64,000 bases of DNA from Candidatus Multivoradales bacterium (GCA_965248925.1 CBDFLE010000006.1:1760001-1824000), one strand, 5' to 3'. Shown: positions 1 through 64,000, counted from the stretch's first letter. The notes: generated by a model not told the origin, from the sequence alone. Numbers and translations: made by a program.

Positions 1-246
1 GTGGTCGGCGGGATCGCTCGGCTCCTGACTCGAGTCGGAGGCTGCCTCGACCCGCGATTGCTGAACCGCGGAATGATCGAGGATCGATCCCCCGGCGTGG
101 TCAGCGGCGAGCATGCCCAGCACCGCCCGGCGCAATTCCGGGTCCTCGGCGGTCCACCTCTCGACCACCGCCCGCCGCTCAACCACCGGCTGGGCGAGAG
201 CTTGCTCAAAGAGGCTCCAGACCCGCTCCCAACCCGTCACCGTCAT
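1..246 (-). CDS. Ser/Thr protein kinase, N-terminal part (runs off window start)
   Basis: Not in the ORF track. ATG at 246 overlaps the ECF stop (ATGA). Translates MTVTGWERVWSLFEQALAQPVVERRAVVERWTAEDPELRRAVLGMLAAD, the typical leader of ECF-associated eukaryotic-like kinases. The kinase domain itself is outside the window. Confidence 0.7.
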   Translation of the reverse strand, partial: MTVTGWERVWSLFEQALAQPVVERRAVVERWTAEDPELRRAVLGMLAADHAGGSILDHSAVQQSRVEAASDSSQEPSDPADH

Positions 247-803
247 TTCGCCTGCTCGGCTAAGTAGTGCAGCAACCAAGCTCGAGCCGAGCGCCAACGC
301 CGCGACACCGTGGCACTGGAGATCCCCATCACCTCGGCGATCTCTTCCCGGCCCATGCCGCCGAAGAACTTGAGTTCGACGATTCGCGCACGTTCGCCGT
401 CGGCAGCGGCAAGATCTCGCAGCGCATCGTCGAGATCCAACAGATTAGGGGGTCGCACGGGAGCCGGACTCGAGCCCAGCTCGCTGAGCGACAAATTGAC
501 CACCAGAGCGGAGCGCTTCTGGCGCAATCGGGCGCGAGCCACATCGACCAGGATCTGGCGCATCAGGCGCGCACTCATGGCGAAGAAATGCGCCCGGTCC
601 TTCCATCCCATGCGTTCCAACTCGGCCAATCGCAGGTAGGTCTCGTGCACCAGCGCGGTGGTCTCGAAGGGTTGGCTGGGGCCTTCTCGACGCAACAAGC
701 GAGCGGCGACCGCCTTCAGGTGGCTTTAGGTCGCCGGCATCAACTCCGCCAGGGCCGACGCATCGCCATTGCGCCATGCGGTCAGCAAGCCGGTGATATC
801 CAT
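243..803 (-). pseudogene. ECF sigma factor (kinase-associated, TIGR02999-like) with in-frame TAA at 726-728
   Basis: MDITGLLTAWRNGDASALAELMPAT*SHLKAVAARLLRRE..ETTALVHETYLRL..ARIVELKFFGG..EIAEVMGISSATVSRRWRSARAWL. ORFs 726..953 and 243..698 are in the same frame, and the stop sits where the family has a conserved Tyr. Confidence 0.85.
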
Positions 804-867
804 GGGGCCTTCGATCACCATCGAATTCAAGTCTAAGCGATTGGAGGCCCCCAGGAACAACCGACCC

Positions 868-1173
868 TCAACCCGCAAAGGTGTTGCTGGGCGGACACTC
901 CTCGGCACCGGGATCCATGCAACACAAGGTGCCTGTGGGCACCGCCAGGCCATTGTTGATCAAACACAACTCCTTGCAAGTTGCATCAGGCACGCTTTGG
1001 GTGCAGAAAGCGTTATTGGTTCGCGATAACGGTGTCGAAATCCACGAATGGCCACCGGAGCCATACTCGATCGACTGCACCTGACTCGGCATCGCCAGCA
1101 GGAGGATCAGTCCGAGACTGAAGACGGCACTGAAAAAGAAGATGGTCTTCGGATGAGTTCTGATAGTGGGCAT
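868..1173 (-). CDS. small secreted cysteine-rich protein
   Basis: RBS-like AAGGGG before ATG at 1173; hydrophobic signal peptide (FFFSAVFSLGLILLLAMPSQVQS); mature part has 6 Cys. Confidence 0.55.
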   Translation of the reverse strand: MPTIRTHPKTIFFFSAVFSLGLILLLAMPSQVQSIEYGSGGHSWISTPLSRTNNAFCTQSVPDATCKELCLINNGLAVPTGTLCCMDPGAEECPPSNTFAG

Positions 1174-1493
1174 GTTGTTCCCCTTGGTTTCACTTGTTGT
1201 TATCGACCGTTGCTGCCTTGCCGAGCTGGGATCAGCGGTGCCCGCTGCGCCGGCCAGGGGTCGCCCACGGTTCCCCTTGTCATTACTCTTCAGCGACAAT
1301 CCTCGGCCGTTTGTATCATCGACTTTGATCTGCTGCTAACCGCGGCATCTCAGCGGCACCCAACCAACGCCTTCCCTGCTCGCCGATTTGACACCGATCG
1401 CCGCGATTCGTCGCTGGTTCGTAGGGTGAAGGGGCCGTCAACCTCCGGTCATCGGGCCACGGCCATCAACATGGGAAAATCAACGAGGAACAG

Positions 1494-2114
1494 ATGATGC
1501 AACGAACGCCCCCCGAGCTTGTCGAGCAAGCGATCTGGCATCTGCAAGTGAGCCAACACACCGAACTCTGCTTCCAAACCTTGGTTAGCGCCTACCGCGG
1601 ACAGATACAAAACTACTACCGCCACCGCGGCCTCGACCCCTGGGACGCGGAAGACCTCACTCAGGAGTGCTTCCTGGCAGTGGCCGTTGGCATCGGCAAC
1701 TACCATTGGCGATCCCCCATCCGTTCCTGGCTTTTGGGAGTGGCCAGCAACCGCTACCGCAGCTGGCTACGGCGACGCTCGACACAGCGGCGCGGGAGTA
1801 GAGAGGTGCCGCTAACCAACCTCGCCAGCCGCCCCCAGCTCGAAGAGCTGGCCGGCCCGGAGTCCTTGAAACAGGCCATCCACCACCAGCGGCGGCTGCT
1901 GCTCGGCCAGGCGATTCGCACCCTGCCCGTGCAGATGCGCCGCTGCACCAGGCTCTACTACTACGACCAACACAATACTCGCGAAATCGCCCGCCCACTC
2001 GGCTTGTGTCCAGCGACGGTAAGAGTTCAGCTGCACCGCGCCCGCCACCTGCTGACCGAGAGGGTAAGAGCGCAAGCTTGCCACCGCAGCGCGGCCTCCA
2101 TCAGACCCTCTTGA
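1494..2114 (+). CDS. ECF-family RNA polymerase sigma factor
   Basis: Region 2 DAEDLTQECFL..SWLLGVASN; region 4 LPVQMRRC..TREIARPLGLCPATVRVQLHRAR. Confidence 0.85.
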   Translation: MMQRTPPELVEQAIWHLQVSQHTELCFQTLVSAYRGQIQNYYRHRGLDPWDAEDLTQECFLAVAVGIGNYHWRSPIRSWLLGVASNRYRSWLRRRSTQRRGSREVPLTNLASRPQLEELAGPESLKQAIHHQRRLLLGQAIRTLPVQMRRCTRLYYYDQHNTREIARPLGLCPATVRVQLHRARHLLTERVRAQACHRSAASIRPS

Positions 2115-2156
2115 CAAGTCCAAAGAAGCTGACCAGGCAAGCCGACCAACCACCGC

Positions 2157-2813
2157 TCACCCTCCTTCGAAACCACCCCAGGAGTTCATCAAATGGCGAC
2201 GTCCATCGACATCTACTTCAAGTCCGCGAGGGGTCTGCCACAGCTCGAGCACGACTCTCCGTGACTCTGCCCCACCGCCGCTCAGAGATATCCGGCGGCC
2301 AACGAAACGGACCCCTAGCCCGGCGCCGCCATCTATCACCTCGAGCAAGGCGTTCGGCGCCTTTGCCGGGGTGGGTGGCCTTGCCGCCGAGCGCTCGGCT
2401 AGCGCCCCCACGGCGCCCGCAAGCAGCTGCTGGAACCATTGATCCATGGTGCTGCGCAGCAAGCGATCGGGCAGCCAACGACCCAAGCCGAGCAGCTCTA
2501 GATCGACCTGCAATGACAGAGTGGTACCTCGACCGTCGGGCGGCACCAGGAAACGCCACCCACCCTGCCAATGCATCGCCACGCTGCGCTGGACCTGCAT
2601 CAAGCCGCGCTCGCGGCGGCGCAGCTCTACTCGCTGTAACAACTCGCGGCCGAGCTGCCGTTGCTGAAACTCGGCGATGATGCACTCTGGCTGCTGGTCG
2701 ATGACCCGCACTTGTCGAATATCGATCATCCATCGGGGCCAGGATTCGACATCTTCGAATAGCTCCGCCACCCGCCCAGGGGCCGCCGGTAGGTGCCCCA
2801 CTAGCTTTAGCAC
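2157..2813 (-). CDS. SRPBCC/START (polyketide cyclase-like) domain protein with C-terminal extension
   Basis: APGRVAELFEDVESWPRWM..WQGGWRF..GTTLSLQVDL pattern; GTG at 2813 overlaps the upstream stop. Confidence 0.7.
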   Translation of the reverse strand: MLKLVGHLPAAPGRVAELFEDVESWPRWMIDIRQVRVIDQQPECIIAEFQQRQLGRELLQRVELRRRERGLMQVQRSVAMHWQGGWRFLVPPDGRGTTLSLQVDLELLGLGRWLPDRLLRSTMDQWFQQLLAGAVGALAERSAARPPTPAKAPNALLEVIDGGAGLGVRFVGRRISLSGGGAESRRVVLELWQTPRGLEVDVDGRRHLMNSWGGFEGG

Positions 2814-3379
2814 TGGCGCCAGCCTCGGCCCGCCCGGTAGCGCCAAACCACCCCTGCAAGATCCAGTTCGAGTTCACCCTCGGGAGTCTCGATCAACCGC
2901 AGCAAGAGCCGTTCATGATCCGCGTCGGTCGCTGGTTTCACCGCCTGTACCGCGGGAGGGACTTCCGGGCTGGAGGCACGGATAGCGTCGAAGAAGGTTG
3001 TCAGCACAACACGCAGGTGGCGCCGCAGGCCAAATCTAAGGGGTGACGTCGAGACCGCCAGACTGAACTCCAGAAGGGTTTGCTGGGTTCCTGGCGCCGG
3101 GGTCATGGAACAGCGGCCAGAGTAGGCCGATCCAATTTCATCTACCTGGTGGAAGGTGATCGTGTCGGGGGGGGACTCGACAACTTCAAAGACCTTGCGG
3201 CAAGTTGCCGGCGCGGACAGAGCGAACTCGACAATCGCCACGCCAGCCTCGCGAGCGAGCAAACGCACACTGTCCACGGGCGGCAGCCAAGAAGGGAAGT
3301 CCTGGTAGGAAGTCAGCTGGCGGTAGAGCTGCTCGCGGGACCTGGCAAAGAGGAGTTGCTGATGTTCTCGACGAATCAT
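2807..3379 (-). CDS. SRPBCC/START domain protein
   Basis: SREQLYRQLTSYQDFPSWLPPVDSVRLL..YSGRCSMTP..TLLEFSL. Confidence 0.7.
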   Translation of the reverse strand: MIRREHQQLLFARSREQLYRQLTSYQDFPSWLPPVDSVRLLAREAGVAIVEFALSAPATCRKVFEVVESPPDTITFHQVDEIGSAYSGRCSMTPAPGTQQTLLEFSLAVSTSPLRFGLRRHLRVVLTTFFDAIRASSPEVPPAVQAVKPATDADHERLLLRLIETPEGELELDLAGVVWRYRAGRGWRQC

Positions 3380-3387
3380 CGGCTCAT

Positions 3388-4269
3388 TCAGGCTGGGTCA
3401 CGCCGCCGACCACCAGCAGACTGATCGACCTCACCCGCACCACCGCGCAAGTCGTCGAAGAAAGAACCGACCATCCGCCGCGGCAGGTGCAGCCCCTGGT
3501 CGAACGCCTCCCGGCCCGCTCGCCAAAAGCCCATGGGCAATGAGCGGGCCAAATCCGCCAGCGGACGATCGCCTTCGAGTTCAAGCTCGTCCTTGAGCGT
3601 CCGTGTAACTTGTCGGCAAGCACTGACCGAGCCGCTGATGCCGACAATTCCTGAAGCGATCATCGCCGTTGGTAGGCGCAGCACGCTGTCTATCCCCAAG
3701 CGGTTCGAGACGACCAACCGAGCCGTCGCGGCGGCTGGCGGAGGTTCTTCACCCACCGATCCGCTGGCGCTGGCAATCACCGCAGCCGGTGCGGCCCCTT
3801 CGGCATGCAGCAGGCGATCCTGTAGGTCGCGCAATCGGTCGACCAGGGTCGGCACCAAGCTCCAAGCGATGCGCGGATGACGATCCAGCAGCCGGCGGAA
3901 GCCCTCGCGGGTAAGCAGAAGAACCTCGGTCGGCTCAAGGGCAACAGCACTGGCCGACCGCGGCCGCTCATCGATCAGCGCCATCTCACCAACCACCGCA
4001 CCGCAGCCAAGCTCAGCGACCACCAAGCGATCTTCAGCCTCGCTGACAAATACCTCGACCCGGCCACGGGTGATCAACAGCAGACCCAAACCCACGGTGC
4101 CTTGACGCAAAACCAGGCTGCCGGTAGGGAACGAGCGCTGCACACTGAGCCTGGCGATCTGCCGAAGACTGGCGTCGTCCAGGTGACTGAAGAAATCGAT
4201 CCTAGCCAGTTTCTCCATCACCTGAGCGTCAGGGGCCGGCGCCATCTTCTCCCACAGGCTTCTCAACAA
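3388..4269 (-). CDS. cyclic nucleotide-binding domain protein with C-terminal domain of unknown function
   Basis: cNMP motifs FFSHL, QGTVG, GRVEV, VGEMALIDERPRSASAVA; no clear Crp HTH at the C-terminus. Confidence 0.85.
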   Translation of the reverse strand: MLRSLWEKMAPAPDAQVMEKLARIDFFSHLDDASLRQIARLSVQRSFPTGSLVLRQGTVGLGLLLITRGRVEVFVSEAEDRLVVAELGCGAVVGEMALIDERPRSASAVALEPTEVLLLTREGFRRLLDRHPRIAWSLVPTLVDRLRDLQDRLLHAEGAAPAAVIASASGSVGEEPPPAAATARLVVSNRLGIDSVLRLPTAMIASGIVGISGSVSACRQVTRTLKDELELEGDRPLADLARSLPMGFWRAGREAFDQGLHLPRRMVGSFFDDLRGGAGEVDQSAGGRRRDPA

Positions 4270-4572
4270 GGCGCTTCTCCTTGGCTCGCGGCATCACTTT
4301 CCGAAGTGGATCTCACCGTCACGAAACGATGTCCGGGATGGCGATCAGCTATTCGGGAAAGTGCGCTTCAGCTTACCCCATCGCCCCGAGCTACGGCTGG
4401 CGGCGGCCAGCAACTGCCCGTGCGTCAGGGACATAGCCCGCAGATAGGCAAGAAGACAAGGGGAAAGACCGTCGCCCCTTGAAGACGAGCGGCCTGCTCG
4501 GCAATCATGCTTGCTGCCAGCTTCAGCCTTGCTACCGACGAACCTCACCAGAGACGACGTGCACTGAGTCGA

Positions 4573-4865
4573 CTAGGGCTCGCGATAGCGCAGCAGCTCT
4601 TCTTCGACCAAGCACCGCAACTCGGCCAGCTGCTCGGGACGCACCACCGACGGCTGGGCCTCGACGATCAACACATGAGGAATCTGCGGATTGTCCGGAT
4701 AAATCTCGTGGCGCTCGATATCGACGAACAGCGGCAAGTCGCTGTGCCCATGGCGGTGCCAGGAGAGATCCCCGAAACCGCACACCTCAAGCGCCCGGCC
4801 CAGCAGTTCTCGATTCCACAGGAAGCGATGCTGCCAGCCATAGAATGAGCGGTTGGCGTGCAGAC
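4573..4865 (-). pseudogene. C-terminal remnant of a probable class I SAM methyltransferase, truncated by IS21
   Basis: Frame reads LHANRSFYGWQHRFLWNRELLGRALEVCGF..HGHSDLPLFVDIERHE..LIVEA from the IS boundary; the 5' part is missing. Confidence 0.55.
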
Positions 4866-5032
4866 TGCCTATTCCGACGAAACTGACCAGCCATTCCGAT
4901 CGAAACCGACCACTTGTCGGAGCGAAGCGACGCTGGCGCTCTCCTCAGTTGTAGGTGTCCACTTTCGCTGTAGCTGGAGGCCTCCTTCCGGCTCTTCTTC
5001 TTGATTGATTGTATTCAAATAACCCGTCGTCG

Positions 5033-5140
5033 GGGCTGTGCGTAGCTGTGGGAAACGCAGGTAGGGGGCAGGGGGGCGTTTTCCAAGCGGTTGTGGGAAT
5101 CGCAGAGCGATTTCCACAACCGCGGCAGCTTCCACAGTCC
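5033..5140 (-). other. multi-stem structured element downstream of istB
   Basis: Closing stems plus two hairpins: GCGGTTGTGGAAATCGC/GCGATTCCCACAACCGC and TGGAAAACGC/GCGTTTCCCA. Confidence 0.65.
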
Positions 5141-5219
5141 ATCTTGGGTCGGGTCCGGATCGGGCCGCAGGCCCGCTGATGGGTCAGGATCGGCGATCGC
5201 TTCAGCATGCTCTTGGATC

Positions 5220-5984
5220 TCACCTTGCCTCTCGCTGGGCGGCCTTGCGAATACCGCCGGCTCTCTTCGCCCGCATGGAGTCACCGTCCACCGCGAGCTT
5301 GTAGGCGCCGTGGACAATGCGATCGAGGATGGCGTCGGCCAAGGTCGGATCGCCGATGACCTCGTACCAGCTCTCAACCGGTAGCTGGGAGGTCACCAGC
5401 GTGGAGCGGTTGCCGTAGCGGTCCTCAAGAATCTCGAGCAGGTCGCGCCGCTCGCTGGCCCCGATCGGCGCCAGCCCCCAGTCGTCGAGGATGAGCAGGT
5501 CTGTGCGAGCATAGCTCTTGAGCAGCTTCTCGTAGCTACCATCACCCCGCGCGATGGCGAGCTGGCGAAACAGCCTCGGCACCCGCAGGTACAAAGCGGT
5601 GTAACCCTCCCGACATGCCTTGTGCGCGAAGGCGCAGGCGAGAAAGGTCTTGCCCACCCCGGCCTTGCCGGTGATCAGCACGTTGAGATGCTCGGCGATC
5701 CACTGGCACGAGGCCAGGCGCAGGATCTGGCCTTTGTCCAGGCCCCTCTTGGCTCGCCAGTCGATGTCTTCGATGGCCGCCTGCTCGCGCAGCTTGGCTT
5801 TTCGCAACCGCGCTATCAAGCGGCGGCTGGATCGCTCGGTCGCTTCGCGCTCGACCAGCAGCCCGAGGCGCTCTTCGAAGGAGAGCTCTGAGACATCGAC
5901 CATCGACAGCTGCTCCTCAAAGGCTTTGGCCATACCGTGGAGCTTGAGCGCGGCGAGTTGATCGAGCGTCGCGTGCCTCAGCAT
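5220..5984 (-). CDS. istB: IS21 ATP-binding helper protein IstB
   Basis: MLRHATLDQLAALKLHGM; Walker A GKAGVGKT; Walker B LLILDDWG; ADAILDRIVH. Confidence 0.95.
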   Translation of the reverse strand: MLRHATLDQLAALKLHGMAKAFEEQLSMVDVSELSFEERLGLLVEREATERSSRRLIARLRKAKLREQAAIEDIDWRAKRGLDKGQILRLASCQWIAEHLNVLITGKAGVGKTFLACAFAHKACREGYTALYLRVPRLFRQLAIARGDGSYEKLLKSYARTDLLILDDWGLAPIGASERRDLLEILEDRYGNRSTLVTSQLPVESWYEVIGDPTLADAILDRIVHGAYKLAVDGDSMRAKRAGGIRKAAQREAR

Positions 5985-7552
5985 GGCGGCGTCTCCTCGC
6001 GGCGCGCGGCACTGTAGTAGCTGGCGCCGCGGACGTTGCGGTGCTCGATCGGCGCCGTCACTTCGGTGGGCTCGGGCGCTGCTTGCTGGTCCAGGCCGCT
6101 CTTCAGGATCGACTTCACGCTCTTGTAGGACAGGCCGTGAATGGCGAGCGCGCGGCGGCACGCAGCCTCCAAACGATTGGCACCATAGGTCTTGCCCAGG
6201 CGCATCAGCCCCAGACACGAGCGAAAGCCGTGCTGAGGATGGGAGCGGTTAAGCATGATGGTCTCCACCAGTTCGGCCGTCGCCTGGCCTGTTTTCGCCG
6301 CCCAGCTGATCAGCCGTGTCGGTGTCCACTCCAGGTACGCCTGGTGCGCTTTGGGCATGTGCTCGCTCTGGGTCGTGTGCCGACCCCGACACCGATTGCG
6401 ACGATGAGCAGCCACACGCTTGCCGCGATCGAGCACCTCCACCAGTTGCGCCGTCGCCCGCAGATCGAGCTGCTTCTTGATCAGCTGGTACGGCACACTG
6501 TAATAGTGGCCCTCGAACTCGACGTGGTAGTCCGGGGCAACGCGTACCTTCTTCCATTCGGCAAGCTCGTAGGGCTGGAGCGGCAAAGCACCCAGAGCAG
6601 GACGATCGACCTGCTCGAACAGCGCTCGGCGCGAGACGCCCAACACCTTCAGCGGACGGTCGTTAAGCTCGACCAGAAGCTTCGCGATGCTCTCGTTGAG
6701 CTCTCGCAGGCTGAAGAACTGCTGGTTACGCAGCCGGGCCAGAATCCAGCGCTCCACTTGCAATACACCATTTTCGACCTTCGCCTTGTCTTGGGGCTTC
6801 CTCACCCGCGCCGGCACCACCGCCACGCCGTAGTGCTCGGCCAACTCCGCGTAGGTGCGATTGATCTCCGGCTCGTAGCGGCACGGGCTGGTCACGCCGC
6901 TCTTCAGATTGTCCGGCACCACCAGCTCGCTCACCCCGCCCAGAGCCGCGAAGGTCCGCACATGAGAGCCGATCCAGTCCTCCAGGCCCTGGCTCCACGT
7001 TGATTCGGCATAGGTGTAGTTGCTCGCCCCCAGCACCGCCACGAAGATCTGCGCTTCGCGCGCTTTGCCAGTCGCCGGGTCGATCACCCTCACGGTCTGT
7101 CCGGCATAGTCGACGAACAGCTTCTCGCCCGCCCGGTAGGCTTGGCGCAGGCACACATCCAGGCGCCCTTCCCAGATCCGGTACAGCTGACAGAAGCGGC
7201 TGAGACCGTAGCCGTCAGGATGGTCCTCCCGGTACTCCTGCCACAGCAGCGACAGGGTTACGCACTTCTTCTTCAGCTCGCCATGCACCTTGGTCCAGTC
7301 GGGCAAGGCTCGCTGACCACCCCTCCGAAGCGGCTGCGGCCGAGGGTACAGGCGTTGCTCCAGCTCAGCGTCGCTCAAAGCTGCTACTTGCTCCCAGCTC
7401 AGGCCTTCAACCTTGGCTCGCAGCAGGTAGTTGCACACCGTCACGTGGCCCAGCCGAACCGACCGTCCGATCTGGCGGTGCGACAGGCCATGCTGCCATT
7501 TCAGTCTCAGTACCTCGCGTATCTTGCGCATCGATGTCCTCACTCTCGGCAT
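5978..7552 (-). CDS. istA: IS21 transposase IstA
   Basis: MRKIREVLRL HTH; FVDYAG, VPDNLKS, KAKVENGV DDE motifs. Confidence 0.95.
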   Translation of the reverse strand: MPRVRTSMRKIREVLRLKWQHGLSHRQIGRSVRLGHVTVCNYLLRAKVEGLSWEQVAALSDAELEQRLYPRPQPLRRGGQRALPDWTKVHGELKKKCVTLSLLWQEYREDHPDGYGLSRFCQLYRIWEGRLDVCLRQAYRAGEKLFVDYAGQTVRVIDPATGKAREAQIFVAVLGASNYTYAESTWSQGLEDWIGSHVRTFAALGGVSELVVPDNLKSGVTSPCRYEPEINRTYAELAEHYGVAVVPARVRKPQDKAKVENGVLQVERWILARLRNQQFFSLRELNESIAKLLVELNDRPLKVLGVSRRALFEQVDRPALGALPLQPYELAEWKKVRVAPDYHVEFEGHYYSVPYQLIKKQLDLRATAQLVEVLDRGKRVAAHRRNRCRGRHTTQSEHMPKAHQAYLEWTPTRLISWAAKTGQATAELVETIMLNRSHPQHGFRSCLGLMRLGKTYGANRLEAACRRALAIHGLSYKSVKSILKSGLDQQAAPEPTEVTAPIEHRNVRGASYYSAARREETPPC

Positions 7553-7628
7553 CCAATCCTCCTTTCAAGGAGGCTGGAATACCCCAATTGTGAGGAGCGC
7601 GCTACCGTCGAACTCCGCCGTGGCCAGG

Positions 7629-7766
7629 ATTCCGATCCAATCTGACCACCCATTCCGATCGACCCGGAAAAGTGGTCACTTTCGATCGGAATCGATGGTC
7701 AGATTCCGTTGGAATCACTGGTCACTTTCAATCGGAATCGGTGGTCGGTTTCCGTCGGTGCAGGCA
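7629..7766. repeat. IS21 sub-terminal transposase-binding repeats
   Basis: Four tandem ~22-bp units TGGTCA/G-N-GGAATC plus inverted copies (GATTCCGATC..TGACCA). Confidence 0.8.
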
Positions 7767-8149
7767 ACAGCTTCGATGCAATCGCTAATGTTCGACTCTC
7801 GCCCGTACGTCATGCCTTTGAAGAAGTCCAAATTGTAGACATCGAAAACCCCAGGACCCATGACGTACTTGTAGATGTCTTGCTGCACTAGCTCCACCGG
7901 TATTCCAAAATTTCCCAGGTCGATCGCAAGACGCATCGCATCCGCAATCTTCGGATCGTTCTCAACCGCAACCACCGAAGAGATAAGCGCAGACCACGCT
8001 CGGACATCGAGGAACTCGATGCTCGGAAGTCCACAGTACCTAAGCCCTGATTTTTTTACCGTAACCATGAACTCCCGCAGTAGGCGCCTGTCTCGACGTC
8101 GAAGTTCCCGTTTCTCTTTCGAGTCCGGAAATGTGTTAGTCAGATACAT
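7767..8149 (-). pseudogene. methyltransferase-fold hypothetical protein, C-terminally truncated by IS21
   Basis: ATG 8149 overlaps the upstream stop; LRYCGLPS..FLDV, VVAVENDP, QQDI, FDVYNLDFF resemble Rossmann SAM-binding strands. Confidence 0.55.
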
Positions 8150-8841
8150 CCGCCCATCTTCCAATCGCCTCCTCGACACGCTTGGCAACCTGCACAAAGT
8201 CCTCGTGCCCATCGCCGAGCACGTTCTCTATGGCCCAGAGAACGGTGGAAACGAGTTCTTCTACATTCAACTTTGAGACCGACGCTGTCTTCGCATCGTC
8301 GTCGCTTTTCTCTCCGGCACCCGGCCCATCGCCAAGCTCTTGCGTACTGCATTCACCGCCCGTATCCTCCACCTCGCTTCCAGAGTTACCCAGGTCAACA
8401 CCGTCTCCATTTCCCGTATCGATCTTCTCACTTGCTCCACTTGAAACTGGCTGAGATACGACTATCGACTTCAGCGACTTCAATGCTTTCTTACGTCGTG
8501 ACTCAAAATCCTTGTTCTTAAGAAGTTCAACCAAAATTCTTTTCTGCTCGCTCGCCGCGGGCCCCTTCCTCTTGCTAGAAATTGCTCCTAAACTAGTGAT
8601 CTGTTCTGTTCGCCGCTTAGTCAGTTCCACCTCATCGACAGACACCCCGGCCTTGTATGCCTCTGCAAAGTCCTCAGCCTTCTCTAGCTTTTTCTTGAGA
8701 CTATTGAAATCACTGCGCCCGCGAGCCTCAAGCAGGCGTTCGTGATAGAACCCCCTCAATTCAGCGATCAACTCACGCGACTCGTCTGTCTGTTCCAGGG
8801 CATCGCGGGGTGTATCTGGACGGATCGATGGGTTTGTAATA

Positions 8842-10393
8842 CCTAAACTGAGCGGTTCTGAGCTTGAAGCAGAATAACCGAGGGGTTGATTCGGGGCGCC
8901 GAATGTGCGTTTTGCCAGAGAACGGGAAGTTTGAGTTGGTCCCACAGCACTTGCGTAACCTTGAGCGCTATCGCCCCGGCGTGGCAGACGATCTTTCCGG
9001 CCTGGTCGAAGAGCCGCCGACGGACCGTGGTCGGGTACGATTCCAAAGGGATCACTTCGGCGCTAACATCTTCCTTGAACGCCTCGAAGAGGAAGAACGC
9101 AACCAGGATGGTGAAGTAGTACGCCATGTTGGGGCCAAAACGCAGGAAAGGCAACCGCTCGCTGGCGAAGTCTTTCAGCTCGCGATGAACCAGCTCATCC
9201 GCTCCACGTCGGTGGTAAAAGCCGATCACCTTGGCTGCATCCCCGCGGTTCGCGTACCCCGCCTCGCGCAGCAACCCGTCAATGTGTTGTCCTCGCCCCA
9301 GGTTGGTATAGATCACCGTGTCCGGCCGGGCGAACGCCAGGAGTCGCTGGCGATCCTTGTAGAGCGGCTGGCAGAAGATCGCCCTTCGAGTCTGGCTCCA
9401 AGTCCCGCGTTGATCCTCGAATTCGAAGAAGCGCCACTGCTGGGGCTCTCGGGCGAGGAGCTTCCATTCCTCTTCTGGGAGTTCCTGGGCCCGGTCACGA
9501 ATTCCCTGGTACAGCTTTCCTCCGCAGACGTATCCGATCTTCAGTTCTTCACAGGCGACGAAGATCGCCTGGTCGAAAAATCCACTGTCCATGCGCAGCA
9601 TAATCGGCACATCGGCCTGGAGGTGAGTACGGATGGCGGATACCGCTTGGCGAATCATCTTGACGGCGTCGTTGCCGTAGTTGCAGTGCCGGTCACCTCG
9701 ACGGAAGACCGCATCGATGATGAATCGCCGCCAAGTCAGCTGGAGAGGCTGGAACCCCTTGACTTTCTTGTAGGTGGGCTGGACCCCATGCCGCTTGATA
9801 GCATCATCGTTGTCCATGACCATCGAATCGAGGCCCAGGACAACGACGTCAGGTGCTGCAAGGCGCAGCCGCCACACAAACAGCTCGCGCAGAAGCTTGC
9901 GAAAGAAGTGAATGACAGGGAGTGAGAAGGCTTTGAAGAACCGCTTTACAGAGTGGGAAGACAGCAACTGATGCTGGTGGCATTCGACGATGCTGGCGTA
10001 GGCCGGATCCTTCTTCAGCGCATCGAAGTAGTTGAGGTGACGACTCGTTCCATCGAGCAAGAAGAGGAAAACCTGTTGGAGATGTCGACGATCGGCAGAC
10101 CCTTGCTGCTCTTGCGCAGTCGGCCGAATAGATGCTGCAGAAGCGGTTGGATACAAATGCTGTCCAGGTATTGCACGAAAAGGTTCAGCCCTGCTCGGCC
10201 AGTCAGAGAATCGGGGGTTACCTCAATCTTGGTGATGGCGTGCAGGCTCTTCGGGGCCGTGGTAGACTTCATCTCGATCTCCCACCTGTTGGGTTGTGGC
10301 GAGTCACACCGCCAATTACTGCTAACGGTTTCAATGTCGGCAGTTTAGCACAGCAGGTGGGGGATTATTGTGGTTTAAACCGCTCAATCTAGG
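8842..10393 (-). mobile_element. IS1380-family insertion sequence
   Basis: IRs CCTAAACTGAGCGGTT / CCTAGATTGAGCGGTT (14/16); 5-bp target duplication TAATA (8837-8841, 10394-10398). Confidence 0.9.
8843..10272 (-). pseudogene. IS1380 transposase with frameshift near 10080
   Basis: The N-terminus (..SLTGRAGL..) lies in ORF 10015..10272. The remainder (LGLDSMV, GFQPL, LRMDSGF, YHRRGADELVHRELK) is in another frame. Confidence 0.85.
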
Positions 10394-11137
10394 TAATATG
10401 GACTTCGCCACAGAACCAGTCAAGCTTGAGCATTGCAGGCAGCTCACTATGCCTCCCAATGCCCCACTGATAGCCATTCTTGGCCGAATAGGCATCGACT
10501 CTCCGTACAGCGATATTACTCTCACGTATCCGGAACCCGCGACGCTCCACTTTGGGTACCTTCTCCTCCTTCAGTTGCTTGTCTTTTGTTGCACACCACC
10601 ACACCCGGGCCAGCTCCACCCCAGAAGAACTTTTTAAGATTGTTGTTCTCGGTTCAACCGTGCGCTCGGAAAGCGCCTCAGCGCTTCAACCTCTCCATCA
10701 GGCGAGACTATTCTAATCGAAAACCCCTGATACCCAGAAAAACCGTTTAGGACTCTCCGAACTCTCTCTCCAAACTCAAAACCGGGATCGATCCTGCACG
10801 GGAAATCTGTACAAGCCATGCGGACGAGTTCATCCCGAGTTAGAAGGAGTTAATCATCGACGCCACAAAGGGTAACTTGAGTGAAGTGCCGACTTCTTTC
10901 ATCCTCTTCAGTCTCGATCTTGTAGTGAGGATCGATCACTTCTTTAATGTGACTCTGCGTATCGATGGATCTACGAATGCCCGCAAAATCAATTGTCAGC
11001 TGATAGAGACGCTTATCTCCCTTGGTAGTTGACTTAATGATCAGCTTGTCACAAGCTTCGTACCCAGCCCAGATTCCAGACCTCCTGACCTACCCCTCCT
11101 AACCCTCTGAAAACACAGGACCGCCCCTCAGAGGTGG

Positions 11138-11815
11138 TGCGGACCCAAAACTGTCCGCTTTTTTCGGTGCCGAGGCATGATCGAGCATGGCACTGACGAG
11201 CGAGCACACCGTCCTGTTCCCAGACCACGCCGGGGTCCCCGATGGGGTTGTGGTGATCAACGACCGCTGCCGCCTCCAGCAGAGGGGCGGCTATCGGGTG
11301 GTGGTGGTCAGCGGCATGCCGCTCGCTCACTTCGCTGCCGGCGACAGGACAGGCGAGGCCCACGCGATGGTGAGTCTCGTTGAATTGGGCTGGGCACAGC
11401 AACGCGAGGTGGCCCTTGCGTTCGCTTGTGATGTGCGGACTGTGCGCCGGAATCAGCGCCGCTTCGAAGAAGGTGGGCTGGCTGCTCTGGGCCGGCCGCG
11501 CGGTTTTCCCCGGGGTCAGTCTCGGGTAGCGCAGGGCCGCCTGGACGCGGTCAACGGCTGGAAGGCCGAGGGTGTGTCGAATCGCGAGATTGGCCGGCGG
11601 CTGGGCATCGATGAGAAGGCCGTTCGCAAGCTCGCCAAGCGCCTGGGCTGGAAAGAGCGGTCGGTAGTGCAGATGACGATGCCCTTCGAGAGTGCGGACC
11701 CAAAACTGTCCGCCTCTGATGAGCAGCAGGTCGACGGCCCCCTGAAAACTGCGGATCTTGCGCTCGACGCTGAGGGTGGCGGTGACCCAGCGGCTGCGGA
11801 CCCAAAACTGTCCGC
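11138..11815. repeat. three identical 21-bp palindromic repeats TGCGGACCCAAAACTGTCCGC
   Basis: Copies at 11138-11158 (upstream of the ORF), 11693-11713 and 11795-11815 (in frame, ADPKLSA); internal symmetry GCGGAC-N8-GTCCGC. Confidence 0.95.
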
Positions 11816-13580
11816 TTCTGCGTCCGAGCAAGATCAGGTTCCCCTCTCGCTGGACCTCGATCCAGCGGATCGCGCCAGCGATCGGCTGCTGGCGAGGCTG
11901 GGATTCCTCGATGATGCGGCGCCGATCTTCGGAGCGGCGACCCAGCTACCGGGCGCCGGTGCTCTGCTGGCGATTCCCGCCCTGGTGGACAGCGGCGTGC
12001 TCTCCATCGCGCAGGAGCTGTACGGCAGCATCGGGCCGGCCTTCTATGGGCTGCGCACCACTCTGGTAACCCTGCTGCTGATGGCACTGTTGCGGGTCAA
12101 GCGACCCGAAGGGCTCAAGGAGCGCTCACCCCGGCATTTGGGTCAGCTTCTCGGGCTCGACCGAGCGCCGGAAGTGAAAACCTTGCGCAACAAGCTCGCT
12201 CGGCTGGCCGCGCATGGCCTGGCCGCGGATCTCGGTCGCGCCCTCGCTCAGCGCCGGGTCGCCACCAGGGGCCATGCCATGGGCTTCCTCTACGTGGACG
12301 GGCATGTGCGCGCCTACCACGGTGGCCGAGAGATTCCCAAGACACACGTAGCGCGGATGCGGATCGCGATGCCGGCCACCACCGACTACTGGGTCAACGA
12401 TGCTGAGAGCGAGCCTCTCTTCGTGGTCCCCACCGAGGCCAACAAGGGGCTTGCGACGATGCTTCCCCTCATTCTCGAAGAGGTACGAAAGCTACTCGGA
12501 GACCGGCGAGTCACCGTCGTCTTCGACCGTGGGGGTTGGAGCCCGAAGCTGTTTGCGAAGCTCATCGCCAAGAAGTTCGACATCCTCACATACCGAAAGG
12601 CCCCCTTTCGTCCGGTGCCGTTGAGCAAGTTCGGGCAGATCAAGGACACGATCCACGGGCGGAAGCTCGAGTACCTCCTCGCCGATCAGCGTATCTACCT
12701 CGAGTATGGCCCGAGGAAGAAGCGCAAGCGGCTGTACCTGCGCCAGGTCACCCGCCTCTGCGACAACGGCCACCAGACGTCCATCATCACCTCCCGCCGC
12801 GACCTCTCCACACTCGAGGTCGCCTACCGCATGTTCGATCGTTGGAGGCAAGAGAACTTCTTCAAATACCTGCGCGAAGAATTCGCACTCGATGCCCTGG
12901 TGGACTATGGCACCGAGCCAGCGGACGCCGCCCGCGATGTGCCGAATCCCGAGCGCGGCAAGATCAATGCAGAGCTGCGCAAAGCTCACGCACATCTCGA
13001 GCAGCTTCGGGCCCACATCGGGATCGCTGCTCTTGAAAACCGCGAGGATCGGCGGCGCACGATGCGCGGATTCAAGATCGCCAACGCCGCCATCTCCGCC
13101 AGGGTCCGGGCAGCGATAGAGCAGATCACCGAACTCGAGAACCAGCGCGCGACCCTCCCCGTCCGCGTCCCCGTCCAAGAGGTCGTCGAAGCGGATGTCA
13201 TCAAGCTGTCCGTCGAGCGCAAGCACCTCACCGATATTCTCAAGATGGTCGCCTACCAGGCCGAAGGTGATCTTCTCCGGCTCCTATCACCCCACTACCG
13301 CCGCACCGAGCAGGAGGGACGCACCCTGATCCAAAGCGCTTTCGCGGCCGGCGGCGATATGGAGGTTACCGACACCGTGCTGCTCCTTTCCATCGACCCG
13401 CTCAGCTCTCCCCACAAGACGGCGGCGATCGCCGCCGTCTGCGAAGAACTCAACGCTACCGCCACCCACTTCCCCGGCACCGAGCTACGGATGCGGTTCG
13501 CGATCAAGAAGGCGCCACCCCGGAGCCTGGCCTTCCCAGGGCCTCGGAACACCTCCGGAGAGGCTCAACCGGACATTTGA
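11187..13580 (+). CDS. transposase (two N-terminal HTHs plus DDE-type domain)
   Basis: HTHs QREVALAFACDVRTVRR and SNREIGRRLGIDEKAVRK; YVDGHVRAY, VFDRGG, RWRQENFFKY motifs; fills the element. Confidence 0.88.
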   Translation: MALTSEHTVLFPDHAGVPDGVVVINDRCRLQQRGGYRVVVVSGMPLAHFAAGDRTGEAHAMVSLVELGWAQQREVALAFACDVRTVRRNQRRFEEGGLAALGRPRGFPRGQSRVAQGRLDAVNGWKAEGVSNREIGRRLGIDEKAVRKLAKRLGWKERSVVQMTMPFESADPKLSASDEQQVDGPLKTADLALDAEGGGDPAAADPKLSASASEQDQVPLSLDLDPADRASDRLLARLGFLDDAAPIFGAATQLPGAGALLAIPALVDSGVLSIAQELYGSIGPAFYGLRTTLVTLLLMALLRVKRPEGLKERSPRHLGQLLGLDRAPEVKTLRNKLARLAAHGLAADLGRALAQRRVATRGHAMGFLYVDGHVRAYHGGREIPKTHVARMRIAMPATTDYWVNDAESEPLFVVPTEANKGLATMLPLILEEVRKLLGDRRVTVVFDRGGWSPKLFAKLIAKKFDILTYRKAPFRPVPLSKFGQIKDTIHGRKLEYLLADQRIYLEYGPRKKRKRLYLRQVTRLCDNGHQTSIITSRRDLSTLEVAYRMFDRWRQENFFKYLREEFALDALVDYGTEPADAARDVPNPERGKINAELRKAHAHLEQLRAHIGIAALENREDRRRTMRGFKIANAAISARVRAAIEQITELENQRATLPVRVPVQEVVEADVIKLSVERKHLTDILKMVAYQAEGDLLRLLSPHYRRTEQEGRTLIQSAFAAGGDMEVTDTVLLLSIDPLSSPHKTAAIAAVCEELNATATHFPGTELRMRFAIKKAPPRSLAFPGPRNTSGEAQPDI

Positions 13581-13932
13581 GAAAAAGGGTATGTCAGGAG
13601 TTCTGGATTCCGATCCCCCTAAACCCAGCCATCTCATCCTCGAGCGCCTTAGCTGACACAGCTATCCTCTTGGCCGCTCGAATACCCTCCAAGTCCATTC
13701 CAGCCCCCAGATCTGTAACCTGGAGAAGGGACTTTTCCGGGTAGGCAGTGATCGTGATTTGGGGATCTTTTGGTGGATCATCTAGCCTCAGATAGGCATC
13801 CCGAGCGTTCTGAACGTACTCACGAAGAACTGCCTCCGACGTGTAAATGCCTTTCGCGAGGTTATCTAGCAACTGACTCCCGATGTCATGCCAGTCGATC
13901 TCGTCCTCAATATGCTTCCATGCCATGTCGTT

Positions 13933-15382
13933 CTATTCCCTCCAACGATGAGTGCTCGTCCATTGCGCTGCGCGGACATCGATCCGAAGTACACCTACTG
14001 AAACGCCGACCCCGTGGGACACGACGTAAGCCCGCCCTCTCCCGCAGTGACCGACAAGCCGTGTCACTTCATTAGTGTTGTTGTTGCTCGCTTTTCTGCT
14101 CAGTCGGCGCGCCAGTCGGCCTGTCGCATCGTCAACCTGGAAGATCACCTGAGTAGCCGAGTTGCTGAATACAAGGTCATCGAAATCCTGCGGCTGTTGT
14201 GACGCGAGCAGCAGGCCTACACCGAACTTGCGGCCTTCGCGGAGCAGTCTTTCGACCGGCGATTCGTGACCAATGGCGAGCCGATGGGCTTCGTCGAGAA
14301 CCACATAGCTACAAAGTTTTGCAGGGCCTCTTGCCTCGATGAACCCGAGGAAATTCCAGAGGAGAAATTAGGCAGTAGCTCTCGCCACCGAATGCTCGAG
14401 CCCTGCGAGCTGAATGACCCATGGGGAGCCCCCTTGGAGGAATCCGCCCCAGTCCAGAGCCAAGCCACGCCGAGTAAAAACTTCGAAAACAAATAGAGTC
14501 GAGATGTGCGAGGCTGCCATACCTGCCGCGCGGTGGCCAGGGTTGTCGCGATCCCCAGCGCGAAGCTCCAAAGCCGTTCGGAGCATTGAGAAGGGGGGAG
14601 TTGGCCGGCTCCAGGTTGACGGCTCTTTCCGGCGAATTCCTGCATTCTCGAAACAGTCGAGGACAGCATCACGGATCTGTGAATGTTGCTGAACACCTAG
14701 TTTTGGATAAACCCGTTGGAAGGTATCGGCGACGCGCTGTGCCGCATTCACTGGGCCCCGGACATCGGAGTCAAACAACGCCAGCGGATTGATGGCGACA
14801 GCTTGGCTATTCACTTCAATCTGCTGAAATCGTACATGGGAAGTAACCTCGGGTGGGAGTTCGCTCTCCGCGAAGCCCTGCCCGAAGTCGAATACTAACG
14901 CGGGCAGCCCGCGCTGGGCCAACTCGGCGATCAAGCTCGTCAACAAATAGGTCTTTCCAAAACCGCTAGCGCCGCAAACAACCATGTGGGGATTCGGTGC
15001 GCCGGACGATGGCTCGGGGAACCACCACGCACGAGTCTCAGATCCTACAACCGTGCCCAAAGGGATAGCCGTCCGTCCTTGCGGCTCTTGATCGGGTGGA
15101 AGCAGATGGGGCGCAGAGGGAGCTGCTACCCGCTCGACCCCAGGCCACGTCTGTGAAACCGAGGGGCTGAGCTGCGGTGAGTGTGCTAGTGATGGAGTGA
15201 ACTCCGGTGGGCTCGACGGCAACGCAGCGTTTTCGTACGAGCCCATTGTTACGTGGGCAGCAATCGCGGCGACCTGCCCCTTGGTAACCCCCAGCCGGTC
15301 TGCGATCTCACCCTTTTGGGGAGCCAGCTGCCAACAGCTCTAGGATCTGTTCCCGCTGCATCTTGTTCAGTCGCGGCACCAT
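13933..15382 (-). pseudogene. HTH + HerA/FtsK-superfamily (DndH/DptH C-terminal-like) ATPase with frameshift and nonsense codon
   Basis: MVPRLNKMQREQILELLAAG/KGEIADRLGVTKGQVAAI (frameshift ~15318); NPHMVVCGASGFGKT, INPL, LGVQQ; TAA at 14368-14370 (ATA*FLLWN); VLDEAH, LREGRKFGVGLLLASQ. Confidence 0.82.
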
Positions 15383-15678
15383 TCATCTCTCCGTCGGACT
15401 CTCGTGATAGCAGCCCCGCATTTGCTCCGGTGGGCCGAAACTGTGCCTCGGCAGCTGTCGCTCCTACGGTGTGAGGATCCGGCCGCTCCGTGGAAGGTTG
15501 CGCCCCAGGGGCCTAGAGTACCCCATCGAGGGCGCTACACTCGACTCTGGAACTGCCTGGCTTGCCACCCCCTGAACCTCGCACCCGATTTTAGCGGAAG
15601 GCTTCCCTCTGGGAACCAAGGAGGCCAGCCAGGCGACTCAGCCCAAGGTCTTGGCCCATCTTTTCCCGCTATTCAGTC

Positions 15679-16049
15679 CTAGAAGCTGATAGGTAGATAG
15701 ATCATCCGGTTGATGTACTCGGTGGGTTCCGAAACACTGTAGATCAAGAGCAGCTCATCGCGGGTGTCCTTGATGGTCATCGACGGATTGAGAATGAAGA
15801 TTCCCGGCATCTGCCGTCCAGCGCTGGCGTGATCTTGGAGATGGACAGGCATCGACGCTCGGTTGTTCGTTACCAACACGAAAAAGTTGGCTTCACACCA
15901 GACCAGAATCTCCGCGTCCAGGGTCCCGTGTCCGGGCGCTCCAGGGTCGCCGTCCACCCAGACGGTCGTATCTGGGGATTGGCCTGCTCCAATGCCCTGC
16001 GAAGACGAGGATTGACGTTCTCGTCCAGCAGGTACCTGATCTCGTTCAC
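15679..16049 (-). pseudogene. DUF5615 PIN-like toxin, frameshifted
   Basis: IRYLLDENVNPRL.. then frameshift ~15975 to ..VWVDGDPGAP..LDAEILVWCE..VLVTNNR. Confidence 0.8.
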
Positions 16050-16384
16050 GGAGATCCCGTTACCGGCGCTCGTCGAGCGTTACGTTCCTGCCGAATCATG
16101 CGCAGCCGAAGCATCGGTGGTGTGGAGTTCTGGGCCTGCCGGGCGCGCATCTTCTGGCCGTGCTCAAGCCACCGTTCCAGATAGGCGTTGACTTCTTTCT
16201 GGTTGTGGAGGTAGTACGTAACCGTCGCGTAGACCTTCTCTCGATCGAGGGAAGGATAGCTGCGGGTGATCGTCTCGGGGGATTAACTGCGATGGATGAA
16301 ATCGTAGAGGACGGAGTCGATACCGATTCGCGTCCATTTGATCCTAATATCTTCCGCGGTGAAGAAGTCGAAGTCAAGCTGCAT
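16046..16384 (-). pseudogene. DUF433 antitoxin with in-frame TAA at 16283-16285
   Basis: Not in the ORF track; MQLDFDFFTAEDIRIKWTRIGIDSVLYDFIHRS*SPETITRSYPSLDREKVYATVTYYLHN. Confidence 0.8.
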
Positions 16385-16555
16385 GGCTGGCTCCCGCCAC
16401 TTAGGGCGTCATCATGCGCGCAGCCCAAGCGGCACTGCAATCCTACTGTATCCTCTGGTGCCGTAGAGTCAGAAACGGAGTCCCAGCTCCCTGCTTGAAG
16501 AAATCCACAAAGAGATTTAGAATCGGCTTCGAATTCAGCCCTTCGAGGAACTCTC

Positions 16556-16834
16556 ATGAGGCCCCTACAGATCTCCCAGGACATCGTCCCCCTGGCTCGT
16601 TTCAAGACCCAAGCGTCGCTCATCCTCCGCCAGTTACACCAGGAGCAGCGGCCCGTCGTGATCACCCAGAACGGTCAGCCAGCCGCTGTGCTGATCACCC
16701 CGGAGGAGTTCGACCGCTTGCTGGAGCATGACCGCTTCCTGGCCGCGATTCAGGTAGGACTGGCGGATTCAGAGGCCGACAGGCTGATCGACGACGAAGC
16801 GGTGGCGGCGGAACTCGGTATTCTCGACTCGTGA
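16556..16834 (+). CDS. Phd/YefM family antitoxin
   Basis: DIVPLARFK..RPVVITQNGQPAAVLITPEEFD. Confidence 0.9.
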   Translation: MRPLQISQDIVPLARFKTQASLILRQLHQEQRPVVITQNGQPAAVLITPEEFDRLLEHDRFLAAIQVGLADSEADRLIDDEAVAAELGILDS

Positions 16835-17133
16835 AGCTTCTTTGGACCGAACGATCGCGGGCCGATTTACTCGAAATCCGTCGCTTCATCGCCCGCGACA
16901 AACCTGGCGCAGCAAGCGATTGGCTGGCTAGGCTCCGGCAGCGAGCGCTACAGGCCGCGGAGCTGCCATCCTCGGGCCGCAGTGTTCCTGAGCTTGGCCG
17001 TGAGGACATTCGAGAGATCCTGGAACGTGACTATCGCATCGTCTATCGCGTCTTGGAGGATGAGATTCACGTTCTGACGGTCTTCGAAGGACACCAGAGA
17101 CTGCGGCTGGAAGAGCTGGATGACTCCGAGTAG
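16831..17133 (+). CDS. RelE/ParE family toxin
   Basis: WTERSRADLLEI..PSSGRSVPE..IREI..YRIVYRV..VLTVFEG; 4-nt overlap with the antitoxin. Confidence 0.9.
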   Translation: MKLLWTERSRADLLEIRRFIARDKPGAASDWLARLRQRALQAAELPSSGRSVPELGREDIREILERDYRIVYRVLEDEIHVLTVFEGHQRLRLEELDDSE

Positions 17134-17225
17134 CGTGGCGAGCACACTCGATGCCACACAGCTGACAGCACCGGACTCTCCGCCCACCACTGCTTCATCC
17201 AATTGCCAATGTAGAGCCAACCAGG

Positions 17226-18494
17226 TCAGAGCTGGCCATCGCTCCTGAGCGCCGCGATCTCGGCCTGGATTGCTGGATCGGCGTAGCGACTTGGGTGGAA
17301 ATTTCTGGCGTAGGCGGGCAAGGAGCCCCCCATCATCCAATCCGCGCACAGCTCGCCAGCAGCGCAGGCACACATGGTGCCATAGCCTGAGAGCGCCGCC
17401 ACGAGGTATAAATCCGCAGGCTCCAGAGGCCCGATCAGCGGCCAGTTCTCACGGGTGCGGGTGTAATACCCCGCGTATTGCACGACCGGGGTGGGAGTTC
17501 GGTCGACGTAGCGGCCCAGCGCCGGGATAAACCGGCTAGCGCCCCGCAGGACGATATTCGGGAAAGCGATGTCATCTTGCGGCTGCCACTTCGGGTCCTC
17601 CGGCGTACGGTTATAGGCCCAACCTAGCTTGATCTGGGCGGTAGATTCAGGTTTGACGTGCAATCCGGCAGGCAGCTCGCCCAACAACCAGCGGTACTCG
17701 GGGTCGGCTTCGAAAAGCTCACGCTCTTCGTCGCTCCAACGCAACGTCTGAGGATCGGCAAAGATGGTGAATGGCAGATCCCTAGGAATGATCTGGTCCG
17801 GATCAGGAATGACGATCTTGCGCTGCAGGAAAGACTGTACCGGCAGATCGATATCCAGCATTCCGGCCAGCTCCTGGACGAATGGTCCGGAGGCAAGAAC
17901 CAGCCGGTTGGCTACAATCGTTGCGCTGCCGTCAACCGTCGTCAGGCGCAAGGAGTAGCCGGCCGAGCCCCGCTCAATCCCCTCGACCGTGCCCTGAAGC
18001 AGCTCCAGACCGAGGCCCCTCGCCCGCGACAGCAGCAAGGAGCCCAGCGCGTAAACATCGAAAGCGCCGGCGCGATCGATGCGCACAACTTGTCGAATCG
18101 TCTCGGCCAGATAGGGATGCTGGCGGCGAATCGCCGCGGCGTCGCGAATTTGCTCAATGCCCGACCGCGGGCGCCGCAGATGCTCCGAAGGGAAGACCTG
18201 CCGGTCTTTCGACTCGCTGACGAAGGCATAGCCGAACCACCGCATATCGAAGGCGTTATCGGTCTCCTCGGCAAGCTCCTGCATCAAGTCCAGGCTGTGG
18301 CCGGCGAACGATGCCATGCAGGGCTGGGGCCAATAGTCACGGAAATTCTCGCCCGACTTGCTGGTGGTTAGCGACATCGGCAACAGCTTGTCGATCAAGA
18401 CGATCCGTCTCTGGCCATATTTGGCCGCCAGGTAGTAGGCGGTCGCGATGCCGGCGATGCCGGCGCCGCAGATAGCGACCTCAGCTCGTTCCAT
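17226..18494 (-). CDS. FAD-dependent oxidoreductase (DAO/sarcosine oxidase-like)
   Basis: ICGAGIAG FAD motif; AGYYTRT..PLIGP..ALSGYG. Confidence 0.88.
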   Translation of the reverse strand: MERAEVAICGAGIAGIATAYYLAAKYGQRRIVLIDKLLPMSLTTSKSGENFRDYWPQPCMASFAGHSLDLMQELAEETDNAFDMRWFGYAFVSESKDRQVFPSEHLRRPRSGIEQIRDAAAIRRQHPYLAETIRQVVRIDRAGAFDVYALGSLLLSRARGLGLELLQGTVEGIERGSAGYSLRLTTVDGSATIVANRLVLASGPFVQELAGMLDIDLPVQSFLQRKIVIPDPDQIIPRDLPFTIFADPQTLRWSDEERELFEADPEYRWLLGELPAGLHVKPESTAQIKLGWAYNRTPEDPKWQPQDDIAFPNIVLRGASRFIPALGRYVDRTPTPVVQYAGYYTRTRENWPLIGPLEPADLYLVAALSGYGTMCACAAGELCADWMMGGSLPAYARNFHPSRYADPAIQAEIAALRSDGQL

Positions 18495-18590
18495 CCACCC
18501 AGGATCGCACATCTTCGGCGATCCGTGTCGCTACCAATCTGGCACAGGTAAGATCTGACCCACCGACTCATCAACCGACAGGAGCCCCCC

Positions 18591-19346
18591 TTGATTCAAT
18601 CCGAGCAACGCGACTCGATCACCATCCTGCGCATCGAGCACGGCAAGGCCAACGCGGTCGACACCGAGCTGTTTCACGCTCTCGACGCGGCCTTCGATCA
18701 GGCGGTGGATGCAGACACCCGGGCCATCGTCTTGACCGGCAATGGCAAGCTGTTCTCGGCTGGTGTCGATCTCTTCCAGGTCTTGGCGGGGGGCAGCGGC
18801 TACCTGCGCCACTTCCTGCCGGTGTTATCGGCCAGCGTGCAGAAAGTCTTCACCTTGCCCCTGCCGGTGGTGGCGGCGGTCGATGGCCACGCCCTGGCCG
18901 GTGGCTGCATCCTGGCGGCAGCCTGCGATCGTCGGGTGATGAGCCGGGGCAAAGGCAAGATCGGGGTCACCGAGCTGGCGGTCGGAGTGCCCTATCCGGT
19001 GATGGCGCTCGAAGCTCTGCGCTGGCTGCTGCCCCATCACCTGGTGCAGGACTTGGTCTACTCGGGTCGCATGCTCGACACCGAGCAAGCGCTGGCCTGC
19101 GGGCTGGTGGACGAGCTTGCCGAGGACCCCGCGGCGACTCTCGACAGGGCGATCGAGATCGCCCGGAGCTACGCCCGCATACCGCGCGACAGCTTCGCAC
19201 TGACCAAGCGCCAGCTACGCCAACCGGCGGTGGATCGTACCGCCGCCATGGCGGCCCTCGACGACGAGGTGGTGGAAGTCTGGAGCCGGCCCGAGACCCT
19301 CGACATCATCCGCCGGTTCTTGGAAAAGACGGTCGGCCGCAAGTAG
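18591..19346 (+). CDS. enoyl-CoA hydratase/isomerase family protein
   Basis: KANA, FSAGVDL, AAVDGHALAGGCILA. Confidence 0.92.
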   Translation: MIQSEQRDSITILRIEHGKANAVDTELFHALDAAFDQAVDADTRAIVLTGNGKLFSAGVDLFQVLAGGSGYLRHFLPVLSASVQKVFTLPLPVVAAVDGHALAGGCILAAACDRRVMSRGKGKIGVTELAVGVPYPVMALEALRWLLPHHLVQDLVYSGRMLDTEQALACGLVDELAEDPAATLDRAIEIARSYARIPRDSFALTKRQLRQPAVDRTAAMAALDDEVVEVWSRPETLDIIRRFLEKTVGRK

Positions 19347-19393
19347 GCCTGGCACGCCGGGGGTGAGTTTCAGCGCCAGCACGGCGGGCGGGC

Positions 19394-21868
19394 TCAAGGC
19401 ACCGAGGCGGTCCACTCGCTGGTGTTACCAGACTCGAAGCCATCGGTGAAGATCAACTCGGGATTCTCGCCCACGAACACCGTCGCGTCTGTCGACACCC
19501 CACCTTGACGGGTGACCATGAACATGCGGTAGGTGCTAGTGCCCGCTGGCATCACAGCCGTAGAACCAGCCGAGTTGCCGGATAGGATCACACTGCGATC
19601 CACCGACTGGTGCAGGAAGCTGCCGGCCAGGATAGACCACGACAAGGTAGAAACCTCACCCAGATCGATCGACACCGGCGAGGCTTGGAAATCGGCGTTG
19701 GGCACCGCCCCCGTATTGACCGTCGCCAGAAAGTCTTCCGTGCCTCCGACCGTCAAGGTGTGGGTGCCCACGCCGGTGCTCTGGAAGGCCGCCGCGCCAC
19801 CACCGATGGCGCCACCGTCCAGGGTGGCGCTGGCGCCGCTCCAGGCATAGCCCAAGAATGACTCGGTAGAACTCGCCAGATCGTCGGCAGCCACCAGGTT
19901 GATGATCGCCAGCGGTGCCGCCAGCAATGCCCCCATCACCGGCGCCGAGCCGGCGGTGATGCTATTGACCTGCGATTTGTCAGTGTTGGCTGCCCCAGTG
20001 CGGGTCACCACCAAGCTGTCGAGTTCAGCAGCAGTAGCCGCCCCTGCCAAACCATTGCGGAAGATATCCCCACCGAAAGTGTTGTTGAAGAAGGTGTTGC
20101 CGTTGTAGCGAATGTCGTTGATCGGCCCGTTGTGCTGATCACCTTCTGAGATCGGCAGACCGATGCTGCTCGAGAAGGCTGAGTTGGCGATCGTGCCGGT
20201 GGCGCCAACCGCTGGACTCAACAACACTCCACTGTGCATGTCGGCGCCGTGGGATTGGAATAAGCCTTCGCTGACGCCGGGACTGACCTCGTTGTCGAAA
20301 AACTGACAGCTATCGACGTCGATCGTCGCCCCCTGCACATAGAGCGCGCCGCCAAATGTATTGGCGCTGTTGCGGGCAAAGGTCGTGTTGGTGACCGTGG
20401 CATCGGTTTCGAACACCACCCACAAGCCACCACCAGAGCTACCCGCGCCACTGGTATCGCCGCGCTGTAGCAGGGAGTCTTCGATGGTCATATCGGTGAG
20501 ATAAGCATGGATGGCGCCACCAGCTACCGCTACGTCACAATCATCAAAGATGACGTTCTGCAGCAGGGTGAAGGCACGGTGGAGCGGCGCGTTAGGGGTT
20601 GCCGGCACACCGCCGAGGCCATATTGGCGGTTGCCGTCGCCGATGGTCGACAGGCAGCCACCCTTCTGGCCGACCTCACCAACCCCATCGAAACGCCCTT
20701 GGATGAAGGTGTTACGCACCGTCAGGTTGGCGGTCCGCCGGTTCACTCCCACATCCAATGGCGTGTCGTTGGAGATGATTGAGATGCCGCCGCCGATACC
20801 TCGATTGCCGGTGCCGGTCGCCTGGTTGCCGCGCAACACCGAGTCGTCGATGGTGACGATCGCCCGGTAGAGATTGACCCCGCCGCCGTTCTCGGAGCGG
20901 TTCTTCTCAAAACGGGAACTGTGAATCCGGATCGTCGTCTGGTTCTCGGCATGCACCGCGCCACCCTCGGTGGCGGTGGGCGGGGTCACGCTTTCGTCCG
21001 GCAGGTTGAAATTCTCTATGAAAGTGCAGTTGGCGATCGTCACATCTGCGGACGGCGTGGTCACCGGGGTTTGCCAGGTGCCGATGGCATAGACCGCGCC
21101 GCCGGCAAAACCAGATTGGTTATCGACGAAACGCGAGTTGGTCAGCCGCAGCGTCGAGTCGACCACCGAGATCGCGCCGCCGGCCGAGGTGTTGCGATGG
21201 CCTGGCGGATTGGTCCGGTTGCTGAGGAATACCGAGTCGTGAACGTAGGCCACCGAGTCCACCGACAGCCAGATCGCACCGCCGGCATTGTTGGCGACGT
21301 TGTTCTCGAAGCGAGTACCGCGGACGTGCAGCTCCGAGTTTCGTGCCGCGAACACCGCCCCACCACCGGTGCTGGGCACCGCGGTGGTGTTGTCCTCGAA
21401 CACGCAGTCGATGAACGAAGCTTCGCCGTCGCGCATGGTGATCGCGCCACCGATCGCATCGGTGGTCGATCGGCCGTCGCGGAAGGTAATGCCTTCGAAA
21501 ACCACCCCGCCACGCAGCGCCACATTGACCGTGCGGTAGACCACGATCGGCCGCGTGCCACCACCGCTCAGCACCACATTGGCGCCGGCCGCGGCGCGCA
21601 CCGTGAAACGCTTATTGACATCACTGATCAGCGTCCCCCCGGCCGGTGCCAGGTAAGTGCCGCCGGCAATTTCGATGGTACCGCCATCAACCACCGCCGC
21701 GATGGCACTCTGCAACGTGGGGTGATCAGCCGGAATATGGATGGTCTGAGCGCCCGCTGGCGCCGCAAAAACTGCCGCCGCCAGCACCGCCACCGTGAAC
21801 ACTACCGCCACCCCGGTAACAACCGGGGAAGCAGCCAACAACTCTCTCCTTGAGGAATCTCTCACCAC
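19394..21868 (-). CDS. secreted right-handed beta-helix (Pmp-repeat) surface protein with C-terminal IFTDGFESG tail
   Basis: Signal peptide ending APAGA; many FxxN and GGA(I/V/L) repeats; ends ELIFTDGFESGNTSEWTASVP; start codon uncertain (21868 chosen from RBS). Confidence 0.85.
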   Translation of the reverse strand: MVRDSSRRELLAASPVVTGVAVVFTVAVLAAAVFAAPAGAQTIHIPADHPTLQSAIAAVVDGGTIEIAGGTYLAPAGGTLISDVNKRFTVRAAAGANVVLSGGGTRPIVVYRTVNVALRGGVVFEGITFRDGRSTTDAIGGAITMRDGEASFIDCVFEDNTTAVPSTGGGAVFAARNSELHVRGTRFENNVANNAGGAIWLSVDSVAYVHDSVFLSNRTNPPGHRNTSAGGAISVVDSTLRLTNSRFVDNQSGFAGGAVYAIGTWQTPVTTPSADVTIANCTFIENFNLPDESVTPPTATEGGAVHAENQTTIRIHSSRFEKNRSENGGGVNLYRAIVTIDDSVLRGNQATGTGNRGIGGGISIISNDTPLDVGVNRRTANLTVRNTFIQGRFDGVGEVGQKGGCLSTIGDGNRQYGLGGVPATPNAPLHRAFTLLQNVIFDDCDVAVAGGAIHAYLTDMTIEDSLLQRGDTSGAGSSGGGLWVVFETDATVTNTTFARNSANTFGGALYVQGATIDVDSCQFFDNEVSPGVSEGLFQSHGADMHSGVLLSPAVGATGTIANSAFSSSIGLPISEGDQHNGPINDIRYNGNTFFNNTFGGDIFRNGLAGAATAAELDSLVVTRTGAANTDKSQVNSITAGSAPVMGALLAAPLAIINLVAADDLASSTESFLGYAWSGASATLDGGAIGGGAAAFQSTGVGTHTLTVGGTEDFLATVNTGAVPNADFQASPVSIDLGEVSTLSWSILAGSFLHQSVDRSVILSGNSAGSTAVMPAGTSTYRMFMVTRQGGVSTDATVFVGENPELIFTDGFESGNTSEWTASVP

Positions 21869-21975
21869 CGTGTCTCCACTCTCTCTGTCCAGATGAATAG
21901 TGTCCTTGCACCGATGCGAATCCCCATGCCCAGCCACGCCGAGCCGAAGAAGAACGACCTCTTCCCATGCTAGAA

Positions 21976-21991
21976 AGCAATAAACACGCCA
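21976..21991 (-). promoter_or_regulatory. sigma54 (-24/-12) promoter
   Basis: Minus strand TGGCGTGTTTATTGCT fits TGGC-N7-TTGCW, ~110 bp upstream of the beta-helix gene. Confidence 0.7.
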
Positions 21992-22061
21992 GTCAGGTGG
22001 CCACCTCGAAGCCGTGGTTGATTGCCCAGAAACTATGCCTACAGAGAGACAACACTCTAGA

Positions 22062-22074
22062 TATCAGTATTTTA
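22062..22074. promoter_or_regulatory. putative IHF site
   Basis: TATCAGTATTTTA fits WATCARNNNNTTR and lies between the sigma54 site and the upstream palindrome. Confidence 0.5.
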
Positions 22075-22147
22075 CACTGACGCGATCAGTCCAAGATCAG
22101 AGTTCAGGCTCAACACGAAACCAGCACATCATTCTATTTAAATAAAC

Positions 22148-22176
22148 AAATGTCAATAAATGTCACTTGCGTGACA
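22148..22176. promoter_or_regulatory. putative enhancer (bEBP binding site)
   Basis: AAATGTCA direct repeat plus palindrome TGTCAC-TTGC-GTGACA in an AT-rich patch, ~170 bp upstream of the sigma54 site. Confidence 0.55.
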
Positions 22177-22203
22177 CCCATCCGTCCTCCTCGCCACTCT
22201 CTC

Positions 22204-23439
22204 TCAGGGCCGCTTTCCCGCCCATTGCCGGAGGTCGCCGTTCTCGAAGCCATCGGCGAAGATCGCCCCCGGCTCGGCACCATCCGCGGCCACTAGCAAG
22301 TGGCGCAACAGCACCGGATCGCCGAAGAAGCGTTCCGCCACTTCAAGCACCACGATATCGGGCTGCTCCTTCTCGATCAGCCGATAAGGCAGGCGCATGC
22401 CGGGATTGAAGACCACGCGAACGAAGTGCTCAGCGAGGTAGGGCTTGAGTCGATCGCCGAAAGAGTCGACCGCCATCACCGCTCGCAAGCGCTGCTCTGG
22501 GGCCTCGAAGACCTCCAGCGCCAACCCCCGTCTGGGGTCTGGCCGCACCGACTTCACGCGGCGAGCTGCGGGATTGGCGAGAGTTAGTTGTAAGACCTCC
22601 TCGCGGGCCTGGTTGCGAGTCCCCATGAACAACGATAGATCGCCACCGAGCTTGACCTTGGGAGCGCTGGTGAACGCCGCCAAGGGAAGAGGCTGGAGTT
22701 GGGGAAAATAGCGCCCCAGGATCTTGATCCACTCACGATAAGCAACGAACTCGCCCAGCGGACTCCAATGCGTATCGTAGCGGCGATACACCTGCCAGCC
22801 AGCTTGCTTGGCCTGCAGCAAGGCGGGCCGCATGTCGACCACAGGCACCTCTGAATGTGCCGCCAGGTGCTCAACCAATTGATCCAGGGGGGACTGCCGC
22901 CATAGGGGTCGCGCGGCGGCGGGCAGGTACTCCGGATAGATGGTGTGCTTGTTTGGCGCGACCACCAACACGAAAAGAGCACCCCGCTGACGACAGGCCT
23001 GGTAGTGAGTTTCGAGAGCCTGCCGCCAAATTTCCAACCGAGTATCGCTCAGCGGCCGCATGCGTTGGTAGTCGATCAGCGGCGAGCCGGCGAGGTACAG
23101 CCAGCCCTGCCGACCGATCGACGCCTTGGGCACCGGCGAAACACCCAGCAGCCGCCGCTTGATCCAGTGGTGACCGACGATCAACGGCTGCCGCAAGCTA
23201 AAGTGGTCCTTGTAGTAGGCATCGAAACGCCGCGGGTAGTGCGCCAGTTGGTGGGCATCGGTCGGCGGTGCCGGCCGCTTCGTCTTGCGCCGCTTTTCGA
23301 CCAGGCGCACCCCCGAATCGAAACCCACCAAACCAGCCACCCACGGTGCACCGACCACCAAGGTGAAGCACAGCACCAAAAGCACCCGCCAGCGGTGCTG
23401 GCCGGCAGCTCGATCCTTGCTGGGAAGTTCCGACCGCAT
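22204..23439 (-). CDS. AlgJ/AlgX-like SGNH polysaccharide O-acetyltransferase with C-terminal IFADGFENG tail
   Basis: N-terminal TM; DHFSLR, GRQGWLYL, APNKHTIYPEYLP, DTHWS, DSF motifs. Confidence 0.85.
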   Translation of the reverse strand: MRSELPSKDRAAGQHRWRVLLVLCFTLVVGAPWVAGLVGFDSGVRLVEKRRKTKRPAPPTDAHQLAHYPRRFDAYYKDHFSLRQPLIVGHHWIKRRLLGVSPVPKASIGRQGWLYLAGSPLIDYQRMRPLSDTRLEIWRQALETHYQACRQRGALFVLVVAPNKHTIYPEYLPAAARPLWRQSPLDQLVEHLAAHSEVPVVDMRPALLQAKQAGWQVYRRYDTHWSPLGEFVAYREWIKILGRYFPQLQPLPLAAFTSAPKVKLGGDLSLFMGTRNQAREEVLQLTLANPAARRVKSVRPDPRRGLALEVFEAPEQRLRAVMAVDSFGDRLKPYLAEHFVRVVFNPGMRLPYRLIEKEQPDIVVLEVAERFFGDPVLLRHLLVAADGAEPGAIFADGFENGDLRQWAGKRP

Positions 23440-23440
23440 C

Positions 23441-24865
23441 TCAGAAGCGGAAATAGATAAACGGATCATGGGTTTGAGCCGACGCCACTAGGACGCTGAG
23501 CACCAGAACAAATGTACTGGCCAGAGTCTCGACAGCAGCTAATGAAGTCGGTGACCAACCTCGGCCGCTGAGCTTCGAAAAACTGAAGCGGGCGACCGGC
23601 AGAGCAGCCACCACACCTACCACCAAGGCGACCCACAAGGGCGAATCCATGTAGAACTCCAAGCGGTGGGAATAGTCGTCGCCCCGCCGCCAACCCACCA
23701 TGCTAGCCAGCATGGCCGCCGCTCCGGCAAAGGTCTCAGCGCGAAAGAACACCCAGCCGACCATGGCCACCAGCAGAGTGTAGAGATGCCGCAGAGGCAA
23801 CGGCAGACGTTCTAGAAAGGCCCCCAATCCCAGCCGTTCGAGCACTAGAAACAGGCCATGGAAGAGTCCCCAAATGACGAAAGTCCAACTCGCTCCGTGC
23901 CACAATCCGCAGAGGAAGAAAACCAGTAGCAGATTGAAGTAGGTCCGCCTTGTCGAGCCCCGACTGCCCCCTAGCGGGATGAACAAGTAGTCGCGAAACC
24001 AGCTCGACAGCGAGATATGCCAGCGGCGCCAGAATTCGCGCACCGAGCGGGCGATGTAGGGGTAGTCAAAGTTCTCCAGAAAGCGAAAACCAAACATCCG
24101 CCCCAGACCGATCGCCATGTCCGAGTAACCAGAGAAGTCAAAGTAGATCTGCAAGGTGTAGCAGACCACCCCGAGCCAGGCCACGGCCGGCGACAAATCA
24201 GCTGCCGGCAGAGCAAAGATAGCGTCCGCCGGGCCGGCGAAAGTATTGGCCAACAGCACTTTCTTGCCCAATCCGAGAGCAAAGCGGCGCACCCCCAGAG
24301 CAAAGCCCTCGAGATCGATTCGCCGTTCAAGTAGCTGCCGGGAAACATGGCTGTAGCGCACGATCGGACCGGCGATCAACTGCGGAAAAAGGGCAATGTA
24401 GAGCGCCAGATGTACCGGCCGGCGCTGGGCCGGCACCACCCCGCGATGCACGTCGATGAGATAGGAGATTGCCTGGAAAGTGAAGAATGAGATGCCGATC
24501 GGCAAGTGAATCGACAGCTGCTCGAGCGGCTCCATGCCCAACCCCACCCACGGCACATTGAGAGCGCCGACCACAAAATCGGCGTACTTGAAAATCCCCA
24601 ACATCGTCAGGTTGAGACCCACCGCGCCACCGACCACCCAGGCGGCGCGACTGCCACCCCGCGCCCCCTCGACCCAACGGCCGAGAAAGTAGTTAGCGCC
24701 GATCGACGCCAGCATCAGCGCCAGGTAGGCGGTTTCGCCCCAGGCATAGAAAAAAAGGCTGACCAGCAGCAGCCAGAAATTACGCAGCTTCGCCGGCAGC
24801 ACAAAATGCACCACCAGCACCAGCGGCAGAAATAAGAAGAGGAAGGTTACGGAGCTGAAAACCAC
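23441..24865 (-). CDS. algI: AlgI-like MBOAT O-acyltransferase
   Basis: MVFSS..FLFLFLP, LPIGISFFTFQ, FPQLIAGPIVRY, DFSGYSDMAIG, FWRRWHISLS, GLWHGA, PFIYFRF. Confidence 0.9.
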   Translation of the reverse strand: MVFSSVTFLFLFLPLVLVVHFVLPAKLRNFWLLLVSLFFYAWGETAYLALMLASIGANYFLGRWVEGARGGSRAAWVVGGAVGLNLTMLGIFKYADFVVGALNVPWVGLGMEPLEQLSIHLPIGISFFTFQAISYLIDVHRGVVPAQRRPVHLALYIALFPQLIAGPIVRYSHVSRQLLERRIDLEGFALGVRRFALGLGKKVLLANTFAGPADAIFALPAADLSPAVAWLGVVCYTLQIYFDFSGYSDMAIGLGRMFGFRFLENFDYPYIARSVREFWRRWHISLSSWFRDYLFIPLGGSRGSTRRTYFNLLLVFFLCGLWHGASWTFVIWGLFHGLFLVLERLGLGAFLERLPLPLRHLYTLLVAMVGWVFFRAETFAGAAAMLASMVGWRRGDDYSHRLEFYMDSPLWVALVVGVVAALPVARFSFSKLSGRGWSPTSLAAVETLASTFVLVLSVLVASAQTHDPFIYFRF

Positions 24866-25102
24866 GGCGAGAGCCTCTCACCCATCGAGCCACCTACTCG
24901 GCCGGCGGCCAAACACCAGGCCACACCGCTCAATTGAGCTGAACAGCGCCTACCTTGCCCCAACTGACCACTGCCGTGCAAGCCCACTGTTCACGCTCCC
25001 CCCGCGGTCGCCATGACCACTGCGGACGACACCGCCGTCCTGGCTTGAGGCCGCTAGAACCGCCGAAGAGCACTAGAAATGCTGCAAATCACCGCCTGAT
25101 CC

Positions 25103-25118
25103 TGGCCTGGAAGTTGCA
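25103..25118 (+). promoter_or_regulatory. sigma54 (-24/-12) promoter
   Basis: TGGCCTGGAAGTTGCA, ~100 bp upstream of the PEGA gene start. Confidence 0.65.
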
Positions 25119-25218
25119 GTTGAGCCCTAGATGAGGTGTACTGAGTAGGCTCCGGTTGCCCCACCGTCCGCTGGTGAGGGTCCGTAGAAGTCCGCTCGGC
25201 CGATTAGGAGGATTAGGA

Positions 25219-26481
25219 ATGTTTCAGACACAGTCAACTTCACCACGCTCCGGCCGCGGGTCTTGGCTCGTCGGCCTAGCTGCGGTGGCACTGTGGATCG
25301 CCGCTCCGGTGTTGGCCGGCGGCCAGCTACAGCAGCGACCCAGCTCAACCAGCGCCAAGAGTTCCGGTTCATCGAGCAGTTCGTCCTCAAGCGCCCGCAG
25401 CTCTTCGGGCTCCAGCCGGTCCAGCGCTGGCAGCTCCAATCGCGGTGGTTCATCGCGCAGCAAGACCAGCTCCAACCGCGGCGGCTCTTCACGCGGCAGC
25501 GGTGGCAGCGGCGCCAAACGCAGCAGCCCAAGACCGAGCACTACCCCCTCAGGGTCGAACCGCAAGTGGCGCAACACCATCGACCATCGCTCCAACGGCG
25601 GCTCACAAGGCCGCACCCAAGCTAGCGATTCGCCCTCGCGCTACCGCGATCGCAAATGGCATCCCGACAACAACCCGAGCCGCCACAGCCCCACTCACCG
25701 CCGCAACTATGATCCCTACTATCCGTACTACGGCGGTTATCACTACGGGCACCACGGCTACTACGGCCACTACAACCCGTTCTGGAACTTCACTTTCTAC
25801 GGCAACTACCGCTACCCGGCGCCGTGGTACCCCCACCAGAGCTACGAAGGCCGAGAACTTGGCGGTCTCGATCTCAATGTGCGACCGAAATCGACCGAGG
25901 TCTACCTGAACGGCAACTTTGTCGGCGAGGCGGGCAATTTCGATGGCTACCCGCGCTATCTGTGGCTGGAAGACGGGGTCTATGAGGTGATCTTCTATTT
26001 CGAAGGCTTCGAGACCGTACTTCGTGAGATCGAGGTGGTCACCGGCGTAGTGATCGATGTGCAAGAAGACATGCAGCCGGGCCAAGCCGTGTTGCCGGAA
26101 GAGCTGTCGGCCATTCAACCGGCCGCCGACGAGCGGGTCGAAGTCGGTACCGAGTGGTGGCGCGAAGTCAGCGCCCAACCACCGCCCCAAGGCTTGGAAC
26201 CAGGCTCAGCGCCGGTGATCGACACTCGCGCCAAGCCCGGCCGGATTCGCCTGACCGTAGCGATGGATGACGCCTCGATTTACCTCGACGGTCAATTCGT
26301 CGGTACCGGTCGTGATCTGGTAGGCGGCAACGCCGCGGCCTTGCTGGTCGATGCCGGGGAGCACGTTTTGGAGATCGTCCACCCCCGTCACGAGTCACGC
26401 AAGGTGGAAGTCACCGTCGCCGCTGGCGAAGAGGTCGAAGTCGACCTCGGCCTCGGCGCCGAGCAGAGCGCCAAGCTCTAG
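25219..26481 (+). CDS. secreted PEGA-domain protein with Ser/Gly-rich and Tyr/His/Gly-rich regions
   Basis: RBS AGGAGG/AGGA; signal peptide; two PEGA-like units (VRPKSTEVYLNG..; DASIYLDGQFVG..GEHVLEI). Confidence 0.8.
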   Translation: MFQTQSTSPRSGRGSWLVGLAAVALWIAAPVLAGGQLQQRPSSTSAKSSGSSSSSSSSARSSSGSSRSSAGSSNRGGSSRSKTSSNRGGSSRGSGGSGAKRSSPRPSTTPSGSNRKWRNTIDHRSNGGSQGRTQASDSPSRYRDRKWHPDNNPSRHSPTHRRNYDPYYPYYGGYHYGHHGYYGHYNPFWNFTFYGNYRYPAPWYPHQSYEGRELGGLDLNVRPKSTEVYLNGNFVGEAGNFDGYPRYLWLEDGVYEVIFYFEGFETVLREIEVVTGVVIDVQEDMQPGQAVLPEELSAIQPAADERVEVGTEWWREVSAQPPPQGLEPGSAPVIDTRAKPGRIRLTVAMDDASIYLDGQFVGTGRDLVGGNAAALLVDAGEHVLEIVHPRHESRKVEVTVAAGEEVEVDLGLGAEQSAKL

Positions 26482-26518
26482 CAGGTTACCGCCAGACACT
26501 TCTCTCTTGCACTTCCAA

Positions 26519-26558
26519 GCCCGACGAAACTCGACCCGATTCTCGAGTTTCGCCGGGC
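26519..26558. terminator. hairpin between convergent genes
   Basis: GCCCGACGAAACTCGA / TCGAGTTTCGCCGGGC 16-bp stem with 1 mismatch; no U-tract. Confidence 0.45.
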
Positions 26559-26559
26559 A

Positions 26560-27015
26560 TTAGAGGGTGAAGGCCGATGGCTCTGGAGGGACATGGATCT
26601 TTGGGGAGTGCGAATTCCGCAACCGCTCGAAATGGACCTTGTTGAAGGTTACGAAGCCCTCAACTCCTTCAGCCTCGGCAGAGAGTAAATGGATAGCGTC
26701 GAATAGAACGCCTGAGCGGAGACCGCGCTCGCTACAACGACGAATAGCAGCTCGATAGACCGCACCGGAAACCTCAATGGGTCGGAAACTCTCAAGGATT
26801 CGGTCAACCACCAAGCTCGCGGCGGCGGGTGCAAGGCGCTGGCTTCCGGGAATCTTGGTAAGAACCGACCAGATTTCAGCGGCGGCGTGCCAAGTGATCT
26901 GAGCCTCAACTTTGCCCGAAGTTACGGCCCGCGTCCAAGGCCTCGTCCGTAAGTGGTGTTCGTGACCCTCAAGAACAGAAGCGACCAGGATCGAGGTGTC
27001 GAATGCTAGCTTCAT
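26560..27015 (-). CDS. PIN domain (VapC-like) toxin
   Basis: FDTSILVA..HEHH..EIWSVLT..FDAIH..TFNKVHF. Confidence 0.88.
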   Translation of the reverse strand: MKLAFDTSILVASVLEGHEHHLRTRPWTRAVTSGKVEAQITWHAAAEIWSVLTKIPGSQRLAPAAASLVVDRILESFRPIEVSGAVYRAAIRRCSERGLRSGVLFDAIHLLSAEAEGVEGFVTFNKVHFERLRNSHSPKIHVPPEPSAFTL

Positions 27016-27272
27016 TCCGCCGGGCCAAGGTCCTTGAGCCGTTGCTCCCGAAGCGCTCGATGATCAGGAATATCCATCGGTTCGACACCAGTGACGACCA
27101 ATAGACCGTCTTTTTCAACCAACTGCGCCTCACGGTGTTGAGGAACCAGAATCAAGCGATCAGCCTCATCGATGAGGGTCAGCCGAGACCCTGCTTCGAG
27201 GCGGTGAGCCCGCCGCACCCGCTTGGGAATCACCAGGCGGCCTGAATTGTCGATGGTAATTTCCTGTGCCAT
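27012..27272 (-). CDS. AbrB/MazE family antitoxin
   Basis: ITIDNSGRLVIPKRVR..L. Confidence 0.88.
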   Translation of the reverse strand: MAQEITIDNSGRLVIPKRVRRAHRLEAGSRLTLIDEADRLILVPQHREAQLVEKDGLLVVTGVEPMDIPDHRALREQRLKDLGPAE

Positions 27273-27295
27273 CCTGCCATGGTACCATGGCAGGA
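27272..27295. promoter_or_regulatory. perfect 24-bp palindromic operator of the TA operon
   Basis: TCCTGCCATGGTACCATGGCAGGA abuts the antitoxin ATG and contains TACCAT. Confidence 0.75.
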
Positions 27296-27357
27296 CCAAT
27301 TCCGTTACCCGCGGTCCAATTTTGGCCGCATCGACCACTACTGGTTCGCGCGGAACT

Positions 27358-27792
27358 TCAACGATCCTTCAGCCGATAGACAAACTTGTGCCCCGACCAA
27401 TCGCTGTCGATGGCGCAGACCTTGACGTCCACCAAGCCGGCCGCGAGGCCCAGCGAGCGCACTCCACCGCCATCGAGATCGCTGGCCAGGGTTGAGCTTT
27501 TCTTGGCCCACGAGATCCACAACATGCCGGCCTTGTCGAGGCGTCTTTCGAGGCGCTCCAAGGCCCCTTCTAAATCGCGGCGACAGCTGGCGAAAAAGTG
27601 AATGAACATCGCCGGCTGAGGCGGTAGGCGGCTGACGATGCGAACCCCTTCGGGCAGCGGCTCGAGCAGCTGCCGGTAGCCTTCCGGGGCGCGCAATGCC
27701 ACTACCTTGACTCCTGGCTTGATACCCAACTTCTTGGCCAGAGGCGTGCCAGAATAGCCGGCGCCAGCCCTGGCCTGTTTGGCCGGGTTCAT
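27358..27792 (-). CDS. DUF3052 family protein
   Basis: AGYSGTPLAKKLGIK..LWISWAKK..GLVDVKVCAIDSDWSG. Confidence 0.85.
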   Translation of the reverse strand: MNPAKQARAGAGYSGTPLAKKLGIKPGVKVVALRAPEGYRQLLEPLPEGVRIVSRLPPQPAMFIHFFASCRRDLEGALERLERRLDKAGMLWISWAKKSSTLASDLDGGGVRSLGLAAGLVDVKVCAIDSDWSGHKFVYRLKDR

Positions 27793-29207
27793 GCGGCCTC
27801 CTTCGGCCACAGCAGGCTGGCCCCGATGCCGGCGACGAAGCCGCTGACAATGGCCCAGAACGCGGGTAGGAAGCCGAACATCGGCAACCAATCCAGCCAA
27901 CCGGCGACCAGCACTAGATTGCCCACCACCATCGAAACCAGCGCACCGCGAGCGGTGAAGCGGCGCCAACGGACACCGAGCAAAAGGGTCGGGAAGAGGG
28001 TCGTGTAGCCCTCGAAAGCCTTGCGTGAAATGCTGAACACTGAGTTATCCCAGATCATCGCCAAGGCATAAACCACCGCCGCGATAGCCACCGCGAACCA
28101 GCGGCCCACCCACACCTCGGAGACCTTTCGACCACCGCGCAACGGTTCCAGGACATCACGCACCACCATCGAGCTCAGGGTCAGCAGCTGCGCGTCGAGG
28201 GTCGACATCACCGCCGCCAGCACCGCCAGAAAGCCCACCGAGCCGAGGATCGCCGGCATGTGGTTGGCGACCATCAGTTGGAAAATCTGATCCGAGCGCT
28301 CGACCTCCGGAAAAGCCGCTCGACCCCAAACTCCCAGCAACACCACCGGCACCCACAGCACGATCATCGCCAGTGGATACAGCCGGCTCACCCGTTTGAG
28401 AGCGCGTTCGTCCTTGGCCGCCATCAGCCGCACCAGCATGTGGGGAAAGACAATCACCGTCAGCGACACCACCATGCCCCAAGACAGCCACGCCCGCTGA
28501 TCGAAGAGACCACCCGAGCCGACTCTCAACAAGCCCTCGTCGACCTGGCGCACACTCTCCATCGCCGCCCCCAAACCACCCAAAGAGCGCGACACAAAAA
28601 AGAACGCGGCAACCACGAAGAGCAGGAAAAGCGCCCCCTGGAAAACATTGGTCCAGGCCGTGGCGCGCATCCCACCGAGGCTGGTGTAGAGCAGCGCCAC
28701 CAGCACCACCCCCAGAGCCGCCACCCAGGCCGGCAGCTGGCCGCCGCTCGATTGCGACAAGATCAAGCCTGCGCTCTTGACCGCCTGTACCATGTAGGGC
28801 ACGGTGTAGATTGTGTAGAGGGCGAAGAGTAGGTAGCCCACCGCCAGCGAGCCGAGGTGCTTGGCGTAGAGTTCGGCCGGAGTCAGCGCCCCGAGCCGCT
28901 GGCCGATGCGTCGCGCCGGCGAGCCGATGGCCCAGAAAGTCAACGGGATCACCAACGCCACCAGCGGCGCATTGAGGCCAAACACCCCCAATCCCAGGCC
29001 ATAGGCCAGGCCAGGAATGCCCACCAACACGAATGAGGTGTTGTTGGTGCCGAAAAGGGCCATGAACAGCACCACCGTGCCCAGCTTGCGGCCGGCGAGA
29101 AAGTACTCATCCGGCGAACTCGACGCCCGCCGATTGGCCAGGACACCGAGCACCACCACCACGGTGACGTAGATCAGCACCGCCAGTAGAAGATTGGCCA
29201 GCGTCAC
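27789..29207 (-). CDS. sodium:solute symporter family protein
   Basis: EYFLAGR, YTSLGGMRATAWT, AAVMSTLD; ~13 TM segments. Confidence 0.92.
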   Translation of the reverse strand: MTLANLLLAVLIYVTVVVVLGVLANRRASSSPDEYFLAGRKLGTVVLFMALFGTNNTSFVLVGIPGLAYGLGLGVFGLNAPLVALVIPLTFWAIGSPARRIGQRLGALTPAELYAKHLGSLAVGYLLFALYTIYTVPYMVQAVKSAGLILSQSSGGQLPAWVAALGVVLVALLYTSLGGMRATAWTNVFQGALFLLFVVAAFFFVSRSLGGLGAAMESVRQVDEGLLRVGSGGLFDQRAWLSWGMVVSLTVIVFPHMLVRLMAAKDERALKRVSRLYPLAMIVLWVPVVLLGVWGRAAFPEVERSDQIFQLMVANHMPAILGSVGFLAVLAAVMSTLDAQLLTLSSMVVRDVLEPLRGGRKVSEVWVGRWFAVAIAAVVYALAMIWDNSVFSISRKAFEGYTTLFPTLLLGVRWRRFTARGALVSMVVGNLVLVAGWLDWLPMFGFLPAFWAIVSGFVAGIGASLLWPKEAA

Positions 29208-29428
29208 GACTCCTCGCCCTCACCCCAAATTCGGGCGGTGAAGAAAAGCAGAAAAACCCAGGCCATGATCATCCACACCAAGCGGTAGGCCAGTTCCACC
29301 GGCATCCAGCCAAGCACTAACTCGGTGCTGGTTGTGCGGTAGAGATGGGCCGCCACCAGGGCGACCAAGCCCAGGCCGGCCAGCAGCCAGCGGCCGAGCA
29401 TCGGCTGTCGTGCATCTTTCTCCTGCAT
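29204..29428 (-). CDS. small membrane partner of SSS transporter (DUF3311-like)
   Basis: Two TM helices with VLGWMP; overlaps the symporter start. Confidence 0.7.
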   Translation of the reverse strand: MQEKDARQPMLGRWLLAGLGLVALVAAHLYRTTSTELVLGWMPVELAYRLVWMIMAWVFLLFFTARIWGEGEES

Positions 29429-29536
29429 CTAGATCCTCCGGCAAAGCCCGGTGATACTAACGATGAACCTTATAGGGCGACCACCCCGTTCTTTCCACGG
29501 CTGGTTTTCACCCCGCTAAGCCTGAGAGCCCGCCCC

Positions 29537-32176
29537 TCAAACTCCAAGATGTTCGAGCCGCACCAGCGGACCATCGGCCTCGCGCTCGGCATGCAAATCG
29601 ACTGAACCGCCCAGGTACCAGAGATGGTCACCCTCGGGGTCGATCAAGACCTGGCTGACCTGCCAGCTGCGCGGCCCGGTCTTCTCCACTCGGGTGTGCT
29701 GCGTTTGCCGCGCCGCATGGTCGAACTTCAACTTGCCATACTGCTCGAAAAACGGCTCCATTGCGTTCTCGAAGCGTTCTTCGTCCCAACGGTATTCAGC
29801 AGCTTCGGGATCGTCGATCACGCAGCCAGTAGCCGCCGACCACTCGCCTTGGGACAAGCAACGCACCAACTCGTGCAACTCAGCCCGCACTCGCGAGGTG
29901 AAGGCACGATTGTCGTGCAACAGCTCATAAAGCCATAAGTCGCGGCGCGCCTGCTCACTCTTCTCCGGCTTCTCAAGGGCCAGTTCCGGATGCAGCAGAC
30001 TCTGCCACTCCTCGAGTAAGCTGGTGTCAATACGTTCGATCATAGTGCGGAAGTAGGCTAAGACGTCATAAACCTCAGCGGTTTGTGAACGTTCGGGCAC
30101 ACTCTGGCTGAGAGTCTTGTAAAACTGACTCAGATAGCGCACCAAAACCCCCTCTGAGCGCTGCAAGCCATAGAGGCGCACGTAGTCTTGGAAGCTGGCG
30201 TAACGTTCGTACAGATCGCGAGCGATCCCTTTCGGGCTGACATCAGCGCCGCGCACCCAGGGATGGGCGCGGCGGAAAGTATCAAAAGCAGTATCGATCT
30301 CGGCCGCGTTGGGCATCGGATAGATCACTTCGTCGAGCTTCTCCATGCGTTCTTCGTAAGGCACTCCCTGGGCCTTTAGCCGGGCCACCAGATCGCCGCG
30401 TAACTTGTCGACCTGACGCCGCAAGATGATCCGCGGATCTTCGAGGATCGACTCCACCAAGCTGACCACATCGAGGGCATAGGTTTCACTCTCCTTATCG
30501 AGATCTTCGAGGGTCTCGACCAAGAAAAGAGACAGCACCTGGAAGAGGGAGAAGTCCCACTGCAAATCCTCGTTGACCACGGCCCAGAGGTAGTTCGAAT
30601 CGGTATCGCGAGCCATCTTGATCACCCCCGAGCGATACAGCGAGCGCACCAGAACAGCCGCTTCTTGCAGCAACCGTTGCTTGCTCTGATCGTCCTCGTG
30701 GCAGTCGCGTAGAATCTGCCGCAGGGTGGAGAAATTACCCGCTCCAGGATCGTTGAGTTCGGCGTCGTGTTGCAGCAAGTTGAGCAACATGCCATGGGAG
30801 AGCTTGAAACGCGACTTGAGGGTCTCGGGCGGACGGTCGATCAACCGCCTGAAGGTCTGCTCGTTCCAGCTCACTTCCTTCTCGCCCGGACGGCCAGGGC
30901 GGCGACCGGCAGGCTTGGACTTCTTTTTCTTCTTACCCTTGGCGGCCGCTTTCCTGTCGCGAATGACCTGCTCCGGCGCCTGGCACACCACCCAGCCGTG
31001 GTCGTCGAATCCGCGGCGACCCGCACGACCGGCGATCTGCTTGAAGTCGCGCACCTTGAGCAAGCTCACCTTACGACCGTCGTACTTGGCCAGCTTGGTG
31101 AACAACACGGTGCGGATAGGAATGTTGACCCCGACTCCCAGCGTGTCGGTACCGCAGATCACCCGCATTAGCCCCTGCTGGGCCAATTGCTCGACCAGCA
31201 GTCGGTATTTGGGCAAGAGACCCGCGTGGTGGACGCCAACACCGAAACTCAGGAAGCGGCGAAACTCCTTGCCATAGGGAGTGTCGAAGCGGAAGCCGGC
31301 AATCTGCTGAGCAATTGCACGCCGCACCTCCTTGCTCGCCACTTGCCCGCAAGTCAGTGCCTGGGCCAGCTCGGCGCACTCGCGCTGGGTGAAGTTGACG
31401 ATGTAGATCGGCGCGCGGTCAGCCTCCAGCAGCTCCTCAACGGTGCGGTGCAGAGGCGTTTCGCGATAGTCGAACTCAAGCGGCACCGGGCGTTCGTCAG
31501 AGTAGACATGGGCCACCTCGATGCCGCCCTGGCGCTCCATCCGTTCGGTGATCGGCCGGGTATTGCCCAGAGTTGCCGACATCAGCAAGAAGCGGGTATC
31601 GGGCAGGGTCAGAAGCGGCACCTGCCAGGCCACGCCGCGGTCAGGGTCGGCGTAGTAGTGGAACTCGTCCATCACGACATAGGCGGCACCCACCTCGGCA
31701 CCCTGGCGCAGAGCCATATTCGACAGCACCTCGGCCGTGCAGCACACCACCATCGCCGACGAGTTGATGTTGGCATCGCCGGTCTTCATACCGACATTGT
31801 CAGCCCCCAGGTTGTCGCAGAGATCGAAGAACTTCTCGCTCGCCAATGCCTTGATCGGACTGGTGTAGAACGACCGCTTGCCCTCGCACATTGCCTTGAA
31901 ATGCATGCCCAGCGCCACCAGCGACTTGCCCGAGCCAGTGGGGGTGTTGAGCACCACATGGCGGCCGGCCATGATTTCCAGCAGCGCCTCTTCCTGCGCC
32001 GGATAGAGCTCAAAACCATAGTCCGCCACCCAGGAGAGGAAGCGATCGAGAATTTCGTCCACATCGTCGATCGGCGCCGCCGGCAGACGATCCTTCAACC
32101 GAGGCTTGGCACTAGACTTCCGGGTCGAGGCGGCGGGAGACGGGACGGGGCTTGGTTTTTCTTCGTTGGTGATCAC
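29537..32176 (-). CDS. Ski2-like DEAD/DEAH helicase with DUF3516
   Basis: PTGSGKS, DEFH, MSAT, HHAGLLPKYR, QIAGRAGRRG; C-terminal RSEGVLVRYLS, SLLEEW. Confidence 0.92.
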   Translation of the reverse strand: MITNEEKPSPVPSPAASTRKSSAKPRLKDRLPAAPIDDVDEILDRFLSWVADYGFELYPAQEEALLEIMAGRHVVLNTPTGSGKSLVALGMHFKAMCEGKRSFYTSPIKALASEKFFDLCDNLGADNVGMKTGDANINSSAMVVCCTAEVLSNMALRQGAEVGAAYVVMDEFHYYADPDRGVAWQVPLLTLPDTRFLLMSATLGNTRPITERMERQGGIEVAHVYSDERPVPLEFDYRETPLHRTVEELLEADRAPIYIVNFTQRECAELAQALTCGQVASKEVRRAIAQQIAGFRFDTPYGKEFRRFLSFGVGVHHAGLLPKYRLLVEQLAQQGLMRVICGTDTLGVGVNIPIRTVLFTKLAKYDGRKVSLLKVRDFKQIAGRAGRRGFDDHGWVVCQAPEQVIRDRKAAAKGKKKKKSKPAGRRPGRPGEKEVSWNEQTFRRLIDRPPETLKSRFKLSHGMLLNLLQHDAELNDPGAGNFSTLRQILRDCHEDDQSKQRLLQEAAVLVRSLYRSGVIKMARDTDSNYLWAVVNEDLQWDFSLFQVLSLFLVETLEDLDKESETYALDVVSLVESILEDPRIILRRQVDKLRGDLVARLKAQGVPYEERMEKLDEVIYPMPNAAEIDTAFDTFRRAHPWVRGADVSPKGIARDLYERYASFQDYVRLYGLQRSEGVLVRYLSQFYKTLSQSVPERSQTAEVYDVLAYFRTMIERIDTSLLEEWQSLLHPELALEKPEKSEQARRDLWLYELLHDNRAFTSRVRAELHELVRCLSQGEWSAATGCVIDDPEAAEYRWDEERFENAMEPFFEQYGKLKFDHAARQTQHTRVEKTGPRSWQVSQVLIDPEGDHLWYLGGSVDLHAEREADGPLVRLEHLGV

Positions 32177-32271
32177 CCGGCGATGCTAGCAGGCCCGGCG
32201 CAAGCTCGATCATCAGACCCAGTTTCCGATAGGCTCTGGCGGCGGCTACTCCGACCGCCTGACGCTGCGCT

Positions 32272-33996
32272 ATGAAGATCAAACACCGCACACTCCTACT
32301 GGCAATGGCCAGCCTCCTTACCACCTTGGTGCGGGCCGAGAGTGAAGATCGTCCACAAGCTGCTTTCGGCGATCATGTGGAGGTCAACCTGATTAACCTG
32401 GAGGTGGTGATCAGCCGCGATGGCGAGCCTGTGCATGGCCTGACGGTCGAGGACTTCATCGTCTTAGACGACGGCCAAGCGGTGGAGATCACCAATTTCT
32501 ATGCCATCGAGGAAAGCCGAAGGCGGCTGCCAGTAGATGCCGGTGAAAGCACTGGCGATGCTGCGGAGAACCCTGAGATCGAGCCCTTCGACTTGGTGAT
32601 CCTGGTGGACGATCGCTTCCTCACCAGTCGCAGCCGCGGCCTTCTCCTGGGCTTGGTGAGTGAGCAGCTCGATTCTCTTCTGGCCGCCGGTGCCAGGATT
32701 CTGGTGGCCCGGCAGGATCGTGGCGTGATCGTCGAACAACCCTTGACCGCCGACCGCGCGGCCCTGGCCAGCACTCTCGACCGTCTAGCCAAAAGTCCCG
32801 GCAGCCTGGCTCTGGGGCGCGCCGCCGGGCGCTCGTTGCAAATCCAAATACGCAACGGACCGCTGCCCAGCGTCAACACGGTGGACGCTTCCGGGCGCGC
32901 CGACATGGTCGAGCACCTTGCGGCGGTGCTGTGGGGGCAGATCCTCGGTCACATTCAAGAGGTACGGGTCGAGGTCAGCCGTTCGAACCGTTCGCTGGAA
33001 CGTTTCCTCGGCTCGATGGCCGGCCTGCCGCGGCGCAAAGCCATGCTCTATCTCTGCGATCAGCTGCCGGTTCGACCTGGCGAACAGCTGGTCGAAGAAT
33101 GGTGGACCAAGTACGGCCAGGCTTTTGGACTGTCTAACAACGTGCACTCCCCCGAGGAAGTGCTGCAACGCGTCGACGCCGGCATTGAGTTCGCTCAACT
33201 AGCCGCCAGTGCCAGCGCGGCACGGGTGGCCCTCTATTCCATGGGCGACTTGCCCAGTCTGGCGGGCGGTTCGGGTGTCGAACTCAGCTCCGCCTCTCGA
33301 CGCGGCCGAGGAGGTTTTGGCCCCTTGGCCGCTGACGCTGCGGGTCTCGGGCTGCTGGCCAGCACCAGCGGCGGTCGTCGCAGCCACAGCTTGGGCCTCG
33401 GAGCCGAGTTGCTCGGCCAGCTGCAGCATGATCTTTCGAGTTACTACTCCCTGGCCTATCCGTCGCCCCACGGCGGCGACGATGGCAACCACCACGTCGA
33501 GATCAAGCTGCGCGATGCGGATCTTCGCCTCCATCACCTGGCCAACTACCACGACAAGAATGCCCAGCAGCAGATGCGCGATCGCACCCTGGCGGCGCTT
33601 TATTTTGCCAACACTGAGAATCGGCTCGAGGCACGGGTAGAGATAGACAGCATCGAAGAGACCGAGAAAGATCGCTTCGCGGTGTCGATCACCGTCCTTT
33701 GGCCGTTGGCCAATCTGGTGCTGCTGCCCCGCGGTGGGAGCCATTTCGGCCGACTGTCGATCCTCATCATGGCCCGCGATGAGAGCGGCAGGATTTCTGA
33801 CCCCGCGACTTTCGAGGTGCCGATCGAAATCCCTAACCCACAGCTGCTGGCGGCGATGGCCAACGATGCCTCGTTCACCACCCGCCTGGTGATGCGCGGC
33901 GGCGAACAGGTCTTGGTGGTGGGCATCCGTGACGACGTTGGCGGCGAAAACTCAAGCCTGCGCCTGCCGCTGCGGGTCGGCAAGCGGCGGCGATGA
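32272..33996 (+). CDS. secreted VWA-related protein (Acidobacteria type)
   Basis: FGDHVEVNLINLEV..GLTVEDF..EITNF; RKAMLY; SGG; YYSLAY. Confidence 0.85.
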   Translation: MKIKHRTLLLAMASLLTTLVRAESEDRPQAAFGDHVEVNLINLEVVISRDGEPVHGLTVEDFIVLDDGQAVEITNFYAIEESRRRLPVDAGESTGDAAENPEIEPFDLVILVDDRFLTSRSRGLLLGLVSEQLDSLLAAGARILVARQDRGVIVEQPLTADRAALASTLDRLAKSPGSLALGRAAGRSLQIQIRNGPLPSVNTVDASGRADMVEHLAAVLWGQILGHIQEVRVEVSRSNRSLERFLGSMAGLPRRKAMLYLCDQLPVRPGEQLVEEWWTKYGQAFGLSNNVHSPEEVLQRVDAGIEFAQLAASASAARVALYSMGDLPSLAGGSGVELSSASRRGRGGFGPLAADAAGLGLLASTSGGRRSHSLGLGAELLGQLQHDLSSYYSLAYPSPHGGDDGNHHVEIKLRDADLRLHHLANYHDKNAQQQMRDRTLAALYFANTENRLEARVEIDSIEETEKDRFAVSITVLWPLANLVLLPRGGSHFGRLSILIMARDESGRISDPATFEVPIEIPNPQLLAAMANDASFTTRLVMRGGEQVLVVGIRDDVGGENSSLRLPLRVGKRRR

Positions 33997-34003
33997 AGAG
34001 GTG

Positions 34004-36067
34004 ATGAGAATCCGGCTCAAGCTCCGGGGCGTCTCCCTCGTCAGCGGCGCTCTCCTGCTCGCCATGCTGCCGGGGTGGCTGGCAGTCGAAGCGCAGGAGC
34101 CACGAGCCAAGCCGTTGATCGGCCTCAAAGGAGAGGTGGCGAGTTTGATCCTCGGCGGTCGACCAGGGGGCGCCTTCGGCATCTCGGCGGTGGCCCTGCC
34201 ATCACTCACCAAATCGGGCAGCGCCGAACTCTGGCTGGAGATCAACGGCGCGGAGCTACTCGCCGCGGCAAGCGGCGAGATGCAACCGAGCGCTAGCCTG
34301 AAACTGGAGATCTACGCCTACGCCGTGGACTCCAAGGACCAAGTGCCTGGATATCTTGCAGAGAGCTTCACCATCGATCTGGAGCCGTGGGGCGAGTTCT
34401 TACTCACCACTGGCGTGCGTTTCTCCGGCCATCTCGACGGCCTGGAGCCCGGTAGCTACCGGCTGCGAGTGCTAGTGCGCCTACTCGGCGAGCCGGGGGC
34501 AAGCGCCCTGCGCCAACTCGAACTGCTCATCCCTGATGACGCTGAGCCCCGGCAAGCGCTGGCCCTGTCGCTTCCGGGCAGCGAGGAGGGCTGGCTGAGA
34601 GTCACGGCGAGTGCTCCGCGGGCATTGACCACCGCCAGCATCCCAGCCGCCTTGCCGCTGCTCTATTCCGGTCGCTCGATCGGAGTTGAGCTGCTCACCG
34701 GCGGTACCCACAGCAGCGACACCCACAGCAGCGACGGCGCCACCGCCCGCTTGCTCGCGGCTACCGACCAGGAGCCACGGACGGTCGGCGAAGCAAGGCT
34801 TGCTTGGACCGCCGTCGTTACCCGCAATAAGTTCGGTCAAGTCCGGCAGGCTCGAATCGATTTGCCACCAATAGCTGCCGGCGTCTACTGGTTGGAGATC
34901 GAATTCGACAACGGCACCCGGACCCCAAGACGCCAGGTCATGGTGCTGGCTGGCGACCTCGCCCAACAGGCCAGCAGCTGGCCACTGGCGCTGCGCCTGG
35001 CGACGACGGTCTCTTCCGCCATGCCGCGCCGCGAAGCCACCTCCGGCAGCGGCTCCAGCAAACCCGTTCCTCGGCAACAGCGCCGCTACCAGAAGGCATA
35101 TCTCGAAGTACTCGATTCCCTGGCTAGTGGTGCTAGCAAGCTGGCGGCGGAGCAATTGAGCCTTCTCGAGCAAGCCGCCACCCGGCAACACCAGGGGCAT
35201 TGGGGGCCGCTGGCGGCACAGTTGCAAGAGTTCCACCAACGTCTCGCCCGGCAACACCCCGAAAGCCTGCCGCCGATCTTGCTGCTGCACCTCGACCAGC
35301 ACGCCCGCCATGCCCGCGCTCGGCGTTTTCCCTTCGCCGCCGCCAACCGGCAAATGATCACTCAGTTAGCCCGGCTCTACGCCACTTCCTCGACCAGTGG
35401 CCAAGCGCCGGCGCTGGCCGCGCGAGCACTGGCCGGGCTCGGCATCTACCTGCAAGCAGCCAGCCTCTGGGACCCCGGCGGCGAGCTGCTGAAAGAAGCG
35501 CTGACCCTGGATCCTGAGTGCCCCTCGGCACTGTTGCAACTGGCGATCTTTCACGAGGCCCATGGACGCTATGCCGCGGCCGTGCCCTACCTGCGGCAGC
35601 TGGTGGCCAGCAGCGCCGCTCTCGAACCTCGGGTCAGATTGGCCCTAAGCCTGCGGCGCCTCGGTCGACAGAAGAGGGCCGAGAAGCTGCTGCGGGCGGT
35701 GGTCGATGAGTTCGGTCACGGCAACGATCCCTACCTGGTGATCGCCTATCAGGAGTTGGCCAGGCTATACCTGGGCAGCAGCCGAACCGACGACGCCGGC
35801 AGCTTGTTGGACGCCGCCATCGGCCGCTTGCCGCAAGCTTCTCGACTGCGACTGCAGCGGGCTTTCGTCTTTGAGCAGCAGGGTCGGAGTGCCGAGAGCC
35901 GTGCCTTGTTGGCGACGGTGAGCCCCGCGGCCAGCACCCCCTCGGCGCGCTTTCTTTATAACCGCAGCTGGCAGCAGCAGGCTAGGCAACCGCGGCACCG
36001 ACTGCAACGGGGCGCCCACGCTCGGCTGGCGGTGCTGGCGGCAGCGTTGACCGATGAGACCGACTGA
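34004..36067 (+). CDS. secreted protein with C-terminal TPR repeats
   Basis: Signal peptide; beta-rich N-terminal region (PGSYRLRVLVR); helical TPR-like C-terminus. Confidence 0.75.
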   Translation: MRIRLKLRGVSLVSGALLLAMLPGWLAVEAQEPRAKPLIGLKGEVASLILGGRPGGAFGISAVALPSLTKSGSAELWLEINGAELLAAASGEMQPSASLKLEIYAYAVDSKDQVPGYLAESFTIDLEPWGEFLLTTGVRFSGHLDGLEPGSYRLRVLVRLLGEPGASALRQLELLIPDDAEPRQALALSLPGSEEGWLRVTASAPRALTTASIPAALPLLYSGRSIGVELLTGGTHSSDTHSSDGATARLLAATDQEPRTVGEARLAWTAVVTRNKFGQVRQARIDLPPIAAGVYWLEIEFDNGTRTPRRQVMVLAGDLAQQASSWPLALRLATTVSSAMPRREATSGSGSSKPVPRQQRRYQKAYLEVLDSLASGASKLAAEQLSLLEQAATRQHQGHWGPLAAQLQEFHQRLARQHPESLPPILLLHLDQHARHARARRFPFAAANRQMITQLARLYATSSTSGQAPALAARALAGLGIYLQAASLWDPGGELLKEALTLDPECPSALLQLAIFHEAHGRYAAAVPYLRQLVASSAALEPRVRLALSLRRLGRQKRAEKLLRAVVDEFGHGNDPYLVIAYQELARLYLGSSRTDDAGSLLDAAIGRLPQASRLRLQRAFVFEQQGRSAESRALLATVSPAASTPSARFLYNRSWQQQARQPRHRLQRGAHARLAVLAAALTDETD

Positions 36068-37260
36068 TGGCTGGCCGGCGACGCTCTCTGCTCTGCTTGA
36101 TCGCTGGTGTTTGGCTGGCGGCTTCCGCAGCGGCGGTCGATATCTTCGTCAGAAGCCCGCAACAGGGAGTACCCCTGTTCGGCAGCGTCGAGTTGGAGGT
36201 AGAGATCTTGAGCGGCACACCGCTGCAGGAAGTGGTGGTGGAACTCGATGGCGTTCTCGTCGGCCAGCGGTCCGCGCCGCCTTTTCGCTGGACGGTGCAA
36301 CTCGGCGAAGACAATCGCCAGAAAGTGATCACCATCCGCGCACGTTCTACCGCCGGCGAAGTCGCCGAGCGCCGAGTGGTGATCCCTCCCCTCACCGTCG
36401 ACCAAGAGGTCGACCTCGGTCTGCAACAGCTCTATGTCACCGTCGACCGCGGCGGCCGGCGGTTGCTGAGCCTTGATCGCGATGTCTTTCGCCTGTTCGA
36501 CGATGGGCAACGGCAGGAGATCATCACTTTCGAACGGGGCAATGTGCCGCTGAGCGCCATCCTGCTGATCGATTCCAGCTGGAGCATGCGTGGCGCAGCG
36601 CTGGCGACGGCGCTGGCCGGGGCTCGTGCCTTCGTCGCCGGCCTGCACCAGCTCGACCGTGCCAAGGTGATGTTGTTCTCTGATCGGCTGCTCGCCGAAA
36701 CCTCGTTCACCGCCGACCCGGCCGCCATCCGCGGGGCGCTGGTTGGGGCCGTCGCGGCAGGCGGCACAGCCATCAACGACCACTTATTCCAAGCCCTGAG
36801 CCGACTGGAGGTCGAGCAAGGCCGGCGGGTCGTGATCTTGCTCAGCGACGGACTCGATGTCGAAAGCGTGCTCGACACCCAAGACCTGCGCAACGCGGCA
36901 AACTACACCCAAGCGCAGCTGTACTGGATCCGCACCGGCGGCGGTGAGCTGCGACGGGGGCGCAACTACTCTGCTTGGCGCGACGCCGATAGCCACGCCG
37001 CGGAACTCCTGGCGCTGGCAGAAATGGTCCGCGCGAGCGGTGGCCAGATCCTCGATATTGACCGCCTCGAGAACACCAGCGCGGCCTTCAGCGAGATCCT
37101 CGCCGAACTCCGCGAACAGTACGTCTTCGGCTACTACCCGACCGTCGATCGTAACGACGGATCGTGGCACCGGGTGAAAGTCGTCGCCAACAGTCGCGGC
37201 GCCAAAGTTCGTACTCGGGCGGGCTATTTCGACGGCCGGCCACGGCCGGCTCCGCCTTAG
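36067..37260 (+). CDS. Ig-like + VWA domain protein
   Basis: MIDAS LIDSSWSM, GGTAIND, LLSDGLD; ELREQYVFGYYP. Confidence 0.88.
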   Translation: MAGRRRSLLCLIAGVWLAASAAAVDIFVRSPQQGVPLFGSVELEVEILSGTPLQEVVVELDGVLVGQRSAPPFRWTVQLGEDNRQKVITIRARSTAGEVAERRVVIPPLTVDQEVDLGLQQLYVTVDRGGRRLLSLDRDVFRLFDDGQRQEIITFERGNVPLSAILLIDSSWSMRGAALATALAGARAFVAGLHQLDRAKVMLFSDRLLAETSFTADPAAIRGALVGAVAAGGTAINDHLFQALSRLEVEQGRRVVILLSDGLDVESVLDTQDLRNAANYTQAQLYWIRTGGGELRRGRNYSAWRDADSHAAELLALAEMVRASGGQILDIDRLENTSAAFSEILAELREQYVFGYYPTVDRNDGSWHRVKVVANSRGAKVRTRAGYFDGRPRPAPP

Positions 37261-37418
37261 CACATGTAAGCGCCACCAGCGGAGCTGGCAGGCCGCGCCT
37301 ACTCGATCACAGAACCCTGACTACCTCATTCTGCCCCTGCAGTGACCGCTGCCGGCAGCAGACGCCAACAGTAGGGACCTTGGTCGGTAAGGATCAGGAT
37401 CTTCGGCCTTGAGTCGCC

Positions 37419-37790
37419 TCACATCAAGATTGGCAAAGTCCGGACCCGAATCCGCGAAGGCTCCAAGACGACGACCGAGCCTCGGTCGATGTCATTTTCA
37501 ATCGTTTCTAGATTCGCTAGCAGAAGAGCTACTTGACCTGCAGGCCGCCGCTCCGCCCGTCGACGAAACAGCACCACCGAGGGCTTCGAGGTCGCACGCT
37601 GAGCCAGGATCGTTGCGAAATCGGTATCGGCAGAGACCACCGTCCGATCCTCCGCTGCGGCGCGATCGAAGATAGTGGGGTCATCCGCAGCGGCAAGTCC
37701 TAGCTCGCGAACGTGGACAGCATCGTATCCCGCTTCCCGTAGAGCTCGAGCGATCACCGGCGACAAAGCGTTGTCGATCAGAAACTTCAC
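37419..37790 (-). CDS. DUF5615 PIN-like toxin
   Basis: [28 protein letters not shown]. Confidence 0.9.
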
Positions 37791-38017
37791 GAGGCCAAGG
37801 CAAGAGGCAACTCGCGCTCCTGGACGGCCTGAGCAGCGAAATACAGGGCTTGGCGGATATCCTCGGACTCAAGATCGGGGTACGCCTCGAGGATCTCTTC
37901 CTCGCTCATCCGGTCAGCAATCATGGCGACGACCGTCGCCACTGGAATCCGCAGACCGCGAATGCAAGGTACTCCGCCCATCTTGTTTGGATCGACCGCA
38001 ATCCGAGTCATGTTCAT
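37787..38017 (-). CDS. DUF433 antitoxin
   Basis: [37 protein letters not shown]. Confidence 0.92.
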
Positions 38018-38174
38018 GCTGGCCTCCTTCGTGTCAGCCCGAGTCTAGCAGAGCCCCCAAGCAGCAGTGGGTGCCTACAGGCATCCCATGCAGTGCGAAA
38101 AGACCTTCCTGCTTGGGTCCGGCGCATTGGCCGTATCAGCCATGGGGAAAACACCAACGACTCGCTGTGAAAGT

Positions 38175-40145
38175 TCAACCACAACAAGCACGGCCCTCGC
38201 GATAGAGCAGCAAATGCTGCCGCGCTTGAGACGCCGCCGGGGAATCGCCACGCTGTGCCGCTTGATCGAGCAATTCCTGCTGCATGCGCACGGCTTCCTC
38301 GTGCCGCCCGGCCTGAGCCAGGGCCATGGCCACGGTGAGTCCGTGGGTGAAGGTCGGCGCGGTGTTGAAGACTTTGATCGCCAAGTCGAAGGCACGGGCG
38401 CCATCCCGCAGCGCGAGTTCGGGGCTGGCGGCCAACAATCTGGCCAAGCTGTGCTGCAATTCGAGGTCTTCCGGTAAGGCCACCAGGCCCACCTCCAGCC
38501 GGTCGCGAGCCGCTCCGGGGTTACCGGCAAGCAGCAGCGAGGTGGCAACCCCGCGCCAGCCGGCGCTGTTCTCAGGGTCGCTTTCGGTGACCGCGTGGTA
38601 TTGCTTGGCCGCGGCCGCGAAATGACCCTGCTGCCCGAGTACACCCGCCAGGGCGAAACTCACCCGTGGACTGGCGGGCTCGATGCCCAGCACCTCTCGG
38701 TAGTGCCCGGCGGCTTCCCCGAGCTGCCCTCTGGCCAACGCCAGGTTGCCGAGTTCGAACAGCGCACCCACCCGCTCGGAAGCGGTCAGGGTGACCCCGA
38801 GGCTGCTGGCGAAAGCCCGCTGAGCACCTTCCGCGTTGCCGCTGAGCTGGTACGAAGTAGCCAACCGAACCCAAACCTCACCACTGTCCGCATCGATCTT
38901 GGTCAACTTCTCGAGATCGCCAATAGCGGCGGTGAAACGCTGCTGCGACATCCACAGAGCGGCCCGCTTGAGCAACGCCGCCGGATGTTGGGGATCACTG
39001 ACCAGCACCTGGCTGTAGGCCGCCTCGGCGGCCTCGAAGCGCTGCTGTCGGACCAGCACGTTGCCCAGTTTGATGCCGGCATCGAGCAAGCTCGGATCGA
39101 GTTCGACCGCGGTTTGAAATCGCTTCAGGGCCCGCAGATCGGCACCGCGATCGACCAGCAAGCCGCCGAGAACATATTGCACGCGAGCGTTCTCGCGCCG
39201 TTGCTCAGGGCTCTCGGACGTGCCCCGCAGTCGCAATACCTCGGCCAGCTTCTCTACCGCCCCCTCGACCCCACTCAGCTGAGTGAGGGCGAAACCGAGA
39301 AAATCCACATCCGAAAACTGATCACTGCTGTCCCGCGCCAGAGCTTGCAGAACCTCGAAAGCAGTGCCGGTCTTAAGCCAAGCCACGGCGTTGCCCAGAG
39401 GGTCTTCATAGGGCACATCGACCGGGCCCCGTTGCGCCAGCTCGGCTCGCGCGCGGTCGATGTCACCCAGACGACGGTAGGCTTGACCCAGCGGGTAGTG
39501 AACGAGGGAAGCCTCCGGAGCCAACTCCAGAACCGCCTCGAAATGCTCCACCGCGGCTGCGTGTTCGCCTGCCTTGGCGGCCAATTTGCCGAGTCCAAAG
39601 CGGCCCGCCGCCCGCGAATCGTCGAGCCCGGCGGCCTGTTCGAAAACCACGGCAGCTGCCTCGGCCTGGCCAAGATCGGCCAAAGCCCGCCCCAACCGCA
39701 CCAGCGTCGCGGAGTCGTCGGGCGAGGTCTTGAGCACTTGGCGATAGTGGCTAACTGCAATATCCAGCTGGCCGGCGGCTTGCTCGATAATGCCGACAAA
39801 GTAGGTCCACCGTGGGTCGCCAGGCACCAGCTCAAGGGCGTTGGCAAAGCAAGCGCCAGCAGCCTCGAAATAGTCGTAGGCCAAGTAATACTGCCCCAGA
39901 CGGCCATAGCCTTCAGCCAACTCCGGGCGGGTCAGATCATTCACCGTTGTCGCCTGCTCGACCTGCTGCCGCAGACCTTCGACCCGCTGCCGAATCCCTG
40001 GCTCGATGCCGCTCAGGTCCGGCACCGGCAGGGGCTCGAGCCGCTCTGCCGGCAGCGACCAGAGCAGCGCTGGCGCACCCAGCAGCTGAACGCAGGCGAG
40101 GAGGAATACCACCGGCCCTGGCGCCAGAGTCCAGCGGCGAATCAT
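38175..40145 (-). CDS. secreted TPR-repeat protein
   Basis: ATG 40145 overlaps the CRTAC1 stop; many TPR units; C-terminal LARLLAASPELALRDGARA. Confidence 0.85.
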   Translation of the reverse strand: MIRRWTLAPGPVVFLLACVQLLGAPALLWSLPAERLEPLPVPDLSGIEPGIRQRVEGLRQQVEQATTVNDLTRPELAEGYGRLGQYYLAYDYFEAAGACFANALELVPGDPRWTYFVGIIEQAAGQLDIAVSHYRQVLKTSPDDSATLVRLGRALADLGQAEAAAVVFEQAAGLDDSRAAGRFGLGKLAAKAGEHAAAVEHFEAVLELAPEASLVHYPLGQAYRRLGDIDRARAELAQRGPVDVPYEDPLGNAVAWLKTGTAFEVLQALARDSSDQFSDVDFLGFALTQLSGVEGAVEKLAEVLRLRGTSESPEQRRENARVQYVLGGLLVDRGADLRALKRFQTAVELDPSLLDAGIKLGNVLVRQQRFEAAEAAYSQVLVSDPQHPAALLKRAALWMSQQRFTAAIGDLEKLTKIDADSGEVWVRLATSYQLSGNAEGAQRAFASSLGVTLTASERVGALFELGNLALARGQLGEAAGHYREVLGIEPASPRVSFALAGVLGQQGHFAAAAKQYHAVTESDPENSAGWRGVATSLLLAGNPGAARDRLEVGLVALPEDLELQHSLARLLAASPELALRDGARAFDLAIKVFNTAPTFTHGLTVAMALAQAGRHEEAVRMQQELLDQAAQRGDSPAASQARQHLLLYREGRACCG

Positions 40146-41938
40146 CGCTTCACCTCCTCGGCCGGAGCCTTGCCCTGCCCCTCGACCAAGGTGGTGTAGC
40201 GGCCGACCGCCAGGCCGCTCCAGGTTTCCACCCGACCGCCGGGCCAACGCACGGTCAGCTTGCCGATGACGCTCGAGTCGCCCAAGCCAAAAACCACTCG
40301 CGGATCGCTCGATGAGGCGAAGCTGCCATCCACCCGCACCCGCCGCCACAAGGTCGGCTTGCCGGGCCGCTCGAGCCCCACGCGAGCCCCCAAGGCATCG
40401 CGGCCGTGACTCAGCAGGCGGATACCGAACCACTGTCGGTTGTGGCCGATCTGGTTGATCAGCAAGCGCACCGGCCCCGAGTTGTTGCTCATCAAGACAT
40501 CGATATCGCCATCGTTGTCGATATCGCCAAAGGCAGCACCGCGACTTACCTCGGAGAGTTCAAACGGCGGTCCTCCCTCGGCGGTGGTCTCGACAAAACG
40601 GCCGCCGCCGAGATTGCGGAATAGCTGGTTGCGCTGATGGAAGGGAAATGGATCTCCAGCCCGCACCAAGGCCTCGACCGAGCGGACGGCGCCGTTGACC
40701 ACCAGCAGGTCGAGCCAGCCATCGTTGTCGTAGTCAATACCAGCGGTGCCCCAGCTGGTGTAGGTCCAGCTCGGCAAACCCAATCCGCTCTGCTGAGTCA
40801 CGTCTTCGAACAAGCCATCCCCCTCGTTGCGATAGAGAGTGTTGGTCTCTGCGGCCAAGTGGGTCATGAACAGGTCGAGATCGCCATCGCCATCGAAATC
40901 CTGGGCATCGACGCCCATCGAGGCCTCCGGCCGGCCATCGGCATTGACCGCCGTGCCGGCGAGTAGCGACTCGTCGCGGAAGGTGCCATCGGCCTGCTGC
41001 AACCACATCTGATTCGGGCTGCCGTCGTTGGTGATGTAGAGGTCGGGCCGACCATCGTCGTCGAGATCAGCCACCACCACGCCGAGGGACTTGGACGACT
41101 GGGCGCCAATCCGGCTACGCAGCGAGCGGTCGGCGAAGGTACCGTCGCCACGATTGACGAACAAACGATCGCTGATGCCGTTGAACGAATTCGGGCCGCA
41201 GAAGTCGCGGGCGCCGGTGGCGGCGCGGCAGATCTTGTTGTTGTCGTAGGCGAAGTCGAGATAGCCGCCGACATAGAGGTCGAGCCAGCCGTCTCCCTGG
41301 GCATCGAACCAAGCCGCCGGCACGCTCCAGCGTGGATCGTCGACCCCGGCAGCGGCGGTGACGTCAGCGAACTGGCCGTTGCCCAGGTTGCGCCACAGCT
41401 GATTCGATCCGAATTGACTCAAGTAGAGGTCGACCCAGCCATCGTTGTCGTAGTCCGCCGCGAAGACGCCAAAACCATAGCCGCTGGCCGCCAGCTTGCT
41501 GGCGGCAGTTACATCGACAAAATGCAGCCGTGGGCGGCCATCAGGTCCGGTCTCAAGGTCATTTCGGTAGAGCCGATCGGTTAGCGGCAAGGCCGCGGCC
41601 GGCGGTTCGCCAGCCTGCTCACCCAGCCGGCTGCCTTGCACCAGATAGACATCGAGATCGCCATCGTTGTCGTAGTCGAACAGACCGCAGCCCGGGCTGT
41701 TGATCTCCAGCATGTAGAACTGGCCGGAGCGGCCGTTGAAATGGGTGAAATCGAGCCCGCTGTGGGCCGCTCGGTCGACAAAGACCGGCTCGCCCGGAGC
41801 GATCGGCGTCGGCTCCGCGGCCGCTGCCGAAAGAGTCCCCGGCAGACTGACCAGCCAGCAGAACACAGCCAAGCCCTGCAAACACAAGAGTTGCGCGCTT
41901 GGGACCCGGCACGGGAATGCGAACGCAGGATCGGACAT
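40142..41938 (-). CDS. CRTAC1-family protein (FG-GAP repeats + ASPIC/UnbV)
   Basis: Repeated DYDNDG(D/W)LD motifs; SRGAAFGDIDNDG; ALGARV..FGLG..VRWPGG; start uncertain. Confidence 0.9.
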   Translation of the reverse strand: MSDPAFAFPCRVPSAQLLCLQGLAVFCWLVSLPGTLSAAAAEPTPIAPGEPVFVDRAAHSGLDFTHFNGRSGQFYMLEINSPGCGLFDYDNDGDLDVYLVQGSRLGEQAGEPPAAALPLTDRLYRNDLETGPDGRPRLHFVDVTAASKLAASGYGFGVFAADYDNDGWVDLYLSQFGSNQLWRNLGNGQFADVTAAAGVDDPRWSVPAAWFDAQGDGWLDLYVGGYLDFAYDNNKICRAATGARDFCGPNSFNGISDRLFVNRGDGTFADRSLRSRIGAQSSKSLGVVVADLDDDGRPDLYITNDGSPNQMWLQQADGTFRDESLLAGTAVNADGRPEASMGVDAQDFDGDGDLDLFMTHLAAETNTLYRNEGDGLFEDVTQQSGLGLPSWTYTSWGTAGIDYDNDGWLDLLVVNGAVRSVEALVRAGDPFPFHQRNQLFRNLGGGRFVETTAEGGPPFELSEVSRGAAFGDIDNDGDIDVLMSNNSGPVRLLINQIGHNRQWFGIRLLSHGRDALGARVGLERPGKPTLWRRVRVDGSFASSSDPRVVFGLGDSSVIGKLTVRWPGGRVETWSGLAVGRYTTLVEGQGKAPAEEVKR

Positions 41939-42218
41939 GGGGTGACGCATCCTCCAGGAAACTCTGCTCGGGGTGGCGGGTGGCGGACCCATCCGACGGC
42001 TGAGCGGCGGATGCCGCATTGGGGCAGGCCGCAGCGAACCTCTGACCGGCAAATCCTAACATGGCGCCCTCACCGGCTAGCCCGATCCAAGATTCCGCCG
42101 AGGTATTCAAATTTTTGGTGGTTCCCTGCTTCCTCCGGTCTTGCTCACTCATCGCCGCGGCCGTGCTATCTTCAAGCACTGCAACGACTAAGGGCCACCG
42201 CTGCAGACCGCTAGCGAG

Positions 42219-42234
42219 TGGCACGGAACCTGCT
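42219..42234 (+). promoter_or_regulatory. sigma54 (-24/-12) promoter
   Basis: TGGCACGGAACCTGCT, 100 bp upstream of the TonB receptor ATG. Confidence 0.7.
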
Positions 42235-42333
42235 GTGTTGAGCAGCGTGGACCAAAACTAACCTACAGACTTCGGCACCACCTGAGGTAGAGCGTTCCAG
42301 CCTCCTCAGCACCTGCACCAAAAGGAGAATTTC

Positions 42334-45288
42334 ATGAGGTTGAGGGTTTTAATTCTCACACTAATTCTGTCGCTAGCGTTTACCGGCGTCGTACTTGCCC
42401 AGAGTGGTACTCACGGCAAGGTGTCGGGAACCGTTACCAGCAACGAGGGTGATGGCCTACCGGGCGTCACCGTCACCGCCAGCTCACCGTCCCTCCAGGG
42501 GACCCGGGTCACTCAGACCGGTAGCAGCGGCGGCTATGTCTTCCCCAGCCTGTCCCCCGGCGAGTACACCCTGACTTTCGAGCTGGAAGGCTTCGACCCG
42601 GTGGTGCAGCAGCTCAAAGTTTCCGTGCAGCAGCTCACCGGCGCCAGCATCATCCTGGGCTTGTCGACCACCGACCTTGGCGAGGAGATCATCGTCACCG
42701 GTGAGATCAGCACCATCTCGCAGAGTGTCGCCGCCCAGTCGACCTACGAGCAGAGCTTGATCGAGAAACTGCCCACCGGACGCACCGTGCGCGACATCAC
42801 CTTGCTCGCCCCCGGCGTCCAGGAGAGCGGCGTGGCGATCGGCGGCGGCCGTGGCTTGGCGATCTCGATCGCCGGCTCGCAGACCTCCGAGAACCTGTTC
42901 ATGGTCAATGGCGTGACCATCAACGAGAATCTTCGCGGTCAGGCCCTGGACCTCTACATCGAGGACGCGGTACTTGAGACCACCGCCACCATCTCGGGCG
43001 TCTCCGCCGAGTACGGCCGCTTCGCCGGTGGCGTGATCAACGCCATCACCAAGTCTGGCGGCAACAGCTTTAGCGGTTCGTTGCGGGTCAACTACACCAA
43101 CCAAGATTGGGCCGAGCCCACCGCTCTGACCAACGCCCGGGACAACACGGTCAATGAGACTTACGAAGCCACTTTCGGCGGTCGCCTCATCCGCGACAAG
43201 GTGTGGTTCTTCGCCGCCGGCCGCGATCTCGAGCGCGCCGGTTCGGCGACCTTGCAGCTGACCGGGCTGACCGTTTCGCAGCCGCAGACCCAAGAGCGCC
43301 TCGAAGGCAAGTTGACCATCACTCCGCTGCCCAGCCATTCGCTGGTTGCCTCCTACCTGGATCGCGAACAGGAACAGACCAACGTCGGTTTCTCGCCGGT
43401 GGACTTCACCACTTTGAACAACCGAGCTGATCCACAGGAACTGACTTCAGCCAACTACACCGGCATCTTCGGCTCGAACTTCTTCGTCGAAGCACAGTAC
43501 TCAGAGCGTGAGTTCACGATCGCCGACGGCGCTGGCGCCAGCACGACGGATCGCATCGGCGGCACCTGGTTCGTCGACCTACAGACCTTCCAGTTCATCG
43601 CCTCGCCGGTGTTCTGCGCGGTCTGCGTACCGCAGAAGCGCGACAATGAGAACTTCTTCGTCAAGGGGAACTACTTCCTCAACACCGGAAGTTCGGGCTC
43701 GCACGACTTCGTCGCGGGCTACGACACGTTCACCGACATCGTGATCGTAGAGAACCACCAGTCCGGTAGCGACTTCTCGCTGTGGGGTTTCGAGAACTTC
43801 ATCTTGCGCGGCACCACCGTTTTCCCGGCCTTCAGCAACAACGGCGCCAACCAGCTGTGGTTCAACCCAGTACTCAATCCGACCCAGGGCTCGTTTTTCG
43901 AGCAAGACGCCGTATTCGTCAACGACCGCTGGACGCTCAACGACAAGTGGAGCTTCAATCTTGGGGTTCGCTTTGACGAGAACAACGCGGTGGATTCCGG
44001 CGGCGGCACGGTCTCGGACGACAACAAGATCAGCCCGCGACTCGGCGCCACATGGGATGTCAAAGGCGATGGCGATTGGGTGGTCAACGCCAGCTTCGGC
44101 GACTACGTCACCGGCATCAGCAACAGCGGTAACACTGGCGGCGCCGGTGCCAGCGCTGGCGCTCTGGCGACCTTCCAGTGGCTGTACAACGGTCCGAGCA
44201 TCAACCCCGACCCCAACGCCCCGACCGATCAGCTGATCAGTCAGGACGATGCCCTGCGCATCATCTTCGATTGGTTCGCATCGATCGGCGACACCGCCAA
44301 CACCTCGCAGTTGATCGGCGTGGCGATCCCGGGCGTCAGCACCCAGGTCGGCGACAACTTGGTTTCGCCCTCATCGCAGGAGTTCTCCCTCGGCATCACC
44401 AAGCGGCTCGGCAGCAAGGGCCTGGTCCGGGCCGACTACGTGAAGCGTGAGTTCAACGATTTCTACGCCCAGCGCGTCGACACCGGCACCGGCACGGTGA
44501 CCAATCCTGACGGCAGCCTCGCCGACCTGGTCTTGGTGGTCAACGAGGACAACCTGCTGTCGCGCCAGTACGACGGGCTGCACACCCAGTTCGCCTACCG
44601 CGTCAACGACAAGCTGAACGTCGCTGGTAACTGGACCTGGTCCCACGCTCGCGGTAACTGGAATGGTGAGACTCGGGACCAGGGCCCGATCGCCTCGGCG
44701 ATCGTTTCCTACCCCGAGTACCGCGATTTCGCCAACTACGAGCCGCGCGGCAGTCTGGCCGTGGACGTGCGCCACAAGATCAGCCTGTGGGCGGTGTGGG
44801 AGTTGCTGCAGACCGAGCGCCACAACCTCAGCTTGGGCTTGCTGCAGAACTATGCTTCGGGTCGCCCCTTCGGCGCTCAGGGCAACGTTGCCAGCACCAA
44901 CTTCGTTGACAACAGCGCGCTTGGCTACCTGTTCCCGCCGCCTACGGTGCAGTACTTCTACACCGGCCGTGATGCCTTCAAGACCGACGACATCACCCGT
45001 ACCGACTTCACGGTGAACTACGCCTTCCAGGTTCCCTTCTTCGGCCGGCAGTTCGAGATCTTCCTCCAGCCTGAGGTCGTCAACCTGTTCGATGAGGATG
45101 GCGTGCAACGGGCCGATGTAACGGTGCTCGACGCGACCAACAGTGGTCTGGCTGCGTTCAACCCTTTCACCGAAATTCCGGTAGAGGGTATTCATTACGA
45201 CCTCGGTCCGAACTTCGGCCAGGCGATCAACGAGGATGACTTCCAGCAGCCGCGGACCTTCCGCTTCTCGGTAGGCTTCCGCTTCTAA
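42334..45288 (+). CDS. Oar-like TonB-dependent receptor with carboxypeptidase-regulatory-like N-domain
   Basis: Signal peptide; LPGVTVT; SAEYGRFAGGVINAITKSG; SPRLG; C-terminal PRTFRFSVGFRF. Confidence 0.92.
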   Translation: MRLRVLILTLILSLAFTGVVLAQSGTHGKVSGTVTSNEGDGLPGVTVTASSPSLQGTRVTQTGSSGGYVFPSLSPGEYTLTFELEGFDPVVQQLKVSVQQLTGASIILGLSTTDLGEEIIVTGEISTISQSVAAQSTYEQSLIEKLPTGRTVRDITLLAPGVQESGVAIGGGRGLAISIAGSQTSENLFMVNGVTINENLRGQALDLYIEDAVLETTATISGVSAEYGRFAGGVINAITKSGGNSFSGSLRVNYTNQDWAEPTALTNARDNTVNETYEATFGGRLIRDKVWFFAAGRDLERAGSATLQLTGLTVSQPQTQERLEGKLTITPLPSHSLVASYLDREQEQTNVGFSPVDFTTLNNRADPQELTSANYTGIFGSNFFVEAQYSEREFTIADGAGASTTDRIGGTWFVDLQTFQFIASPVFCAVCVPQKRDNENFFVKGNYFLNTGSSGSHDFVAGYDTFTDIVIVENHQSGSDFSLWGFENFILRGTTVFPAFSNNGANQLWFNPVLNPTQGSFFEQDAVFVNDRWTLNDKWSFNLGVRFDENNAVDSGGGTVSDDNKISPRLGATWDVKGDGDWVVNASFGDYVTGISNSGNTGGAGASAGALATFQWLYNGPSINPDPNAPTDQLISQDDALRIIFDWFASIGDTANTSQLIGVAIPGVSTQVGDNLVSPSSQEFSLGITKRLGSKGLVRADYVKREFNDFYAQRVDTGTGTVTNPDGSLADLVLVVNEDNLLSRQYDGLHTQFAYRVNDKLNVAGNWTWSHARGNWNGETRDQGPIASAIVSYPEYRDFANYEPRGSLAVDVRHKISLWAVWELLQTERHNLSLGLLQNYASGRPFGAQGNVASTNFVDNSALGYLFPPPTVQYFYTGRDAFKTDDITRTDFTVNYAFQVPFFGRQFEIFLQPEVVNLFDEDGVQRADVTVLDATNSGLAAFNPFTEIPVEGIHYDLGPNFGQAINEDDFQQPRTFRFSVGFRF

Positions 45289-45308
45289 TCGCTGACCTAG
45301 CGTCCGCC

Positions 45309-45342
45309 AAAGCCCCGGCTCCCAGCCGGGGCTTTTTGTTTC
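45309..45342 (+). terminator. Rho-independent terminator of the TonB receptor gene
   Basis: AAAGCCCCGGCT-CCC-AGCCGGGGCTTT followed by TTGTTT. Confidence 0.85.
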
Positions 45343-45451
45343 AGCACTTTACAGAGGTGCCAGGTGAGATGAGTCGGCCGGTCTCCCATCAGTGACATCC
45401 TGCGTGCGAGAAAATCCTCAAGTCTGGGTGGTGCCCGCAAGGAAACCGACC

Positions 45452-45610
45452 ACGGACGTTGTTGGCATCGACGTTCACACAAAGTACAGCGAGATCTGCG
45501 TTCTTTCCTCCCGCGGCCGGGTGCTGGAGCATTTGCAAGTCGCAACTACCGAGACTTCGCTGCGGCGATTCTTTGCCAAGCGGGAGCGCTCTCGGCTAGT
45601 GATGGAGTGC
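45452..45610 (+). pseudogene. IS110-family transposase N-terminal remnant
   Basis: RBS AAGGA then ACG (likely mutated ATG); DVVGIDVHTKYSEICVL..LVMEC RuvC-like DEDD start; truncated. Confidence 0.75.
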
Positions 45611-45625
45611 TCTTCTTTCGCGCCC

Positions 45626-45661
45626 AAAACAAAAAAGGCCGGCGAATGCAATCGCCGGCCT
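45626..45661 (-). terminator. Rho-independent terminator of the alpha operon
   Basis: AGGCCGGCGA-N6-TCGCCGGCCT with a U-tract on the minus strand. Confidence 0.85.
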
Positions 45662-45714
45662 CTTGCCTGCTCCCTCGACGCCCTAGGGGGGATTCTCAGC
45701 TGAGTGCGCGGAAC

Positions 45715-46098
45715 CTAGTCGTCGCCGCTAGCTGACGCCGGCTCGTAATCGACGAACTCGATGATCGCCATTTCGGCACCGTCACCGCGGCGGGGACCGA
45801 GTTTCATGATCCTCAAATAACCACCGGAGCGGTCCTCAAAACGCGGCGCGATGTCATCGAATAAGGTCTTAACCACACTGCGGTCAGAGATCCAACGACG
45901 TACCTGACGGCGAGCGTGTAACGTACCTGTCTTGCCCTTGGTGACCAGTTTCTCGGCGATTGGCCGCAACTCTTTGGCCTTGGGCAAGGTGGTGACGATG
46001 CGACCGCTGATCATCAACGAGACCAACTGATTGCGGAACAGCGCCCGCCGGTGGGACGATGTGCGACCGAGCTTTCTTCCGTGTACTGCGTGACGCAT
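45715..46098 (-). CDS. rplQ: 50S ribosomal protein L17
   Basis: [16 protein letters not shown]; GGYLRI. Confidence 0.98.
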
Positions 46099-46128
46099 TG
46101 ACTTGGCTCCTCAGATCTTGCGCCGCGC

Positions 46129-47121
46129 CTAGAGGCTCGCCGCTAGGCCGGCCGGCGGTTCGGCCGGCACGTCCATGCCGAATTCGAGTCCGAGTTTGCC
46201 GAGCACATCCTGCAGTTCCTCGAGCGACTTCTTGCCGAAGTTCTTGGTCTCGAGCATTTCCTTCTCGGACTTGCGCACCAGATCCCGCAGGGTGTGGATG
46301 TTGGCGTTCTTCAAGCAGTTGGCCGAGCGAACCGACAGATCGAGTTCGTCGATATTGCGGCCCAACAGCTTGTCCAACCCACTGAGTTCTTCGACCTGAA
46401 CTGGCGGCGCCTCTTCCCGCAGGCTCTCCTCGGCATGGGTGAAGATCCCCAAGTGATCGCGAAGTAGCATGGAAGCTAGCGACAGAGTCTCTTCCGGCGG
46501 CAAGGTGCCGTTGGTCCAGATATCGAGGGTCAGCTTCTCATAGTCCGTATCGCGGCCTACGCGGGCTGCCTCGACGCGGTAGTTCACCCTCTTGACCGGG
46601 CTGTGGACCGAGTCGATCGGGATCCAGCCGATGCCCATGGAATCGTCAAAGTTCTTGTCAGCGGTGACGTAACCCCGACCATTCTTCACCTGCACCTGCA
46701 GTTTCAGGTGGCCCTCTTCGTTGAGCGTCGCGATCGGCAAATCCGGATCGCAGATCTCAACGTTGGGATCACCCGCTAGATCACCGGCGATCACCACCCC
46801 TGGGCCCTTGATATCGAGACTGAGATACTTGGTGTCCTCGGTCTCGAGCAGAATCGGCACCTGACGCAGGTTGAGGATGATGTCGGTCACATCCTCGACC
46901 ACGCCGGACACCGACGAGAACTCGTGCAGCACGCCTTCAATCTGCACCGCGGTGATCGCCGCGCCTTCGATGGAAGACAGCAGTGAGCGCCGCAAGGCAG
47001 TACCCACGGTAGTGGCAAAACCACGCTCAAACGGTTGCGCCGTGAAGGTCGCAAAGGTAGAGGTCGCGGATTTCTTATCGATGTCGACCCGCTTGGGTCG
47101 CTGAAAACCCTTCCATAGCAT
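46129..47121 (-). CDS. rpoA: RNA polymerase alpha subunit
   Basis: PFERGF, LRRSLLSSIEG, HEFS, LSVRSANCL, NFGKKSL; start MLWKGF. Confidence 0.98.
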   Translation of the reverse strand: MLWKGFQRPKRVDIDKKSATSTFATFTAQPFERGFATTVGTALRRSLLSSIEGAAITAVQIEGVLHEFSSVSGVVEDVTDIILNLRQVPILLETEDTKYLSLDIKGPGVVIAGDLAGDPNVEICDPDLPIATLNEEGHLKLQVQVKNGRGYVTADKNFDDSMGIGWIPIDSVHSPVKRVNYRVEAARVGRDTDYEKLTLDIWTNGTLPPEETLSLASMLLRDHLGIFTHAEESLREEAPPVQVEELSGLDKLLGRNIDELDLSVRSANCLKNANIHTLRDLVRKSEKEMLETKNFGKKSLEELQDVLGKLGLEFGMDVPAEPPAGLAASL

Positions 47122-47264
47122 AGGAAGTCTCCTTCGTCGAAACCAGCCCGGAGAGAGCGAAGCACCCCGCCCTGGCGGGGACACCTCTCCGGTACCGGCG
47201 TGGGCCGATCGAACAGTTTTCTGAGTCGAGCATCGCGACCGGCAAAGCCGGGCCGCGACCAGCC

Positions 47265-47894
47265 TCAACGGCTGTAGAGCTCGACGATGAGCTGCTCCTG
47301 AACCGGCAGCTTGATTTCTTCACGAGTCGGCATGGCAGTCACCTTGCCGGAGAAAGTCTCCGGATTGAGTTGCAGCCACTCCGGCACGCCACGACCTCGC
47401 GCGGTCTCCACGCTGGCCTTGATGAGTTCGTTCTTGCGACTTCCTTCCTTGACCTGGACCTCTTGCTCGGCCTTCACCTGATAGGAAGGAATCGTCACCT
47501 TCTTGCCGTCTATCCGAATGTGGCCATGGCGCACCAACTGGCGAGCTTGCGCTCGCGAAGCGCCGAAGCCCAGACTGTAGACGACGTTGTCGAGCCGCCG
47601 TTCCAGCATCACCAGCAAATTCTCGCCAGTAATGCCTTTCTTGCGGTCTGCCTTCTTGAAATAGTTGCGGAACTGCTTCTCTTGGATGCCGTAGATCCGC
47701 TTGACCTTCTGCTTCTCACGTAGCTGAAGACCGTAACCCATGGTACGACGACCGCGACGCTGGCCGTGTTGGCCAGGCGGATAGTTACGCCTCTCAATAG
47801 CGCACTTTTCCTTGAAGCAGCGGTCCCCCTTGAGGAACAGCTTCATCCGCTCGCGTCGGCAAAGCCGGCAAACGGATCCTGTATGTCTCGCCAA
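47265..47894 (-). CDS. rpsD: 30S ribosomal protein S4
   Basis: CRLCRRE..PGQHG..LERRLDN..IVELYSR. Confidence 0.98.
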
Positions 47895-47972
47895 GGTTGC
47901 TCTCCTTACTCTTGAAAATTCGCAGGCATGACTGTCACCAATCTCACCGTCACCAAATTCACTGTCAGCCGA

Positions 47973-48371
47973 TCAGACCCGGCGGCGCTTACGCGGCCGG
48001 CAGCCGTTGTGCGGGATAGGCGTCACGTCCTTGATCGATTTCACCACCAAGCCGGTCGACTGTAGCGCTCGGATCGCCGACTCGCGTCCACCACCAGGCC
48101 CGTTAACCATCACGTCGATGTTACGGACACCCATGTCGCGCGCCAAATGACCGGCATTCTGCCCCGCCACCTGGGCCGCGAACGGCGTCCCTTTGCGTGA
48201 CCCCTTGAAACCCAGCTTGCCGGCCGAGGACCAGCCCAAAACATTGCCCTCTGGGTCGGTGATCGAGATCAAGGTGTTGTTGAAAGTTGCTTGGATAAAC
48301 GCCACCGCGCTCGGCACGATACGCTTTTCCTTCTTCTTGCCCGACTTGCGGTCTTTTTTGACTTTGGCCAT
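47973..48371 (-). CDS. rpsK: 30S ribosomal protein S11
   Basis: ATFNNT, TPFAAQ, PHNGCRP. Confidence 0.98.
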
Positions 48372-48386
48372 CGCTCTTACATCTCC

Positions 48387-48767
48387 CTACTTGCGGGCCA
48401 ACTTCTTACCGGCCACGGTCACCCGCTTTGGACCCTTGCGGGTACGGGCATTGGTGTGAGTTCGCTGTCCACGCGCCGGCAGGTTACGGCGGTGGCGCAC
48501 GCCACGGTAGCTGCCGATCTCCATCAAGCGCTTGATGTGAGTGGCTACCTCCTTGCGAAGATCGCCCTCCACTCGCATGTCGTCCTGGACGATTTTGCGG
48601 ATCCTACGCGCCTCGTCCTCGGTGAGATCCTTCACCTTGACAGTCTCCTCGACGCCAGCCTGGGCGAGAAGCTGCTTCGAGGTCGTGACGCCGATGCCGT
48701 GAATGTAAGTCAAGCCTATCCAGACCTGTTTGTTCTGCGGCAGATCGATTCCTGCTATGCGTGCCAT
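48387..48767 (-). CDS. rpsM: 30S ribosomal protein S13
   Basis: [24 protein letters not shown]. Confidence 0.98.
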
Positions 48768-48784
48768 CGCTTCTTATCCTGTGG

Positions 48785-48898
48785 TCAACCCTGACGCTGT
48801 TTATGCTTCGGGTTCTCGCAGATCACCCGCACGACACCGCGCCGCCGGACGACCTTACATTTAGGGCAAATCTTCTTGACCGATGCGCGAACTTTCAT
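48785..48898 (-). CDS. rpmJ: 50S ribosomal protein L36 (Zn-binding type)
   Basis: Not in the ORF track; [37 protein letters not shown]. Confidence 0.97.
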
Positions 48899-48937
48899 CA
48901 CTCACACCTTCTTCGCGTTGGGCACCTGCCCATGGTT

Positions 48938-49177
48938 CTAACGCCGAGTGTCCTTGAGCCGGTAGGTGATTCTCCCCCGGCTAAGATCGTACGGCGACAA
49001 CTCGACCCTGACCCGGTCGCCGGGCAAGATTCGAATGAAATGCTTGCGCATTTTCCCCGAGATGTGCGCCAGCACCTTGTGCGTCTGCTCTCGGTTCTCG
49101 AACTCGACTTTGAACATCGCATTCGGCAAGGTGTCTACGACAGTCGCTTCGACCTCTATTGCTTCTTCTTTAGCCAA
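48938..49177 (-). CDS. infA: translation initiation factor IF-1
   Basis: [34 protein letters not shown]; TTG start. Confidence 0.97.
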
Positions 49178-49268
49178 GTTCTTCTTCCTCGTCCTCAATC
49201 AAGCGGCTCGCGCGGAGCGCCTGGCGGCTAGGCCATCCAGCTCGGCGATTTCCGCCGGGGCGAGATAG

Positions 49269-50048
49269 CTAGCCAAATGCTGCAACCCTCGTGTCGACCT
49301 CGCTATCGACTCCCAGGATCCACGGCCCCGACTCAGTGACTGCCACTGAATACTCGAAATGGGCCGACAACGAACCATCTCGAGTGCGGGCCGTCCATCC
49401 ATCGGCATCCACCCGTACCGCCTTAGAACCGGCGTTTACCATCGGCTCGATGGCCAGTACCAAGCCGGCGCGCAGCTTCGGCCCCTTGCCGGCGCGGCCA
49501 AAGTTTGGCACCTGCGGATCCTCGTGCAATGCAGTGCCGACACCGTGGCCAACGAACTCTCGCACGACCGAAAAGCCTTGCTGCTCGACGTGACGCTGGA
49601 CGGTGTGGCCGATATCGGTCAATCGCGCCCCGGGGCGAACACACTCGACCGCCAATTCGAGAGACTCGCGGGTGACCCGCAAGAGATCCTCGGCTGGCGA
49701 CGAGATCTGACCGACGGCATAGGTTCGCGCGGCGTCTCCATAGTAGCCTTTGTAGAGAACGCCGCAGTCGAAACCAATGATATCACCTTTTTCGAGTTTA
49801 CGCCGGTTGGGTATTCCGTGGACGATGACATCATTCAGGGCGGTACACAGCGTCGCTGGGAATCCCCGGTAATTCAAAAAGGCTGGCACCCCACCTCGGG
49901 TACGAATGAGGTTCTCGGCCCAGCGGTCCATCTCCTGGGTGGTGGCCCCTGGTTCAACCCGCTCGGCGAGCCCCTCAAGCACTTCATGGACGATGCGGTT
50001 GGCATCGTCCATCAGCTCGAGTTCGCCGCGGGTCTTGAGCACCATCAT
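49269..50048 (-). CDS. map: methionine aminopeptidase
   Basis: HGIP, GHGVG..HEDP, AIEPM, SAHFE. Confidence 0.97.
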   Translation of the reverse strand: MMVLKTRGELELMDDANRIVHEVLEGLAERVEPGATTQEMDRWAENLIRTRGGVPAFLNYRGFPATLCTALNDVIVHGIPNRRKLEKGDIIGFDCGVLYKGYYGDAARTYAVGQISSPAEDLLRVTRESLELAVECVRPGARLTDIGHTVQRHVEQQGFSVVREFVGHGVGTALHEDPQVPNFGRAGKGPKLRAGLVLAIEPMVNAGSKAVRVDADGWTARTRDGSLSAHFEYSVAVTESGPWILGVDSEVDTRVAAFG

Positions 50049-50051
50049 CGC

Positions 50052-50627
50052 TCAGGCCGCTCCCACCGCTTCGAGAACACTCTGCTGCACCTGCTCGATG
50101 GACTGGTTGCCGTCCACTCGCCGCAACAGACCGATGCCTTCGTAATGCTCGATCAAGGGAGCTGTCTTCTGGGCGTACTCCAGGAATCGCTTGCGGACCA
50201 CGGCCTCTCTGTCGTCATCCCGCCCGCGGCCCAGAGCCCTGGCGATCAGCACCTCTTCAGGAGCATCGATCAGCACCACATGGTCGATCGACCGACCCGC
50301 CGCGGCGACAATCCCTTCGAGAGTTTCGACCTGAGAAGTTGTCCGCGGATAGCCGTCCAGCAGGAAGCCGCCGCTCGCGTCAGCCTGCCGCAGACGGTCG
50401 CGCACTATCTCGGCCATCAACTCATCAGAAACCAGCCGGCCTTTGGCCATGATTCTCTCCACCTGCTGGCCAAGAGCATTTCCCGCGGCAACGGCGGCGC
50501 GCAGCATCTCTCCGGTCGAAATCGCCGGAATGCCAAGTGCCGCGGCCAATCGTCCAGCCTGAGTTCCTTTGCCGGAATTCGGCGGGCCCAGAAAGACGAT
50601 TCGTGCTCCTGCTTCAGCGGCGGCCAC
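50052..50627 (-). CDS. adk: adenylate kinase (short-LID type)
   Basis: GPPNSGKGTQ, STGEMLR, LDGYPRT. Confidence 0.97.
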   Translation of the reverse strand: MAAAEAGARIVFLGPPNSGKGTQAGRLAAALGIPAISTGEMLRAAVAAGNALGQQVERIMAKGRLVSDELMAEIVRDRLRQADASGGFLLDGYPRTTSQVETLEGIVAAAGRSIDHVVLIDAPEEVLIARALGRGRDDDREAVVRKRFLEYAQKTAPLIEHYEGIGLLRRVDGNQSIEQVQQSVLEAVGAA

Positions 50628-51999
50628 GGAGCCTTCCCTTCTTGAGGAAGCCGTCGTAGTTGCGCATCACCAGCTGGCTCTCGATCTGCTGCACGAAGTC
50701 CATCGCCACCCCGACCACGATCAGCAGCGAGGTGCCACCGAAGTAGAATTCGATCCCCAGCCCTTGGCTGATGAAGCTCGGCACAAATGGATCGATCTTC
50801 GGCCCGATGAAGGGGATGCCTTCGACCTTGAAGCCGAAGAGCAGCAGCTCCGGCAAGACCGAAACCGCGGCTAGATACAGCGAACCGATCAACGTCAATC
50901 GAGTGAGGATGCGGTCGATGTACTCCGCCGTCCGCCGGCCAGAGCGAATGCCGGGGATAAAACCACCGTACTTGCGCATGTTCTCTGCGGTGTCCTGCGG
51001 ATTGAAGATGATCGAGACGTAGAAATACGAGAAGAAGATGATCGCTGTCGCCAGCATCAGGTAGTAAATCGGCTGACCCTGGGAGAGGAAATCCTGGAAG
51101 GCTAGCGCCCAGCGTTGTCCGGAGAACAGGCCAGCCAGGGTCGGCGGCAGCATCGCCACCGAGCTAGCGAAGATCACCGGGATGACACCGCCGGTGTTGA
51201 CCCGCAGTGGCAGATAGGTGTTTTGCCCACCGTAGACCCGCCGGCCGACCACCTTCTTCGCATACTGCACGGGAATGCGCCGCTGCGAGCGTTCCATGTA
51301 GACGATAAAGCCGGTGACCAGCAGCATGAAGCCCACCAACAGGACAATCAGCACCGGGTTGATAGCCCCACTGCCCATCTTCTGGAAAGTGCTGGCAATC
51401 GCCTTCGGCAGTCCGATCACAATTCCGGCAAAAATGATCAGTGAAATGCCGTTGCCGATGCCGCGCTCTGAAATCTGTTCACCTAGCCACATGACGAACG
51501 AACAGCCCGTGGTGAGCGTCAAGATGGTGAGTAAGCGGAAGCCCCAACCCGGGTTCTCAACCAGCTGAGCGCCACCCGGAGCGGTGATCCGCTCGATGGT
51601 AATAGCAATGCCGGTCGACTGGATCAGCGAGACCAGCAAGGTGCCGTAACGGGTGTATTGGGTGATCTTGCGCCGCCCAAGCTCGCCTTCTTTCGACAGC
51701 TTCTCGAGGTAGGGAACAACGACGGTGAGCAGCTGGAGAATAATTGACGCCGTGATGTACGGCATGATCCCGAGGGCGAAAATCGCCGCCCGCTCGATGC
51801 TGCCACCAGAGAAGGTGTTGAGGAAGCCGAGCACGGAATCTTTGAAGTTCTCCACAACTTCCAACAATGCCTGTGGATTGACCCCCGGCGTCGGAATCAC
51901 ACAGCCGATCCGATAGATCGCGAGCAGCGCAAAGGTAAAGAAAATGCGCTTCCGGAGATCTGGGATCGCAAATATATTGCGCACGCTGTCTGCGAGCAC
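50614..51999 (-). CDS. secY: preprotein translocase SecY
   Basis: FALGIMPYITASII, GIGNGISL, GVIPVIFA, GGTSLLIVVGV. Confidence 0.98.
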   Translation of the reverse strand: MLADSVRNIFAIPDLRKRIFFTFALLAIYRIGCVIPTPGVNPQALLEVVENFKDSVLGFLNTFSGGSIERAAIFALGIMPYITASIILQLLTVVVPYLEKLSKEGELGRRKITQYTRYGTLLVSLIQSTGIAITIERITAPGGAQLVENPGWGFRLLTILTLTTGCSFVMWLGEQISERGIGNGISLIIFAGIVIGLPKAIASTFQKMGSGAINPVLIVLLVGFMLLVTGFIVYMERSQRRIPVQYAKKVVGRRVYGGQNTYLPLRVNTGGVIPVIFASSVAMLPPTLAGLFSGQRWALAFQDFLSQGQPIYYLMLATAIIFFSYFYVSIIFNPQDTAENMRKYGGFIPGIRSGRRTAEYIDRILTRLTLIGSLYLAAVSVLPELLLFGFKVEGIPFIGPKIDPFVPSFISQGLGIEFYFGGTSLLIVVGVAMDFVQQIESQLVMRNYDGFLKKGRLRGRR

Positions 52000-52433
52000 T
52001 AGCGGATCTCCTCACAGCTGCCGCCAGCGGCCTCGATTTTCTCGCGCGCTGCTTTGCTGAAGCGATGTGCTTTGACTTGCAGGGCCGTGGTGATTTCGCC
52101 CGCGGCGAGAATTTTGACCCGGGCGCCGCGCCGGGCGAGCCCGTTGTCGACCAGCGTCTCCAGCGTGACTTCGCCTTCCAGATCAGCTAGCTGACGCAGG
52201 TTCACGGCAGAATACTCGGTGCGGAAGATGTTGTTGAAACCACGCTTCGGCACCCGCCGAATGAGTGGCATCTGGCCACCCTCGAAACCTAGCCGCTGGG
52301 AGAAACCAGCCCGCGAACGCTGACCCTTGTGGCCGCGGCCGGCGGTTTTGCCAGTACCCGAACCGGGTCCGCGGCCGAGCCGCTTGCGCTGCTTTGTGCT
52401 GCCCTTGGCAGGCTTGAGATCGTGAAGCTTCAT
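51999..52433 (-). CDS. rplO: 50S ribosomal protein L15
   Basis: [15 protein letters not shown]. Confidence 0.98.
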
Positions 52434-52445
52434 GACGAAACTCTC

Positions 52446-52643
52446 CTACTCTTCCGCGATGATGCGCGCTAGATGAGCGATCTTTTTTACCATGCCGCGC
52501 ACCGCAGGAGTGTCCTCGCGCTGTACGACATGACGGATCCGGCGCAAACCTAAGCTGCGCAGCACTTCGCGTTGCGTTTTCGGGTAGCCGATTGGGCTAC
52601 GAACCTGCTCGATAGTGAGCGTGTTGGTTTTCTTCTTCGCCAT
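52446..52643 (-). CDS. rpmD: 50S ribosomal protein L30
   Basis: QVRSPIG..LGLRR..VRGM. Confidence 0.96.
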   Translation of the reverse strand: MAKKKTNTLTIEQVRSPIGYPKTQREVLRSLGLRRIRHVVQREDTPAVRGMVKKIAHLARIIAEE

Positions 52644-52679
52644 GTACCTAATCCTCTTGCGCTACCTCGGCCAGCACAC

Positions 52680-53195
52680 CTAAGTGCCAGTTTCGGCATT
52701 CTCCGCGTTCTTGGGCGGCAATCGACGCAAGCGCCGCACATCGGCTTCTTGGCGTAGGTTGCGCAGGGCCTCGAAGGTCGCCTTGACGACATTCTGAGGG
52801 TTGGTGGTGCCCAGGGATTTGGTCAGGATGTCGTGAATTCCGGCACATTCGATGACCGCTCGCACCGGGCCGCCAGCTATCACCCCGGTACCCGGTGATG
52901 CTGGTTTGAGCAGCACTTTACCGGCGCCAAAGATGCCGACAATCTCGTGCGGGATGGTCGCGTCTTTGACCGGCACGGTGATCATGCTCTTCTTCGCTAT
53001 TTCGATGCCCTTGCGAATGGCCATCGGAACTTCCTTCGCCTTGCCCTGCCCCCAGCCAACACGGCCGGAGCCATCGCCGATAACCATCAGCGCGGAAAAG
53101 GAGAAATTCTTGCCGCCCTTGACCACCTTGGTCACGCGGTTGATGTATACGACCTGCTCGATGAAATCGCGTTCGCGATCGAAATCCCTAGCCAC
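52680..53195 (-). CDS. rpsE: 30S ribosomal protein S5
   Basis: [19 protein letters not shown]. Confidence 0.98.
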
Positions 53196-53226
53196 TCTAC
53201 GTACTCCTTGTCCGTTTCAGCAGGGC

Positions 53227-53610
53227 CTAGAAAACCAGGCCCTTGCCGCGGGCACCGTCGGCCAACTCTTTGATCTTGCCATGATAGACGTAACCGCCGC
53301 GATCAAAAACCACCTGCTCGACACCGTTCTTCTTGGCCCGCTCGGCAATCGCCTCACCCACAGCCTTGGCCGCGCTGCGGCTCGACGTCGAGCCCTCTAC
53401 GTCGGCGAGCAAACTCGACTCAGCGGACGTGGCCTGCGCCAAAGTACGCCCAGTCTGGTCGTCAATCACCTGCGCGGAGATATACCGCAACGACTTGTGG
53501 ACCGCCAAGCGCGGACGCTCGGCACTGCCTTGGACGCGCTGCCGCAGGCGTTGGTGAGACCGCTTGCGCCGCTGATGCTTGGCGCGGACTTTCTTTCCTT
53601 GATCGCTCAT
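53227..53610 (-). CDS. rplR: 50S ribosomal protein L18
   Basis: [17 protein letters not shown]. Confidence 0.98.
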
Positions 53611-53631
53611 CGAATTCTCTCCCGGCCGGAG

Positions 53632-54171
53632 CTAACGGGCACCAGCCTTGCCGACCTTGCGGCGGATATGCTCGCCGCTGTATCGAATGCCCTTTGCCTT
53701 GTAGGGATCCGGTGGCCGCAGGCTGCGAATCTCCGCCGCCACTTGCCCTACCGCCTGGCGGTCGGCACCACGCACGGTGATCTTGTTGTTTTTATCGATC
53801 TCTACCTCGATTCCCCTGGGGATCGAGAAGATGACTGGATGGGAAAAGCCCAGGGCAAAATGTGCCTCCTTGCCCTTGACCTCGGCCCGGTAGCCTACAC
53901 CGACGATCTCGAGGCTCTTGACGAAACCCTCGGTGACCCCAAGCACGGCGTTGGCGAGCAGCGCCCGAGACAAGCCGTGTTTTGCCCGCACCGCGCCGGA
54001 GTCGTTGATCCGGCCGACTTTGATCTGGCCGTCTTCGATCTCTATCGGGCACTCGCGGAACACGGGCGCAGTGACCGTGCCCTTGGGGCCTTCAGCGGTG
54101 AACACATCACCATCGATTTTGACCTTCGCCGCCTTAGGCAGCGGGATCGGCTGTTTTCCGATTCGCGACAT
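53632..54171 (-). CDS. rplF: 50S ribosomal protein L6
   Basis: [24 protein letters not shown]. Confidence 0.98.
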
Positions 54172-54202
54172 CGTTACTATTCCCGGAGAAAAACCGGGCT
54201 CC

Positions 54203-54601
54203 TTACCAGATCTCGCACAGGACCTCGCCACCGATACGGGCGGCGCGCGCCTGCCGATCGCTGAGGAGACCCTTGGAGGTGGAGATGATCGACACACCGA
54301 TGCCGTTGAGTATCGGCTTGATGTCGTCCGCACCGCGATAGACTCGACGCCCCGGCTTGGAGACTCGCGCCAAACGCTGAATCGCCGGCACACCGGCTTC
54401 GTTGTAGCGCAGGAAGATCCGCAGGACATCCTGCGGCTGGTTCTCAATGCGCTCGAATCCATCGATGTAGCCTTCTTCGACCAACACCGCGCAGACGCGC
54501 TCCTTCATTCTCGAGATTGGCAAGTCGAGACGGTCATGCTTGACCATCAGCGCGTTGCGAATTCGCGTTAAGAGGTCCGCGATCGGATCTGTCATGCTCA
54601 T
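54203..54601 (-). CDS. rpsH: 30S ribosomal protein S8
   Basis: [29 protein letters not shown]. Confidence 0.98.
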
Positions 54602-54632
54602 GCTGGCTTCTCCGTTTCCTATCCGTCTCGGC

Positions 54633-55256
54633 TCAGGGAGCACCCTGCTCGGCGAACGGGATACCCAGTTCCTTGAGCAAGAAGTGAGCACGCTCGTCGT
54701 TAGGCGAGGTGGTGACGATGGTGATGTTCATACCCTTCGAACGATCGTGGTTGCTGCTGTCGACTTCGGGAAAAATCAAGTGGTCCTTGATTCCCAGAGT
54801 GTAGTTCCCGCGGCCGTCGAAGCTGCGGTTCGGTACCCCACGAAAGTCACGTACTCGCGGCAAGGCACTCAAGATTAGCCGATCAAGGAAATCCCACATA
54901 CGACCGCCACGCAGGGTAACGCGACAGCCGATCGGCATTCCCTCGCGCAGCTTAAAGGCTGCGATCGACCGCTTGGCCCGAGTAATACAGGCGTGCTGGC
55001 CGGCGATCGCGGTCAGCTCTACCTGGGCGTCGTCGAGCAGCTTGATGTTGCGGGTAGCTTCACCAAGGCCGATATTGAGGTTGATTTTGTCCAAGCGAGG
55101 CACCGCCATGACGTTGCCGATGGCGAATTCCTTCTGCATTTTCGCCAGCACTTCATTGCAGTACTGAGCACTCAGACGCGGCACGTAGTTGGCGTCGACA
55201 TCTCGACCGTCGGAGTTGATACCGGCGGCGCCTTTGGCGGCTTTCTTTTTGGCCAT
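54633..55256 (-). CDS. rplE: 50S ribosomal protein L5 (N-terminal extension)
   Basis: [22 protein letters not shown]. Confidence 0.98.
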
Positions 55257-55281
55257 TTACAGCTACTCCACAGAACCCGGC

Positions 55282-55605
55282 TCAGTTGAGCTCGGCTCCT
55301 GAAACTTTCGCCACGCGGACGCCGCGGCCATCTTCGAGTCGCTTGCGCCCGATGCGTGTCGGCTTGCCGGAATCCGGGTCGATCACTTTCAAGTTGGAGA
55401 TCCGGATCGGCGCTTCGCGCTCGACAATTCCACCCTGCACCTGCTTCTGCGGGTTGGGGCGAGTATGCTTTTTCACCAGGTTCACGCGCTCGACGATAAC
55501 CCGGCCAGTTCGCGGGAAAACCCTGAGCACACGGCCCTTGGCTCCCTTGTCGCGACCGGCGATCACCAGCACCTGGTCATTCTTCTTGATTCTCAGCTTC
55601 GGCAT
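55282..55605 (-). CDS. rplX: 50S ribosomal protein L24
   Basis: [11 protein letters not shown] motif, EAPI..SN. Confidence 0.98.
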
Positions 55606-55633
55606 TGCCTTCCTCTAGCTTCGTCGGTTTGGC

Positions 55634-56002
55634 TCAGAGAACTTCGGGGGCGAGAGAGACGATCTTCATGAACTTCTTCTCCCGCAACTCCCGTGCCACG
55701 GGGCCAAAAACGCGGGTACCTACCGGCTCGCGGGAATCATCGACCAGCACGGCGGAGTTTGTGTCGAAGCGGATGTAGCTACCATCCTTGCGGCGGTACG
55801 CTTTACGGGTACGCACGATGACCGCTTTTACCACCTCGCCCTTTTTCACCGTCCCGTCTGGAATGGCCTCTTTGACCGAGCCCGTAAAGAGATCGCCCAG
55901 CCCTCCATATTGCCCGGTCGAGCCGCCGAGCAACTGAATGCAGAAGATCTTCTTGGCACCAGAATTGTCGGCTACATCGAGAATAGTTCCCATCTGTATC
56001 AT
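55634..56002 (-). CDS. rplN: 50S ribosomal protein L14
   Basis: [23 protein letters not shown]. Confidence 0.98.
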
Positions 56003-56005
56003 GGC

Positions 56006-56284
56006 TTAGCTCTCCACCGCGCGCGCGACGATTTCACGCACCCGCCAGCGCTTGCGCTTCGACAGCGGCCGGCTCTGGACGATCACCACCCGATCGCCGG
56101 AGCGACACTCGTTGCTCTCGTCGTGAGCGGTGAACCGCTTGGTCCGCTTCATGTAGCGCTGGTAGAGAGAATGCATGATCGTGCGCTCAACCATCACCGT
56201 GACGGTTTTGTCCATCTTGTCGCTGACCACGGTTCCCGTAAGAACCTGCCGACGACCTCTTTCTTGGTCTGACGTTTCCGTCAT
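56006..56284 (-). CDS. rpsQ: 30S ribosomal protein S17
   Basis: [24 protein letters not shown]. Confidence 0.98.
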
Positions 56285-56320
56285 CGCTAGTAACTCCTCT
56301 CTCCTGCCGGGCCGCGAGGC

Positions 56321-56521
56321 CTACGACGAGGCTTCCTTTTCACGCAGCACGGTCAGCACTCGAGCCAGATTACGACGAGCCTGCGATACCTTCGCTGGAC
56401 TCTCGATCTGACCGGTGGTCTTCTGTAGTCGCAAAGTGAATAGCTGCTGCGCTAGGTCGTTCTCCTTGTCGCGCAACTCTTCACGGGTCATTTCACGTAG
56501 CTCGGACGCTTTCATCGTCAA
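56321..56521 (-). CDS. rpmC: 50S ribosomal protein L29
   Basis: MKASELRE..LFTLR..RRNLARVLT. Confidence 0.96.
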   Translation of the reverse strand: MTMKASELREMTREELRDKENDLAQQLFTLRLQKTTGQIESPAKVSQARRNLARVLTVLREKEASS

Positions 56522-56527
56522 CCCCTA

Positions 56528-56941
56528 CTAATTCTCATGCCGGCTCAAGAACCGAGTCTTGATTGCCAGCTTATGCCGTGCCCGCAAGATAGCTTCGCGC
56601 GCCAGCTCTGGATCTACACCTTCGAGTTCGTAGAGCACGCGGCCGGGTTTGACCACCGCGACCCATTCTTCCGGGCTACCCTTACCCTTACCCATCCGGG
56701 TCTCGAGCGGCTTCTTGGTGATCGGCTTGTCAGGAAAGATCCGGATCCACACCTTGCCACCACGTTTGATATGCCGGGTAATGGCAATACGCGCGGCTTC
56801 GATCTGCCGGGCGGTAACCCAACCGGGCTCCAACGCCTGCAGGCCGTAATCACCAAAGGAGAGTTTGTCTCCACCCTTGGCCCGCCCGCGCATTCGACCG
56901 CGGTGGTGCTTTCTGAACTTGACCTTCTTCGGCATCAACAT
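56528..56941 (-). CDS. rplP: 50S ribosomal protein L16
   Basis: [15 protein letters not shown]. Confidence 0.98.
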
Positions 56942-56961
56942 GGCAGCAACCTCTTAGAATC

Positions 56962-57612
56962 TCAAGAACCCGGGCGACGGGTCTTCTCCTTGAGCAAGTC
57001 TCCCTTGTAGACCCACACTTTGACGCCAATCACGCCGTAGGAGGTGCGCGCTTCGGCAAAGCCGTAATCGATGTCCGCTTTGAGGGTGTGGAGCGGCAGA
57101 CGGCCGTCCTGATACCACTCGCGGCGCGCGATTTCGGCGCCGCCCAAACGCCCGGAAATCATGATTTTGACACCTTTAGCGCCGAAACGGAAGGACGATT
57201 CCATCGCCTTCTTCATCGCCCGCCGGAAGGCAATCCGGCGAATCAGCTGGCCACCGATCTGCTCCGCCACCAACTGGGCATCGAGTTCGGGACGCTGAAT
57301 CTCCTGGATGTTGATGTGCACTTCGCGGCCGGTCAGCTTGCGGAGATCGTCACGCAGCTTGTCCACCTCAGCACCCTTACGGCCGATGATGATACCCGGA
57401 CGAGAGGTGTAGATGGTGACCCGCAGGCGATCCGCAGCGCGCTCGATGTCAATCTCGCTCACACCAGCGTGTGACAGGCGTTTCTTCAACCGCTTTCGCA
57501 GATCGAGATCCTGATGCAAGATCTTGGCGTAGTCGCCCTCGGCGAACCAGCGCGAGCGCCAAGTCTTGTTGTAAGACAGGCGAAACCCGTAGGGGTGCGT
57601 TTTCTGACCCAC
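56962..57612 (-). CDS. rpsC: 30S ribosomal protein S3
   Basis: [23 protein letters not shown]. Confidence 0.98.
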
Positions 57613-57615
57613 GCT

Positions 57616-57978
57616 CTATCTCCTTCCTTCCGACTCGTCGACTTTGCGCGTCTCGAGCTTGACCGTTATGTGGCTCTGCCGCTTCAATTTGCGGTAGGCA
57701 CGGCCCATGGTAGTGAACCAGATGCGCTTCATCGCCGGGCCGCCATCGACAAAGATCTCTTTGACGTACAGCTGATCGACATCAAGCTCGTCGTCGCGGT
57801 TCTCGGCGTTGGCAACTGCTGCCCGCAGCAGTTTCTCCAAATGCAGAGCCGCATATTTCTTGGTGTTCTGCAAGATGTCAACCGCTTCCTGTACATCCCG
57901 ACCGCGCACCAGATCGGCTACCAACCGAACTTTTTGCGGTGAGGACTGCAGGTGGCGTAGACGTGCTGTGAATTCCAT
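57616..57978 (-). CDS. rplV: 50S ribosomal protein L22
   Basis: SPQKVRLVADLVRG, SHITV. Confidence 0.98.
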   Translation of the reverse strand: MEFTARLRHLQSSPQKVRLVADLVRGRDVQEAVDILQNTKKYAALHLEKLLRAAVANAENRDDELDVDQLYVKEIFVDGGPAMKRIWFTTMGRAYRKLKRQSHITVKLETRKVDESEGRR

Positions 57979-57989
57979 CGCCGACTCCT

Positions 57990-58277
57990 CTAGCGGCGCG
58001 CCGACGCCATGCGCTCACGACGTCCAGCGTGACCGCGGAAAGTCCGTGTCATGGCGAACTCGCCGAGCTTGTGACCCACCATATTTTCGCTGATGTAGAC
58101 CGGGATGAACTTGATCCCGTTATGCACAGCGATAGTGTGCCCGACCATATCCGGCGTCACCGTCGAGCGTCGTGACCAGGTCTTGATAACCCGCTTTTGA
58201 CCGCTCTCGTTCATTCTGTCTACCTTCACGATCAGGTGTTGATCGACGAAGAATCCCTTCTTTAATGACCTGGACAT
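57990..58277 (-). CDS. rpsS: 30S ribosomal protein S19
   Basis: RSLKKG, TWSRRS, GHKLGEF. Confidence 0.98.
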
Positions 58278-58286
58278 AGCCGCCCC

Positions 58287-59120
58287 TTAACGCTTCTTCT
58301 TGCGCCGACGCACGATCATGCCGTCGGTCCGCTTGTTGTTACGGGTCTTGTAGCCCTTGGTGGGCACACCCCAGGGCGTACAGGGATGACGACCGCCACT
58401 TGAGCGCCCCTCACCACCGCCCATCGGGTGGTCTACCGGATTCATGGTGACGCCACGGTTGTGTGGCCGTCGCCCGAGCCAACGCTTGCGACCGGCCTTG
58501 CCAAGCGAGATCACGTCATGCTCTGAGTTGCCAACCTCACCGATAGTTGCATAGCAGTTCAGGTGCACCTTGCGCACCTCACCAGACGGCAACCTGACCT
58601 GCGCATATCCCGCATCCTTGGCCATCAGCTGCGCCGAAGTTCCGGCGCTGCGCACCATCTGCCCGCCCTTGCCGATCTTCAACTCGATGTTGTGAATCAA
58701 CGTGCCGAGGGGAATCCTGTGTAGCGGTAAGGCATTGCCGGGATTGATCTCCGCCTCTGGTCCTGAGACCACCGAACTCCCAACTTCCAGCCCTTTGGGC
58801 CAAAGGATGTAGGTTTTGGCGCCGTCCGCGTAGTGCAGTAGCGCGATCCGCGCCGAGCGGTTCGGGTCGTACTCGAGGGTCGCTACCTTGGCCGGCACGC
58901 CGTGCTTCTGGCGCCGGAAATCGATGATACGGTACCGCCGCTTGTGACCGCCGCCGCGAAAGCGCACGGTGATCCGACCGCGGTTATTGCGCCCACCAAT
59001 CCGTTTCTTGCCCTCGGTCAGCGCCTTCTCAGGCTTGGTTTTGGCAGTCAGCTCCTTGAAAGTCGCCGACGTCTTGAAGCGACTACCAGGGCTAGTCGGA
59101 CGGTATTGTTTGACAGCCAT
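58287..59120 (-). CDS. rplB: 50S ribosomal protein L2
   Basis: [21 protein letters not shown]. Confidence 0.98.
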
Positions 59121-59122
59121 GC

Positions 59123-59413
59123 TCAGACCCCTTCGAAGAACTCGATCGGCTTCTGGCCGTCAACGAGCCGCACGTAGGCTTTTTTCCAGTCCGGTTGACG
59201 GCCGACGAAGCGACCCTGCCGGCGCGTCTTACCATGCACGCGGGAGACCCGAACCTCCGCCACCTTGACCTTGAACTGCACTTCTACGGCCCGGCGGATC
59301 TCGATCTTGTTGGCGTCACGGGCTACCTCAAAGGCATAGATCGGGCAAGTTTCCCGCATCACAGTAGCCTTCTCGGTGATCAGTGGCCGGCGAATGACAT
59401 CTTGCACTCTCAT
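59123..59413 (-). CDS. rplW: 50S ribosomal protein L23
   Basis: PLITEKA, ANKIEI, WKKAYV. Confidence 0.97.
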
Positions 59414-60033
59414 TTGCTGAGCACCTCTACCAGGGTTGCGAGAGCCGCCTCGCTCAACACCAGATGTTCTCGATCGATGACATCGTAGACGTTGACCGCC
59501 AACGCATCGACACTCTTCACCTGAGGATTGTTGCGGGCAGCTAGCCGGAGGTTGTCGTTGTCCCGCGAATCCACCAAGAGAGTTTTGGCAGCAAGACCCA
59601 GGCCGGCGAGCACGGAAGCGAGCCCACGAGTCCGATGATCTTGCAACTCCAAGCTGTCGAGCACCAGAATCTGCTCGTCCGCCAGTTTGCGCGACAACAC
59701 CGACTTGAGAGCGTTCTTCTTCTCCCGCACGCTCAGCCCCATGACGTAGGAGCGCGGCTGAGGCCCGTGGGAAATTCCACCCTTGTGCCGATTCGGACTG
59801 CGCGCATCGCCTACCCGAGAACGGCCAGTGCCCTTCTGCCGCCACAGCTTGCGGCCAGAGCCAGCAACCTCGGCGCGGGTCTTGGTCTTGTGGGTACCGC
59901 GACGCTGGGCCGCCATGTAGGCGCGCACTGCGGTGTGAATGAGGTGTTCCTTATAGGGATAGGCGAACACCTCTTCTGGCAGGTCAATTTCTTTGACCTT
60001 CTTGCTCTGACAGCTCTTGACCGTGATCTTCAT
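59410..60033 (-). CDS. rplD: 50S ribosomal protein L4
   Basis: RGTHKTKTRAEV, RQKGTGR. Confidence 0.97.
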   Translation of the reverse strand: MKITVKSCQSKKVKEIDLPEEVFAYPYKEHLIHTAVRAYMAAQRRGTHKTKTRAEVAGSGRKLWRQKGTGRSRVGDARSPNRHKGGISHGPQPRSYVMGLSVREKKNALKSVLSRKLADEQILVLDSLELQDHRTRGLASVLAGLGLAAKTLLVDSRDNDNLRLAARNNPQVKSVDALAVNVYDVIDREHLVLSEAALATLVEVLSK

Positions 60034-60050
60034 GACCGTAGAACCCCCCA

Positions 60051-60680
60051 TCAACCGCGCTTGGCGGGTCGCAAAGCGATGAAACTATTGCGCGCACCAG
60101 GCACTGCGCCCTTGAGATAGATGAGGTTTTCTTCCTCGTTGACCTTCACTACTCTCACGTTCTTCACCGTCACCCGCTTGCCGCCCATACGACCCGGCAG
60201 CTTGACTCCCGGGAACACCCGAGAGGGGTAGGCGGCTTGGCCGATCGAACCTGGCGAGCGGTGAAACATCGAACCATGGGTCGCCCCGCCACCGCTGAAG
60301 CCGTGACGCTTGATGACCCCTTGGAAACCGCGCCCCTTGCTGGTTCCAACAACGTCGACGTAGTCGTCTTCGGCGAACACCGTCGCCACGATCTCGTCTC
60401 CAGGTTGCGCCGGATCATCAGCTTCTACCTTGAACTCCACGATGCGACGGGTCGGCTCGACGCCGTTCTTCTCGAAGTGACCACGCAAGGGCTTGATGAC
60501 GTTGCGCGGCGGACGGTCTTCAACCAAGCCAATCTGCACAGCTTCGTAACCGTCTACTTCATCGGTCTTGCGCTGAACCACTTTACAGGGTCCCGCTTTG
60601 ACCACCGTCACCGGAACCACCTTGCCGTCTTCGGCGAAGATCTGGGTCATTCCGACTTTGATGCCGAGGATGCCTTTCAT
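60051..60680 (-). CDS. rplC: 50S ribosomal protein L3
   Basis: [19 protein letters not shown]. Confidence 0.98.
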
Positions 60681-60694
60681 CAGGGTCGCTCCTC

Positions 60695-61012
<318 letters not shown>

Positions 61013-61058
61013 CTTCTGTCCTTATAGCCGGGCGGTGATCCCTTGCAGCTACCTTTCC

Positions 61059-62243
61059 TTACTCAATGATTTCGGAGACCGTGCCGGCGCCAACCGTGCG
61101 GCCACCTTCGCGGATAGCAAAGCGCACGCCCTTTTCCATGGCGATCGGCGCGATCAACTGGACCGACAGCGCCACGTTGTCGCCCGGCATCACCATCTCC
61201 ACCCCTGCGGGCAGCTCTGAGGCACCGGTGACGTCGGTGGTGCGGAAGTAGAACTGCGGCCGATAGCCGTTGAAGAACGGCGTATGACGCCCCCCTTCTT
61301 CTTTGTTCAGCACGTAGACTTCGCCGTTGAACTTGGTATGCGGGTTGATCGAGCCGGGCTGGGCCAACACCTGACCGCGCTCGACCTCGTTCTTCTTGGT
61401 GCCGCGCAGCAAGATGCCTACGTTGTCCCCCGCCTCACCCTGATCGAGCAACTTGCGGAACATCTCGACCCCGGTGACCACCGTCGTGGCGGTGTCGCGG
61501 ATGCCGATGATCTCGATCGACTCGCCGACCTTGACCACTCCACGCTCGATCCGCCCGGTCACTACCGTGCCACGGCCCTGGATGGTGAAGATGTCCTCGA
61601 TCGGCATCAAGAAAGGCTTGTCGATCTCGCGCTCCGGCTGCGGAATGTATTCATCGCAGGCGGCCATCAACTCCATGATCTTCTCGCTCCAGGCCTCGTC
61701 GCCCTCAAGGGCCTTGAGTGCCGAGCCCTGGATGATCGGGATGTCGTCGCCGGGAAAGTCGTAGGAACTCAGCAGCTCCCGCAGCTCCATTTCGACCAGC
61801 TCCAGCAGCTCTTCGTCGTCCACCACGTCGCATTTGTTCATGAACACGACCATCGAAGGCACGCCTACTTGACGCGCCAACAGGATGTGCTCGCGAGTCT
61901 GCGGCATCGGGCCATCAGCGGCCGAGACCACCAGGATAGCGCCGTCCATCTGCGCCGCGCCGGTGATCATGTTCTTCACGTAGTCGGCGTGACCTGGGCA
62001 GTCGACGTGAGCGTAGTGCCGATTCTCGGTCTCGTACTCCACATGCGCGGTAGCGATGGTGATGCCACGCTCGCGCTCTTCAGGAGCCTTGTCGATATTG
62101 TCGAAAGCGGTGAACTCCGCCAGACCCTTGTCAGCCAGAACTTTGGTGATCGCCGCCGTCAACGTCGTCTTGCCATGATCGACGTGGCCGATCGTGCCGA
62201 TGTTGACATGCGGTTTCGTCCGCTCGAATTTCTCTTTCGCCAT
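61059..62243 (-). CDS. tuf: elongation factor Tu
   Basis: [32 protein letters not shown]. Confidence 0.99.
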
Positions 62244-62348
62244 CGCTTCCTCCTCGCCTGCCCGCTCCGCCTCGGCACCCAGCACCGGTGGCTTTCTAAC
62301 TACGAGCCAAAAAGGGATCCTCGTTCATCTACTCGCTACAACCAGACC

Positions 62349-64000
62349 TCAGCCCGCAACCTTTGCCATGACTTCTTCACTGACACTTTGAGGGGTTTGC
62401 TCATAGTTGTCGAACTGCATCGTGTAGTTGGCCCGACCCTGCGTCACCGACCTGAGATCAGTGGCATAGCCGAACATCTCCGACAGCGGCACCTTGCAGG
62501 TAATAACCTGCGCATTGCCGCGCGCTTCCATCTGCTGAACCTTGCCTCGGCGGGAGGTCAGGTCGCCGATGACATCACCCAAGTAATCCTCAGGGGTCAC
62601 CACCTCGACCTCCATCACCGGCTCCAAAAGCACTGGCTTGGCTCGCTTACAGGCGTCCTGGAAGGCCATTGAGCCAGCGATCTTAAAGGCGACTTCCGAA
62701 GAGTCCACATCGTGGAAACTGCCATCGTAGAGGTCGACCTCAACACCTGAGATCGGGAAGCCCGCCAATGGACCATTGTCCATCGCCTCGCGCATCCCAG
62801 CCTCGATTGGCTTGATGAATTCCCGTGGGATGGTGCCGCCGGTGATCTTGTTGTTGAAGGTGAGATCACCTTCAGAGCAGGGCCGCAGTCGAATTTTGCA
62901 ATGGCCATACTGGCCGCGTCCACCCGACTGGCGCACGAAGCGACCCTCGCCCGGCGCCTCTCGGGTGACCGACTCTTTGTAGGCCACCTGCGGCCGGCCG
63001 ATGCTGGCCCCCACTTTGAATTCTCGCAACAGACGATCTGTAATGATCTCCAAATGGAGTTCACCCATGCCCGAGATCAATGTCTGACCAGTGTCTTGGT
63101 CAGTATGCACCCGGAAGGTCGGATCCTCGCGCTGCAATTTGCCGAGGGCGACCGCCAGCTTGTCCTGGTCCACCTTGGTCTTAGGCTCAATTGAGACCGA
63201 GATGACAGGTTCCGGGAACGTGATGGATTCGAGCACGATCGGATGCTTCGGGTCACAAATCGTGTCACCGGTGGTGACGTCCTTGAGACCGACGGCGGCG
63301 GCGATATCGCCAGCCCGCACCATTTTGATCTCTTCGCGCTTGTTGGCGTGCATCTTCAGCAAACGACCGACCCGACCCTTACGCCTGGATCGCGCATTGA
63401 GCACCCCAGCGCCGGATTCGATACAGCCAGAGTAGACCCGGAAGAAAGCCAGCTGACCAACAAAGGGGTCAGTCATGATCTTGAAGATCAAGGCCGAGAA
63501 AGGCTCGTCATCACTAGGCTTGCGAAGCAAGCAGCCTTCCCCTTCCTCGTCGGTCCCCTCGATCGACGGCACATCGAGCGGTGACGGCAGCAAGTCGACC
63601 ACACAGTCGAGCAGCGGCTGCACACCCTTGTTGCGAAACGCGGTGCCACAGAGCACCGGCTGCAGGCGATTGGTGATCGTCGCAGCTCGCAAGCCAGCGA
63701 TCAGGTCGTCGACCGAAAGCTCATCTCCGCCGAGGTAACGTTCGAGCAAATCGTCATTGGTTTCAGCCACCGCTTCGATCATCTGCACGCGCGCCTTCGC
63801 CGCTATCTCGACATATTCGGCGGGCACCTCAACCGTCTCGAAGTCCGCACCCAGCACGTCTGACTCATAGACCACCGCCTGCATGCGCACCAAGTCGATA
63901 ATCCCGTGGAACTTGTCCTCACTACCGATCGGTAGCTGCACGACCACCGGCGAAGCCCCAAGACGCGACCGCATCATTTCGACGCAGCGCTCGAAGTCAG
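62349..64000 (-). CDS. fusA: elongation factor G (5' part beyond window)
   Basis: GMGELHL, PQVAYKE, QSGGRGQYGH, HDVDSS, GYATDLRS. Confidence 0.98.
   Translation of the reverse strand, partial: DFERCVEMMRSRLGASPVVVQLPIGSEDKFHGIIDLVRMQAVVYESDVLGADFETVEVPAEYVEIAAKARVQMIEAVAETNDDLLERYLGGDELSVDDLIAGLRAATITNRLQPVLCGTAFRNKGVQPLLDCVVDLLPSPLDVPSIEGTDEEGEGCLLRKPSDDEPFSALIFKIMTDPFVGQLAFFRVYSGCIESGAGVLNARSRRKGRVGRLLKMHANKREEIKMVRAGDIAAAVGLKDVTTGDTICDPKHPIVLESITFPEPVISVSIEPKTKVDQDKLAVALGKLQREDPTFRVHTDQDTGQTLISGMGELHLEIITDRLLREFKVGASIGRPQVAYKESVTREAPGEGRFVRQSGGRGQYGHCKIRLRPCSEGDLTFNNKITGGTIPREFIKPIEAGMREAMDNGPLAGFPISGVEVDLYDGSFHDVDSSEVAFKIAGSMAFQDACKRAKPVLLEPVMEVEVVTPEDYLGDVIGDLTSRRGKVQQMEARGNAQVITCKVPLSEMFGYATDLRSVTQGRANYTMQFDNYEQTPQSVSEEVMAKVAG

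Follow-up and report, generated by a model that had tools for sequence, protein, structure and literature searches.

A decayed copy of a probable HerA/FtsK-anchored, modification-linked anti-invader island in Candidatus Multivoradales

Three broken genes and their insertion elements

The window analysed here is a 64,000-nucleotide stretch of the genome of Candidatus Multivoradales bacterium (GCA_965248925.1 CBDFLE010000006.1:1760001-1824000). On its minus strand, positions 7767-15382 hold three co-directional and tightly spaced genes, which code for an HTH + HerA/FtsK (DndH-C-type) ATPase, an Hsp90-like GHKL ATPase and a methyltransferase-fold protein. The trio carries two IS insertions, two nonsense codons, two frameshifts and an IS21-associated deletion; given the insertions, the four point lesions and the truncation of the third gene, all three genes are pseudogenes. 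All four point lesions recur, with no differences, in contigs from four public runs of one sample, possibly the assembly's own source. The block had been described as AT-rich and close to toxin-antitoxin loci, and both observations hold: its GC content is 0.545, as compared with 0.628 and 0.615 in the flanks (about 0.62), and a Phd/YefM-ParE pair lies nearby at 16556-17133.

The ATPase pseudogene (13933-15382, minus strand; stop codon at 13933-13935) would encode about 482 aa if intact. It is disrupted by one extra base (+1 frameshift) in a C/A run at 15314-15321, seen from the frames and by comparison with the closest intact relative, L055, and by an in-frame TAA at 14368-14370 that replaces a glutamate invariant in relatives (the E of TEFLLWN). 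Both the Walker A (GASGFGKT) and Walker B (VVLDEAH) motifs are kept. The remnant matches TrwB_AAD_bind (best, 4.2e-07), HerA_C and FtsK_SpoIIIE in Pfam, all above cut-offs, DndH (1.3e-39) and mad8 (2.8e-15) in PADLOC and, among PDB profiles, the DptH C-terminal structure 7es4 (4.2e-23), with anti-phage HerA structures at 2.4e-11 and weaker. In the family, an HTH is present alongside the HerA/FtsK domain, and the 415 homologues are mostly 445-490 aa long, many being named 'DptH' by JGI. Judged by sequence, the protein belongs to the HerA/FtsK-class P-loop ATPases of the DndH C-terminal type, although the gene itself is broken. The first-pass annotation, which had read a ~480-aa HTH-P-loop ATPase with a HerA/DndH-like domain, was right in its domain call; the gene, with its frameshift and TAA, is not open.

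The GHKL gene begins with an ATG (13926) located 6 nt downstream of the ATPase stop, the spacing previously noted, and is split into three pieces, all on the minus strand. The N-terminal piece (13606-13926; 107 codons; HATPase_c_3, 7.5e-06) carries Bergerat ATP-binding motifs, with REYVQNA.DA, D.G.GM and GFRGIG invariant among homologues, and ends at the insertion of the first element, IS#1. The middle piece (10394-11076) was delineated by three-frame translation and alignment to intact homologues, and the C-terminal piece (8136-8841) comprises a coiled-coil/low-complexity region followed by a terminal helical bundle and the stop TAA (8136-8138). Identity to L055 is 80% for the N-terminal and 49% for the C-terminal piece. 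Two point lesions fall in the middle piece, namely an in-frame TAA at 10850-10852, where L055 has CCG, and a 1-nt deletion (-1 frameshift) near 10668, where L055 is one base longer; the contig covering this piece (10365-11098, 734 bp) has no difference in the four runs. The family to which this protein belongs is 525-571 aa long, and the predicted model of an intact homologue places helices at 338-443 and 503-553. Foldseek returns full-length HtpG, Hsp90 and TRAP1 as best matches (6.2e-15), while PDB profiles match the N-domains of HtpG and TRAP1, HATPase_c_3 also being found. These matches and the Bergerat motifs agree with the earlier GHKL call and place the protein among the Hsp90-like GHKL (GHL) ATPases, in which the Bergerat motifs are followed by a middle/transducer domain.

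The two elements that interrupt the GHKL gene have exactly the borders and duplications given in the first-pass annotation. IS#1 (11077-13605, plus strand, 2529 bp) encodes a 797-aa Transposase_29-family protein (11187-13580), has inverted ends CAGA(C/A)CTCCTGAC and is flanked by a 5-bp GATTC duplication (11072-11076 and 13606-13610). The genome holds 26 full-length copies including this one, matching end to end at >=99.76% identity, and the IS#1 contig has a depth of about 20-fold. IS#2 (8842-10393, minus strand, 1552 bp) encodes a DDE_Tnp_1_4 transposase (8843-10156), is flanked by a 5-bp TAATA duplication (8837-8841 and 10394-10398) and has three full-length copies in the genome, including this one. 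Deletion in silico of each IS with one duplication yields ...AGFRGIGIWAG... and ...GEVHITNPSIRPD..., both joins being gapless relative to intact homologues. The ~566-aa GHKL frame proposed from IS removal is thus rejoined exactly, but it is not open, as the TAA and the frameshift remain.

The third gene (7767-8149, minus strand) starts at an ATG at 8149 and overlaps the end of the GHKL gene by 14 nt, an overlap that had been spotted before. Only the first 127 of about 275 codons are left, with homology ceasing at 7767, where an IS21 copy begins. Its family has a class I SAM-dependent methyltransferase fold (Rossmann-like, seven-stranded alpha/beta) that is Trm1-like, in line with the methyltransferase-fold call, although sequence identity to Trm1 is only 10-11%. 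A conserved E61 and an NLD(F/Y)(F/Y)GG motif are compatible with a putative activity. YCGLPS stands where the canonical glycine-rich SAM loop would be expected, and no curated methyltransferase model is matched above threshold; hence these proteins may be non-catalytic. Weak similarity is seen only to the uncharacterised PP_RS20740 family (1.4e-06, below cut-off). Membership of a TcmP-DUF5131 pair was rejected: the TcmP model does not match any of five methyltransferase-like representatives at E <= 5, and there is no DUF5131 gene beside the remnant in the window.

The IS21-family element (4866-7766, minus strand) contains istA (5978-7552; rve and Mu-transpos_C_2) and istB (5220-6218; IstB_IS21, 3.5e-76) and is one of 21 full copies in the genome. 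It has no target duplication (flanks CAGAC and ACAGC); duplications are seen at other copies. This copy marks a deletion by which the third gene lost its 3' half and the island all its remaining genes. Gene loss at this junction had been suspected, and in L055 the trio is indeed followed by five more genes that are absent here and, judged from that relative, appear to have been lost in the deletion. Upstream of the remnant, no trace of the island families c2, c4 and c9 was found; the DGQHR protein c9 is absent from the window as a whole. Elsewhere in the 7.98-Mb genome, the island gene families are not represented again, except by unlinked DUF5131 homologues. The island cannot function in this genome.

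The larger island of intact relatives

We surveyed 44 bacterial loci and one metagenome contig, the script counts covering the 44 bacterial loci and those for radical SAM, further GHKL, DUF5131 and DGQHR genes being restricted to the 31 loci in which the downstream sequence extends for at least 7 kb. Homologues of the trio do co-occur elsewhere, in other soil bacteria, and the ATPase-GHKL-methyltransferase order is shared by at least 19 loci and by L055. In 35 of the 41 loci with room, a GHKL gene lies downstream of the ATPase at a distance of no more than 1.8 kb (by map also in L018 and L041), and a methyltransferase-like gene comes next in 31 of 37. The trio is, however, not the self-contained three-gene module first envisaged but the core of a 6-9 gene island, in which one or two pairs of GHKL and methyltransferase-like genes come after the ATPase and which includes one or two B12-type radical SAM enzymes (B12-binding domain, CxxxCxxC) coupled to another GHKL ATPase. 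Of the 31 loci, 29 have radical SAM genes and 27 a further GHKL gene.

Other components vary. DUF5131, a three-Cys, radical-SAM-like protein that matches the PADLOC candidates PDC-M30B and PDC-M41B, is found in 14 of 31 loci, the DGQHR protein in five of 31 (114.9 bits vs a cut-off of 58.85) and a small upstream KOW/RHH-like protein in 27 of 42. Because these three are facultative, the composition of the island is not sharply defined. In L014, a TmtA-like 828-aa protein (4.2e-88) takes the place of the island's long GHKL. The nearest NCBIfam neighbours of the radical SAM proteins are PhpK-type P-methyltransferases, BchE and HpnJ/HpnR, all far below cut-offs, and the optional protein c24 weakly resembles spore-photoproduct lyase (E = 0.02, below cut-off). 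Neither Pfam, NCBIfam, PADLOC nor PDB profiles reveal a nuclease or effector domain in the conserved island proteins; c23, c24 and the C-terminal halves of c5 and c1L carry no assignment. Two further loci, L039 and L043, possibly also contain decaying islands.

The island is rare and patchy. A search of 40 related genomes gave no true match to the ATPase, which is present in 3 of 401 genomes of the phylum. These figures and the low GC content fit the horizontal acquisition proposed in the first-pass annotation. The ATPase family was not found in viral contigs; on plasmids, the best identity is 30.8%, and of the 51 matching records only one extends over 80% of the query. Among 136 proteins flanking the relatives' loci, strong PADLOC matches include MkoA/B/C, a CBASS cyclase, a phospholipase effector, capP, PDC-S68, PDC-S39, PDC-S11 and SoFic (from the best 25 of 114 matched families, with no matched background), and four of the 136 carry phage-integrase domains. 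In the cultured Granulicella sp. dw_53 (L026), the island is directly adjoined by MkoA (5.8e-227), and in L023 by PDC-S68 (E = 0). From this context, we infer a function in defence.

Relation to characterised systems

The PADLOC, NCBIfam and Pfam models and the literature that we searched do not describe the island's gene combination, so that the earlier failure to match the trio to a named system stands. Among characterised proteins, the ATPase is most closely related to DndH of DndFGH and MAD8 of MADS. DndH/DptH shares the HerA/FtsK-type ATPase domain, the match spanning positions 1336-1681 of the 1715 in the DndH profile. In the available text of PMC10853773, DndH measures about 1700 aa and also contains helicase-C, TRD, inactive methylase and restriction-endonuclease domains, whereas the island ATPase, at 460-490 aa, consists of HTH and ATPase only. 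We rejected membership of DndFGH/DptFGH: the ATPase covers only the C-terminal part of DndH, and neither the pieces in the window nor ten partner proteins of intact loci match DndF or DndG in PADLOC. MADS, in the part of PMC13662399 available, is a large system of many genes that is based on modification and includes ATPase modules. The island ATPase matches the model for mad8, which belongs to the MAD7-MAD8 module, but MADS works with an m6A methyltransferase, kinases and OLD-like nucleases, unlike the island. Since mad8 is the sole match, its partner proteins matching no other mad model in PADLOC at E <= 0.01, membership of the eight-gene mad1-mad8 system was also rejected.

A further comparison is with the HerA/FtsK capture systems, which, according to the available text of PMC10853773, combine a HerA/FtsK ATPase bearing an HTH with an active endonuclease effector. 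They have in common with the island a DndH-like translocase with HTH and a mobile, defence-associated multi-gene setting, and some are joined to a DNA-modification module (PMC10853773; BRC system, bioRxiv 10.1101/2025.10.09.681413; both as far as available). Partner sets given in the available portions of the same two sources are a D5-type helicase; Orc/Cdc6 with a restriction endonuclease and wHTH; or PglZ/BrxC-like/STAND/TGT/GNAT. The island has instead GHKL ATPases, methyltransferase-fold proteins and radical SAM enzymes; of the capture features, it shows the HTH + HerA/FtsK part, and no endonuclease domain was recognised in its conserved proteins. Within the available main text, the words GHKL, Hsp90, MORC and DUF5131 do not occur in PMC10853773, nor do GHKL, Hsp90, MORC, 'radical SAM' and DGQHR in bioRxiv 10.1101/2025.10.09.681413.

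Antiphage GHL/GHKL ATPases (Tiamat TmtA, Hsp90-like, MORC-type) share with the island GHKL the Bergerat fold and the Hsp90-like N + middle architecture. TmtA matches residues 17-106 of the N-terminal piece weakly (best 1.3e-4, PADLOC), and an intact homologue has no PADLOC match at 0.01. Tiamat is defined, in the available part of its description, by DUF3684 and C-terminal PD-(D/E)xK nuclease regions (10.64898/2026.09.30.754977). The GHKL family of the window is too short for TmtA, has neither region and always stands beside partner genes; its assignment to Tiamat was rejected. The DGQHR protein c9 resembles DpdB (1.4e-18) and DndB (Pfam, 8.8e-07), yet falls below the DpdB and Dnd equivalog cut-offs. 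DndB and DpdB are parts of DNA-modification systems.

Possible function of the intact island

We consider that the block is probably a decayed copy of an undescribed, horizontally acquired, HerA/FtsK-anchored and modification-linked anti-invader island. In the mechanism that we propose, the intact island would act as a capture-type anti-invader system combined with a nucleic-acid modification module. The HTH-HerA/FtsK ring would bind and pump DNA, and GHKL dimers would serve as ATP-gated clamps, each paired with its cognate methyltransferase-fold subunit. The radical SAM enzymes, together with the DGQHR protein where present, would write or regulate a mark by which self DNA is distinguished from foreign DNA.

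It is hardly credible that the locus is a complete, self-contained three-gene defence operon merely masked by two IS and functional once these are removed. The exact rejoining of the frame at both IS junctions, the translational coupling (6-nt gap and 14-nt overlap) and the conserved gene order speak for an operon, but the reading frames refute this reading for the window: two nonsense codons and two frameshifts persist after IS removal, the third gene ends after 127 codons, and the trio, almost never alone in relatives, lacks here the five genes that follow it in L055. It is unlikely that the island, rather than conferring immunity, is an epigenetic module that modifies or repairs nucleic acids for the host or a mobile element, one whose radical SAM and methyltransferase-fold enzymes would act on DNA or RNA, whose ATPases would merely load or remodel the substrate and which would have no restriction arm. 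Such a module would account for the several modification-type enzymes (B12-type radical SAM, DUF5131, Trm1-like fold, DGQHR), for the lack of a recognised nuclease domain and perhaps for the faint, below-cut-off resemblance of c24 to spore-photoproduct lyase. Against it, the ATPase has its nearest characterised relatives in the restriction-type systems DndFGH and MADS (PMC13662399, PMC10853773, as far as available). Moreover, Mokosh, CBASS and PDC-S68 genes and integrases adjoin the island, and its rarity, patchiness and ready decay, in the window and possibly in L039 and L043, are typical of accessory conflict genes rather than housekeeping ones.

B12-type radical SAM enzymes are familiar mainly from metabolite biosynthesis, and the biosynthetic nature of their best NCBIfam neighbours, distant as these are, would suit a small-molecule or modified-peptide (secondary-metabolite/RiPP-type) cluster built around radical SAM methylases and the methyltransferase, with accessory ATPases. 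We regard such a cluster as improbable: its anchor would be an HTH + HerA/FtsK DNA-translocase-type ATPase related to DndH, some loci include the DNA-associated DGQHR protein, and the neighbourhood shows no conserved gene for a precursor peptide, a transporter or scaffold biosynthesis. Very improbable, too, is the idea that the ATPase drives conjugation or DNA segregation for an integrative mobile element, as a type IV coupling protein or FtsK-like motor, and that the neighbouring genes are cargo. TrwB_AAD_bind is the best Pfam match, and there are weak TraC, VirB4 and TraD similarities, but all of these are confined to the P-loop region. The integrase domains among the flanking proteins would fit such an element, whereas relaxase or type IV secretion genes are not conserved alongside, close plasmid and viral relatives are wanting in the searches described above, and the ATPase has GHKL, methyltransferase-like and radical SAM genes as its fixed partners.

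Within the anti-invader reading, we speculate, as a long shot, that the intact island writes a novel radical-SAM-dependent DNA mark, for example by cobalamin-dependent C- or P-methylation with DUF5131 and Trm1-like subunits, which would be read by three kinds of GHKL clamp and the DndH-like HerA/FtsK motor to discriminate self from invader. If this is true, both the epigenetic chemistry of the mark and the class of modification-based immunity would be new.

Three disrupted genes and their insertion sequences

The remnant at 7767-15382 consists of three genes, all on the minus strand and read from 15382 downwards. The translation of the first opens with a helix-turn-helix and continues as a P-loop ATPase, in which Walker A (GASGFGKT) and Walker B (VVLDEAH) motifs are present. 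The HerA/DndH-like ATPase claimed in the first-pass annotation is borne out by Pfam matches (TrwB_AAD_bind, HerA_C, FtsK_SpoIIIE), by PADLOC models (DndH, 1.3e-39 over the C-terminal 345 model positions; mad8, 2.8e-15) and by the best solved structure for the family, the DptH C-terminal fragment 7es4 (4.2e-23), followed by anti-phage HerA proteins. The profile for the structure search was alignment A1 of intact relatives, which leaves out the window's own broken gene. A GHKL ATPase gene (HATPase_c_3 in Pfam; start 13926, stop 8136-8138) follows after a gap of 6 nt, and its stop overlaps the ATG at 8149 of a third, methyltransferase-fold ORF, just as the tight coupling had been described. The protein database entry for this locus is limited to a 292-aa fragment (P0003).

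The GHKL gene contains two insertion sequences, each flanked by a 5-bp duplication. IS#1 (11077-13605; 2529 bp; duplication GATTC) encodes a Transposase_29 protein and has 26 full-length copies in the genome, this one included; IS#2 (8842-10393; 1552 bp; duplication TAATA) is of the DDE_Tnp_1_4 type, with three copies. The borders and duplications originally proposed are exact. After excision of both elements, each with one duplication, the joined GHKL protein aligns to intact homologues without a gap. The IS21 element (IstA/IstB) at 4866-7766, one of 21 copies, lacks a target duplication, being bordered by CAGAC and ACAGC (duplications are seen at other genomic copies), and the homology of the third gene ends exactly at its border, 7767. 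Together these two features indicate a deletion or rearrangement at this junction as opposed to a simple insertion. Contigs from four public runs of a single sample never cross an IS junction with 31 or more letters on each side, so the evidence for the junctions is the assembly together with the genome-wide IS copies. IS elements have heavily colonised the genome. The 26 copies of IS#1 are near-identical (99.76% or more) and contig depth over it is raised about 20-fold relative to unique sequence, which points to a recent burst. Within IS#1, a contig in two of the four runs skips 120 bases (11117-11238), and a shorter variant probably exists among the copies.

The operon is more than hidden by insertion sequences, contrary to the initial reading, as it also carries two frameshifts, two TAA codons and a third gene truncated by about half. 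In the ATPase gene, a surplus base within 15314-21 splits the helix-turn-helix start (MVPRLNKMQREQILELLAAGSPKG*) from the main frame, and a TAA at 14368-70 takes the place of the glutamate of TEFLLWN, which is conserved in all 15 aligned relatives and encoded by GAG in L055, a metagenome contig that holds the closest intact relative. In the middle piece of the GHKL gene, a TAA stands at 10850-52, where L055 reads CCG, and one base is missing near 10668. Recoding of the in-frame TAAs was considered and rejected, since the relatives have sense codons at these positions and TAA also terminates the GHKL gene itself. Independently assembled contigs of the four runs cover 10365-11098 and 13583-15700 with zero differences from the window, so the point lesions are not artefacts of this particular assembly, although the one sample may be the assembly's own source. 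The ATPase, GHKL and methyltransferase-fold genes are thus all pseudogenes, and the window's copy is decayed and non-functional. In two metagenome-assembled genomes (L039 and L043), the island genes are also split over many frames, which may reflect similar decay or indel errors of assembly.

The larger island in relatives

One genome per species was scanned, yielding 48 loci whose ORFs were clustered and then mapped with HMMs built from the clusters; counts refer to the 44 bacterial loci, the archaeal L045-L048 being left out of all of them for their weak, partial ATPase matches. The three genes proposed as a system do recur together in these relatives. A GHKL gene lies at most 1.8 kb downstream of the ATPase gene (cluster c0) in 35 of the 41 loci with room for it by script count; the HMM map adds L018 and L041, which the script missed because of its coordinates. 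A methyltransferase-like gene accompanies the ATPase in 31/37 loci. They do not form a self-contained unit, because B12-type radical SAM genes, represented by c3 or by a pair of c7 paralogues, occur in 29/31 loci and a further GHKL gene in 27/31. The trio thus forms the core of something larger, an island to which a DUF5131 protein (14/31), a DGQHR protein (5/31; TIGR03187 at 114.9 bits, DpdB at 1.4e-18) and a small upstream protein (27/42) also contribute; the last is described as having KOW-like and ribbon-helix-helix-like parts from weak Pfam matches and our reading of the alignment. Planctomycete loci carry two GHKL and methyltransferase-like pairs in tandem. Extra pairs of this kind stand beside the main island at L020:5189-7609 and L033:16354-18770, and it seems that both members of a pair are duplicated and moved together. 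The island of Granulicella sp. dw_53 (L026 7680-17079; NZ_JAAVUR010000005.1, roughly 140.0-149.5 kb) consists of DUF5131, the small protein, ATPase, GHKL, methyltransferase-like, GHKL, radical SAM and DGQHR genes.

L055 shares 72-75% nucleotide identity with the window from 15395 to 7767. Its ATPase, GHKL and methyltransferase-like genes are followed on the other strand by a second methyltransferase-like gene, a second GHKL gene, two radical SAM genes and a long GHKL gene, and it has neither the small protein nor DUF5131. None of the missing island genes was found elsewhere in the 7.98-Mb genome. The losses in the window therefore amount to roughly half of the third gene plus five more genes, in agreement with the gene loss suspected at the IS21 junction. 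A relaxed HMM search for remnants of clusters c2, c4 and c9 (the DGQHR protein) in 15301-17000 gave a best E of 1.8. Two DUF5131 homologues in the same genome (C6:4579573-4580421 and C6:2927768-2928673; sharing 59% and 41% identity with the island-linked protein of L023) are unlinked to any other island gene.

The GHKL protein of the window's type is modelled with Hsp90/HtpG-like N-terminal and middle domains, continuing into a long helical stretch and ending in a bundle; in the island's other two GHKL families the ATPase domain is MORC/MutL-like. By hhalign, weak similarity connects clusters c6 and c8 (E = 0.011) and c1a and c5 (3.9e-4), and no alignment was obtained for c1a/c1b, c1b/c1L or c5/c1b. 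The c8 and c14 proteins are methyltransferase-like by position and a weak full-length alignment only. The c3 proteins keep the CxxxCxxC motif and are homologous to c7 (3.4e-14), and DUF5131 keeps three cysteines. No nuclease domain was recognised in any island protein. Complex prediction for the GHKL (A5) and methyltransferase-like (A2) proteins scored 0.01 against a mark of 0.32, which speaks neither for nor against binding. At L014:16317-18800, an 828-aa Tiamat-like GHKL protein (TmtA, 4.2e-88) follows two radical SAM genes, the place held elsewhere by a 660-aa GHKL, which suggests an exchange of GHKL modules between Tiamat-type proteins and the island. An optional gene of about 470 aa between ATPase and GHKL (L012:10353-11750, L015:3348-4766) resembles spore-photoproduct lyase only very weakly (E = 0.02, well short of the cut-off), and an optional 491-aa gene (c23) had no match at all.

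Origin and neighbouring loci

The GC content of the remnant is 0.545 vs 0.615-0.628 in its flanks. In 40 genomes from the host's family or order the ATPase has no true match, and matches at E <= 1e-40 were found in 3/401 genomes sampled from the phylum, these three including the genome itself and one 1835-aa DndH-like protein. Low GC and patchy distribution support the horizontal acquisition proposed for this AT-rich block. In metagenomes, by contrast, the ATPase family is large, with 415 matches among 8000 candidates scored, mostly of 445-490 aa, and the metagenome scan yielded one locus, L055. Among viral contigs, no relative was confirmed from 87 pattern matches, and plasmid tblastn with the ATPase returned no close relative: the 51 records, all below 60% identity and at most 30.8% among the matches listed, belong to other DUF87, T4CP or DptH families. 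The island is rare and occurs in Planctomycetota, Acidobacteriota, Verrucomicrobiota, Gemmatimonadota and other phyla.

The toxin-antitoxin neighbourhood is confirmed at 16556-17133 (plus strand), at a distance of 1.2 kb from the remnant, where a Phd/YefM antitoxin gene (5.4e-15) and a ParE toxin gene (1.1e-16), both intact, overlap at stop and start. Between this pair and the remnant, on the minus strand at 15679-16049, lie two overlapping small ORFs of 92 and 59 aa; without a Pfam match at 0.001, their assignment as a DUF5615-type pair was dropped. L055 similarity stops at 15395, just short of these ORFs.

A putative conflict system

The characterised relatives of the island ATPase in PADLOC are DndH and MAD8, which are described as components of multi-gene anti-phage systems (PMC13662399, PMC10853773). 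The latter source, which distinguishes six DndH clades, defines "HerA/FtsK capture systems"; it proposes that their DndH-like HerA/FtsK domain, combined with HTH domains, delivers the DNA of invaders to an effector. In the flanks, 136 of 176 candidate proteins were scanned (ORFs below 150 aa and L017, L031 and L042, which have no confirmed core, were left out); these 136 match 114 PADLOC families at E <= 1e-10, counts that carry no matched background, and four have integrase domains in Pfam. The best 25 of the 114 families include MkoA/B/C, CBASS cyclases, a phospholipase effector, capP, PDC-S68, PDC-S39, PDC-S11 and SoFic; MkoA adjoins the island of Granulicella sp. dw_53 (L026) and PDC-S68 that of L023. 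Two points count against a defence role: no effector was recognised among the island proteins, and B12-type radical SAM enzymes typically belong to biosynthesis. From its genomic context, the island would be a putative immune system.

No model set in PADLOC v2, NCBIfam 20 or Pfam covers the trio or the island, DUF5131 alone being listed in PADLOC, where it belongs to the candidates PDC-M30 and PDC-M41. The literature searched likewise holds no description of this gene set, in keeping with the earlier failure to match it to a named system; supplements were outside its scope, and those of PMC10853773 and of a BREX preprint (bioRxiv 10.1101/2025.10.09.681413) could list such neighbourhoods. In the main texts of these two comparative-genomic accounts of HerA/FtsK systems, GHKL, Hsp90 and MORC do not appear, nor does DUF5131 in the former or "radical SAM" in the latter. 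On these grounds we rate the island as a variant on the HerA/FtsK-anchored theme, a putative modification-linked conflict system.

For this genome, the remnant is an ordinary dead accessory locus amid swarming IS copies, and it illustrates how IS expansion erases such islands. The value of the finding is the pointer from a dead locus to a rare, multi-phylum gene island that unites a DndH-type DNA motor, up to three GHKL families, methyltransferase-fold proteins and two kinds of radical SAM enzymes. An intact copy in the harmless, cultured soil bacterium Granulicella sp. dw_53 makes the immune idea directly testable. If the island does serve immunity, the HerA/FtsK capture theme would gain a new set of partners, and a new radical-SAM modification of nucleic acids could emerge.
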